Assembly: GCA_004022145.1 (NCBI GenBank)
Contig: RCNU01000014.1
Reading direction: 5' to 3' (one strand)
Source of the DNA: Paecilomyces variotii
Lineage: Eukaryota
Length of the DNA: 64,000 nt
The notes beneath the pieces are model-generated. The model saw only the letters and a program-made list of their open reading frames with translations, did not search any database and had not been told where the DNA came from. The position numbers and the translations under genes are program-made. This document shows positions 1-64,000 of this stretch, in pieces (the first letter of the stretch is position 1; every line of letters begins with the position of its first letter).

Positions 1-261
1 CTTATGGACAAGAGACGCATTGCGACCGTATATCTCAAGAATACATCACCGATTTCCCCTGGCGAATCGGGATGGACAGAAAGCGATGGAGTGGACGATA
101 ATGAAGCTCCAAACTGTCCTGATGGACGGGCCACCTTGCGCGGAGCTTCATTTCCCCGACCTTCTCCGCAGAGCTTCGACGCGCTCCGGCCACAAGCAGC
201 AGCTGGACAGGTCTGTTACCCCAAGCTACCAGAAAAGATCTTGGGATATTCTTACGTCTAG
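1..261 (+). CDS. Possible 3' end of a hypothetical protein entering from the left edge
   Basis: Frame 1 is open from base 1 to TAG at 259-261 (...YPKLPEKILGYSYV*) and is followed by AT-rich 3'UTR-like sequence. No recognisable motif, and an overlapping frame is also open. Confidence 0.25.
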   Translation, partial: LMDKRRIATVYLKNTSPISPGESGWTESDGVDDNEAPNCPDGRATLRGASFPRPSPQSFDALRPQAAAGQVCYPKLPEKILGYSYV

Positions 262-1050
262 TAACGTTCAGATGAATTCATGGGTACTCTGGCTGCCATA
301 TCATACCTAACGATGCCCTGGAATGTACAAATGCAACACCTCCGTCCAACACAAAAATATATATATATATATACATTTGTACAGTACATCATATTGCCCT
401 TGGGTACTCCTACAATTGGACATTAACTGGTAACGGTCAAGAATCATGTATGGACAAAATTTTTGATTGTAGTCTACGGGGATCTTGTATGCTTCGAATA
501 ATATTCTATCCTATTGACGGACCAGCTACACATGACGCATTATGTATTTCATGCATTTTCTGTCTTCCTGTTCGGCTTACTACCTAAGCTGTGTACATGA
601 ACCGAAGAACGGGAACAGCAAGACATCTAGCAATAACACTTGCATGCGGAGACATCAGGTAAAACAACGCCATTGGAGAGGGAAAAAAAGAAATGCCTCT
701 CGTAACTCCGTGCTATTATGCGCGCAGGGGCGTCTGGAATCGGAAAGAAAAGGTGCTCGGGTAGCTTATCTTTTTCAATAGAAAACACGCACAACCAGCC
801 CGGAATTGCTCACAATTTTTGAAGGGGGCGGCTCAGAATTGGTAAAAGAGAAAACAGCTCAAACCTCTTCAGGCGGAATGTGGAAAGATACATGGACCGA
901 GGCATTAGGATGCCTGAGATCATGAAAGAAAATAACCAAACAATTCCGAGACCTAAGATGCAATATGGTTCTTTTGTGTGGTTTATGTGAACAAGGGCAT
1001 GGTGGTACATCAGCGTGGAAAGGGCCGTAAAGAGACAGTAAAATCTAAAA

Positions 1051-4000
1051 TCACTGGCGCGGAGACCTGGAAGAGGCTATCAGCAAATGGGTGTTGATCA
1101 TGGAGCAGGCAGAAAACACTCACGTCGGGTTAAAAGCCGGAGAGGTTGGGCTGTAGCCTGGAGATGTAGGTCCACCAGGAGACGTCGGCGAGCCAGCGAA
1201 GTTGGGAGAGGTAGGAGAGTAAGTCTGAGGACTTGTTGGGGACCAACCAGGCGAAGTAGGTGTGTACTTCGGCGAGGTTGGAGAAGTGGGAGAATGACCA
1301 CGGCCAGTAGCTCCCCCAATGGCAGGGCTGGTGGGGCTGTAGCTTGGGGACGTCGGGCTGAATGCCGGAGAAGCTGGACTGAAGCTTGGCGACGTAGGGC
1401 TGTAGTTGGGCGAGGTGGGAGAAAATCCCGGAGAGGTAGGAGAGTAGGAGGGAGACGTCGGTGACGCTTGGCCGTAGGCTGGCGAGGTAGGAGAATAAGC
1501 TGGCGAGGTCGGCGCGAACGACGGACTGGCCGGCGAGAAACCAGGAGATGTCATGAAACGAGGGCTGGTAATAGCCATGCCAGGAGACGTAGGCGAGTAG
1601 CTCGACGACGGTGAGTACCGCGGAGACGTCGGACTGGTATTGAAGGGGCTGGTCGGAGAATAACCTGGGCTTCTGGGAGCAGGACTGAAGCCACCTTCGA
1701 AACCAGGGCGATAATCCGTGGCGAAACCTCCAGGAGTCTCGGCGCCGGTTTGGCGAATAGGAGAGAACTTGGAGTCGGGATCGGGTGTTCCGATATACAC
1801 ACTCTCCTGCATGGGCGAACCAGTATCGTATTGCGTCGCTGCTCCATCGCTGATGATAGCATCCTTCGCGCCGATAGCACCCATCAGGCCAAATCTCGCG
1901 TTGTTGGAAACGACTGTGTTCAACATGTTCTGATCCAGGTACATGTCGAACTCTCCAGTTCCTGCGGGCGCCATCTGTCCGAGAATCAAGTTCTCAGACA
2001 CACCACGGCAGTCGTCGAGCTCACCGAAAGCGGCAGCGTCCAAGAGGATCTCAACCGTCTCTTCGAACGAACACCTCATCAAGGCACCGTTATCAGCACG
2101 GTTGATACCGTGACGGGTGACAGGAGTGAGATAACCCCTAACCGTCATGACATCGACCAGGAGAGCCAAGTGACGGTGGTTGACATAGGAACCATCGAAC
2201 GCCAACACCTGCGTAAGTTCCCGCAGGACTGCAGTTCGTGCGGCCTCGATGCCGAAGACTTCGAACACCTCGATGAACTGATTGGAGTACGTGCGAGTAG
2301 CATCGACTCCAGGGATAGCCAACACCTCGCCGAGAGAAGAACCACTGGTTTCGAGGACCCATTCCTTGCAAAGAGGGTCTGACTTGCTCTGGAACAATGA
2401 GCCGTCCTCAAGAACGCGCACCTTGTCCTTTTCGTTGATGAAGGCACGCTCGACTCCAGCCACACCACGGAGGGTAAGAGTATCCAACAGATGCTGCTCT
2501 AGCTTCTTGAGCGTAACATCGTATTCCGTGTCATCGTCCTCTTCTTCTTCCTTGTAGTCTTGAACCTGACGAATACGGATAACTTGCTCATCAGCGTTGT
2601 TATCACTGAATATGACTGCAATGTCCTTCGGATAAGCTTCCTTGATTCTCGTCGCAACATCCTGGACTGTAAGACCCTTGTCCAGGAGCTTAGGACGGCT
2701 GAGAATGATACGAAGCAACCATTTGGACTGGCGACTCGAGTCCTCGGTGACATCCTCGGGAATGATGAAGTAAGATTCAACCATATCCCTATCATTCTCA
2801 ATAACCGTAGTCTGGATGTCCGGGTCGTAATAGATCTCGGTAGCCTCCGTGACCGATCGCAAGCTGGTGTGCTCAACGACACTTCGCAACTGCTTCGCGG
2901 ATTCCTTATCGTGAGCCCTTCCAGGTTCTTGGTATACAGTCATCGACGGTGTCTTGATGTTGGTGGCCACGTTCAGAATTTCCTTGAGACGAGGAACACC
3001 CAGTGTGACGTTCTTAGACGACACACCAGCAAAATGGAAGGTGTTCAGTGTCATCTGCGTGGCAGGCTCTCCAATGGACTGGGCTGCCAGGACACCGACC
3101 ATCTCACCCGGGTTCGCAGCTGCTTTAGCGAACCTACTCTCAATGGCACCTAGAACATGCTGGAAGGCCAACTTGTTCATAGAGTATTCTGTAACGAGTC
3201 TCCGGAAGGCAAGACGAGACCGCAACTGCGCCTTGAAGAGGAGAGTAGCACTCTCTTGAGCTTCGCGAGAGATGATATCATCGCCCCGAACGACGACCAA
3301 GCGATCCATGAGGGCTTGGACCTGAGGAATAACCTCGGCTGGATGGAGATCGCTTATAGTGCCTTCCTTGATTCTGAAGGTAGTCTTGGCACCCTCCAGA
3401 ATTCGTTGCACATTGATCGGAAGCTGCATCATCTCCTCATCTCCTTTGGCGACGCTGCGAACAAACTCTCTGTCCTTGAGTAGTCGCTCCCACTCTTCGT
3501 CCAGATAACGCTGGACTTCGATGTCGCCTGCAATCTCCGTTGCCTGTTCTAAAACGTCGGGTCCGAGAGTCATCTCCGGATCCATAAGGTCGACGCGGAA
3601 TCTGCGACGGAACTGCTCATCTGAGCATCTGATGATATCGACGCGCTGGTTCTCAATGTGTGCACCATCCAAGCCATCCTCTCCGTAAAGGAACTGAATG
3701 ACGTCGCCCAGAGAGTTACGAACGGTACCATCGTATTTGACCATCACCTCCTCCAGAGCCTTGACAAGCTTTCGCTGGATATAACCAGTCTCGGCTGTCT
3801 TCACGGCAGTATCAATGAGACCCTCACGACCGGCCATTGCGTGGAAGAAGAATTCCGTTGGAGTCAAGCCACGGAGGTAAGAGTTCTCAACGAAACCACG
3901 GGACTCTGGAGAGTAGTCGTCTTTGGTGAAATGAGGAAGTGTACGGTACTTGAAACCGAAGGGAATACGCTTTCCTTCGACGGACTGCTGCCCGACAACT

Positions 4001-6528
4001 GCGGTCATCTGAGAGATGTTGATTGTGGAACCTTTTGATCCGGAACGAGCCATCTGAATGGCATTGTTCAGATCCTTCAAACTCTTTTCGGTCTCGCTAC
4101 CGGCTTCGTCACGAGCGTTGTTGAGAGCACGCGAGACCTTGCTCTCAAAGGTCTCACGGACATTCATACCTGGCAACGGTTCTAGAGTGTTGTCGGTCGC
4201 ACTAGCGGTGATGGCGTCGACTTCCTCCTTACGCTTGCGAACTGCTTCCTCGATTCTCTGAATAGTAAGCTGATCAGGGATCGTGTCACCAATACCGATA
4301 CTGAATCCGTTGTGAAGAAGCCAGTAATTAACCACTCTCTGAGCACCGTTGAAGAAACCCATGGCTGCCTCATGCCCGTACTCGTTGAAGATGGTGTGGA
4401 TCACACCACCACCACTTGCACCCACAGTCTTCTTCGAGAACATACCGTACATGAGCTGACCGCCATGCACAAGGATACCGCCGTCAGCCAATGGCGAAAA
4501 CTTCTCAGATAGTGGTGCCTTGTCCTTATCAACACGCAAAAGATTCAGACCTGGAGGAAGCACCATACTGATCATCTGCTTTCCGGTCCACCTCGGACGA
4601 GGTTTCAGGATTGCTGGCGGAGGGATCACTCCATCCCAGTCGGGAACCCAGAGCATAATGTTCATGACTTGCTCCTTAGTTAAGAATACATCACGCCGAC
4701 AGATTTTGTAGATACCACAAAGAGTATCCTGGACGATACCCATCAACGGACCGTTACGCTGGGGCGAAACAATATTCAACGGCACCATGCAAAGGTTAGC
4801 AAGCTCTGCACGAGCCTCCTCACTCTGCGGGACGTGCAAGTTCATTTCATCACCGTCGAAATCGGCGTTGTAAGGAGTTGTCACGGACAGGTTGAGTCGG
4901 AAGGTCGAGTATGGCATGACACGGACACGGTGACCCATCATGGACTCCTTGTGCAAAGATGGCTGACGGTTGAAGAGAATGACGTCTCCATCCATGATGT
5001 GTCGCTCAACCTTCCAACCGTAAAGCAGCTGTTGACCACCAGCTCTCCGTGCGTGACGAAGATCGATACGCTCTCCGTTGTCCCTAACAATGTACCTTGC
5101 TCCAGGGTGCTCATTGGGACCATTCGAAACTAGATACTGCAATTTGTCAATATTGTAGGGCGTGACAACTTCAGGGTAGGTCAGCGTCCTCGCGATACTT
5201 CTGGGAACACCAACTTCATCGAGTGACAAGTTGGGATCACCAGTGATGACTGTACGAGCGGAGAAGTCCACACGTTTTCCCATCAAGTTCTGACGGAGAC
5301 GACCTTCCTTTCCCTTTAGACGGCCACGGATGGCCTTCACAGGTCTGTTCGATTTCTGCATAGCCTTAGGTTGGCCTGCAATATCATTGTCCATGTATGT
5401 CGCCACATGGTATTGCAAGAGGGACTCAAACTCGCGGACAACATGCTCTGGGGAGCCCTCCTGTTCGCAACGCTGCACGTTCTGGTTGGCACGGACTATT
5501 TCTGCCAGCTTGTACGTCAGATCATCTTCACCACGCTGGCCTGTACCACTACCACCAACCAGGACACTGGGTCGCACTGGAGGAGGAGGCACGGGAAGGA
5601 CGGTGATGATCATCCATTCAGGGCGGGCGTAGTCGTTACTCAAGCCCATGATGCGGACATCCTCATGAGAAATGCTGCGGAAGATGTTCAAAGCCATCAA
5701 GGGAGTAATCTGCTTCTTCTCTGGCTGCTGCATGTCTCCCTCCTCGATCATGTTCTTGTTCGGCTTCCACGTTCCCATCAGGCTGATACCCTCTCGTCGA
5801 ATCGTAGGCTGGGCATTTCCACATCCGCCATGTGTCCGCAAAGGCTTCGAACCTTCTTTCGAGAAGGGCTCATCTTCGTCAGGAGGAGGATCGGCCTCGC
5901 AAACCAGGACGTCCTTGGACAGTCGCCAGATCTGATCGAAACGTCTCTTAGGGTCGCGCGTGCGCACGGCTTCGAGAAACTTGGGATCGGACTGAGATTA
6001 TCAAATGTCAGCAAATACTGCCATACTATGATTTGCCATCCCGTGAGGGATGACTAACCGTATTGGCCTTGATCTTTCCACAGTTGTGGCAGACAGTTTC
6101 CAGCAGCTTTTTGATCTTCGTCAAGAAACCTAGAGACAGATAATTAGCGGACTGATTTTTACTGAGCTAGCATATTCACATACCGATGTGAAAAACGGGA
6201 GTTGCAAGTTCGATATGACCGAAATGTCCAGGGCACTCTTTCTGGCCCTCTTCGCAGGTCTCACAAGTCCACTGGCGATCAATTGTACCAAGTCGAGGAT
6301 CATTCAAACCTTTCGTTCGCGGTCGTTGTCGTTGTTCATCCTTTACGTAGCCACGTCAGCTTCGTACCTCAAAACTCACCAGACCAGGGGAACACCAACC
6401 ATAGTCTCAGGATATTCCACATGGACGACACTCATCCGTTTGATCTCATCCGGCGAGAGGAGACCAAACTGGATCTCCTTGATCGTGCGCAACGGCGCCT
6501 TGGAGTATGGGAAGTAGACGTTGGACAT
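1051..6528 (-). CDS. rpb1: DNA-directed RNA polymerase II largest subunit
   Basis: Exons 6528-6400, 6340-6184, 6129-6059, 5991-1124, 1066-1051 with canonical GT..AG introns. N-terminal Zn site [12 protein letters not shown], catalytic NADFDGD, trigger loop [12 protein letters not shown]-terminal YSPTSP heptads. Confidence 0.99.
1054..1662 (-). repeat. RPB1 CTD heptad repeat array (degenerate)
   Basis: About 20 YSPTSPx/FSPASPx/WSPTSPx units with spacer insertions in the translated exon. Confidence 0.95.
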
Positions 6529-7310
6529 CTTGACGGTCGGTGTTGCGGTGATGCGTTGGTCAAGTGAGGGTCCGTTGACAGTTGAGCGGAGAGCTTTCTC
6601 GAGATATCGGCGTCTGTCGCGATATGATGAAGGCGCTCAGTAGATTTCGATCCGAAGTAACACGTCTCAGATGAGTCCGACGCGCAGCAGCGACGACGGA
6701 TGTTCGTCCAGCACCTGGCCGTTCAGGCCTCTGGCAGCCCTTGCCACGAGGGCGCCTACCACCGTCTCACCGCGGCGTTGCGAAGCGTTGGAGCGCGGAA
6801 AAAAGGCGTGTCTGCCGCTCTCGTCTTAACCGCAGGGCGAAAACGAGATATCGCGATGTCAAACGCGATATTCTCCGGCGTTGGGCGATGGGGGAGAGAG
6901 CTGTCGCGGTGATGAAAGGGAGTTGGACTGATGTTGCCTCACCAGCGCTCGGGCTGGAGTTTTAGCTCGAGTTTTCTTGGAGCCGCAAGCCGGGCTGGGC
7001 GGACCCCATTAAAAGTCAACGGCATTAGCCACAAGTCTTGGCATTCCCTGAGCCTCTCCGCCCGAAATGGCAGCGGTGCAGCACACTACTGGTTGCATTT
7101 TAAATGGCCCCCAATCCAGCCTCCATCATTGCTCTTTTTGGCCAGCTCCGCGCAAGAGGACTTTCTTCCCTGCGCTGCACCCCGCAATCGACATCCAGAT
7201 CCTGGATGACCGTCTGCAGTCATCCCGCCTGGCTTACCAACCAGGCAGGGCTTTTTTGTCGTCTTTGTTAGTCTGCTATCTCTACACTCAGGCCTGTGTC
7301 ATCCGATGCC
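6529..7310. promoter_or_regulatory. Divergent promoter region shared by rpb1 and swd1
   Basis: 782 bp between head-to-head start codons; GC-rich with many CGCG words. Confidence 0.6.
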
Positions 7311-8974
7311 ATGAACCTTTCTCTCATCGATCCCTTTGTCCTCGCCCAGGACTATCCCGACTCGTTGACTGACAAGCTGAGTATGTATTGCATCTGCGAC
7401 TTTTGCACAGGCTCCAAAGTATACTAACATGATGCAGGAAGTGGCCATGCGACATGTATACGGTTTAACCGCCGTGGAGACTATCTGGCGTCCGGACGAG
7501 TACGTGGTTTACATGCATACAAGAAATTATACTTTTGCTCTGACAACGGGTTAGGTCGACGGTACGGTGGTGATATTTGATGTTGAAACAAATGGAGTTG
7601 CGCGTAAGCTCCGTGGGCACACGAGACAGATCCAATCTCTCAGGTATGGAAGGATTGCCGTGGAATCACGGATGTCAGGTTACAGAGCGCTGACACACGC
7701 CGCAGCTGGTCTAGAGACGGCAGGTATCTCCTGAGTTCTTCGCAGGACTGGAAATGCATATTGTGGGACATGAAGGATGGCTCGCGAGTGCGCACAGTCC
7801 GATTCGAGGCCCCCGTCTATATCGCGGAGTTACATCCATTCAACCAGTACGTTGACAACTTCATGGATACTTCGTTCTGGCCTAGACTGACCACAGCCAC
7901 CGCAGCTGGCTCTTTGTAGCTTCCTTGTTCGAAGACCAACCCGTTCTCGTCGATATATCCACTTCTAAACCCATCAAACGTATACTCCCTTCTGCCCCTC
8001 TCCGTCCTCAGCTCCCCAATGGCGAAGAACTCGATCCAGCCGCGGCCGCGAAGCAAGCCGCTCAAGATGCCAAACATTCCACGTGTGTCAGCATATTCAC
8101 AGCATTGGGGAATCACATCATCGCGGGAACGTCAAAGGGATGGATCAATATCATCGAAACACAAACGTGTACAACTATACATTCAACGCGGTTATGCAAC
8201 GGTGTCGTGATCCTGCTCCGTCTCGCCAGTAATGGCAGAGACTTGCTGGTCAACAGCTCCGATCGCGTTATCCGAACGATTCTATTACCGGATCTTTCGC
8301 AGCTGGGAGTCGGATTGGACCCGGCCAATATAAAGCTGGAGGTGGAACACAAGTTCCAGGACGTCGTCAACCGACTGAGCTGGAACCACGTCGCGTTCTC
8401 TTCGACCGGGGAGTTCGTGACAGCATCCACCTTCATGAACCCGGATATCTACGTGTGGGAGCGAAGTCACGGCTCTCTGGTCAAGATCCTCGAAGGTCCC
8501 AGGGAAGAACTGGGCGTCGTGGAATGGCATCCATCCCGCCCAATGGTAGCGGCCTGCGGCCTTGAATCCGGCTGCATCTACGCCTGGTCGATTGTGTCGC
8601 CCCAAAAATGGTCCGCCCTGGCCCCTGACTTCGGCGAAGTCGAAGAGAACGTCGTCTACATCGAGCGCGAAGACGAATACGACATCCACCCTGCCGAAGA
8701 GATCCACCAACGTCGTCTCGACCAAGAGGACGAGATCCCAGACGTCCTAACCATAGACCCAGTCAAGGGCGAAGGTGAAGGGGAGGTCGACGCATTCCGC
8801 ATGCCTGTCCTCCTCGACATCACCGACAGCGAAAGCGAGGAAGACATCGTCGCCGTCGGTCCGGGGACCATGCGACGACGTAGTCCCGGAGCGAACCGCG
8901 AATGGATGAACACAAACGGCGACAACGCTCCAAACGGGACTTCCCGACCCCAGAACAAAGGACGTCGAAGATGA
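7311..8974 (+). CDS. swd1: COMPASS/Set1C WD40 subunit Swd1 (RbBP5 family)
   Basis: Starts MNLSLIDPFVLAQDYPD. Four introns begin at 7381, 7500, 7644 and 7847. Family motifs EHKFQDVVNRLSW, GSLVKILEGPREE and QKWSALAPDFGEVEENVVYIEREDEYD. Confidence 0.95.
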
Positions 8975-10241
8975 CACTATTATTGTCATCCTATCATCAC
9001 TTTCCGTCCTTTTTTTCTCATTCTCATCATTTAATTTCGATTTGGACACCCATCGCAACTATAAAGCACGTAGTGTCTTTCTGACAAAAAAACCATGTAC
9101 GTCTTTTGCATAAAAAGGAAAAAAGAGTTCATCATAGTCCTGGGTATGGATGTGGCGAGATTATTATAGGAGTTCGTTTGGGCAGGTCAAGGTTGCATTT
9201 AGGCGGATCCGGTCAGATCAAGGGACAGGGCAGGCCAGGGTTTTCTTTTTTTGCGCTCGCACAGCATCTATGATGAAAGTTCTCATTTCTCATATTACCA
9301 TCTGCCATGGTGGAGGCAAGCAAAACATTCAAAAGATTGATAGAACAGCTTTACATGATTTTCTATCAAGTAAACATGTTATTTCATGATATATTTCTCT
9401 ATTTGTGCATTAGGCTTCTTTTCCTATCCATACCCGTCATATAAAATCCGTGAAGCAAGGAACACCAGACAGGATATATGCCCAGTCCGCATGTCATCAT
9501 AGAGCACGCCAAGTGTAGCAGCTCAAAGGGTATCCGGGGACGCAACTGATGACTTCTAGGGAAGCAGCTCCAGCCATGTACTCAATCGACAGAGCCATGT
9601 AGTCATGTCGAAGAGAAGGGAAGGAGATGTAGTCTGGGTATAATACGCCGCTTTAGCCGCGTTACTCCTCATACGCCACAGAAATACCAATCCCAAATCA
9701 TGATCATCACGCAATGATAATAACTGCCGTAAGATTCCAGTAGCCGGCGCTGCGCTACGGGTTCGACCCGGTGACTGGCAGTTGTCCATCCTCGTCCATC
9801 CCCTTGACACATCGTATAGTCCTGTTTTCCTCAAATTGTGTATCAACGGCCAAAGCGGGTATCCTCGGTTCAGAACCCGCGCTGCTGATGGTAATAGAAT
9901 ACTTTTCATATGGGATCATTGCTTCCCATAATCACTTGTAACGGCGACTTATCATCGTCCGACGCACCACATCTGCCATTCGCTATGAAGTGTATTAAAC
10001 ACCCATGGTTAGATGGCGCATGTAGCTTTCATCAACGTCGTACACGCGAATCCTCTAGTTCGGTGGATCGGATATTGTCCCGACGCAAAAAGAAAAAAAG
10101 AGAAAAAGCAGAGGTCAAATGACCTGTGTCGTGCTGAGAAGGGTGAGCTTGCGGTCTCCCAGACAAGGCGACATCGGGCAAGCTGAAGCAGCAGCAATAT
10201 AAACATGCTCGTAAGCATGTTCGACAGATGAGCGAGATCCC

Positions 10242-11435
10242 TTAGTTGGCGATTGGCTTGCGTGCTTGATAGATATGGAGGATATTATACGCATGAATTT
10301 CTTTGTTGAAAGCCTCTGACTTGACATCGGCTGCTAGACTCTTGACCCGGTCTACCGGCCAGTTGCAGACGCGACAGAGTGAGGCCAAACTGATGGTCTC
10401 GACACTCTCTGAGAAGGCCAGGTTGTACCATCGAGCTACCTTTTTCTCATGTTCATCCTGGTGCCATGGGTTCAACGGCAACCCCACCATCTGGTGGTCG
10501 ATCTCCACGAACCCCGCCTCCTGCAGGTTCCGGATAGTCTCGCGCGAGCTATGAGAGATAGGCCTCATCGTGTCTTCTGTTGCCTGCTTTAGCCATTGGT
10601 ACCAGCTACGCAGTGCGGATCCTTCTAAGGATCGGTCATCGCATCGAGGTTCGAAATCTATTTCGACCTGCTCGAACCACGCCCCGGGGCGCAGGTGGGA
10701 GAAGATACGTCGATAGAGACTGGGCCAGCTGGCCACGCTACCGCTGCCCATTTGCATGTGGATCAGGTCCCATGAGTCCTCCCCTAGCGACCAATGACTC
10801 TCAAAATCCCAGGGAGCGTAGAAGTCGCAGTTCTTTGGGCGATTAGAGGGCTGGATGGGAGCAAGATCCACGCCTACCACATGTGCATTTGGGTATTTGT
10901 GGGCTATATCGATTGCCCAAATCCCCGTTCCACAACCTAAGTCGAGGAACCGGCCATTTTCCGGATGCGGAGCATAGATGAGCCCATCCGAGACTCGTGC
11001 CTCTGTGAAGAGTTTATGGAATATATCGAGGCGGTCTTGCTCCTGCTCGTCACACGGGAGCATATAAATACCTCTGCGAAATCCGTGGTACAGTCGCCCA
11101 TTCTCCTCATATGGTGAATGGTCGGAATGGTTCCTACAAGGAATTGCTTGTCAGCGGCGGTCCACCTTACAACTCACTGCTATGAATACGAATAACTGGA
11201 GTGTCTTCGGTACTTACTTGGAATTGGCTGTGGGTGATCCATTGTTACTCCAACGGTCTCCAGAGTGGCCTCTTGGCACAGATTCTCGATCTGTTACGTT
11301 GTAGATGTCCATTGCGTCGGAGTTTTGTCGCGATCGGGGATTCGCACTAGGAAACATGGTCTGCGTGTTGAGAGAGGCATAAGGGGCTGTGGTGGCTGGC
11401 AGCTGATGCTGGCCGTGCTGGTAACCGGGGAACAT
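10242..11435 (-). CDS. laeA: LaeA SAM-dependent methyltransferase, regulator of secondary metabolism
   Basis: Exons 11435-11218 and 11133-10242. Motifs [48 protein letters not shown]-binding [10 protein letters not shown], and C-terminal [20 protein letters not shown]. Confidence 0.96.
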
Positions 11436-11608
11436 CGCGACTACCTCACGCTTTTCCAACCGGAAGGTATGCGCAATGGCAACTCAGCTACTAGGATTTC
11501 AACCCGCCGGGTTAAAATGGGCTATAGGTTGAATGGGGGCTGCCCCGGAAAGCGTGGGCAGTCCACAGTGGCCGTAACGGAGCTAGTAGTAGTGGAAATT
11601 AGATGTGG

Positions 11609-11686
11609 TTATGTTATTCTCGAATGGCGAGTAATCAAGCGCTGATAATCGCTGATATTCTTTGCGAGAGTGTTCGCCGTAAGCAT
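11609..11686 (-). promoter_or_regulatory. Candidate upstream ORF (25 aa) in the laeA leader
   Basis: ATG 11686 to TAA 11609 encodes MLTANTLAKNISDYQRLITRHSRIT. It is the only minus-strand ATG between 11436 and 12252. Confidence 0.5.
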
Positions 11687-13168
11687 GGATGGATATATCT
11701 GCTTCGGACCCGCGCTGTCGAATCAAAACAGAAAGACTGCGATCCCAATGCCGCGGAAGAGGAACGGCGTGAAAGCGCACACAGGAAATCTTGAACTGAG
11801 CAGCAGAAAACGACTTGGCTGATGCTGACTTGACTGCGTTATTGCTGGAGCAGTGGCACTGCAATTGAGGCCGTCAGAACGGCAACCCACACAATGCAGA
11901 CAGCAGAGACGTAAAAACCCAGGAGTCTTTTCTCAGGAGGAGGGGAAACCCAGCGATTTAAAGTTGCGTAGTGAGATGCCGTATTATTATTAGCTTGTAT
12001 GTTATTACTCTTGATTATGTGTTCGTTTCGTGAAGGTGGCCCGATCAGGCGGGGACTGTTAGGGAACTTCCAAGAGACGTCGCGAGTGGAGAAGAGACTC
12101 CTGGGATGCAGTGACCAGCAACAAGTGCTCTCTTTTCGATCGTATGTTGGCGGGGAAGAGGCTTTTTGGGCCGTTTTGGGTGCTCCCTGGGTCCGATTGT
12201 TCTTTGGGGCTCGTCCCACGGCTCTAGGCGTCCTCCACAACTCGGGATAAATCATAACGCCCATCACCGCCCACAGCTTTGGGCCCCGTCCGCAAGAGTT
12301 ATGTACTAGATACAGCCGTAGTTTACCGGCTCCTTCGTCCATTGGGCCCTGTTGGGACACCGGATGCAGGTGGCACGACCATCGATGAGAAACCAGATAA
12401 TAATAATGATAATAACTTCTGCCCGTGGAAAAACGTTCGATCCGTGCCACGGTCAACACGAGTCATTCAGAAAGTCGGAGCTCCTACTTAGTTTCGGACT
12501 GGCTGCAGGGCTCCGTCGACGGTCTGAGAGCACAGACAACCCGATGCAATGGTTGACAGAACAATAACCCTGGACGTGGCGCCCATTCAGCACCCGGGAA
12601 GCCCGCGAAGATCCCCCTAGGATGGGACGGCAAGAGAACCACAATCCCATTGCGTGCAGCGGCGACGGACCGCAAGTTTACTGATCAAAGTTTGGACAGT
12701 CGCAAGTCTTTAAAGAAGGCCCTCTCCACAGGCCGGCTGGTAACAGGCCGCTCCCTCTAGCTCATCCCAATTCTGTCCGATGACAAGACGCCCAAGCTTC
12801 GACGCCGTCTCCACGAATCCTGACTCGCTACGAGATGCTGTCCCGGTCTGACCGCTCCCTGGCCGGCGGAAAAAGCCCGACGTTGGTTCTTCAAACGACT
12901 CTCGAAGTCAAATAATAATTCACGAACAATGGGACGATTGTCCATGGCACGCAGCCAACCGTAGAGTCGGAACCAACAATGGGAAATGGATGACTAGTAG
13001 TGATGGGGGTGACAACTTCTGAGGGCCGCAGCAAGGGGCGTGCGGCGTCGAAGCACAAGAGAACACAGCAGATACAGTCTGACGGGATCAGTCCTGGCCG
13101 TGTTGTATTGTTTCTATTATTATTCGAAGCACTCACAGCTTTTTCTTTTGCTGTTTCGCTCAGCAAGC

Positions 13169-13192
13169 CATCATCATCATCATCATCATCAT
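13169..13192. repeat. (CAT)8 microsatellite
   Basis: Directly visible in the sequence. Confidence 0.9.
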
Positions 13193-15976
13193 TGCAGACA
13201 CTGGACGATCACCGCTATCGCAATCCCGGGATGACAGCTCGGTTCGGCAGTTACCGACTATCTACTAGTTACTGAGTTTAGTGCTGATGATGGCGATGGT
13301 GATGATGCCTTGTTTGGTGAAGCTTCCCACACCGCCTTCGGGAGGGTCAAGGCTTTTACACAAACATCATTATTATTATTATTAGTTATATCGAATCAAT
13401 GGTAATTTATTAATTTTTTACTCGACGGAATTCGGTATCCTCATTGATCCATTCAGCCACCCCCTGACCTTGGGTATCGATAATTATTTTATGAAGACTA
13501 GATACAATGTTGGATAGTTATTCTAGCTATGGCAGACCTCGAACCAGGCTCGTCCCAACAACATCGGCCCCAATCGTCCCCCACGAAGCCATGAGTACTT
13601 CCGATGAAAATCCCTACACCGTACTTTGTCCCCTCTTGCAGTCTATTCCTCCTAGTCCTCTGTAGTGCAAGCATGATTCTGAACAGCGCAAAACCGGCCA
13701 GCCTTCGGGATGCGAGTCGAGCTCCAGTGACGAGGATAGTTGGGTGATATTTATCCGTGATAAGGGAACCCTGGTCAAGGATGAACAATCCGTCACAACT
13801 TAAAGCCTTGCTAGTTCATTAACTCCCACTTGGAGCAAAAGATTTCACCCATCATCCATCATCTTTCCTTGGCATGTTATTATGTGAAGGTCCCCGCAGT
13901 GTATACTTCCGGGGTCCCCGACGAATTACTTACTACTGATCAAGCTGGCCCACGTTGTGCCTTTGATTTTCCTACTGCGGTGCCTTGCTGGCTCAGGCAA
14001 GGCGCATTTTTATCTCCCTGTCATCATCCTTTAGTTGAGCGATTACCTCTCAACTGGGAACCAACCGCAGTGCTGGATGCAGGAGCCAGACACTATTCCC
14101 CCGCCTTCAGCATGGTCTGGCACGACATGGACTTGACGTGTCTCATTACCCCGCTCTCCTGCACAGCCAGCCTCGATTACAACATGGTCCGTACGAAAGG
14201 CTCGGGATCCGATGGGATGGGGCTGGCAGAATGGACTTATGAATTACATAGGAAATCCTGCAGACCCTTCCAAGGGATGAGAGCGAACCCACGTCTTAGT
14301 CGGAGTCCCCTGCCAGCTGCCAGCCCATAACATGAGCGATAATTGATTCTAGAACAAAAAACAATACTCCTAGATCAAAGGGATAAGCCACTTAATTTCT
14401 CTAGGCTTTCTTCCATTCACAGCCTCGACGTTATGTACGGAGTACACTCTCTGGCTCCAAAATATCACCCCTTGCGTGTAGAATTGCTCTTCATGGACAC
14501 ACAGTCCTAAATCCTATGTATGCCCCGCATACAGTTGGCTGGCAGATACGCGGTTCTAGCTTTTCAAGCGGCAGCAGAAAAATCCTACGCTCTGTCCTGC
14601 CCAGCACGCTGGATGTGTGGGAGCACAAAGATCGTCACGCTTGAGTCTCCTAACCCAGTAGCTGCATCAGTTATACAGTCTGAATCCACCGTCAGCGGAG
14701 TGAACCAGATGCCCGGGTCTGGTGGATCGTAAATCTTGTAAGGGTCGTTTTGAATGGATGCCCATCATGCCGTGTTGGTTTCAAACGCCATTTGTGATTT
14801 CCAATGGAACTCATACGCCGCCCTTTCACAGAGCACGCCTGATTCTCGAGTACATATTCCGGATGTAGGCTAGCCTATGCCAGGTATACTGATCTAGATA
14901 CTGGCTGCATGCTGCATATGAGCTGATAACTGGTTCCATGAGTGTATATATAGATTAGGTGGATATTGTTATCCCACATGTTGCCATGTATGCGTTTATT
15001 TGTAGACTATCCTATTCTTTTGGGCATACCAACCAGCAGGTATGATCATCGATGGTACCAGATACAGGGATCCTGGCATCATTGGTGCCTGACTGCTCGT
15101 TCTTCGTTTGGTGGGCAGCTTGCAAGAGACACCGCATCTAAATTCTCGAGTAGCTGCATGGCATGTATGACTATATAATTGTATCTGCTCCTTTGTTTAC
15201 TTCCAGACACACCAGCACTTCGTCATTGCGCTCGCCTTTCTATGTCTTGTATTAGACTGGTGAGTTCAGAAGCACGTCCGTCCCGGCGGGGATCTCGTGG
15301 GTATGTTATGCATGGAAGTATTCAAAATTTCTTGACCTTCCAAACGCTGACCTTTTCGGTCAGTTGTTGATTTCTAGAACATCCTTTGCGAAAGCCTCTA
15401 CCTTGTATCTATCTCTGTCGTTGTAGTTTGTTAGTGTCTCCGGCGATCTGGTACGAATAGCCAAAAGCAAGCATTTCATCTAAACATCAGTCGCTTTGAG
15501 CTTGAATACACTTCTTTTTTTCTTGAAATAAGAATCACCAGTTATGGCCATGTGAAAATATCATTTACACTGTAATCGTGGTGATGTTGCGATAACCGCA
15601 CGGATCAGAATGGAGGGGAAAACATTGAAATTTTTTTTCCTTTCGGACATTCCCGACTCCGATTCGCCGCACGCCTTCAGACCACAGCAACCACAGTAAT
15701 TAACCAGGATCTAGTTTATACGAGTATACTCGATCTCTGCTCCTTTGTGAGATCTTGGGACTATTACATGTTGGATTTCGGAGAGACTACTCTTCGATAG
15801 CGCTCTACGCCTGAATACACTTTCTTGAGAAATACTTCTTGCAGTGGAGCAAGGCACAGAAAACCAAAGGCGCCTCTTCACGTCATTGGAAATATACCCA
15901 CTAGTCCTCAAAGATAAGGATAAAAACTAAACGTGGAGTATCTACTCGTTGCACGGCACAGGTAGAAGCCGCAACC

Positions 15977-17592
15977 ATGAACACTCTGAAAGCTGAGGGG
16001 TCGTCAACCCTCTCCTTGCCGGAGGGGAGCTATATCTATTCAATCTCCGCCTCAACCCCCGGTTCATTTGCAGCCATATCATCAGATGACTCTCTGCGGA
16101 CTTTCGATGCTAGAACTCTGAAGTTACTTTCTGTTCCTGCGACGAAGACGCATGAAGGAGTCACCTGTCTCAAGGAATATGGACATGCCACCGAAGGGGG
16201 ACCGCAGTTACTAGCGACGGCGGGCAGAGATGGGAAGGTCAGGCTGTGGGATGTTAGGAGCGGCCCCGGAAAGAGTCAGCCGGTCGTGGAAATGGAGACT
16301 GGTAAGTTCGACTGCTGCTATATTGAGCGGTTCACGATGACGTGGATTGGATTAGTGTCTCTCGTTCTTCAAGCGTCCTTTCAGGATCAGCGGAGACTTC
16401 CATAGAGTTTATGCTGACAACTTGGACCAGCGAAAAATGTTCCTGTGTTATCACTTGCCTGCTCTGCTGGAACGAACACTATCGTTGCCGGTACAGAGTT
16501 GGCCTCCTACCAGGCAGCAGTAGTATTTTGGTAAGCTCTTTATTTCGCCCCATGTTCCTGTACGAGGAATGACAAGTCTGTTTCATGGATGTCTCGTGCC
16601 ACTATCCAAGTACCGCTCGTTCGGACCTGCCAGGCTTTGGCACATCCTCGACGAATGACCTATTAATGAGCCATACAGGGACATCAGATCTCCAAACCAA
16701 CCGCGACTGCAGTATATTGAGAGTCACAACGATGACGTGACAGAGGTGAGTCATTAAGAGACATGCTAGCCACCCACGTCTGTCTATCGTCTGGTACTGA
16801 ACGGCGCTGTCACAGCTACAATTTCACCCACTGCATAACAATGTCGTCCTGTCAGGCAGCACAGATGGCCTGGTCAATATCTATGACACGAACATCACGG
16901 ATGAGGAAGATGCGTTGATTCAAGTAATCAACCACGGCTCAATACACCATGCCGGTTACCTGTCAGAGCATGCTGTCTATGCGCTCAGCCACGACGAGAC
17001 TTTCTCAATCCACCCAACCACCAACCCAGATGATCCGACCCAGGAGCCGTCTCCCATTCAATTCGGGGACGTAAGGCAGAGCCTTGGTTGTGAGTATGTC
17101 GTGCAGATAATTGGTAGTAGTCAGGGAACCTATGTCGCGGCTGGAAACACGACGTAAGTTTGTGAACGTTTCTGGGAACTGACAACTAATCTTTGAAATT
17201 CATATGAATGAAAGCTAACCATACGAGCAGACAGCAAAAATTGGATCTGATACCGCTGGTCCCGAATCCGAAATGGCGATTTGACCAAGAAAGCATTTGG
17301 CGCTTACCCGGTGCGCACGGCGAGGAAATTGTCCGTTCAATATACCTCGATGAAAAGGTACGGCTTTCATCCCTGTTATTCCACTGACCAGGCGTACACT
17401 ATCGAGAAGATTATAAAGCTCACATTATCGCAGTCACAGACTGTATTTACCGGTGGAGAAGACGGGGTCGTACGTGCCTGGAGAGCAGAAGAAGCTCGTT
17501 CAGAGAGCCGAGAAAGCTCTGAGACGCCTTCCAAGTCTTCTCGTGCGAAAGATAAAAAGCCGAAGGAGAAAGAACGGTTTAAGCCATACTAA
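15977..17592 (+). CDS. WD40-repeat protein (WDR89/YNL035C-like)
   Basis: Six exons, with introns starting at 16302, 16530, 16746, 17154 and 17358. WD repeats ATAGRDGKVRLWD, YIESHNDDVTELQFHP, LSGSTDGLVNIYD, GAHGEEIVRS, FTGGEDGVVRAW; basic tail ending RFKPY*. Confidence 0.88.
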
Positions 17593-18343
17593 AGATAAAA
17601 TCGATGAAGGGATAGACTTGGTTTATAGAGAAAAAGGGGAGTCATGTCTACGAAAATAGCATGTTATGGTTAGGTTAATGATCAGCATTGAAGAAATGAT
17701 CTTTGGATCTTCAATTTTAGCATTTGGAGGCGTTTTCTTGCGGCAATCCAAGAAGTCAAAGTACTCTATTATAGCGGATTTATATAGTTAGTAAACCCTA
17801 GGCGGATATAACGGTTAGTGACATGAATTACCAGACCGCCACGATGTAAGACGCTTCCAAGAATTCTCAACCCCATGAAGCTAATAATATATCACCTATT
17901 TTTTCTAGGTTGATATTTTAGTTCGTATTCCTGGCTCTAATCTCGAACATCAAATCACTGTCCTAGACGACACTGGCTCATCGTACCTGGAGCTTTTCGG
18001 GGAAGATCTAGCGGCGATGAACCATAATCTCAATACTATTCCGGGATCTCTCATACACCGGGTAAAAATCGCGTCTTGAGACTTTGTCACCCGACTGTCT
18101 TGCTTCTTGCTATAATGAGATCGCAATCACCATTTCTTCTCTTCTCTCAGGATGCTTTTAGCAAATTCTGCTATAGAAAAACGACAAAAGATGTGATATT
18201 TAATAATTCTACTTTGCGTTGTCTTAATTATATATTATAAATATCTCCTTTAAGAAAAGACCCCCCAAAATCTATATTTTCATAAGACTTTTGTTAGACG
18301 TTGCAAAGGATCAAAACCCGGGAGCGGAGTTGGTAGAAAGGTT

Positions 18344-19264
18344 TTAGGACAGGAGTTGGGGTTGAGGCCATGCAACCTAGATTGATGACAGTTAGTTAGT
18401 GCATTCGTCTATAAACAAGACGGTATGATATTAGACCCACATACTATTTCAACATGGAGGCTGCCATCGCCGTACTTCTCTTGCAATTTTGCAACTTCCT
18501 GGTAGCGTTTCTCGGAACCAGCAGGCCCAGCATCTGGTACCTGAACCCCTTTGTACCAATAGGTAATGACTTTAGGATCCGCCGTCAATTTCCTGGAGCG
18601 ATATGCATCGAGGACGGCATAGTAGTTCGTTTTCATTCCTGGTGTGAGCCATGTGCATGTATTAAGAGTGAATTTTAGAATCTCAATCTGATAATAGGTG
18701 AAGTGATCGAGCCCGCTCGGTTCAGACTCTGGGTACCTAGTCAAAAAGAAATTTATAATTAGTATATAATAGTATCGTGTATTAACCTGAACTTACGCTG
18801 GGCCATCAGGAGTTTTTGTTTTGAGCCAGTTTTCAAGATTGAGAACTTCATCGGGGACGTAACCATATATGGATAGAAAACGCTCTTGTGCTTTTAGACA
18901 TTCGTTGAGCTTCTGTTCCCTCCACCTAAGACTATCAGGGTTTTTTTTTTTATTTATCCATTTTGAACAGGCAATACGGACTTTGAGTATTCTTCTGGGT
19001 CCCACAAGGCCCTTCTGACAGCACTGTCGTCATAGCTTGCAAACTGCTGGTCGGGGACAGGAAATGGGGTCAAAATAGGACGATTGTTGGCAGGCTTTGC
19101 TTCATCACCCTGAGTTGCCATGTTTTTGTCTTGAAGGTGTCTTGAAGGTAAGGTAAAGGCAAGGAAAGAGTTGATGTGGGGTCTGACGGGGTCTCGACAT
19201 AATTAACGTCTTCACAGGAGGCTAGGTAATCTTCAAACCTTAGCTTGTCCAGCGCCCAGAACAT
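18344..19264 (-). pseudogene. Disrupted multi-exon hypothetical gene
   Basis: Two well-formed introns (GTAAGT at 18796..TAG at 18737; GTATGT near 18442..TAG at 18377) join the ORF fragments. The 5' part is broken by an 11-bp tandem duplication (19127-19148) and by a stop/frameshift beside a T11 run (18941-18951). Confidence 0.45.
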
Positions 19265-20651
19265 AGATAGCGCAAGAGAATAGACTGTTTGCGTTCACTA
19301 AGAGTCGAGTCTTGATAGGGTGATGACGCGCAATGATAAGTGGCAGTAAACAGCGACTCCCCGCGATGCAGGAACCCTGCGAAGGATGGTTTTATGAAGA
19401 TGGAGTAAGAAGCTTAGTTCCTATCCTCCAGTTGGAGGGGTGCTAAATACTAAACTACTTTTGACGTAGAACTGTAAGTCCAAGGCCGTATAGTATACTG
19501 CCGCTCTGCATCTCAGTGTCCCTCTATGGGCATACACCAATGGCGAATTTGTCGGAGCTCACAATGCCAGTACTCGGAATATAACCGCACAGGTCGTATT
19601 TGTTGAAGAGCTTATTTTTAGACATCCCAAATGTCCTCGGCGACAGTTTTCTTCCACTTGACAAAGTCAATAGCATTAGCTGGGTGCTAATGCACACTGC
19701 CTAGTAATTCGGGTAGGCTTAGTTGCGTTTAGAATTGCTTCGAATCTGGCCTTCTCTTCCATAGTTATCGCCATGAGCTCCCACCCTCTCTTCTTTCGCG
19801 ATAGTGCATGGTCGGCCTTCACTTGCTGGATGATTCTCCAAAGAATGGCCTTACATTTCGGGCTAGCCCACGAAGTGCGGTAGAAGAGCCCGTTTTTGTT
19901 GCTAATGTTCTCGGTATACAGCTGCAGTTGTTTTGGATCACGCCTCCTAAAGGCGTTATGGAAACCAGAACGCGGTTGCTAGAGCCTCTCTCCTTATACG
20001 TCTCGATCACAACTGACTGGAGGTTTGTGGCCAAGGCATGGACCTGTGACACGGCGGTTGTCGACAACATTATTGAGGCAGGGTTCACACTGGTCTCCTG
20101 CGTTTGTTGAAGCAGGCTGCCTTAAAGGGTAGGTATATGGTAGATCAAATGCCGCTGCATTTATATTAGGACTCGACATGGTGATTGGTCGCAATAGATA
20201 TACGAGATAAGAGATGAATCGAGCAGCATTGATGGCTCTTTAGCCACGCAAAAACAATGCACGTATGTATAATCCCTAATAGCCGACTAGTCAGTATTGA
20301 TTAGTACTTGATATGTGAAGCAGCATGTCTAAGTACCTTTCTGTTATTAACCAGATATATGTGTCTGGGTTCATCCCTTTTAACTCCCCACTCTCGTATA
20401 TTCGAAGTAAATTATACATTTGCATAATAAGAATATTATCTTCAAATAGGGCCTAAGTTATTTAATCGTTTCTTCGCAAACAGAGAGTGAATTAGCATAG
20501 CTAGTACAAAAACTTCGGCAGAACTATCTATAAAAATAAGATCTTTGATAGAACTCTCCCTTTGGGTTGAGTGGTATGGAGTTCCGATAATTTCTACAAG
20601 AGAATTATGATGCAGAACTGCGTTGAGCAGATATACTCTGGAACAAAGCTC

Positions 20652-20761
20652 GCCGAGCCTGAGTTCTCTAGCAACTAGCTCAGCCTATTTATCTCCGTGG
20701 GTGGAGCTGGAAGGCGTGGGAGAAATCCGACAGGAGGTCTGCCTGTAGGCAGGCTCCGACA
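20652..20761. repeat. Dispersed ~110-bp repeat, copy 1
   Basis: Shares TCTAGCAACTAGCTCAGCCTATTTATC, AAGGCGTGGGAGAAA and TCTGCCTGTAGGCAG with 36211-36325 in the same orientation. Confidence 0.85.
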
Positions 20762-21301
20762 TATAAGTAATGTGCGATGTGGCTGCGGGGTAAGATCTTC
20801 ACAGGTATTGAGAGCTGGTGAAGGAGCTGGTAAAGTCCTGCAACTAGAGCAATTCACCAGCTCAGCGTCGTCCCAGATTCTGCCGATTTCGTCTTTACAA
20901 AGAGCTACATGTGTTTTTCGGACCACCCGAGAGGCCCTGCGTCCATATTCACTCGCCGCTCCTTCAATTTGGTAGCTGTTTTAGCGCAAAGCAAACTTAA
21001 TCGTTAGATCTTTGAGTCATCCATAAGGGTCCATATGCAAGGCCCTGGGCTTACTTACCTGGCGATCATAAAATGCTATCGCAAGGGGGACAAACATCTA
21101 CTGGTAAAATAATTGAGAATTCGAAAAGAGACTGTCATTCTTGAGTATAATTCATGAATCATAACGCCATCTCAATGCTTTTCCCTGATAGTTGGGAAGC
21201 AGTATCCTATGCTCCCTATGCATCCGTTAAGCGAATAAACAGGCAAACCACACTCAAACACCGCATTTGCAAGCCATAAGATAGAATTGAAGTTCCTGTA
21301 G

Positions 21302-23703
21302 TTAGGACAACTCCATGCCATCGTCTTCCCCGTCCTCTGGATCATCGCCGTCCTCGGCGACATTACCGCCCATCACTGCGTAACGAGTGCGCTTGGAGTC
21401 CCGGCTCAGAGGCGCACCGTCGGCACCCAAGGCCCCGACCAGTTCCAGCTCTGGCCCAGCAAGGATTCGTCCTTCTGTGTCGACTACCTCGCACAGCTCG
21501 ATCAAACTCTGCCGGCTCAAGGACTTGAAGCCGTCCGTGCGCACAACCCGCCCCCAGTGAGTGAGACAGAACTGAGCGGCGCGGCGTCTCAGCCATTCTT
21601 CATTGGTTCGTCCAGCACGTTCCCAAACGATGGCGGCATTCTCTACATCCAATTCTCGACTGAGACGGTTGACACACAGCAGTCGCAGTTTTGGCATGTC
21701 GTAAAGATTAGCCATGACTAGCATGCCTGCTACATCTATGATATCGGAGCAGTACTCTGGATGTCCAGCGATGCTGTCCGTATACAGATAGTAGAGGAAC
21801 GCCCGGACAGTCGAATAAGGTTCGGGAATATGCATCTTCTTTGCATGGTATTCGGCCATCTGCGATGCATAAAGGCGCTTGAAGTGCGGCCATCGAACCT
21901 GAAGGATGATCTTGTGCACGTGAATAGGCGGCGAGGTCGCAGCGTCTGGTGGAAGGAAGGCTGGGGCAGGCGATGGGGACGATTCTTCGCCGTCGACAGA
22001 GTACTCATAGTCATCCCGGTTTGCAGTAATAATGAAGTCTGTTCCGCTACCTGCCTCAGGAGGTTGGTCGAAAGCGGCAGCAAGATCGCTCCCCAGAGCG
22101 GAGAGCCTGCTCGGGCCCTGCCGTTCTGAGGCCAAGATCCTGTTCTGCTCCGTCGCTTCGGATACTAGGTCATTCCCCAGGAGGCCATACTTCTCGAGAT
22201 CAATGAAGAGAACTTCACTAAGCTGGTTATCATCGCCCATTCCGGGAGCATTGTTAACTTCCAAGTTGGATCCGAGCAGCCAAGCTTTGGTTCCCTTTTC
22301 GTTGATTGTACAATAATGCCAACGGTAGCCAGGCCTAAAGACCTCCTGTCCATCAGCAAGTCTCTGCCAACGCAAGGAATCCAACTCTAGCGACGAGACG
22401 TTACACTCAAAAGGCCGTACTGTCTCCGAAGGACTGACTAGATCCAGAAGGACGCCGGAAGAATAGACATGAAAGTGAGTCCCGGAAAGTAGTGCAGGAA
22501 CATGAGGACCAGAGTGGAACCGGAGAGAGGAGATCGCCCCCGGAGCAATGGGCTTTCGCCGACCATAGTTGCGTACCTGTACGCTGCCGGAATTTGCTGC
22601 GTAACCACCGGACCGGCCTGACAGCTGCGGAGAGGGACTAAACGTGGAGCCTGGGACATGAGCAATCCTGCTGAGCATAACTGGGGACTCCACGGTACCT
22701 TGTGAGGACGAGATGCCTAGAGATGGACTGCCTTTCAGATCCAGCCACCAGATGTCGGTTGTCCGTTCCATATCCGGGCCAAGACCGCCGAAGATCCAGA
22801 GACGACCACCCCATACCCACGCCGTATGATCAAAACGGGCCGTAAAACTCCAAGTCCGCAACCAGGTCCAGGTCTTGAGGTCCAGATAGCACAGATCGTC
22901 CAGGATGTGATTGTTCTCTCCAGTTACACCCCCGATGATGAACAACTTGTCTTCGTAGATCACGGCTGCATGGCGGGCTCTTCCTCTGGGAACAGGACCT
23001 CGCACATCTGGCTGCGCCCAGGTAGAAGTCTTGATGTCCAGGATGACAATGTCGGATAGATATTCCCGGTGTTCATTCTCACCACCAAAGACAATCAGCT
23101 TGTCGCCTTGATAGAGGGAGGCCGTGTGTCCTGCATATCTTGCCGCGTCAGTTGATACCGTCGAAGAGTATTATCAGCGGAAAAGGGGGGCGACTAACCC
23201 ATGCGAACACCTGGGATATCTCCATAATTATCCACGAGATCCCATCGCAGCGTATTCAGGTTCAGCCTGAGGACATGGTTATACACTGGTCCGGTTAGCA
23301 AGCGATGCCCGGAGATGAAGCTAAGGGAACGACAGTGACAACAGCCAATGAGAAGCTACCAACCCTCATCGGTATACTGGTCGAAACCTCCAAAGGCGTA
23401 GATCTGATCGTTGCCGCAATACGTCACCGAAGCGTTGACCAGGCATGCTGGGACATTCCCCAGGGCCTTCTTGATGCCGGGACGGTAGTCGGCGCTACCT
23501 CGACGGCCTTTCGAGGGACTAGTCGGCATGAGGTATGTGTTCTGGTCGTGGTAGGGAGAGACAGGTGAGGAGACCACATTTGAGGATGTTCTGTGGGAGC
23601 CCGATACGCCGTTCCACGCGGACCCACTGTCATGAAAGTGCGAGAAGAACGACGTTGAAGCTCCCGTAGCGTTGCCAGGTGTGGAGGGCGGTTGCCGCGC
23701 CAT
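21302..23703 (-). CDS. ral2: Kelch-repeat + BTB/POZ regulatory protein (Ral2-like)
   Basis: Starts MARQPP at 23703 and has two introns (~23363-23288, ~23198-23132). Kelch motifs IYAFGGFD, LIVFGGENE, LFIIGG, LWIFGG; C-terminal BTB domain (IHVHKIILQVRWPHF...AFLYYLYTD). Confidence 0.85.
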
Positions 23704-24416
23704 CAGAGCGGGCCCAGGATAGCTGGAGAGGTGAGCTGTCGCCAGAGAGCAGTTGAGCACGCAGTCAATCTAGATATTGGGCATAGATAAACGGAGAATC
23801 AGAGGACATTTGACAGTCCAGCACAGCAGCAGATGGGGCAATCACATCACTACCTGGAAAGGGAAAAGATGATGCTCGAGATGGCCGTCGCTGACGCCGG
23901 GAGGTCACCTGCGAGATGCCAAGACCGGCGATATGCTGATTGGCTGAACAGAGAGACGGCGCCCGCGGAGCCGGAAGAGCCGCACGTCACGAGGACGCTA
24001 GTCTTAACGCAGTCTAGCGCGGCCGTACCTGAGGTAACCGTTGCTATGGCAGGACAGACGCTTAGGCCGGACAGGCAGTATATTTACGGCCTCCATTTCT
24101 ATATCTCCAGCTCTTTTTCCCTTCTTCCTCATCCACGCATCCCTTTTCGCCTCTCTATTTCCTACTTTTACATGTTCTAAGTCTCTATTTGCTTCGTGCT
24201 TGCATCCTATTGATGATCTTGTACAGACAATAGCTGTCTTCGTCAATTCTTCGCTGCTACCAGCTTTCCGAGCTGCAACCTCTTCACAGCCATATCAGCG
24301 CAGTGTCCTGGCGATAGCTGCTCGATAGGCCGTGACAGTTGTTGGAGAGAAGCCTATATATCTTCAGCAGAACAAAAAAAAAATCAGATTCAAGAAAAAA
24401 AAAATAAACCGTCACA

Positions 24417-26357
24417 ATGGCCACCGCAACCGTGACGACGCCCATCAAGAGCCACCGCGGGATCTTTAACACAAAGACGGCTGGCGGTCGACTGCCTCTC
24501 ACCCCGTCTCCTCGAACTCGCACAAACAGTGTGACCAACGTGTCCAGCAGCGAGTCTCCTTTTACCCCTCCAAAGCACGCAGACGGCGAGCGCCCTGCCA
24601 AGGGTTCCAAATCGGTCTATGGAGGTAACCTGTCATCCCACTTCAGCAAGTCTTTGTCAAAGACCACCCGCTCGCACAGAGACTCTCCCAAGTCCAACAT
24701 TGCCAGGATCCGCAAGTCTCCAAAGCACCTGGAGCTGGGCGTCTCAGACTGGACCTTGACTGGAACGGGTCCGAGCAGATCCACACCATCGAAGGAGCGA
24801 ACAAGGGAAAGGGTGACAAAGGAGAGAGCTGCAAAGGAGAAGGTCTCGAAAGAAAAGGTACCAAAAGAGAAAGCTTCTCGAGAGAAGGTTGCAACAACTC
24901 GTACCACTCGATCAACGAAAACAACTGTTCGCATTCCTCACAATGCCGGCGACCGCTTCATCCCTAACCGCATGGCAAGCGAGGGCCTGGCTACGGCTGG
25001 TACCGCAAAGCCAGAAGAGAACTCTCGCCCGAAGACTAGCGGCAGTGAGGGCTCCGCGGTTCTGGCAAACGCTGCCAGTGCATTCGACATCGGTGGTCGC
25101 GGCTCTGAGGAGGATCTCACTGCTGCACTGGAGAACCTAGGTCTGGAGGACAACGAGCCGTCCAGCAACTACTCTCGCCCGGCCCCTGATGCTGTCGCAT
25201 ATGAGTCCTCCCTAGCCAACGCTTGTGGCGTGAATCTAAACACCCGTATTCTTGCCTTCAAGCCTCCGCCCCCGGAGTCTTCTAAGCCCATTGACCTGCG
25301 CGCGCAATACAACCGTCCCCTGAAGCCCGCCGGAGCTCAGTCGGCTCAGTTCCGACGCCGTGTCCAGACGGCACCAGAGCGTGTCCTGGATGCTCCAGGT
25401 ATGCTGGATGACTACTACCTGAACTTGCTTGACTGGGGCTCTGGCAACCAGGTTGCTATCGGGCTCGAACGAAATGTCTACGTCTGGTCTGCTGACACCG
25501 GCACGGTCAACTGCCTCCTGGAGACCTCTCCCGACACCTACGTCAGCAGTGTCAAGTGGAGCGGAGACGGAGCATACGTTGGTGTTGGACTGGGTACTGG
25601 GGAAGTCCAGATCTGGGATGTGGAAGAAGGAACCAAGCTTCGCAGCATGTTCGGTCATGACTCCCGCGTCGGTGTCATGGGCTGGTCCAAACACACTCTG
25701 TCGACTGGCGCCCGCAGTGGACTCGTTTTCAACCACGATGTCCGCATCGCCGACCACAAGGTCGCTGAACTCGTTTCTCACACCTCCGAAGTCTGCGGTC
25801 TGGAATGGCGATCCGACGGTGCCCAGCTGGCGACCGGGGGCAACGACAACCTGGTCAACATCTGGGACTCTCGATCCCTGAGCGCTCCCAAATTCACCAA
25901 GACCAACCACCGTGCTGCTGTTAAGGCGCTCAGTTGGTGCCCCTGGCAATTGAACCTCCTGGCCACGGGTGGAGGTTCTTATGACCGTCACATCCACTTC
26001 TGGAACACCACAACCGGCGCTCGTACCAACAGCATCGACACCGGCTCGCAAGTCACCAGTCTGCGGTGGAGCAACCATTACCGGGAGATCGTCAGCTCGA
26101 GTGGATTCCCCGACAACTCGCTCAGCATCTGGAGTTACCCTACTCTGGTCCGCAACGTGGAGATCCCCGCCCATGAGACCCGTGTGTTGCACAGCTGCCT
26201 CAGCCCAGACGGCCAGATGCTGGCCACTGCGGCTGCAGACGAGAGCCTCAAGTTCTGGAAGATCTTCGAGCGCAAGCCTGGCACCAGCGCTGCGGCCTCT
26301 CGCGAGGGCGGTGTAGGCAGCAAGGCTCAGATGGCTAAGTCCATGACCATCCGATGA
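24417..26357 (+). CDS. cdc20: APC/C co-activator Cdc20 (Slp1/fizzy)
   Basis: Intronless. C-box DRFIPNR, RILAF Mad2-interaction-like motif, VLDAPGMLDDYYLNLLDW, WD40 propeller, terminal IR tail. Confidence 0.96.
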   Translation: MATATVTTPIKSHRGIFNTKTAGGRLPLTPSPRTRTNSVTNVSSSESPFTPPKHADGERPAKGSKSVYGGNLSSHFSKSLSKTTRSHRDSPKSNIARIRKSPKHLELGVSDWTLTGTGPSRSTPSKERTRERVTKERAAKEKVSKEKVPKEKASREKVATTRTTRSTKTTVRIPHNAGDRFIPNRMASEGLATAGTAKPEENSRPKTSGSEGSAVLANAASAFDIGGRGSEEDLTAALENLGLEDNEPSSNYSRPAPDAVAYESSLANACGVNLNTRILAFKPPPPESSKPIDLRAQYNRPLKPAGAQSAQFRRRVQTAPERVLDAPGMLDDYYLNLLDWGSGNQVAIGLERNVYVWSADTGTVNCLLETSPDTYVSSVKWSGDGAYVGVGLGTGEVQIWDVEEGTKLRSMFGHDSRVGVMGWSKHTLSTGARSGLVFNHDVRIADHKVAELVSHTSEVCGLEWRSDGAQLATGGNDNLVNIWDSRSLSAPKFTKTNHRAAVKALSWCPWQLNLLATGGGSYDRHIHFWNTTTGARTNSIDTGSQVTSLRWSNHYREIVSSSGFPDNSLSIWSYPTLVRNVEIPAHETRVLHSCLSPDGQMLATAAADESLKFWKIFERKPGTSAAASREGGVGSKAQMAKSMTIR

Positions 26358-27403
26358 ACATTGTTCTGTTGTTTGTTCTTGCCGGCGTCTCTACCTCTTT
26401 GGTGTCTGTCGGCGCATTCAATGTCCGCTGGGGACTTGCATCTGGGGGGCGTTTCTGGTCTGCATTGCAGCGATTTGTCAAGTATTCATGGGCGTCTCCT
26501 CATCATACCTGGCGCTTGGTCTTCTGGTCTATATTCTTTCCTCATTGGAGTTATCGGAATATGTAAATTGGGACGAATCTATAGCTGGTTTAATGGGGAT
26601 AATTTGTTATTTTGAACTGTTTCCTAAGCTCAGTAACTGTCTAGGCAGTAGCCCGCGTCAGTACTCCTTAAGGCGCTTTGGGAGGGGACTCCCACTGTAC
26701 AACGAGAGATAGGCACAATGATTGTTAATGGAACATTCTTAGGTGCCATTGTTTAGTTGTCATCGTGGGTGATACTTTGCTGACCATGGTCGGGCGATGC
26801 TGTACTCCGTAGGCTTCCAAGGACGTTGTACCGCTTCAGTCAGAGAGCGGATCAAGGGAAGCATGTCGAAAGCAGCGAGTCCAGAGTTCTAGAAAGTACC
26901 GTATCTAATGTTGTACCATAATTCCTGACCATTGCAGGCATTTCTCCGATGGCAAACGGGAAGACGACATCGAGGCAGATGCTTGTGCTGTTGTTAAGGC
27001 GGTCTCTGATGGTGAGCGGGTGACTAAGCAACGGGAGATGATGCTAGATTTCGCCCAGACATATCGATCTTCACCTCACCCAACCATCAGTCGGTCCGCC
27101 GCTAAGCTCCACGACTGAACTGACCCCCTCTGAATTTACAGCTTACGAGAGTTAGAGCAATCCCGTATCGATTGAATCGAAGGGAGAGCATCCGGATTTT
27201 CTCAATCTACGACCGTCTGAGCTTTGATCGGTGGTGGAGATCTGGGGGGGAGGTGTTAGGTCCCGATCCGCCATCGTCGCAACTGGCGTGACCTCCCACC
27301 GGCAACGCTGCGACCACGAGCTGCCAACCTGACCATCCTAATCCGTTTCTTGTCCTTTTTTTTTGTATTATCGTGGTGTGCATCGCACCAGACTCTGATC
27401 GCC

Positions 27404-29338
27404 ATGTCGAACCAGCAGGTGGTGAGTGCTTGTCGAGCGGCCCTGCCTTGCCTGTTTCCGCATGAGGCGTCATCCCTTGTCATTGTCTCCTCCATCCTGG
27501 CCCTTTCCCCCTATCGCGCGATGATGAAGACTTGAGGCTTATCTGAAAATGATCCACAGGGCATGGTCTTTGACCGTGTCATCCAAGAAGTCTGCGAAGC
27601 CTCTCGGGTTGACTTTGAGGAGAGCGGTGTTGACCAGCAGACGTTGGAAGAGCTGAGAAAGGTGAGTTGCGAGCGTTGCTGTTAGTTAGTCCTTTCCTTT
27701 GTGCTTGTCTATCGACTCATGTATCCCTGCATCGCGCTGTCAGTCGCTCGATGTTTTCCCATCGAGATGAGGGCAGCCAGAGAGCAGTCTGCCATCGCCG
27801 TCGTCGCCCGCTGAGGCTGAGGCAGAACCGGGCACGATCGCCCTTTCTCAAGTCTGCTCGGGTGGCCAAAGCGGGGTTCGCAAGGTTTGGGGGAAGGCGC
27901 GATCCTTATGGGGAGCCGTCGGGCTTTTGAGTCGTTTTTATACCCACGCACAAAGCACAAACTTATGCGCCCGCCCGCCTTTCTCCGCCCGGCCACCCTG
28001 CGCCAATCAGCTGTCGCGAGTCACTGCGAGTCACTGCTCGTGGCACGCACTGCGTTGGCTTTCTCTGTATACGATACATCGATCTATCTTATATGTCTAT
28101 CTTTGTATATTGGCTGCTTGTTTTCATTCATTCATTCATTCATTCATTGCTGATCCGCTGACTCTCAACCCGCTCCACAGAGCTGGCAGCAAAAGCTCTC
28201 GTCCCTGGGTGTTGCACACTTCCCATGGGACCCTCCGCCACAGCCAGCACCGCAACCGCAGAACCCCATCCTCCCTCCTACCGCGACCGTTCCCTCCAAT
28301 GCCCCCAAACCACCCTCAACCCAACAGCCGCAAGCACCTCAACAGCAGATTCCTCAGTCACATCCGGGCGTGACACCCTCTCTACAGGCGCCTGTTCCTG
28401 GCCAGCTTCCTGTTTCGGGGCCCCCTTCCAATGCCAATGGACAGCCCCGCATCAAGACGGAGCCCGGGCTCAACGGTCCGATGAACCAGATGCCCCAGGC
28501 TCCCTCGAACCCCCAGTCCGCGCGCGAACGTGCGGCCAACATGCTTCAACAGCGATATGGTCCTGCAGCCACGACCTCGATCAGCCAGCTGCAGGCACAA
28601 TCGCAGGCCGCCTTGTCGCTCCCAGGACAGCCGCGTCCAGCTAATCCTCAGATGCCTAATGGCCAGGGGCAAGATATCAAGCCTCAGCAGTACCAGAATG
28701 TCAATCAGCCACAGAGCACCCCTGTTGGCAATGCACAGACAGACGGCGCGAGCGATGGCCTTATGGAGTGGAAGGCCGAGGTGGCTCGACGGCGGGAGGC
28801 TGCAGCACGTCAGAACGGCGAAGGTGATCGTCTGCTGCGCGAGCAGTTGAGGTTGCAGGCTCTGTCGTTAGAGGGTGGTGGTCTCATGCTTCCCCTAGAT
28901 GAGCAGGACTTGTCATCCAAGATAGCCAAGCGTCGTGTTCTCTCTCACTCCATGAGGTCTACCTCTGAGGACATTGTTCCCGGAGCTACTCCAACTATGG
29001 CGCCGTCCATCTCCAGTCTACCACGTCCTCAGTACGATGGACCGGATGACGATGACAAGGTCGAGGATGACGAAGACGCCATCAACTCTGACCTGGACGA
29101 CCCCGATGATCTCATCGCCGAAGAGCATGAGGGAGAGGATGCTGTCGGTCAGGTCATGCTCTGCACATATGATAAAGTGCAAAGGGTCAAGAACAAGTGG
29201 AAGTGTACTCTGAAGGATGGAATCCTGACCACCGGCGGAAAAGAGTGAGTATCCCCATGCTATTTTACTCTGTATGTATCCCTACTGACGGCTTTCAGGT
29301 ATGTCTTCCACAAAGGCCAAGGCGAATTCGAGTGGTAA
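27404..29338 (+). CDS. toa1: Transcription initiation factor TFIIA large (alpha/beta) subunit
   Basis: Exons 27404-27421, 27560-27661, 28181-29244, 29299-29338. Motifs DFEESGVDQQTLEELRKSWQQKL, DAINSDLDDPDD, MLCTYDKVQRVKNKWKCTLKDG, GEFEW*. Confidence 0.95.
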
Positions 29339-29839
29339 GCTGGTTGTCGTTTTCAGCGACCAGGAAAATTGCCTTTCCCTCACCCACTACTTTCTGTTTT
29401 TTTCTTTTCTTTTGTTTTACTTGACGAAATGTTTCCACGTCTCGACGTGAGAAACGCACAATAAGCTGGTGTCAGGGGTTCTAGGAGGATCTGTATTGCT
29501 TTTCCCTTGGGATGTCCCTATTCCAAAAATCTCTCCCATACTGGCTTTTTCTTCGGCATGTCTTTTCGTCGACGATGACGTTCATAGTTTCCAGAAATCT
29601 TGTCTCCGCTGTGAAAAAAATGTTATCCATCGAGATTTCTTTCATGGTACTTAGATTGATAACGTTTCGACCAACGCAGCTGGGAGTTCTTCCCATTCGA
29701 GGGCGACAGTACACTCGGAATGTAAAGCTGCAAGTGCCTAGATAGCTAGCTTAGCCTTCTTGAATGAATCTGTATTGATACTGGTTGTTTCTGAGTTAGG
29801 TTCCATATAGATTATGTCTATGTTTCTAATATCTGCAAA

Positions 29840-30856
29840 TCAAGTCATCTTAATGACAGCCTGCTTTTTGCCTGTGCCATCGTATCCCTTCTCGATCGCG
29901 TCCTCCAGACCCATTAGCTCCACCGTGTCTTCGCTGCGGGTTTTGACCGCGCCGCTTTCGAACCAACCCCTCAACTGGCGTAGCTCGTCCGCTACTTCTG
30001 TAAGCGTCGCATTCGTCGTATTGCACCCAGCCAGCTCAATCTCCTTTCGGTATGCCTGGAAGATATCGAAGGTGAAATCTGTCTTCGCGCCTGGTCCGCG
30101 CGGGGCTGCGATCCATATGTATCTACCACGGTCTGCAAGCTGGGAGTAAGCAGCGGCCATGAGTTCAAGATCGCCCACCGTGTCGATGACCACATCCGCT
30201 CCATGGTTGTCCGTGAGTTGCGGGATGGCATCACCCAGCGAATCTGCCGGCGAAGAGCTGAGAACAACCCTATCAGCATCGCCTGGAGCGGCACTTCGCG
30301 CAGCGCCCAAGACGCGCTTGCATCCCATTGCCTTTGCGATCTGGACCGCAGCAGACCCAACACCACCTGTCGCACCGAGAACAAGCACGATATCATCCTT
30401 GTGAGTCCTCGCGCGGCGCAGACACCGCAGCGCAGTTAGGAACGGCACGCCCACCAGCGACGCCTGCAGAAGGGACAATGTCTTTGGTTTCTCGACCAGA
30501 GCCTCCTCTGGAATCACACAGTATTCGGCATGCGTGCCATCTTGGGTGAATCCGAGAGCTTCACCGCTACTGCCGTAGACTTCGGTGCCGATTTTGATGT
30601 CGTTTCTGGTGGGAGTGCCGCCAACCACGACGCCTGCGTAGTCGCGGCCGGGAATGCGAGGGAATGTAGTCTTGGGAAAGCCGCCTTTTGCATTGAGTTT
30701 GTCGGAGGGCTGGATGGAGGAGTAGTGGATCCTGACCAGGAGATGGCCTGGTGGTGGGGTTGGGATGGGTAGAGTAGTCAGGGAGATGCCTGGGGGAGTG
30801 TTTGCGGAAGGTCGAGTAAGGTAGATGGCTTTCATGGTCTCGTTGGAGGAAGCCAT
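29840..30856 (-). CDS. MDR-superfamily (quinone-oxidoreductase-like) NAD(P)-dependent dehydrogenase
   Basis: Intronless, 338 aa. GroES-like motif PRIPGRDYAGVV, GTHAEY, and Rossmann motif VLVLGATGGVGSAAVQIAK; lacks typical Zn ligands. Confidence 0.9.
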   Translation of the reverse strand: MASSNETMKAIYLTRPSANTPPGISLTTLPIPTPPPGHLLVRIHYSSIQPSDKLNAKGGFPKTTFPRIPGRDYAGVVVGGTPTRNDIKIGTEVYGSSGEALGFTQDGTHAEYCVIPEEALVEKPKTLSLLQASLVGVPFLTALRCLRRARTHKDDIVLVLGATGGVGSAAVQIAKAMGCKRVLGAARSAAPGDADRVVLSSSPADSLGDAIPQLTDNHGADVVIDTVGDLELMAAAYSQLADRGRYIWIAAPRGPGAKTDFTFDIFQAYRKEIELAGCNTTNATLTEVADELRQLRGWFESGAVKTRSEDTVELMGLEDAIEKGYDGTGKKQAVIKMT

Positions 30857-31367
30857 GGCTTATAGACGGTTCTCTTTTCGGTCTTTCTTTCTTTTCCCTT
30901 TTCCCTTTTCCCTTTTTTGTTTTTTTCTTTTTCCTTCGTTTAAGGGGGGCTTTCGGATAGTTCGATGTATTGTAAACCAAGTTACATATACATACAATTT
31001 CATGCACGTAAGATCATTCTATTCATCGAGTCCTCGTATAGACAGAAGGCGATAATTGTGACCAAACCATACGCAAGTCTTACAAAGACAACGAACGAGT
31101 CAGCTCTTCATAACGCGGGGTAATTACTTATCGACGATTGCGGACAGAAGTCAAATGGAAGAGGGCGGTTTAGATGTTTCACCGTACCTAGAACAATGAG
31201 AAGGTAAGGAAATAGTTCTTCTATGGTATATCCTATAAATATATGCCAAGAATATGTCAATTCGGAGTAGAAGAAGAGAACTTCTGAGAAGATCGGATCG
31301 CATTGTCGGCACTTGAAGAACCCCTGATCTTATCAGATCGCTTCCTTCGGGCCGACTGGTTATTATC

Positions 31368-31400
31368 GCGGCCCGCGCGGCCCCTGCGGCCCCTGCGGCC
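31368..31400. repeat. 9-bp tandem repeat (GCGGCCCCT) x ~3.7 in a divergent promoter
   Basis: gcggcccgc gcggcccct gcggcccct gcggcc. Confidence 0.85.
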
Positions 31401-31863
31401 ATCGGGACAAGATCTCACCCGCGAATGAATGCTCCTGATGCCCTGTTTTGCAGTCAACGATGCGCAAGGCCTTAGCCGCTTATGATAAATCAGTGCGGAA
31501 TCCGCCCGAGGATTGGTCCTGTATATATTCTAGCGTCGGGCAACATGGGAGATCGCTCTGGGAGAGCATTTCCGATGGTCGGAGTGTGTTGGCTTCGCAT
31601 ATATCGCTAGGGGGCGGGTGTTTTGAAACTTCAAGCGTCTACGGGTTTTCTTGACTCGTGATACTCAGGGCCCTGAAACGATATCGGAGATTTTCTAGGA
31701 TATAATCTCAAACACAGGGTCTGAGAAACGTTACCAAAACGATCTAGAAACTTTTTCTTTGTTTCTGGTGTGTTTCTACCCCTCCGTTTTATAGATCCCG
31801 CTCATTAACTATATGTTCTTTCCACTGCTAATATCGATTATCTAGCTTGGCCTTTAGATCATC

Positions 31864-33471
31864 ATGGCTGCCATCGAAGTGATGGACTCAGACGGAATCC
31901 AAGAATGGGAGAAAGAGGAGAAGAAGAAGCAAGAAGACGTCGATCCAGAAGCACTCACCAAGACCCTTACGGAGCAATCGCACGTCGTGCGCCCCAAATC
32001 TCTCCCGAAGGAGATCCTCTTCGTCAGTGTCGTTTGTGCTGCTCAGTTCATGACCCAGGCTGGCTTAGCACAGTCCATTGCGCCGCTACATGTCATAGGC
32101 GCAAGTTTCGGAACCACGAGCGAAAATGATCTCAGTTGGTGTGCGGCAGCATATAGTTTGACCATCGGCACATTCATCCTCGTTGCGGGACGATTGGGCG
32201 ACGTATATGGGCATAAGTTGATGTTCACTATCGGATTTGTATGGTTTGGCCTCTGGTCTCTTATCGCAGGCTTCAGTGTCTGGTCGAACCAGATCTTCTT
32301 CGATGTGTGTCGCGCCCTCCAGGGAATAGGGCCCGCATTGTTGCTCCCCAACGCGGTTGCTATCTTTGGGAGAGCATACGAGCCAGGTCCGCGCAAAGAT
32401 ATGGTGTTTAGCCTCTTTGGCGCGACTGCTCCAGGTGGCTTCGTCGTTGGATCAACCTTTTCGACGATCTTTGCGCAGTTGGTGTGGTGGCCCTGGGCTT
32501 ACTGGGTCATGGGCATCGTGTGTTTCTGCTTCGCAGTCCTGGGCGTCCTGGTCATTCCAAGAACACCATCTCCCAAGTTCAATGATGGTCTCAGCACCTT
32601 TGTCCGACTCGATGTCCTCGGTGCCAGCGCAGGAATCTCTGCCCTCGTGCTGATCAATTTCGCGTGGAATCAGGGCCCCGTAGTCGGCTGGCAGGTGCCC
32701 TACAACTATATCCTGCTCATCGTCGGGTTCCTCTTCCTAGCTGTCTTCTTCCTTATCGAGCGCAAGGCAACTTGTCCGCTACTCCCCTGGTCTGTCTTTA
32801 CAGGCGACGTCGGTTGGGTGCTGGGATGTATAGCCGCTGGATGGTCTAGTTTCGGAACCGCCATATTCTACTTTTACCAGTTCATGGAAGTCATCAAGGG
32901 AGACACTGGACTGCTTGTCAGTGCAAAATGGTGTCCAGCGGCTATCTCGGGAGCCGTTGCAGCCGTAACTACTGGTTTCCTGCTCAGCCGTGTCCCACCA
33001 AGTGTCATTATGTTCTGTGCCATGTGTGCCTTCACAACAGGGCTGGCATTGCTGGCTACTCTACCGCCGGATCAGATATATTGGGCGCAGGCTTTTGTGA
33101 TGTCTATCGTCATATGTTGGGGGATGTGAGTCCATCTTCAAATTATCTCCTTTTGAAATGCAGTAGCACTAACGCAACGCCGTAGGGATATGTCTTTCCC
33201 ATCTGGGACCGTTATCCTCAGTAACTCTATGCATCATCAACACCAGGGTCTAGCAGGCTCACTAGTCAACACTGTGGTGAATTACTCCATTTCTATAGGC
33301 CTTGGCTTTGCAGGAACGGTAGAATCCCAAGTGAACGACGGCGGTAAGGATCGTCTGAAGGGAATACGCGGAGCATCATATATGGGACTTGGATTTGCTG
33401 GTCTTGGGCTTATCCTGTCGGTATGTTTTATGATCGAGACATGGTGGAGATCGAGACACAGGAAACTATAG
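31864..33471 (+). CDS. MFS drug:H+ antiporter (DHA2, Atr1-like)
   Basis: Exons 31864-33125 and 33186-33471. Motif A GRLGDVYGHK, RALQGIGPA, and MDMSFPSGTVILSN...QGLAGSLVNTVVNYSISIGLG; many TM helices. Confidence 0.92.
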
Positions 33472-33992
33472 ACGAGACGAGTCGTTCTGACAGGATCTGT
33501 GTGCAAAATTAATGAAGGGTTGATTTAGATGTCACCAGTTCTCAAACGTATATTATACCTCCAAGCCCACTCCACCAGTCTTGATAAAGTGGGAGATCCA
33601 TGAGGTGGATGTAGGTATCGTATCATAATGAATACTTCACGTAACTATCCTTTGCGTGGAAGGAAGTATCTAAGAGGAGGGAACAGCATTACGCTACTTG
33701 AAGGAAGATTTAGATTGGATAATACCACACTTACTTGACGTGGCACTCACTTAATGGAGACAGGGAAATACTCGAAGGCATCAACCGAGTAATCGCTATT
33801 GACTTTAATGTCACATGACTAGCGATTTCATTGTTCTCATCAATAACGTCAATGCAGACTCTCTCCATCCTTCCTTTTGCCTCTAGATATCTATTTCAAA
33901 GCATATCATTATCCCTGTCTATTCGTCCTCTTTGAAACGTGACCCTTCATTCTATCCTGATCAGTACGATCGTTATAAACCTACGCGTTATC

Positions 33993-34925
33993 ATGATATA
34001 TCCACATTTCCCTGACGGTATCTTGCTTAAGAAGCATGTCGGTAGGATAATACGTGTCCAAGGTGTCCAATATCAGTTGGAACGTTTAATGGCCGAGAAG
34101 TACGACCATCATCTTGTTCAACGAGTTGCCCTCTTCGAGGCCAAGAAATCCGATACCCAAGAGACTGCGGTTGTCAAGTTTCGCTTTCAGTGAGTTCTGC
34201 CTTCCACAACATTGATCGATAATTTTTCATTAACCACGCGTTATATGTCCAATATTCAACCAGCCCATACAGACCATAGAATGTGTGTCTTCTGATGTGG
34301 TATTGCTAACTCATCATACTTGAAGAATGGATCCTGATGCGATTCTTGAAACTGATCGGGAGGCTGTACTAATCATGGCGTTGAACTGGTTCAGAGCAGA
34401 GGCCGGATGCCTTCAAGCTTGCGAAACTAGAGACCACAGAACACCAAAGTTCTATGGAAAAGAAGAACTTGTTCAGGGCAGTCAAGACCTGTACCCTGGA
34501 GGCTACATGCATGTTATCGCAATGTCAAAGGTCCCTGGAAGCCCAGTTACTACATTCTCAAGATTCACTCGGAGAGAGATCGAGACCATTCGCAAGCAAC
34601 TTGCTGAAATACTTGAGTAAACATCCTTCACCAGATACAACTTTTTTTTACAACCACTAATGCCTGCATGAAGATATACGCGACAGAAAGGATGCCACTA
34701 CATCCTCCCGAACAAAGAAGACTTATTTTTTGACCGGACCTCTATGCACACGTATGTTCGAGCTTATCAATATTTATACAAGACCTGCTAACATTTATAC
34801 AAAGTGCCCTCGTTGGATTTGCTGGCCTTGCCCTGGATGACAACAGTAATATCGATCCGATAACAGAGAGCTCATTTGAAGTCACGGCTTTTGGGTTGGA
34901 ATCATTGCCACATGGTAGGAGATAG
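33993..34925 (+). CDS. Fungal protein-kinase-like fold protein, probably a pseudokinase
   Basis: Exons 33993-34189, 34326-34616, 34674-34751, 34805-34925 splice in frame. It has AVVKFR (beta3 Lys), a helix-C Glu (FRAEAGCL), TPKFYG and YPGGYMHVIAMSKVPG. The catalytic-loop and DFG positions read HYILPNKEDLFFD and LVGFAG. Confidence 0.65.
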
Positions 34926-35044
34926 ATGCGAAACAGCCAAGCCATTAGGATTATTCTATTCAGGATAGGTGGATCTACCACAAGAGCAACGGCCCATGAG
35001 AAATTTGTGCTTGCACTCTTCAAATGAGTCTACGAATCTTAGGT

Positions 35045-35947
35045 CTATCCACTATAAGACTCACTGGTCAGGGAAATTCCTGTCTCGGAAAAAATGACGG
35101 GAGACTGGGCTGTCCATGTTCCCATAGTCTGGAAGTAGTTGTAAGTTTCCTGATAGTTATGCAACAGTGTGTGTGACTGACAAGTAGTTCACCAACTCTC
35201 CTTGTGGATTGCCAGCTGTTTCCGGCTGCGATGGTTGCTATGAAAAATAGGCATTCTTTCAGGCTTACGTCCTCAAAACGAGGGGTCAATATGGTTCGGT
35301 GATAAACCACCGGTGACACTTGGAAGGTGAAAGTATGGCTCCGCTTAAGAAAGACTGTCTGTTGGTAGGTCGTGAAAAACCCATATGCGGTTTCGTAGTC
35401 ATCCATATATCTCGCAAGTTGTCCTGTCCCGCAAATTAATTTTTAGCTATGAAGTGTGTTCGAGATAATAATCCTTACCAAGTAGGCGAGCAAACTCTGC
35501 CTTCTTCATTTTCTTGAGATCCGTTGTCCAGTATGTCTTTACCTCCCCGACCACGCGAATCTCTCCTGGGTTACCATAACATTGGATTGTGACATCCGGT
35601 ACAGGCCCGGGATCATCACCAAGAGTACATGTTCCTGCCTGAGGGTCACCGAAAGCCAGATTCATGCTGCGTAGAGTCACAGACAGAGCTTCCGATATAT
35701 GCTGGACTAAGCGGCTGAATTCACCGTTCTCATTGCCAACGATGTACTGCTCCGATTGAACAGTTGGAGGAAGCGCCCGAGGAATGCCGTAATGCTGAAC
35801 AGATTGTTGTCTCACTAGGTGATAGAAGTCTCTCCATGGGGATATTTGATCAGTCGAGAGATAATATGGTTCGCGTGACGGTCCCGTTCCAAAGCCGGGC
35901 CGTTTTTTTAGGTCCGGCAATGCAGACCAGATCTCTGCTCCTGCCAT
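35045..35947 (-). CDS. PD-(D/E)XK restriction-endonuclease-fold protein
   Basis: Exons 35947-35479, 35423-35182, 35128-35045. Motifs VPDVTI...VVGEVKTYW, then GQLARYM (QxxxY), YGFFTTYQQTVFLK and VSLKECL. Confidence 0.7.
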
Positions 35948-36210
35948 TTGTACGGCTTATTCTTATAGTATTATATCCGTCCAGCTTATGAGCACTGAGT
36001 AACCGTGAACTCGGATTGGATTGTCTTGCAAGGTTAGGAGAGTTTTAGAGTATAGCTTTCTCTGTAAGAGAAGTCGAATCCTTAATCTATGCGGAATATT
36101 ACCTTCAGCATAGTGAATCTATCAGTGAATAATAGTCTCGCCAGAGTACAATAACATGTTATTCCTATTTAGGTTACGTCTGTTGAGCCCTGACGGAATC
36201 TACCTACACA

Positions 36211-36325
36211 GCTGAACTTGGATTCATCTAGCAACTAGCTCAGCCTATTTATCCCTGTAGATGGAGGAGCTAGAAAGGCGTGGGAGAAACCCGACAGCAG
36301 ATCTGCCTGTAGGCAGATCCCGACA
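36211..36325. repeat. Dispersed ~110-bp repeat, copy 2
   Basis: Matches 20652-20761, differing mostly by transitions. Contains the palindrome GATCTGCCT-GT-AGGCAGATC (36300-36319). Confidence 0.85.
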
Positions 36326-36888
36326 AGAGATATCCTTATTGTAATATACGCCTAGAGAGAATGTAAGTTTCCTGTATCATTCCTGTAGTATCCGTCAGCG
36401 CCTCTTTACTGTGGCGTAAGACGATAATGGATATACAGGTTCACTAGCTGTAATTTTTCGAATCAAGATAATAACTTTTTGTGTAGTAATTTTAAATTAT
36501 AGAATATAGTAGCTCTAGCAGTGTTCGAACTAATTATACTTAGCATAATAGTCGTTTTCATTGTTTTTGCTATTAAATTCTATTAAACTATTATTAAGAA
36601 ATGCTTTTAGTCTATTCTTTAGCCAATAGTACCCAAGTAGGCTCTTTAAGTTCCATGCTTGTCCATCGTCAGCAACTCTGAAGCCATCACGAATTTTGAA
36701 AGTAGCGACGTATGTACAACTTTTCGTTTTCTACAGGCGATAGAGTCTCAGCGTCGTACAGGGAAAATAATCGGGCAATGGAAGCTGACTGTCGGAAACA
36801 TCGTAGTAAGGAAGCATTCTCTAGCCCATCAAGAACAAATCATTATCGCCGCCCTCCGCCTAGAGATAACAATGTGAGACGGTAGAAG

Positions 36889-36952
<64 letters not shown>
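36889..36952 (+). repeat. Poly(A) homopolymer, 64 nt
   Basis: Directly visible in the sequence. Confidence 0.98.
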
Positions 36953-36953
<1 letters not shown>

Positions 36954-37012
36954 GAGAATAGCTATTCAGCACGGATTTGAAAACATGGACTAATTCTAAT
37001 TGTGTTAGTGAG

Positions 37013-38115
37013 TCAGGCGAGATAGTCGTCACCGGGATCGCAACTCCAATGACATGTGGGCAGTGAGCAATTAATGGGCATACTCACATATTCGCCACGC
37101 CAACACTTCTTGATTATTGTTTCAAAGGGAATATCTTTAACATGTGGGAACGAGTCCGGTCCAGGACAACAGAGGTCATGGTCCTCAGAACCGAAGAAAT
37201 AGTACTTATGGACATGAAAGGATGCAATAGAGTAGAGGATCCAACCGAAATGTAGTATCTCAACATGAACGTCCAAGCCCTTTTTGTTTGCAGGAGTCAT
37301 GTCAATATCAAGTGGTAATAGAATGGACTGCCCAAAATATGCAACTTTAAGCTGCTCACCCAGGATCAAGATATTGCGAAGAACAATATCATCCACAAAT
37401 ATCTTGCGAGAGTGGACATGAGCAAAGTCTCAATAATACTTGACATGCATTTTATTTTCAAGGAATCCTTGCGCTCCGGATGGGTTTCAAGCTAGGACTC
37501 AAGATCTCCTTCTGCACTGGCTCTCAATCCCATACTGGGACGTTTGAAAGTAAGGAATAATCCTTTTATTGCTGTCCAGGCTTTCAAAGACTTGGATCCC
37601 GTTCTCCAAGGTTTGCCGACTTATTTGGCTCGTATATGCCAGATCGTCGAGGTCTTTGATCTGCCCAGGTTGATATTGCTTAGGACTCAAGATCTCCTTC
37701 TGCACTGGCTCTCAATCCCATACTGGGACGTTTGAAAGTAAGGAATAATCCTTTTATTGCTGTCCAGGCTTTCAAAGACTTGGATCCCGTTCTCCAAGGT
37801 TTGCCGACTTATTTGGCTCGTATATGCCAGATCGTCGAGGTCTTTGATCTGCCCAGGTTGATATTGCTTAGCTTGTTTAACACCCTTGCCTTCTCCCATA
37901 TCAAGAACAACCCCAGTCATGCTACACCTAATTTCTGGGAGATTGCGACTAGGATCGTTGGGGGATGGAGATGGTTTAGTATTGCGAGAGTGTCCAGGCT
38001 TGTCCGTTTGAGCATTCAGAGAAGATCCGCGTCTCGTTTCAATTGTTTGAAGGGGTTGATCTTCAGGATTATCAAAGCTGTAAATTTCCGATAATCTAAA
38101 GGAGTAATTTAGCAA
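37013..38115 (-). pseudogene. Protein kinase pseudogene
   Basis: Kinase fragments across frames: CSMTGVVLDMG, EGDLES*LE (in-frame TAG), AHVHSRKIFVDDIVLRNILI, LKVAYFGQS, IIKKCWRGEY. It has several frameshifts plus an internal 188-bp duplication. Confidence 0.8.
37493..37868. repeat. Tandem duplication, 2 x 188 bp
   Basis: 37493-37680 and 37681-37868 read identically by eye; TAG microhomology at the junction. Confidence 0.95.
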
Positions 38116-38453
38116 TAGAAGATAAAGAGAACTTCATCAAGCTAACCTTTGACTCGTCCAACTCCCGGGGTGCATAAGGAAAAGAGATATCACAGAGCTA
38201 GCTGTGAATTTTAGAGAGTACCATGATTGTTGCAGGTAAGCGTAGAAGAAGGTGTCCACAAAAAATGATAAACAGCTCGGGACAGAGATACTCATGGTAC
38301 ATCTCTCAATATTTCATAATGTCTCGGCCCCGCTGATGGCTTGATAAACAACACTGTCCCTAGATCAAGATCCGGTAATTTCACTCCTATCTTCTCTCAA
38401 GAGAGCGGATAGGGGTGATAAAAACACTTAGATTAAAGCTCAAACTGCACAGA

Positions 38454-38950
38454 ATTGCGCAGTGCAAGCCTGCTAGACCATGCGAGACACAGAATTAGAT
38501 TCTTATAGAGCAAACCCTCATTAGTCTCAGACCCTCTCTATTGTTCCTCACAGAATCCAGGCTCTAAAAGACATGATGATGATAACTAAGAAAAGCAAAT
38601 GGCGCACTTCATATTAGTGAATGCACATGCGCCTATTATAGCAGGGGTATATGTCTTTTGTAAATATCTATTGGTGTAGCAACTCATTAGGCGATAATGG
38701 CAACATATTAGCTAATAAGTGCTCACTGAACACAACAAAATCGCCTTCATTGCCAAGGAAATACAATATGATGGAGAACTATTTAACATGGCAACTGATA
38801 GCGAGTAGTGCATAGTTGAGGCGGTTAGATACTATTAACTTAGCATGCATAGCAGCTCCGTGTATGTAGAGAGTAAAGGCGCTTACATCTATATTTCAGG
38901 GCACGCGAATACTAGGTTTATCAATAATGGCACTTCTCTGGAATCACGTG
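38454..38950. promoter_or_regulatory. Cluster of possible sulfur-regulon (MetR/CYS-3-like and E-box) motifs upstream of the transporter
   Basis: ATGGCGCACT (38599), ATGGCAACAT (38697), ATGGCAACTG (38788), ATGGCACTTC (38927), TCACGTG (38944). All the ATGGC sites are imperfect matches. Confidence 0.3.
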
Positions 38951-39351
38951 TGTAGAGTAAAAACTAATGGTCTCTAAGAGGAAACGTGGGAAGTTGATCT
39001 GTATACCCTTTCAATTGGTACCAGCAAGAATGTAGGAGTTGTGACTAGGCAAAGCACGCAATCCGGCGCAACTCTTAGATTACCACGACTTGGATCACCA
39101 TCGATCTGAGATATCCGCAACCCCTCCTTGCCAAGTCTATAATAGCAAACCTCCTTCCAAGTATAGACTTAATACTGGGCTTAATGCTTTTCTAGGGGCG
39201 TATTCATCGGCTATATCCGCCTCGCTGTCCTAGGTATATAAATCGCAATGGTGTCGCTGTGGTGGAAGAAGATCGGAAAGCAGCCAGGACCTGAGGAGAC
39301 TTTACCACTCTTAACGCAAGTAAAACTGCAAGCGCATCACATAGAGATACG

Positions 39352-41446
39352 ATGGGCAAAAAAGAAACTGACATTTTCGTCAATGCGGGCAGTGGGCCAA
39401 ACCCCAATGAGCAGAAATCCAGCGTTACTACAGTCGAGCCACAAGAGGAGGAGGAGCATGATAATGAGAAGAACCCTTTTCTCAATCCAGAAGCTGCGGA
39501 ATACTGGAGAAAAGTGTATGAGAATTGCCAGTACGAATGTCGGCATGTCTTCGATCCTCATATTACCTGGTCAGAAGAAGAAGAGAAACGACTGGTTCGG
39601 AAGCTGGATTGGAGGGTTTGTTTATGGGCTGTACGTTTGAATCCTATCCAAAAATAGTGCTAGAACATACACATACTAACTGAGGTGATAACTATAGTGC
39701 GTAATGTTTTTCGGACTTCAAGTCGATCGAGGGAACCTTACGCAGGCAGTCTCTGACACTTTTCTGGATGATTTGAAATTGAACACAAACGGTAAGATAT
39801 TGAACCATTTCGTTAGTATTCTGATTCAAGGCGCAATTATATCTCTGGTAGGAATTGCGCACACTGTTACTTCGAGAGCACCTCGAAATCTCTTTCAGGG
39901 AAAATTGCCAAACTAGCCCGTCTGAATAACCATTTCAAATAGCGAAGCTGACTGTCTACCAGACTACAACACGGGCAATACTGTATTCCGTTTATCTTTC
40001 CTCGTTGCCGAATTACCATCGCAAATTGTGTCTAAGAAGCTCGGTCCCGACCGGTGGATTCCGATCCAAATGGTTCTGTGGTCTATCGTGGCCATATCCC
40101 AATGTGCTTTGAAAGGGCGAACATCGTTTCTAGCCACACGTGCGCTATTAGGGATTCTTGAAGTCAGTTACCGTCCCAGACGCATGCTCTATATGAAGTC
40201 ACTGACCTCTATAGGGCGGATTTATACCAGATATTGTTCTCTGGCTCTCCTATTTCTATACATCCCGGGAGCTCCCAATCCGATTAAGGTACGACTTGTC
40301 ATTATTAATAGCTCTAGACCCTAGCTGACTCATTGACAAGCTTATTCTGGACGAGCCTTTCTGTTACATCCATTGTTACTTCGCTCCTAGCCTTTGCAAT
40401 CTTGCACTTAGGAGGAACCAATGGCTGGGCAGGCTGGCGGTGGCTGTTCATGATCGAGGGCCTAATCACCCTATGCATAGGACTTGCCACATTTTTTATG
40501 ATGCCTGCATCCGCAGTTCAAACAAAGACATGGTTCCGTCCACATGGATGGTTTTCTGATAGAGAAACCTCCATCGTCGTGAACCGGGTGCTTCGTGATG
40601 ACCCCTCGAAAGGCGACATGCACAACCGTCAAGCCATCACACCAGCGAGGCTGTGGGCCGCAGCTACTGACTATCACCTATGGCCTCTCTACTTAATCGG
40701 TTTTATCGCGTACATACCACAATCCCCACCGAGTGCTTATTTTACGCTTACCCTCCGCTCTGTCGGGTTCAGCAAATTCACAACAAATTTGCTTACGATC
40801 CCGTCAAGTGTGTTCCACATATGCACATTGATAAGCCTTACATACCTGTCCGAGAGGCTCAACGAAAGATCTCTCGTTGCTATGCTTCAAGCCGTTTGGA
40901 CACTGCCATGCGTGCTGGCTCTAAGGTTCTGGCCAGGGCTGGTCACGAATGCTTGGGGAACCTATGCTTTGGTAACCGTTCTCCTGAGTTACCCATATTG
41001 TCATGGTGAGTGGGAATTTATCTTGGAATACCTATATCCAAATACTAATATCATTGGAGCAATTCTTGTGGGATGGACGTCAAAGAATTCAAATAATGTC
41101 GGGACGCGCTCTGTGTCAGCAGCGCTATATAATGTGAGTAATGATAACCCGAGTTATTGCTCTTCGTGTCTAACAATGTCAGATGGCCGTCCAAGCAGGC
41201 GATGTTGGCGCCTACTTTATCTATCGAGATGACGATAAGCCCAAATATAGACGAGGAAACACCAATCTCGTGATCATCAATATCGTGGTCATATTTGTTT
41301 TCCTTGGAGCCAAAGCCTACTATGTATACCAGAATCGGAGGAGGGACAGGATCTGGAACGCCATGACCAAAGAGGAACGGAACGCATACATTAAGAATAC
41401 AGAGATAAAAGGGAGCAAGAGACTGGATTTCAGATTTGCTCATTGA
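39352..41446 (+). CDS. MFS anion:cation symporter, Dal5 family (Soa1/AstA-like sulfonate/sulfate transporter clade)
   Basis: Seven exons, with introns starting at 39631, 39792, 40163, 40289, 41006 and 41134. Motifs [59 protein letters not shown], terminal RLDFRFAH. Confidence 0.88.
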
Positions 41447-41731
41447 CCAAGCAGGGTGGGGGTCAACTCGGAAAGAGTATTGTCCCTACCCCTCTTCTTC
41501 TTTTTTCCCTTTTTTAGTTGTCCCCTTCCTCGCCAATATCTTACAATAACGTCTAATTTCATTTATCTCCCAAACACATGCATCTGTCGCCAAGCGAGTA
41601 GAGTGAGTGATCATCATCCCATCTAGACATAAATGCCTTTTCATTTATAACACATAAATATGGGGCATACAGCTCGGCGTGGGTAGCTCTATATACAACA
41701 TGTGCCTTACAAGTAGTAAGCAAACTTTATC

Positions 41732-42778
41732 TCAAAAATTTCCTATCTCTGCTGATGGCCGGGTACTGTTGAGTGGGCGAGAGGCTAAAATCGGAAGCGA
41801 GGAGATCGACAGAAGTGACTCAACATCCGTACTACCATTTGCCGCAAGAGTACCGGTATCATCCTTTTTCCACTGGAGCTGATACACGCGTTCTGCCATT
41901 CCGGTGGCATGGACTATCCGTGCAATGATGGCATGAGTCTCAAGAAGTATTGGGTCCGGAACCGCATACGGTGTGTTGTGGTTCTCGAACTTCACTTTCT
42001 CGATGCCTCGTACTAGAAAGGTTTGCGCTTGGCGTGGCTTGTAATTCTTGAGTGTGTACACATCCTGCTGATTGGTAGCTTCCAAAGCAATGGTAAATCG
42101 ACCAAACATCGGGTGTAGGGCCAGAGCCAGCGTCATTGCGTTTCGAGGCTCGTTTATTGACTGCTGAGTAAAACCGATTCGTTGGCTCAATGATGGAAAG
42201 AAATGGTTCAGGTTAACCCATATTTGCGCCTTAACATGTTGTTGGGATTCTGATTGCCAGTGTCCCAACGAAAAAGGGATGATGTGGGCACACTCGGTCA
42301 CAATGACCATATCATCACCGGTGGGAGCGGCCTTATCGTCCATCAAACCTGTAAGAACACATCTGTTGCCGTCCCGTTCCAAACAGACTCTTCTGAGCCA
42401 TCTCTGTTCATTTCGCGAGGAGGGTTCGACAATCGCACCCTCAAATCCGAGACGTGGGGAGGGGGTAATCGTTGCGGGCGTTTTAGAACGCGTCAGCATT
42501 GGGAGTAGTACACCTTGGGAGAGCGAGCGTGCCAACTGATATATCTCATTATCGTCGTTGCATCGCTTGATGTCCTTTAGCAAGAGATCAAGCCCATCGT
42601 TGGGCAGGTTGTCGAGAAATGCTCTCAGTATCAGAGTCGTATCATCATTCTCGTCTTTCGCCGTGTAGTGTTCGAGCCTATACATACATTCTTGCTCGAT
42701 GATCCTCGAATCTTCTGAGCCGATAACACTGATCTCTCCGCTGCAAGGAGAGAGGGCATCCTGATCTTGGGGTTCCAT
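41732..42778 (-). CDS. HNH endonuclease domain protein (fungal HNH_2 type)
   Basis: Intronless; likely start MEPQDQ at 42778. Motifs CLERDGNRCVLTG, ECAHIIPFSL, INEPRNAMTL...HPMFGRF, PDPILLETHAIIARIVHATG. Confidence 0.85.
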   Translation of the reverse strand: MEPQDQDALSPCSGEISVIGSEDSRIIEQECMYRLEHYTAKDENDDTTLILRAFLDNLPNDGLDLLLKDIKRCNDDNEIYQLARSLSQGVLLPMLTRSKTPATITPSPRLGFEGAIVEPSSRNEQRWLRRVCLERDGNRCVLTGLMDDKAAPTGDDMVIVTECAHIIPFSLGHWQSESQQHVKAQIWVNLNHFFPSLSQRIGFTQQSINEPRNAMTLALALHPMFGRFTIALEATNQQDVYTLKNYKPRQAQTFLVRGIEKVKFENHNTPYAVPDPILLETHAIIARIVHATGMAERVYQLQWKKDDTGTLAANGSTDVESLLSISSLPILASRPLNSTRPSAEIGNF

Positions 42779-43233
42779 CTTCCGTTGCTCATGTATGTCT
42801 CGAAAAGTTGAGGAATGGCACAAACTCCGTCGGGAGTTCTACACTGGTTTTGACTTAATCCTCAGTCAGAAGCGTAGGAGCAAGTCAGATGAAGGATGAG
42901 AGAGAGCCAAACAAGAGAATGGACAGAGACAGGAGAGGATATAAGGAGGAAAGTGAGTGAAAGACACAATGGGAATGGATGCTACTAAACTACTTAGGGA
43001 AGCGACGTACCGCGCCGTACAGAGAGAGCTCCGGGTCTACCTACGTATATCCATGACACAGGCATCTTCTTTCTTTCTAGGTTAGACTATTTAGTCCTAT
43101 AGGTATTTACACTAGCTTAGAAAGATAAACAAAACAACTTCCGCTATGTAAATAGAGAATGCTCTATATACATAATTTTGGACATACAATTTCAGACAAA
43201 GTAAGAGAAAAGAAATAAGACGACCAACAGGAT

Positions 43234-44019
43234 TTAAAGACGAAGCAGTGTCTTAAATTCATAGAAATCTTCTTTCCATTCTATGGCGCCAACTTTTTCC
43301 AAGTCCTCAATAAATTCCTCCATTGAAGTTTCGTTGCCCTTCGATAAATGCCTCCATTCGGCCTTCCTTGCATCCCGCCATAAATGCAGCCACAGCACTA
43401 ATTGGGCTTTTTGTCCATGCAAATCTTCTATCTGAGTAGCCCATGATTGAGCAGGAATATGTGTTTGCACTGACAGATTTCGCGGCATACTAAATCCGAG
43501 GGCAGGCGGGAGCATCCCCTTTAGGCTAGTAATCTGGGCCTGTTGGGCTTGTGTCATAGGTGCTGGAAAGTAGACCCAAAATAATTGGGTGAATGATCGA
43601 GGTAATGCGCGAAACCATATTGTACCTTTGGGGATAGTCTCATAAGAGACAAGGGGTATTATTCCTATACTGGCAAGACTCTCCGTATAAAGCTGGGCTG
43701 AAGGGGACGCCATAAAATCCCTTAGTTCTGAGGTAGTGTGCCATACTACAAGCACAAATTAGTCTATGTATAAATAACTGGATCACTCAAGGGATAACAT
43801 ACATGTTGCTAGAATGACGAGATCAGTACTTCCCTGCACTTTGGCCCATACTGTGCTTTTGTGGCCTTCGGCGTGAAGTAGCGGTTGGAAATATCCAGCC
43901 CAGTGGTCAGTGTCCAGCTCCACCCCCAAAGGCACTTGGAGCTTGGTCCAAACAACTTTGGGGCCATTTGGGTAGGTAAGAAATCTTCTCCGGCCGTCAA
44001 TCGTCCTAGAAGAATCCAT
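43234..44019 (-). CDS. Hypothetical protein (possibly a dimeric alpha-beta barrel)
   Basis: Exons 44019-43803 and 43745-43234 join in frame across a GTATGT..TAG intron. The pattern VILATLWHTTSELRDFMASP resembles ABM-type folds. Confidence 0.6.
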
Positions 44020-44519
44020 TTCTTGAGAATCTCAGAGATGATCAAGAGGAGAAATTTCCTGGAAGTGGTCTTAGTTCCAACTTCGAATATATATAGATGC
44101 TGGGCACCTGTATCACGTGTCCGTGCTACTGAACTTTAACTTGGTTGGATCCTGAAGCTTGCTTGATTGAATCTAGTGGCTAGGCGAACCTATATCTATA
44201 GTATTCTCCCGGCTTCCTAGATTAGTAATAAGCAAGCTTTCAGATAGATTAGATTAGCTCGTCGAGCCCCTAGCTAGGTAGTTGCTCAATCAAGTATCTT
44301 TATTAGCTCCAAGATTAAATTTCCGTACAAAGTACCCTGGGGGTGCGCAAATGGTGATCGGCACTATTTTCATCGTGATATAGAAAGGCCAAGCAAAAGC
44401 CAAGAAGATGCCCAGAAAATGCCTTCAAAGTACATCTACAAGGTCCTTGGATTTGGATTAGTATTTAAAATGCACAAAAGTGAAAAGGATGGGTTCGTTA
44501 CAGGCCATCGCGATATTCA

Positions 44520-46235
44520 ATGAAGCCATTCTATCTTTTCATGGGAGCGGCCCTCGCGGGCGCTGCTCGGCTCCCAAAGTTGCAGGACTTTGATGCCCTT
44601 GGCGCTTGGTTCCAGGAAGTCGATGCTATTAACAGCACGACTGCACTGAATGCAGCACGCAATGGCGCCATGAACACTTCAATTGCCATTGTTGGAGGTG
44701 GCATCTCGGGTCTCGCTACAGCACTTATGCTAGACAGCGTTGGTGTGCACAACTGGGAGATCATAGAGGCCAGTGACCGTGTCGGAGGTCGATTCCGGAC
44801 GAAGTTCATTGCCGATACGCAAGAATGGGCAGAGATGGGACCCATGAGATTGCCTGTGCGTGTGCATTATAACGATGGGGAGACTATCGAGTACGCGGAC
44901 CACGCGATGGTATTCCAGCTTGCAAATTTGTTGAATGAGATGAACGGAAATGACGAGAAATGGAAAATCGATTTTATTCCATGGATTCAACAACATCCGA
45001 ACGAGTTGCTGGCCTTGGGAACAGGGAGACTTCCAGATGGTCGGATTCCGACTCGGGCCGAAGTCGAACAGGACCCAAATTTGAAGCAGCCAGCTCCTAT
45101 GTCGACTGCAGAGTACAGGCGGACTAAGAATCTAATGGACGATATCTTAAAACGTACGGAGAAGCTGAAAGCCGTACAACGTGATGTCTGGCGCGAACAT
45201 CGAGTGGCAATGGATCAAGGTCTGGATGACTGGAGCGAACAGGCCATGATGCGGCATGTGTTTGATGCAAGTGAGAATGTCACAGACGCCATTTGGACAG
45301 ACAGTGACTATGATGTCTTTTGGGATGAACTGCACCATAACTCCAATCTCGAGCTGGATGGAAGTCCTGGGACTCCGGGCAAAACGGAATGGGCTTGCAT
45401 CGATCGTGGCTTCAACCGACTCTCTGACGCTTTCATCCCCCATGTCAAAGACAGACTAATTCTGGAACGGAAGATTCGCAAGTTAGAGCCTGTCGCCGGT
45501 CCAGATGGACGGAAACAGACCAAGCTATCATGGTATCCATCTGTCACTAACCGCACATATGAGAGCAAGGCTTATGATTACACGATCATGGCAGTGCCTT
45601 TCACAATGACACGCTTCATGGATCTCCCCAAATTCTCGTCAGTTTTGGACCGTGCAATCAGCGAAGCAGGCCTGCGCTTTAAGTCGGCGTGCAAAGTCGC
45701 CTTACTCTTCTCGGAGCGATTTTGGGAGAAAGGAGAGCGTCCTATATTCGGCGGAAAATCGACACCACCAAGCGATGCTATAGGGGCTCTCTATTATCCA
45801 GTATACGGCTTGAACGAGTCTCGTCCCGGTCTCATCATGCACTACCGCGGCGGAGACTGGAGTGACAGATTCGTCAGTTTCTCGGATGAAGAGTATGTCC
45901 AGACTGTACTGGATGCAATTGTTGCCTTACACGGCGAACAAGCTCGACAGCTATACACAGGACACTATGAACGCCTCTGTTGGTTGCAGGATGAGCATAC
46001 TGCAACATCATGGTGTCGCCCAGATATAGAGCAGCATCGTTTGTACATCCCAGCATATCATCAAATCGAGCACAACACCATTTTTATCGGCGAGCATACA
46101 GCGCCGACGCATGCATGGGTGAGCAGTTCATTGCATTCCGCGGTTCGTGGTTGTGTGCAGCTATTGTTGGATTTGGGGTTAGTGGACGAAGCAAAGAAAC
46201 TTAATAGACAATGGATGGGAAGGTGGATCCATTAG
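44520..46235 (+). CDS. Secreted flavin-dependent amine oxidase, L-amino acid oxidase-like
   Basis: Intronless, 571 aa. N-terminal signal-like peptide, FAD motif IVGGGISGL, IIEASDRVGGR, AEMGPMR, C-terminal IFIGEHT...HAWVSSSL. Confidence 0.9.
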   Translation: MKPFYLFMGAALAGAARLPKLQDFDALGAWFQEVDAINSTTALNAARNGAMNTSIAIVGGGISGLATALMLDSVGVHNWEIIEASDRVGGRFRTKFIADTQEWAEMGPMRLPVRVHYNDGETIEYADHAMVFQLANLLNEMNGNDEKWKIDFIPWIQQHPNELLALGTGRLPDGRIPTRAEVEQDPNLKQPAPMSTAEYRRTKNLMDDILKRTEKLKAVQRDVWREHRVAMDQGLDDWSEQAMMRHVFDASENVTDAIWTDSDYDVFWDELHHNSNLELDGSPGTPGKTEWACIDRGFNRLSDAFIPHVKDRLILERKIRKLEPVAGPDGRKQTKLSWYPSVTNRTYESKAYDYTIMAVPFTMTRFMDLPKFSSVLDRAISEAGLRFKSACKVALLFSERFWEKGERPIFGGKSTPPSDAIGALYYPVYGLNESRPGLIMHYRGGDWSDRFVSFSDEEYVQTVLDAIVALHGEQARQLYTGHYERLCWLQDEHTATSWCRPDIEQHRLYIPAYHQIEHNTIFIGEHTAPTHAWVSSSLHSAVRGCVQLLLDLGLVDEAKKLNRQWMGRWIH

Positions 46236-46355
46236 ATAGTCAATGGTCTCTTGTCTGCTTAACTCCACAGAATAGTCAGTATGGGCCTGAAACCTATCTG
46301 ACCGGGGCTTAATATAGACGCTGCGGATGGCGGTATCATTGAAACGATAATAAAA

Positions 46356-47276
46356 TTAGTCTTTCACCACAAGAGCATTGTCCGCTCTCCGAGTCCACTC
46401 CATCCAACTTCCATCATAGAGTCTCCTGTGCAAACCAAACCCTATCTCCTCCAAGGCGAGATCCAGTGCTGCAGCAGTAACGCCTGAATTGCATGTCAGT
46501 ATTACCTGCGACCTCTTCTGCACTCCAGCCTCCTCAAATAGCGTCTTTAACCTATCCAACGGTAAAAAGGCCTTAGTATCTGTGTCTAGTATTGCTGCCA
46601 ATGGAATATTAATAGCAGAAGGCATGTGGCCCGATCTCAGAGAGGGGTCCGCTTCTTCTTGCACACCTGAGAATCGTCCTGGGATTCTGGCATCGATGAT
46701 CTGATATTCTCCTGATCCTTGCAGAATAAGTTGCCTGAGATCGTCGAAGGAAATTGTTTGCTTCGGATCCGGTTCACAAATGGGATAATCTACCCGTGGG
46801 AGATGGGCCATTTCCCCATCAGCAACAGGATATCCCTGTTCCACGTAGAGGCGGAAATTGTTCAGGACATGCACTGATTTATGTCCAAAGAGACGACAAG
46901 TCCACGCCACACGAGGTGCGCTGTACATGCCGACATCGAATGCATCATAGACAACCAGAACATCATCCGGCTGGATACCCAGTTGTCCCATGCAGGCAGC
47001 GAAGTGGGATGCTGTGGGGAGCATTTGTGGATAGGGTGACGTCGTGTCTGCTACCATATCCATGTCGAAGAAACTGGCCATCCGTTAGGACATGTCTACC
47101 TAACGAGGGGAATTTGCCTGTACGTACACAGATCCTGGGATGTGTTGTTTCTCGTATGATGAACGTAGTGAGGCCCGGCCCGCAGCCACGGGGATAATCC
47201 GACTAGATGAAGCTCCAGACGCATTGTGGAACTCGTCCGGCGTTACCAGTGTTGAAGCAAAGGGACTGCTAACCAT
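46356..47276 (-). CDS. Tandem rhodanese sulfurtransferase (3-mercaptopyruvate/thiosulfate sulfurtransferase, Tum1-like)
   Basis: Exons 47276-47128 and 47073-46356. Motifs HIPGSVFFD, SPYPQMLP, RSGHMP, active-site loop CNSGVTA, LYDGSWMEW. Confidence 0.92.
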
Positions 47277-48246
47277 TATGCCGGAGTTTACTATATATGG
47301 CTTCCAGTGTTTTCACGTTCCCAATGCAGGAATTAGTTGTTAGTGCGGAACATTTTTCTCATGAGTACCCATATCATTAGTCAGCAATATCAGTGTCGAT
47401 AGGGTTGAATCCAGAAATGTCAGACACATATTGAATTTCATATTCTATAGGATATAGCTCTCTCATGCTGCAGGTTGCATTTGAATTCATTGTTAGAAAT
47501 AGGACTTGTGTTTCGAGGAACCATGTTGGATCTTGACCACTAGAACCTCTGGCCGGGGAAGATATCTGCCCGTTATTCAACAAGCTGAGAGAGGTTAACA
47601 TCTGATCGATAAAATCTGCTAGTTTATATGTGGATACTTCTCAAGACTACCTTTCATTCGAAGCGTTATACACGATCTCTTTTGGTCGATTGAAATTCTA
47701 GGCGCAGCAGAGAGAACATATTTCCGCTAAGTAGTAGCGGAGTCGTTATGAACACAGCGAAAAGGAACAATGGTTACAATTGCAACATTTGTCACTCCCC
47801 GAGGGACGTCAGTCGTATGTTCAAATCATGGCCAGGGATCGAGAAGTCAAATCCAGTGTAATTGTCCATTGGATTCGGGCTGGAGTCCTATAGTATAACT
47901 GATTCTTCATTAAGTTGTAATGTTCGCATTGGAAGCGTGACGTCAGCTCCGATGATATCACCCATTTTATAGCCAGGTAAATAATAATTAGTACCCAGTT
48001 ATTCAACTTCAGTTATTTCTAAATCGCAATGATAAAACGAACATAAAAACTGTATCGCTCAGAAATCAAGAAGTTAATAACCGCGGTTCCTCGTTCGCGC
48101 CTGCTCCTTCGCGTTGACTCATCTTCGCATCCGGCGCCTTCCAGCTCGAGATGTCAGAAGTATAGAAGCATATTGATATTGAATGACCACAACCTCATCT
48201 TTTTTTCATCGTGTCTCTATGAAGAGAATGTTTTGACGAGCCAAAA

Positions 48247-49728
48247 ATGCGGCGCGTACCTAACCGTGTGCTGTCCTTTCTCGCCGACGAACTCTTTAAG
48301 CTGTACGGAATTCTCAGCACATTTTCCCTTTCCTGGACGAGTGTTCGGTTATGGGTTGTCTTTTTATTGCTTCCGCTTTATATACTTTCTGTTGCCGTGC
48401 GCATTCTGCCATATATCGCGTTTAACGCCATCCACCTATTCTCCGAAGAGGGTCGGCAACACCTCGCCAGCAAGGCGGATGGATATCGAAGAGTGGAACG
48501 AGAGTGGGCGCAGAAGCAGCTACGGGGATCGTACGTATTCAAGGAAATCGTGTTGCGAAGACTAGGCCGCCATGAGATGACAGAATTACCCTGGGGAGAT
48601 GGAGTGCAGACCCTGCGAGTCTGCGGGGCAGATGCCAGGTTTATCAAAGTGAGGCCTAGAGTGACCCTCGCGGGGGAAACGTCACGACCACCGATTGTTC
48701 TTCTGCATGGGAATCCAAGCTGGTCATTTATGTGGAGAAATGTAAGTTCATGTCCACCCATTTTGGTGTCAATTTGATGGTAGAATGGTGCTAACGGTGT
48801 TCTTAATGTGAGGACTAGATCATCCCGCATTTGCTTGACCAGGGCCATGAGGTCTATGCCCTCGACTGGTTGGGCCATGGACGTAGTGACAAGATTCTCC
48901 GCAAAGAATTGATCAGCTTCGAGCTGCATATGAGGACATTGATCGAATTTTTTAATCGGACACAACTGCGCAATGCGGTCATAGTTGCTCATGATTGGGG
49001 AGGGTAAGTAGATATTGTCTGTTATAAGTATGACTTTTCAATGAACTTCACTGACAACATGTAGTTGTGTAGCCCTCTGTACAATTCCCCATCTCCAACC
49101 CAAGGCTGTGTCTCGTCTGTTTCTGCTCAACAGCTTTCTTCCCCCGCGCCCGTCCGACATCAGCATACACTGCTACCTACTTTACATCATCTGGTACCTC
49201 GCAACTGGTATCTTTGACGGCTATGTCCCGGAACCGCTCATTATGAGGTTTATGGTTCCGCGCAGTACAAATCTCGATCTCCAAGGGTACCGCGCTCCGT
49301 ACAAATCCGACGCCCGTACCAAGCAGAGTGTGACTCGGTTTGCGCACATCGTGCCAGGCCTGCCTCGACTGATCCTGCGGAATATACGACATCGCTATCT
49401 ATGGCGCGTGCTGGAGGGTCTCTGCGGACCGGTCAATTTTAGCGACATCAACACTCAAGCGCTGTTGTCAGCGCGGGACGACGATGTCCGAACCTTCTGG
49501 GCGGATCTGGAACACTCAGATTGGAGAGATCTCAAAGTTATGGTTGCGTTTGGCCAGGATGATACCCTTCTGAGGGATTATAAGGACGTATTAGTTCGTT
49601 TGATCGGTCCGCAGCACATGGTCGACTGGGCAAAGAACGGAGTATGGATAGCCGGTGCTGGACATTACCCAGTGGAGGAGAGACCGTATGAAGTTGTGAG
49701 GCTGATTGCCATGTTCTCTAGAGGGTAA
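48247..49728 (+). CDS. Alpha/beta hydrolase, haloalkane dehalogenase-like, with N-terminal hydrophobic segment
   Basis: Introns 48742-48819 and 49004-49064. Motifs LLHGNPSWSFMWR, DWLGHGRSDK, nucleophile elbow AHDWGG, FGQDD, AGHYPVEE. Confidence 0.85.
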
Positions 49729-49844
49729 TATAGCAGGACGGGGAAAGGCCTTATGATTAGTATTAATTGTGTTATTCGAGAATAGGTATCTAAACTGATT
49801 GCAGAAAAATTAAAGTTACTTCTCGATACGGTACGTTCCATAAG

Positions 49845-51281
49845 TCATAAAAGACCACCTTGCGCCCTCTGTTCGAGGTCATCGTGATCGTCACCGTCAT
49901 GGTATGCCCCCTCTCCACGATCTTCAACACTACCGTTCATCAACACCGACTTTACCCTCTTTCGTCGACATACCCAGTACCACAGACGTCCTATACTCAT
50001 GCTCAATCCATGCACCACGATCGATCCCAGCACAACCAAACACACTATAGGCCAGATAATGTCCACTGCGCGTTTCACGTCTGGATCGAGACCATTCTCT
50101 GGCGGTCGCGGCAAGGGCGGCGCCATATCGCCTTCTAACTGCGCTCTCGCTTCAATGGCGAGGAAAAGTGCCCCAACACCCATTGGCCCAAAGTGACCGC
50201 AGAACAAAGCCTCCTTCCAAGTCTTGATATCCGGAATCCATCTCTTGAACGCAAGAACAAACGGCAGTCGTCGAAAAAGCAGCACAAGGACAACTAGCCC
50301 GATCACTCGTTCAGCAGTTATGGTCGGTAACTCTCCTATAGCAGACCATGGGATTAGAGCTCCAAAATAGATAAATGTGGAGCTGTTCATGACAAGATCT
50401 ATGAGAGCAACGGGCGGTGGACTAGCAGATCGAGCTGAAGAGAACCAGCCGTCACGCGCGAAACCAACGCCAGCGCTGAAGGCGAGGAGGAAGTCGTCCA
50501 GGCCAAGTGTACTAGCGAGTCCAATACAGAAAATAGCCATCACAATGTGAAACAGGGAGAAGTATTGTGGACTTATTAACCCGCGACCATGCGCTAATCG
50601 GAGGGCGCGGTTCCCGCCAAATCCAAGTACTAGCAGACCAAAGGTGATGCCGCAAATGCATTGCCAGAGTATGGTGATGAACAGATAGGCCTTCGCTACC
50701 TCGGTTGCGCTTCCATGGTGCAGGATGAATAGGCCGATGTAAAGGAAAGGGAAGGAAACACCATCATTGCAACCGGACTCAGCGGAGAGCAACCGTTTAA
50801 TCCGTTCGGGCGTCTCCTCGGAGCTATCAAGGACACTCGCAGCCAATACTGGATCGGTGGGGGTTAGACAGGCGCTGATAATTAATGCAGTCGGGATGCC
50901 AGTGTCGAAGAGTAAATAGATGAATAGCGCGCAGACTACCCAGCCGCCTGCCATGACGGGACCCAGGAGCATTCCCACGCTCTTCCAATGCTGTGTGCAG
51001 TAATACTGGGGAAGCTCTAGACCGACCACAAATACCTGCATCCCAGTGGTGAGTCGCGTCAACTCTTGGGTGACATGGTCACCCAGGTACCATGCTCTGG
51101 GTTGCAGGATGCCCGTACATCGCGGCCCCAGCAGAAACCCGAGAGCAGTTGCAAGTGGAGGCTCTGCCAGATAGAGTCTATTTTTGATCGAGGTAGAGAA
51201 AAGGGTATAGAAGACCAGAAAGGTGGAGAGGATCAGATAGGAGAGATGGAGGGGCGTGGGCTTGAGCTGGTCCCAAGCCAT
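49845..51281 (-). CDS. Plasma-membrane Na+(K+)/H+ antiporter (Nha1/Sod2 family, short tail)
   Basis: Intronless; start MAWDQL. Motifs ACLTPTDPVLA, LSAESGCNDG, GLDDFL, FRRLP, EALFCGHFGPMGVGALF. Confidence 0.92.
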   Translation of the reverse strand: MAWDQLKPTPLHLSYLILSTFLVFYTLFSTSIKNRLYLAEPPLATALGFLLGPRCTGILQPRAWYLGDHVTQELTRLTTGMQVFVVGLELPQYYCTQHWKSVGMLLGPVMAGGWVVCALFIYLLFDTGIPTALIISACLTPTDPVLAASVLDSSEETPERIKRLLSAESGCNDGVSFPFLYIGLFILHHGSATEVAKAYLFITILWQCICGITFGLLVLGFGGNRALRLAHGRGLISPQYFSLFHIVMAIFCIGLASTLGLDDFLLAFSAGVGFARDGWFSSARSASPPPVALIDLVMNSSTFIYFGALIPWSAIGELPTITAERVIGLVVLVLLFRRLPFVLAFKRWIPDIKTWKEALFCGHFGPMGVGALFLAIEARAQLEGDMAPPLPRPPENGLDPDVKRAVDIIWPIVCLVVLGSIVVHGLSMSIGRLWYWVCRRKRVKSVLMNGSVEDRGEGAYHDGDDHDDLEQRAQGGLL

Positions 51282-52506
51282 GACGGGTCTGATTTCCACG
51301 GTTGACTTTTGTCTAGCATGGACGGTGAAATTGGGTAGAGATGTAGTTCTTGGCTGTCGAGACGCTTTTTATCTTGGACGTGGACGCTGGGTGACAATTG
51401 GTCTACCAAGCTTTGGACCTGAGCCAGGTTCCCTGTGTTTGTTAGGTACACCGCAGATTGGAGCAGTCAATCAATAATAGCGGTCAGTTTCTCGCGATAA
51501 AGTCGGACTGGACGCCAAACTGTAGTAAGTATAGCCAACCGTATACTTAGTATATACATCCATAGGGCTGCAGTGCAGTGAGCTTGTTCAGCAACCAAGG
51601 ATCGGATCAGTTTCCGGGATAATGACGTCTTGGCAGATTGTTTGATAATCGTTTAATGATAACTAAACAGCTGTGAGGTAATATAATACCATATGTTTCA
51701 ACCCTATCGTCTAGAAGAGCTTCCGACCGTAAGTCTTGGAATGATCTACTATTTTCGGATGAGGTAGCTAACTAAGTTAAATTCTATGGTAGAGCATTAT
51801 TTATTCTGTGTTCACTGTCGATGTCATCGAACATTAGGGTGAAGATCAAGAGGCTAGTAAATACCTAATAGCCTGATCGCACGCGACACAGTCAAGGATC
51901 GTCTGCGTCTACTTTGGTCTATCGTGAAACCGATCGCCATCACCGACGTAACCATGATGGCAGGACGCGACCACGGTAGCAGTCTAGAATCCCATAAGAA
52001 AAATCGTGTTTTATTGTCATCCGAACTAGGTCAGGCGAAGCTTTCTAGTGCTATCTATCCTAGAGGGTAGTCTAATCGCGAAGAGATTAACTGGTGGAGT
52101 TCTGGCGATATTTACCCGTGAATGACGGGGTGGGATCTTCATAAAAAGACAATATAGGAATACTGGTAGACGGCAAAGTGTGACAGACCAAAAGATACCA
52201 ACCAGATTTCTCATTCAAGGTTGTTGGTATCCGAGTGACGAACCAGAGGGAGCAGAAGAAGGTCTCAGATGTTCATTCACCAAGATAGATCGGGATGACG
52301 TCGGTGTAGAGTATACGAAACTCCTGATGCACATACAGACATGATAAGGGCTTTTCTCTCATCGATCTTTTATCAAAGTTCTTACGTTTCATCCTAACTT
52401 CTAAATAAGGGATTCTGATAGCAGTGCGCCCCCCTCGTAGTACATCATTCTAGCAAAAGTCAGGTACATACAACAAGACTGTTAAGAGTTCGTACAGCCA
52501 TCCAGA

Positions 52507-53661
52507 ATGCCTCCAGTCGAACTTAAGCGTGCCTCAACGCGGTTGCGCGAAGCTCTTAAAGGAGGTATGCTTTATCCATACAGAACAGATTTCACGGTTG
52601 TTAGTAACCAATATTGGCAACAGATCGATGTCTCATCGGACCCGGTGTCTTCGATGGCATCTCCACACGAGTCGCGGACCAGGTCGGCTTCGACTTCCTC
52701 TACCTCGCTGGTAGCGGTTCTACAGGCTCCTACTGCGGTGAGCCAGATCTGTCTGTGATGACCCAGACGGAATTCTTCAACCTGGCGCAGATGATCACCA
52801 CTCACACCGACAAGCCGGTAATTGCGGATGCTGATACTGGATTTGGTGGTCCTTTGAACATCGCCCGTACGATACGGTTGTACGAGCATGCTGGCGTTGC
52901 GGGATGTCATATTGAGGACCAGGTATCACTTTCTCTCTCTCTCTGCAAAGGAAATATGTACGAACCAGGAAAGTAACAGTTGAATCTAGGTATTCCCCAA
53001 ACGTTGCGGTCAATTGAAGGGGAAAGATGTTGTTGATACTGCCGTCTTCATCGAACGGATTCGTAGTGCCGTCGAAGCTCGTCAGGATCCGGACTTTGTC
53101 ATCATCGCCCGTACAGATGCCCGACAGGCTAACAGGTATGGAGGTCCGAAGGCCTCCCGGGAGGCGTTTGAAGAGGGCGTCAAGAGGCTCAAGGCTGCAT
53201 TGGCGGCGGGTGCTGATATGGCATTCATGGAATCGCCGCGATCAGAGGAGGAATGTAAGATTCTGGTTAAGGAGATGGGAGACAAGCCAGTTCTGATCAA
53301 TGTGTTGCCGAATGTATCGTCCCCTGCCATTCTATTTGGTTTTCTGATAGAGTAATAAATGCTAACTGAAATTACCTATACTTAGGGTCTAACTCCCAAC
53401 TTCACTACTGATGATTGTACCCGTCTAGGCTTCAAAGCAGCCATCTACCCGTGCACGGGATTCATTCCTGCCATGCTGGCCATGCAGCGTTCCTATGGTG
53501 CCCTGAAGGAGAAAGGCACTGACCTGCATGTCTGTGAAGGGCAGACTATCAAGCATTTCTTTGACCAGTTGGGTCTGGAAAAAGCGTGGGAGTTTGACAA
53601 CGCTATCGAAGAATTTTCCAGAAGGGAGATTGAGGATATCAGTAAGGGCCAGGAGAGTTAA
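52507..53661 (+). CDS. Isocitrate lyase/PEP mutase superfamily C-C lyase (oxaloacetate hydrolase/dimethylmalate lyase-like)
   Basis: Introns 52565-52624, 52924-52989, 53314-53385. Motifs PGVFDGIS, VIADADTGFGG, HIEDQVFPKRCGQL, IIARTDA. Confidence 0.9.
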
Positions 53662-53957
53662 GTGACTGCCAGCTCGTGATGAGAATACCATATCTATGTC
53701 AGTTACGCCGGTTGTCACATTCTATTGAAAGAGAAAAACGCATATCTTGAGTCTTCTAATGTCTCTGATTTCATTACATCCATACTGTCCTAATATCCTA
53801 ATACATATTTTTTGCCCAACGTAACTGATACTACAAAATACGCTGAGGCCCCAAGTTCTACCCATGCCATTCTATGTATGATGAACATTTCAAGACTCCA
53901 GTCCTTCCATATAGCAATGTAACCCCTTACTGTCATTAGTCGCAAATCATTACAGGC

Positions 53958-55466
53958 TCAATCGAAGATCGCCCAGCCAGTGGACCCCACAACAGTGATA
54001 AGCAGTAATCCTGTCAGAATACCAGCACCGGCACGATCTGCCGTCGTAATAGGGTCAGTGAGGACTCTCGGTGAGTCTCCAGAGGATCTCCCTGTGCCGG
54101 CGGAATAGTCACCCTTGCTGGTCCCGCCGCTGGAGTTGGTTACCGGTGGTGCAACATTAGTGATGAGAGTCGACTGGAGCACTTCCAGAACACTCATCTG
54201 CTCCCCAACTCCTTGGCTACCATCCCATTTCTGGTCTGTCCATTTCAGACCACAGCTCGTTCCTTCAGAGCCACCAGTGCAAGTTTTTGCTGCAGCTGCA
54301 GCGGAAGCACGAAGCTTCGCTATCACAGCGTCGTAAGTAAAGGGAGCCATTTGGGTCGTGGCTGCCATCCATCGAGACAAGTACGCTTTGAATGAGCGCT
54401 GGTCGACTTGACACGTATTTATCGGCTCACAGGCTCGCTCATACATGACATCCTTTGGATTGTCAGAGAAGAACACTCCCGTGGCATCGAGAATCTTCTG
54501 GGTCCGATCCTGCCATTTCGGATCACCATTCGTCTAATGATGCGTCAGGTTAGCTTTTATCTCGTGTTACTTCAGCAATTCCACAAGCTTACGTGGTTGA
54601 ACATGTTTGCCGCCCCCAACAGATAGACTCCGGCATTATATGTCCATTGGATCTGGTTGAACTGGGTACAGTTCTTGGTATCATCTGCACCATCCCAAAA
54701 TTCATATGTCGGCGTCATGAACCCCACAGTCTCCGTCCAGTCCCAAATCTTTTCTGCCCAGTCTGCATAAGTCTGGTTGTTCGTATACTTCGCGAGTCGT
54801 GCAGCGATATTGAAGAAACATCCGTTCGAGATGGTGTTCTTGTAGTTGTAGCCGTTGTTCCAGGTGAAGATCTGCCAGCGGAGACCACCGCCGCAAGTCT
54901 GCATGTCCCATCGACTCGCTTGTTCATTAAACACCGCCTGCACTAACTCCAGCCATTGGGGCTTGTCCTTTGGCGGATTTGGAAAATTTCGTTCCGCGGC
55001 AGACATTGCTGCGAAAGCCCAGAATGCCTGATCGTCATTTCCTTCAGTCTTGGTCTGGTTCGCCGGCATGAAGTCGGAAGTTGGACTGGCCTGCCACAGC
55101 ATGGCTTGAGTGATTATATCGTTCCATGTTGAATCACCAGTATAGAACCAATAATCGACCAATGTGCCAGACATTGCACCAGCCTCCCACCAATAGTATG
55201 GAGGAGGTAAGTTCCCGGGAACATCTCCTGGGTTCATTCCAGTATAATAGCTCATCATGTTAGTGGCTACAGCTTTAGCAGCTTGCTTTAACGACTCTAC
55301 GAGCATCAGTCAATAAGACCAGCTAGATAGCAGTTCAACAACACGTACCAGGATCTTCAAAGTTTATGTCAACGGCCTGTACGGCCTGGGACCATATAAG
55401 CAAAGTTGAGAGGAAGCCCGCCCATGATGAGAACGGACGTCTACTGGAAATCGCGAACCATTTCAT
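53958..55466 (-). CDS. GH76 alpha-1,6-mannanase/transglycosidase (Dfg5/Dcw1 family), GPI-type
   Basis: Signal peptide exon starts at 55466; two introns. Motifs YYWWEAGAM, catalytic [41 protein letters not shown]-terminal DRAGAGILT. Confidence 0.95.
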
Positions 55467-57340
55467 GACCGTTCTCGAGGGCGAATATCCAAGTTCGAGG
55501 GACTAGGAGCACTGAGAAGCAAAAGTGCCCATCAGGCTGCGCATCTACAAGGCGATGTACCTTGTTGAACGACGCTTTCCTACGTCATCGATCGGTCCAG
55601 CCCTCCGTGTAGGTCAATTGAAGCAATAGTAAATGTCGCCGCTCTGAGTAACGACAAGACGAGGTCAATAAAAGAAATGGCATATGAGATTAGACGGAGC
55701 TGTCGAGGATGCAGAGAAAGGCACAAAGAAAGATCTAGTGCGGCAGATAAGAATCAATAAGCCACCTGATGCGCAATAGAAAAGGAACGCAATAGCCTTC
55801 CAGAGCAAGGGCGTGGGAACCTCGGGGGATTAAAGAGCAGCAGCACATGGTAAGATCATCATTGTCACGTTGTGCATTCTGGGTACGGTACAGACCACAT
55901 ACGCCAAGATCCCATTAGTTTTCCCTTTAATCTGTCCACATCGAGAGATCACCATTGAAACTGGGGGTATCATCGTCATCGAGATGTAGTGGTAGTGCAG
56001 ATCTCAACCACGGTTTATTCCCTTTATATGTTCGGCTTATTCCGCCAATCTGCGCTTGAGCGGCCTTTAGAGCCCAAAGCAAAACCACTCAAGGTCTCTT
56101 GTGATTCCTGCGGCGCCTGGATGCAGTTGGGATATGAATAAAGTTATCGAGGATATCTCCCTGAAGGAACAATGTTCGTCATAGGGATGGGGGGAAACGG
56201 CGCGTAGCGACATCAAGCGCATAAAGGGGATGATCATGATCATATAATATTCCACATGGGCTGAAGTTCTTTGTTTGACATGAGACATGGCTCAATCGTT
56301 CCTGCCCCTGTCAAAGGCCACGAGTAAGCGCTCCCTGTATCGGTGGCGCCCCGCATCAACTTAGTGGGATAACGAGATACACTTGAGCTCGGATAGACAA
56401 CTATAGTTTGATGCAATTGGTTGTTTGACGGCGATATGTTGTTTGGCTAATTGTGACAAGACATCTTCGTGCCCTTAGCACTGCTAATCGTGTCATCTGT
56501 CAAGAGGAAGGAGAAGTCAGCTAGTCAATTGTAGACTTCATCAGTCTGTTTCTCAACACAGTTATGCAACTCCAGTCGGTCAAAGTATTAACATGGTTAA
56601 TTCAGCTGAACTACAAAGGCGGGGCGATACGTGACTAAATTCAGTTTCTGATTGGGTTTTTATTGGCAAGGAAATATCATTTGAGTAGCATTTTCAAGTC
56701 TATCACACTAGCTATTCATGGACCTGGCAGATGAGATTTCCTGCTCCAATTCTTGGTCCATTCGATGCTTGGACAATATGATCATTTGAATACTTCCAGC
56801 CAAGAATCGATCTAGGAAATCGTTTTTATTACCGCGGTTGTCGAAAACCATCTTAAAGAGGTCATCCGAGACGTCCAAGTATAGTGTTGATGATAGATAC
56901 AGTCCCTTTGGGCCAATGCCGGAGTGTGTAGGTCCCTATCATTAGCCAGATAGCCCCGCGGGTTTCTCAGTTTCAGAAGAGACAAATCAATCAATGCGTC
57001 CACTAGATGCAAGAAGAGCTTCCGCGTTATTAAGAAACAACACAATCACCCTCAGGGTTAATAAGAAATTTCTTTTATTCTCTGTATCAAACAGAAGTAA
57101 TACACGATCATCGATATAGAATCGTATCTCTCGTAAATCGATTTTTGTCTTCCAGCCGGTCTAGGTCCAACCCGGTCTGTCCATGGTCTCCCGCATCTAG
57201 CAATACCCGGGAAAGGAAAATGGGAATGTCGTCAAGAAAATAATATAAATGTGAAGAAAAAGAAATCATTGTGTACCTAGAGGAGAGGGTTTTGTAAGCA
57301 AAGTGAAGAGAAAATCATTAGTAGGGGAGGTCCGGCTTGT

Positions 57341-59965
57341 TCAATCTTATAACCGAAAGGCGTATCTCTTAGTAATATCGAAAAGCATCCAGTGAAATTC
57401 GTTTACGCAGTGGGAATCATTCGCGAAAGCAGCGTGTGTCGCATCAGGAAAGGGTACATTAACAGTCGTGGGTCACGTACTCTCATAACATCCCCATCCC
57501 TCACCGGGATGTCCAGTCTCTCCATCTCCTTCAGTGGGCCGTCCGGAAAGGATATTGACAACCTCTTGAAGGTTGATCCAGAACTCAGTCTTGGGTCGAC
57601 GGCGCTTCCAGTCGGTTTCAGTAGCCTCAAGGCCGTTAGGACCACCCATGGGGGAGATGATCACCTCAGAGCCCTTCACACCGATAACACCCGCCGAGAG
57701 CTCATCAGCAGCAATCTCATCGCGTGACTTTCCAGCGAATGACTCAAAGTGCTGCATGCACTTGATAGCCATACGAAGAGCACGCACACGATCCATAGGA
57801 GAGGGGTTACCACCTTGCTGGAAGTGTCCGGGAACCGCAGCGCGAGATTCGAAGCGACCCTTGGCCTCTTCAGCGATCATGTCGGCGACGAACTGCGTGG
57901 TATAGGTCTTGGAGGCGCACTCATTGCGCAGGATGATCTTTCCTGCGCGATTGGCGCCCTTGTCATGGGAGAAGTTATGACGAAGGAATGTAATGTCCCG
58001 CAAGAGCATCTTGAGGTCGATACCCTCCTCAGGGATGTAGGAGGCAACGGCTCCAACTGCGAGACCTGCGGTAGTGGCGACGTAGCCGGACTGGCCACCC
58101 TGTGTCTCCACGACAAATACACGGCGACGGGTGGAGGACGCAGACTGTCTGATAGTATCACAGAAGGTGACAAGGGTGTTCAGACAAGTGTCGCTGCCCA
58201 GGGAATATTCCGTACCGGGAACGTTGTTGGAGATGGTGGCGGGCAACACCATAATGGGGATCTTAAACACAGGGTACTGCTCACGGGCCTGGCGCAACTG
58301 GCTAGCGGCAGTGAAAGCCTCGAAACCACCGATGATGAAGAGAGCGTCAAACTTGTACTTTTCGAAGCAGCTGGCGGTAGTCTCCATATTCTCCGCCGGC
58401 AGGCCACGGTTGGTTCCAATTTCCGAACCACCCACATTAACCCAGTTGTCTGACTCGAGCCACTGAACTTCGCGGACCGAGCTGATAGGCTTGTCCGCAT
58501 GGTGTCGGCATAGACCAGGGAAACCGTTGTGAATAGCAAGGGGGGTATGTCCTCTCGTCAAACAGTAGGCGACGGCAGCACGGGTTGCTGGGTTCATACC
58601 ACCAGCCGGGGCACCGACGTGGATAATAGCAATGCGCATTTTCTGCTGCCTGTTAGCATTGTTCATATGATACCGGGCGCTGGCATGTTCAACATACCTT
58701 GTCGTCGGGAAGCATCATCCTAGGGTGGTCCGGGGTCGCGGTGTTGATGTAGGCATGGTGGTACTCTCGGAATTCGGCGTCGCGCAGGTCCATGGCCTTC
58801 GAGAACTCCTTCGACTCGATGAGTGCACTAACTTTCTTTGTTAATTTGACGGCCTCCATGAGAGGAGTCCTCTCGATCTTGTTCTCTCTGATTGTAATTA
58901 CAGGAGATGGCGACGTCGGAGTGGTGTCTAGAACGGCCTTGACAGCCTCCACACCCTGGAGCGTTGAGAGCCATCGGTCATAAGCGCAGGCGGGGCCTCC
59001 TCTCTGAGTGTGACCAAGAATAGTGACACGGGTATCAAGACCAAGCCTCTTGCTGAGAATGTCCTTGATGTGATCGGAGCTGATTTTGTTCAGATGCAGG
59101 TCCTGCGCTCCTTCGGCCACGATCACGATTGTTCGTCTCTTTCCTCGCTCTTTGCGGTTCTATAACGCCCTGTCAGTGGCCGCTAGGAGTGGGTGAATGT
59201 GACTAGACAAGACTATCTACTCACCTTGGTAATCGTCGCGCACATGTCATCCTCCCAGCCATCGTGTGGAGGCATCTCAGGAATGAAGACCCAATCCGCA
59301 CCCGTACTGATGGCCGCCATCAATGCCAGCCAACCGCAGTGTCTACCCATAACCTCGATCACGAAACCGCGCTGGTGCGATGAAGCAGTGTCGAAGATAT
59401 CGTCGACTGCGTCGACGATCCGTGTCAGAGATGAGTAGCAGCCGATGGTGGCATCTGTGGAGGACATGTCGTTGTCAATAGATCCCACTAGTCCAACAAT
59501 GTTTAGAACCTGGTAGGGTTTGATCTGAGCGTCCGTCAATTCGCCCTTGTCGACCAATTCGCGAAGCAGGCCCGGCCATTCTGATCTGAAAACATCTGCG
59601 CCGGTCAAACTGCCGTCACCACCACAGACAACCAGTGCGTCAATGCCACGGAGGACCATGTTCTTAGCCGCCTGGAGACGGCCTGGACGTTCCCGGAAGC
59701 TGGCACTACGGGCAGAACCGATCAGAGTACCTCCTCGCGAGAGCCAGCCACGGACATCCTCCCAGTGCATCTGGCGGATCAAGCTACCACCCTGCACAAG
59801 ACCCTCGTATCCTTCATGGACGGCGTAGGCCTCGCAGCCACAGTGGATAGCCATCCGGACGACGGCGCGAACAGCACCGTTCATACCCGGTGCATCTCCT
59901 CCAGAAGTGAGCACACCAATGCGGCGTCTCTTGGGAGGCTCCACGGGAGCATGCGAGGTGGCCAT
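57341..59965 (-). CDS. pfkA: ATP-dependent 6-phosphofructokinase
   Basis: Starts MATSHA; motifs [42 protein letters not shown]. Internal introns ~59224-59160 and ~58696-58643. A probable final intron 57480-57346 gives ...CYEN*; if it is not spliced the ORF stops at 57473. Confidence 0.95.
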
Positions 59966-61531
59966 CTCGATAACAGTCCCGTGAAGGTAGGTTTTCAACA
60001 AGTCAATGCCGTGTCAATGGAAGACAGAAGGCAAAATTGATCGAATAACAACAGCAGCAGCAGTGTCTCTCAGACTCCGTGCCTGGAAACTGAATCAATG
60101 GCAAATGAAGCAAATGGTTGTTGGATAGCGGGGGATTGAAGCTCTTGTGTGGTGGGGGGTTCCGGTGAGAAAAAGCGGCGGAACGGGAGGATAACGTCAC
60201 TAAATACTGTGCCTAACGGTGAATCGCAGTATGACGCAGTGTCTCCATCGAAGTTGATCTTGAGAGTTAATTATGTTTGTTTTTGTTTTTGTTTTTTTTA
60301 GCTTGAGACGGTGTGATGAGCAGAGCAGAGCAGAGCAAGAGGATGGAGTGAGGTTAATAAGAGACGCTGGCTAAGTACGTAGGTACCTTCTCTCGCTCAT
60401 GCTTTTCGTCGCCGAATTGGATGCTCGACGTCACCGCCCCTGCTGATTCCGGTTTAGCGCGGGGTTCTCTCGTCTCCTATCATGTGATCCGTCACGCTGT
60501 CCTGTCGCGCCTCTCCCGTTACTAAGAATACATCTTCTTGAATTCTACTTAGATCATCAGTTAACTGGCATAGTCAGCGTCTTTCTTTCTATCGAGTAGC
60601 ATTATTGCTCTTTGATAATTGAAGACATGAGAATAACCAAGCAAACGATGAGCCCCACCCGAAGCCAGCGTAGCGTCACGGACGACCGTGCTGCATCGGA
60701 CCCCCCGATCGATATCATACGTCTCCAGCAAGAATAGGCAAAGACAACACTCGATGGTACTCTAATCCTGGCATCTTCACCCGGATATGGCATTCTCGTC
60801 TTTGGACCGTTGGACAGTCTCCCCATGGATGCAGGGCCACGGTCAGCATGAAACCGCTTTTTTCGTTACTTAGTTGCGGTCGTCTACAAAGGCTGGGCTT
60901 CTGCATCCCGGCGGGTTACGAAGCATTTGTTCCTGGATGCGACGAGTGATCGAATCGATCGATCGATCAGACAAGGCCCCTCAACCTGGAGGGAACCAAT
61001 TGATTGATCGACCTGCCTCCTAGATAGTAGTTGTTGAAGTCATCGTTGGAAAATCGGATAATCGGGCCGTCTGCACCCGATCAATGTAGTTGCGAGCATG
61101 GCCTGATCCATGCAGCAGATGATCGAGACAATATCCCGCTAGTTTTCGATTCTAGAAGAAAATTCGACACGGTCGTGCAATAATCTACGGAACGAGAAGT
61201 ATGGTGTCCCACGCGCCCTCGTCTTAGCCCGCAATCAATGGTTGCGGGATGAGATGCCCATGGTAGGCGCTCCAGCGTTTCCCTGTTATTGTTACAATCA
61301 GAGTGTCATGATTATTACATTCTCATCGGTACATTACTACCTGTGCTTGACTCAATATAAGAACATGCATTTATATATATATATATATTCAGTCATGATA
61401 GGTCCAGTTCAAGAAATATATATTGGTCTTTTCACCTATGACATTTGAGTTCATAGTAAGACCATGTTTTCCATAGAACAGAATATCAATCATAATCTCA
61501 TGATTAATATCACCATGGCTCATCCTCCAGC

Positions 61532-62422
61532 TCAACGAGTAGTGTAGCCACCGTTGGCAAAGAGGGTCTGGCCTGTGATCCAGGAGCCCTCCGTACAGAG
61601 GAACCGAACCAGAGGGGCGATATCACTCGTCTGTGTCAACCGGCCTCCCATTCCGTTCGCCTTGTGGAACTCGACAGCTTCGGGGGATTCCTGCGGATAG
61701 AAGAATGCTGGAGGGAATAACAAGTTAGGTATTCGTTCATTGACTGAGTTGTAGCCTAATAGTGCATCGGAGACTTACGAGTATCCATGGGTCCAGGAGC
61801 GACTGCATTGACGCTGATCTGGCGTCCTTGAAGCTCCTTCGCAACTCCGCGACTGACAATATCGGCTGCGGCTTTGCTTCCAGCGTAGGAGGTGTAGTAA
61901 CCAGTGAATGCACCCAGCAGGGCAGTGACGATGGTGATAATCTTTCCCCCATCAGAGACGTGCTTTGCTCCGTCTTTGAGGATGAAGAACGCGGTTTTGG
62001 AGTTGATCCTTCACCCACAGCATTAGCGGTCCATTGTTTCTTTTGTTCAACTAATTAAGAACGACTACCACGTACGCGAACATCGAGTCATATTCCTCTT
62101 CACTGATCTCCGTGATGGGTTTCTTCAACACCTTGCCGATCGTGTTGATGACAATGTTGATCTTGCCAAAATCGCCCAGGACCTCTTGGAAGAGTTTGTC
62201 CACAGCCGCAGCCTTGGTCAAGTCGCCCTGGTAAAACGCGACCTTGACATTCGGATACTTCTGCTTCAGCTCCCCTTCGATCTTGGTCGCATCTGCTTTG
62301 GATGACACGGAGTGGTAATGAAGCGCAAGGTGGGCACCAACACTGGCCAGCTGGAATGCAATGTCTGCCCCCAGGTTCTTCACTCCACCGGTGATGAGAG
62401 CTACCTGTCCAGCAAGAGCCAT
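61532..62422 (-). CDS. Short-chain dehydrogenase/reductase
   Basis: Three exons. Motifs ALITGGVKNLG, YxxxK (YAGSK), VNAVAPGPMDTPFF, WITGQTLFANGGYTTR. Confidence 0.92.
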
Positions 62423-63088
62423 CTTGAAGGGTTTGCGACGGAATATATTTCGATTCAACGATAAAGGCGTGTTATAGACAATAGACGTAGAAAGCCTGGG
62501 GAGGATGACAAGAACATGATACCGTATCTTTTATAGGGGCCTTCTCAGATATCCCTAGGAATCGAATTGCTCTGTTCGATTCAGCTGCTGTAGTAGTTCA
62601 TCCAGCATAAAGGTTCCGATGCGTTTTCCTAATCGGGGTATGTGGGGAAAACAAAAAGACATGCTAATTCGCTGTTCATGAGGAGATGCGATGCAATTTA
62701 GGCCTCTGTGGCTGGCGTGCGCACCACTTTTAATGCGGTGGATCTGTGTTTTAGTCTACCCCGAAAACCTTATCTTCCCGATCCTGCGCGATTCCGTGTT
62801 CGAGGCGGATAGTGTTGCCAACAATGATATTTTCAGCTTCCAATGTAATTGCACTTTGTGATCTCATGCATGAAGTGGTTTGTCATTGGGTGTGACCGAT
62901 TCTATATTGTAGCGCCCAGAAAGTATGAGTGCATGACTCGTTCAGTGACGAGATTTCACCGTAGCTTATCGTCTGACAGTCCGCAAACGGATGAATCGAG
63001 CTGTCCGTGAGAAGCATGGTGACCATATGGGAAGCAAATAGTACCATGCTTGAGAATACAGTCCATAGTCATCGTAAATCGTGACACG

Positions 63089-64000
63089 TTAAGTCGCTCC
63101 AAGGAAATGTCCCGGATTAGGTCCAGGTAATGGTTCTCCGAGGACAAAAGTATCGTTGGGAAAGTAGAGTGACGCTCCATTCAGAAAAGCCGAATTCCGA
63201 TCAATCCAGATGCAAATGCGACGAAGGAGGCCATCCAAACCCAGCGAGGCCAACCCACCCCTGAGATCAACCATTTTCACGAGACCCGTCATATGCGTGT
63301 TATAGGTGTCTAAGCTACCAAACATAGCTTCGTAACTGGCCATCTTGGCCACTGCACCGATCACGGCATCGGTCAATGCCCTCTCGGGTTCACGCAAGGC
63401 TTCATTGATCGTGCGGATAGCCTCACATCTGAGCTGCAAAAGATCCGTCTTCATGTCACAGCCACTATATAGAGACGCATAATTCGAAGCTGCGATTAGA
63501 AGTATCACCAAGAAGGGAGCCGGCTCCGTCATCACTAGAGGGAACCATCTGGTCCTCAGGAGGCCAGAGTTACCAGGCTGATCGAGCTCAGGGATATCAA
63601 CAGCCATGCTAATCAGATCTAGTTGGTGTGAGCGTTGATGTCCACTTCTAGCTATCAATCACACATAGAAGAAGAAGATCTAGATAAAGCTAGAACAACT
63701 TACAGTGATCCACGATAGCTGGCATGAAAGGCCTCCAAGCAACGGGATAGGAGCGGAAAGGATCAACGCGCCCGCCACCCAGGATCCTGGGTATGGGCAG
63801 TGTTGAAGATGATGAACTAGAGCCTTGCCAATCTTCACCGTCAATGCCAGTCTTTCGGTTTCCATCCAGAAAGGAACAATCTAGTTCGATACGCAGTGGC
63901 AGAAACTCCTCTCGTCTCTTCTTAGATCGGACCGGTGCGGACTCCGAGCCTCTGTCCTCAAAATGCTTTCTCCATTGGTACCGGGCGACGTGTGACCGCA
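63089..64000 (-). CDS. Fungal transcription-factor-like protein (5' end beyond the window)
   Basis: Frame open from the window edge: RSHVARYQW...GGGRVDPFRSYP...IVDHY. After an intron (63703-63620) it continues HMTGLVKMVDLRGGLASLGLDGLL, typical of fungal-specific TF-associated domains. Confidence 0.75.

Follow-up and report, generated by a model that had tools for sequence, protein, structure and literature searches.

The window analysed here, a 64,000-nt stretch of the Paecilomyces variotii genome, contains two neighbouring genes that run towards each other on opposite strands, which we call A (plus strand) and B (minus strand; Table 1). Gene A reads from an ATG at 33993 to a TAG stop at 34923-34925 through four exons (33993-34189, 34326-34616, 34674-34751 and 34805-34925), which are separated by three introns (136, 57 and 53 nt) that have GT..AG ends and CTAAC or CTAAT branch sites. 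Gene B starts from an ATG at 35947 and comprises a first exon (35947-35479), a GT..AG intron of 55 nt (35478-35424) and a second exon beginning at 35423. There are two options for its 3' end, which no homologue covers: a further intron at 35181-35129 followed by a stop at 35047-35045, or no intron and a stop at 35070-35068, which would yield a protein of 274 aa. Both genes are intact in the window sequence, and in each case the frame used outscores the other five in codon usage; together with the splice models, these scores bear out the description of two intact, spliced, convergent genes in the first-pass annotation. The distance of 119 bp that the same annotation gave between the two stops holds if B has the second intron, and becomes 142 nt otherwise.

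Table 1. Features of the A/B locus, in coordinates of the window
Feature	Position	Strand	Basis
Gene A, 228-aa minimal pseudokinase, 4 exons	33993..34925	+	Splice model; end-to-end alignment with P0002
Lys62 codon of A, equivalent of the kinase beta3 Lys, retained	34176..34178	+	Alignment A1; P0002 alignment
Degenerate catalytic-loop and DFG-equivalent region of A, residues ~172-196, across intron 3	34700..34841	+	Motif scan; alignment A1
Inter-stop gap, 119 nt (142 nt without the last B intron)	34926..35044	.	Splice models
Gene B, about 264 aa	35045..35947	-	Splice models; codon score; P0043 over exon 1
QxxxY motif of B, residues 158-162, start of exon 2	35407..35421	-	Read from sequence
PD(117-118)...E-x-K(135-137) motif of B (PD 35599-35594, ExK 35545-35537)	35537..35599	-	Read from sequence
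Dispersed repeat copy, ~100 nt, internal palindrome	36227..36325	.	88-90% identity to 20667-20761

The model of gene A is validated by its alignment with P0002, a 228-aa database protein that matches residues 5-228 of A with 130 of 225 positions identical (58%), a single gap and an E-value of 2e-100. An exhaustive HMMER search of 1.84 billion proteins recovered 42 representatives of the family at E<=1e-3, and its full-length members are stand-alone proteins of about 203-236 aa. None of the 12 members that we scanned matched a Pfam family at E<=0.1. A belongs to this small family without a Pfam match, and is most likely lineage-restricted.

The first-pass annotation had proposed a kinase fold for A, and we judged this on the 58%-identical homologue P0002 rather than on the spliced protein of the window itself. 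The AF2 model of P0002 (pLDDT 92.5, pTM 0.87) returned at least 500 matches in the PDB with Foldseek at E<=0.001; all of those listed are protein kinases, headed by AAK1 (E 2.6e-9, TMq 0.60, probability 1.00), so that the proposed fold stands on this homologue. A PDB profile search with an alignment of the A family (alignment A1) gave a best E-value of 0.021, to MELK; the kinase relationship thus falls short of significance by sequence alone and reaches it in the fold search. The nearest solved structures among the matches listed belong to the NAK group (AAK1, GAK and BIKE) and to the bacterial kinases PknB and YabT, with which the A family shares a bilobal fold (E 2.6e-9 to 1e-6, TMq 0.5-0.63, 178-212 aligned columns) as well as the beta3 Lys and the alphaC Glu. 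Unlike these kinases, to which its identity is 10-16%, the family lacks the Gly-loop, HRD, the catalytic Asn and the DFG Asp, and no Pfam kinase model matches it. P0002 also gave a match to the PADLOC model REase_III (E 0.0068, 12.5 bits), which we treated as noise because the matched region is the kinase N-lobe.

Conservation across the family separates the residues that A has kept from those that it has lost. In alignment A1 the beta3 Lys is present in 14 of 15 rows and the alphaC Glu in 33 of 34, and the window protein has this pair as Lys62 and Glu91. The absence of HxD and DFG claimed earlier was confirmed by a motif scan, which found no GxGxxG, HxD, DFG, DLG, DYG or DFE anywhere in A; across the family the catalytic loop shows no conserved columns, and at the DFG-equivalent position 10 of 14 rows have G and one has D. 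The DFG-Asp position in A probably corresponds to the first Gly of a VGFAG motif, in a register relative to the canonical motifs that we deduce from the sequence. With the Gly-loop, HxD, the catalytic Asn and the DFG Asp all missing from the family, we class A as a truncated pseudokinase, consisting of an N-lobe and the first half of a C-lobe with the Lys-Glu pair kept. In the 228-aa model of the family only ~35 residues lie beyond the DFG-equivalent strand as assigned by DSSP, which we read as a predicted structure with no activation segment and no alphaF-alphaI helices. Such a protein would be unable to phosphorylate by the canonical route, and its most likely action would be by binding, as a scaffold, a decoy or a ligand sensor.

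Gene B has far fewer detectable relatives. A word-index search among proteins of similar length recovered one, P0043, a 91%-identical ORF that spans exon 1, and searches with exon 1 and exon 2 against longer proteins recovered none; these searches require shared 5-residue words, so distant relatives may escape them. Among bacterial and archaeal genome contigs, 68 pattern matches to B were found and none was confirmed. B is most likely a fast-evolving, near-orphan gene.

A complete nuclease signature had been claimed for B. Its motifs are present and in the expected order, PD followed by ExK and then QxxxY, and every one of these residues is invariant in P0043; the claim holds at the level of motifs, as the composite pattern also arises in 139 of 20,000 shuffles of B (0.7%). 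Of the 66 window ORFs of at least 130 aa, one has the same pattern, and it is not B. The motif in B is rarer than chance, though not rare. Searches with single exons gave no profile match in Pfam at E<=10 (in a version that may predate PF27653) or in PADLOC or NCBIfam at E<=1, and no nuclease among PDB sequences at E<=10. A designed armadillo repeat matched B at E 2.1e-5 over the whole sequence and was discounted as compositional, no single stretch of it passing. The AF2 model of exon 1, built from a 2-row alignment of that exon alone, was unusable (pLDDT 35.6, pTM 0.26). In the Atlas, which compares language-model features, the nearest Pfam-bearing cluster to B carries SPOK2_N on 76% of its members at a score of 0.82, and 6 of the ten best family-bearing matches share a family or clan; the recognition value for B is 1925, below the level at which such scores carry weight, and we treat this match as a weak lead. 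The putative nuclease identity of B rests on the short motif and this one language-model lead.

Based on the order of its motifs and a pattern of hydrophobic strands, B would fit a stand-alone PD-(D/E)XK nuclease core similar to domain 2 of SPOK. If this assignment is correct, Asp118, Glu135 and Lys137 would make up the presumptive metal-binding and catalytic triad of a protein that cuts or binds nucleic acid. The same motifs in the same order occur in the nuclease domain of the type I restriction enzyme HsdR, a PD-(D/E)XK domain with QxxxY according to the account in PMC6660238; HsdR differs from B in carrying helicase motor domains, and B itself has no profile match in the single-exon searches. 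The principal competing view of B, which we regard as tentative yet worth serious weight, is that it is no nuclease at all and that PD...ExK...QxxxY came about by chance in an orphan gene of a different fold that is either young or evolving fast. The shuffles and the second window ORF with the pattern are consistent with such a chance match, as are the lack of any profile or PDB sequence match, the failure of AF2 to fold exon 1, the low Atlas recognition value and the single close relative found; in addition, a beta-hairpin with a Lys, followed by a helix and a strand, resembles a kinase N-lobe too. Arguing for a nuclease instead are the conservation of all motif residues in P0043, SPOK2_N as the nearest Pfam-bearing Atlas cluster, and a D-to-K spacing of 19 residues, near the 21 described for SPOK3 (219 to 240; PMC6660238).

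For the locus as a whole we favour, at a probability of about one half, the reading that A and B are two separate, intact, lineage-restricted accessory genes, a pseudokinase and a putative nuclease core, that have become neighbours by chance; independence is our default assumption. Against it, a kinase fold next to a nuclease motif echoes the fused REase and kinase toxins described for SPOK (PMC6660238) and for Crinklers (PMC5289972), and this resemblance makes pure coincidence less comfortable.

The closest comparison is with the SPOK proteins of Podospora (Spok1-4), for which PMC12693581 names InterPro IPR052396. In these proteins the nuclease is reported to kill and the kinase to protect, in cis as well as in trans, and SPOK3 truncated after residue 490 is described as toxic (PMC6660238, PMC12693581); SPOK3 D667A is likewise given as toxic, which places resistance on the catalytic Asp of the kinase (PMC6660238). 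The A/B locus resembles SPOK in that a PD-(D/E)XK and QxxxY signature and a small unit of kinase fold occur together at a single locus. The two differ in organisation, as one SPOK chain of over 700 aa joins a coiled coil and domain 1 to the nuclease, a Cys cluster and a kinase that is active, whereas A and B are opposite-strand genes encoding 228 and about 264 aa. The distance from the Lys to QxxxY is 21 residues in B against about 54 in SPOK3, and the SPOK Cys cluster (C-x3-C-x13-C-x5-H-x7-H) is absent from both A and B even in a relaxed form. A also departs from the SPOK kinase in having no counterpart of the catalytic Asp that resistance is reported to need (PMC6660238). The sole pointer to homology with SPOK is the weak Atlas score of 0.82 between B and the cluster that carries SPOK2_N.

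This comparison bears on a second, improbable alternative, that A and B form a split SPOK-like toxin/antidote module acting in drive, addiction, allorecognition or defence, in which nuclease B would be held by stoichiometric binding of A without phosphorylation. In compact fungal genomes it is common for neighbouring genes to converge across a short 3' gap, which weighs against a SPOK-like mechanism. The tight adjacency of A and B, with 119-142 nt between stops, would suit a functional pair. The codon usage of both genes also sets them apart from their neighbours (GC3 of 0.46-0.47, against 0.52-0.67 in ten neighbouring genes), and the REase and kinase precedent in SPOK, with killing by one and protection by the other as reported (PMC6660238, PMC12693581), points the same way, as does the weak Atlas lead from B to SPOK2_N. 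SPOK-like protection, however, depends on a catalytic Asp in the published account (PMC6660238), and the A family has neither a catalytic loop nor a DFG Asp, so the toxin/antidote reading stays a guess. The missing Cys cluster speaks against it as well. That the A family is stand-alone while B has one near-identical relative by word search is a further argument against a module, although a weak one because the search methods for A and B differ. These counter-arguments leave room for an antidote that works by binding. Among the papers listed in searches joining SPOK with pseudokinases, and pseudokinases with nucleases and antidotes in fungi, we found no description of a two-gene nuclease/pseudokinase module.

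Least probable is that the locus derives from one SPOK-like gene that broke up when its kinase half was inverted, that half then decaying to a pseudokinase. On geometry, an inversion of the 3' half in a nuclease-kinase gene on the minus strand would produce convergent stops, and the SPOK kinase domain is likewise small, at about residues 490-700 (PMC6660238). Against this, A belongs to a conserved stand-alone family, with a start of its own, three introns and ends that match, and is not a local fragment; the Cys cluster is absent, and both reading frames are intact.

Crinklers offer a further parallel to the A/B pair. A and B both lack a hydrophobic N-terminus and any header motif of the LFLAK or HVLV type, the names given to Crinkler header motifs. 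The CRN8 kinase is active, unlike A. Crinkler C-termini resemble the A/B pair in tying a toxin domain of restriction-endonuclease fold to a kinase thought to regulate the toxin (Zhang et al. 2016, as cited in PMC5289972), whereas Crinklers are described as fused and secreted, with an N-terminal header or Ubl domain (PMC5289972).

The firm gain from this locus is a family of minimal pseudokinases of ~225 aa in ascomycetes, confidently folded as predicted by modelling and without a Pfam match. B, its near-orphan neighbour with a nuclease-like motif, would be a reasonable subject for a simple toxicity assay. If A and B were a true pair, the REase and kinase conflict architecture could split into two genes, and protection would be possible without kinase catalysis; these points would be relevant to the mechanism of SPOK resistance.

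The surroundings of the two genes differ in composition from the adjoining sequence. The first-pass annotation had described the patch as AT-rich, and the bias exists in moderate form: GC lies between 0.37 and 0.47 at 33-40 kb, compared with 0.47-0.59 at 21-33 kb and 0.493 for the whole window. It had also reported a dispersed repeat nearby; the copy is present at 36227-36325, sits 280 nt upstream of the ATG of B and matches 20667-20761 at 88-90% identity. Searches with the spliced proteins (tblastn) found no paralogue of A or B in the window, and Rfam gave no match there at the gathering threshold. Besides the dispersed repeat, the surroundings of A and B contain a poly(A) run of 64 nt and a broken kinase-like gene. 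The patch as a whole is gene-poor, GC-poor and repeat-bearing, and is flanked by two MFS transporter genes.

The two convergent genes, A (a plus-strand gene encoding a pseudokinase) and B (a minus-strand gene with nuclease-like motifs), are best read as two accessory genes independent of each other, with A encoding a minimal pseudokinase and B a protein that is probably SPOK-domain-2-like, at a probability of about 0.5. The first-pass annotation had proposed that they form a split toxin/antidote or drive module in which A neutralises or regulates the nuclease B. What it had observed largely stands: the two genes exist, as do the motifs in B, the pseudokinase and the nearby repeat, and B is a putative nuclease.

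Feature coordinates (window positions)
Feature	Position	Strand	Detail
RPB1	1120-5997	-	ORF scan against Pfam
Dispersed repeat, copy 2	20667-20761		
CDC20	24408-26357	+	ORF scan against Pfam
TFIIA	28154-29248	+	ORF scan against Pfam
MFS transporter gene, one side of A/B	31858-33471		
A exons	33993-34189, 34326-34616, 34674-34751, 34805-34925	+	228-aa product
B exon 2 start	35423	-	
B intron 1	35478-35424	-	55 nt, GT..AG
B exon 1	35947 (ATG)-35479	-	
Dispersed repeat, copy 1	36227-36325		280 nt upstream of the B start codon
Poly(A) run	36889-36952	+	64 nt; closes GC-poor stretch 36.0-37.0 kb
Second kinase-like gene	37013-38133	-	broken; beyond poly(A) run
MFS transporter gene, other side of A/B	about 39.9-41.2 kb		
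HNH_2 endonuclease-domain ORF	41732-42838	-	368 aa; E 2.2e-10
Phosphofructokinase	57.5-60 kb	-	ORF scan against Pfam

Gene A is an intact spliced gene, as had been claimed. Its product aligns with P0002, a 228-aa database relative, from residue 5 through to its end (130 of 225 identical, one gap, E 2e-100), and this near-end-to-end alignment shows that the gene is intact and the splice model right. The introns (136, 57 and 53 nt) are all GT..AG with CTAAC or CTAAT branch sites, and on codon usage the proposed frame outscored the other five. Exon 2 of A (96 aa), searched exhaustively with phmmer against 1,835,955,588 representative proteins, returned 42 matches at E<=1e-3, nine at E<=1e-10 and two at E<=1e-30. 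Many of these were ORF fragments the size of an exon; members of full length measure 203-236 aa, with one of 348 aa, and relatives include P0002, P0014, P0017, P0019, P0024, P0026, P0027, P0038 and P0040. Two long proteins with unrelated bacterial-type domains (P0031 and P0037) were deemed spurious. They were left out of the family alignment, A1, along with the short fragments P0023, P0033, P0035, P0039, P0041 and P0042, so that its 38 rows comprise 34 of the 42 matches and four exon translations from the window. None of 12 members scanned matched Pfam at E<=0.1, and the family has conserved blocks of its own: PGGY..VI.MS.VPG, F(F/Y)DR and, at the C-terminus, PIT..S..V.AFG.

The fold was modelled on P0002 with alignment A1, as a stand-in for the spliced product of A, and AF2 gave a mean pLDDT of 92.5 and a pTM of 0.87. 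Foldseek comparison of this model with the PDB yielded, with a cut-off of E<=0.001, at least 500 matches. AAK1 ranked first (7rj6_A; E 2.6e-9, probability 1.00, TMq 0.60, 206 columns, 15% identity), followed by GAK, BIKE, YabT, PknB, CK2 and others; among the matches listed, all were protein kinases. By sequence alone, a PDB profile search with the family reached a best E of 0.021. The model stops ~35 residues past the DFG-equivalent strand (DSSP), which we read as a probable truncation of the C-lobe in the family, and P0002 is confidently predicted to fold as a truncated kinase. With the register against canonical kinase motifs inferred from DSSP strands and the motifs themselves, the beta3 Lys of A1 is retained in 14 of 15 rows; for the alphaC Glu the figure is 33 of 34. 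The columns in register with the HRD Asp (including E in three, F in two and D in two of 12) and the catalytic Asn (H3, K3, Q3, S2, I1 and D1 of 13) are unconserved, and of the 14 rows in the DFG-equivalent column 10 have Gly and one has Asp. A motif scan found no HxD, DFG-like triplet or GxGxxG anywhere in A. The kinase fold lacking HxD and DFG was thereby confirmed for A and, through A1, for the whole family; given this fold, the missing motifs and the unconserved catalytic columns, A is a minimal pseudokinase. The family may be a new pseudokinase family worth describing, whatever B proves to be.

For B, the proposed frame scored best of six, weakly (0.026 bits per codon). Two models of its 3' end were considered. 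In one the frame stays open as far as the stop at 35070-35068, for a product of 274 aa; in the other, as first annotated, splicing out a 53-nt intron (35181-35129) moves the stop to 35047-35045 and shortens the product to 264 aa. The 119-nt distance between the stops of A and B holds with that intron. No homologue covering this end was found. The signature residues P117-D118, E135-x-K137 and Q158-x3-Y162 are in place, and each motif is invariant in P0043 (166 aa, 91% identical, four member sequences), an unspliced ORF running into intron 1 of B and the single cluster of relatives found by word-index search; those searches found none among longer proteins. When B was shuffled 20000 times, the pattern PD-x(8-30)-[DE]xK-x(5-80)-QxxxY arose in 139 cases; it also stands in one of 66 stop-to-stop ORFs of >=130 aa in the window, presumably not B, since its motif is spread over two exons. 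As a sign of a nuclease the motif is suggestive, not decisive. Searched as single exons, B was unrecognised by Pfam (E<=10), PADLOC and NCBIfam (E<=1) and PDB sequences (E<=10), and AF2 of exon 1 with a two-row alignment gave a pLDDT of 35.6, too low for the model to be used. Its ESM Atlas neighbours were unnamed Ascomycota clusters, two of them (109 and 164 aa) scoring 0.95 and two more, of 256 and 336 aa, scoring 0.85. The closest Pfam-bearing cluster (341 aa, score 0.82) has PF27653 SPOK2_N on 76% of members, and six of the ten best family-bearing matches share a family or clan, at a recognition value (1925) under the level where such scores carry weight. We consider it slightly better than an even bet that B has a PD-(D/E)XK, SPOK-domain-2-like core.

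Could A and B be partners? They lie side by side, the codon usage of each is atypical (GC3 of 0.46 and 0.47, against 0.52-0.67 in ten neighbouring genes), and the pairing of nuclease and kinase domains has precedent. That precedent, a nuclease needed for killing and a kinase for resistance in SPOK proteins, had been given correctly, according to PMC6660238, PMC12693581 and PMC9972908. SPOK3 has its PD-(D/E)XK motif at residues 219-240 and QxxxY at 294-298, with a Cys cluster between the nuclease and kinase domains; K240A abolishes killing and keeps resistance, while the kinase catalytic-loop mutant D667A is toxic and rescued by wild type (PMC6660238). Also reported are strong toxicity in yeast of SPOK3 cut after residue 490 (PMC12693581), DNA damage in E. 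coli and yeast from Spok1 D680A (PMC9972908), and REase+kinase fusions in about one sixth of C-termini of Crinkler effectors (Zhang et al. 2016, summarised in PMC5289972). Speaking against a mechanism of the SPOK type, protection by SPOK requires the catalytic Asp, and A and its family lack it. Motif scans at A/B also found no SPOK-type Cys cluster, Crinkler-type header or hydrophobic N-terminus. A is not a local remnant of a broken fusion, because its family consists of stand-alone proteins with conserved ends. A binding-type antidote is a possible role for A; the toxin/antidote interpretation appears mechanistically strained, and we regard such a module as improbable. A scan of prokaryotic genome contigs gave no match to B.

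The window is part of a fungal chromosome and carries ordinary housekeeping genes (ORF scans against Pfam). GC content is 0.37-0.47 at 33-40 kb, compared with 0.47-0.59 at 21-33 kb and 0.493 overall, and is lowest at 36.0-37.0 kb (0.34-0.40), where TpA/ApT is ~1.1 compared with 0.70 window-wide. The 64-A run, the only homopolymer of >=15 nt in the window, is possibly the tail end of an element, either retroposed or degraded. The dispersed repeat reported beside the pair is indeed present, as two ~100-nt copies of 88-90% identity with unrelated flanks; it contains a short palindrome (CTGCCTGTAGGCAG core), found no Rfam match, and may be a miniature element or solo fragment. The second kinase-like gene is interrupted by a perfect 188-nt tandem duplication (37493-37868, copies 100% identical), which either disrupted the gene recently or is an artefact of the assembly: the gene's 138-aa ORF (37013-37429; weak Pkinase catalytic-loop match, E 0.16) and the upstream 148-aa ORF differ in frame as sequenced and share one when a copy is removed. 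From the repeat, the GC-poor stretch, the poly(A) run and the broken gene, this patch is seemingly a fast-changing, gene-poor interval, which fits lineage-restricted A and B as neighbours, not partners. A second nuclease-type gene, the HNH_2 ORF, lies about 6 kb from the pair.
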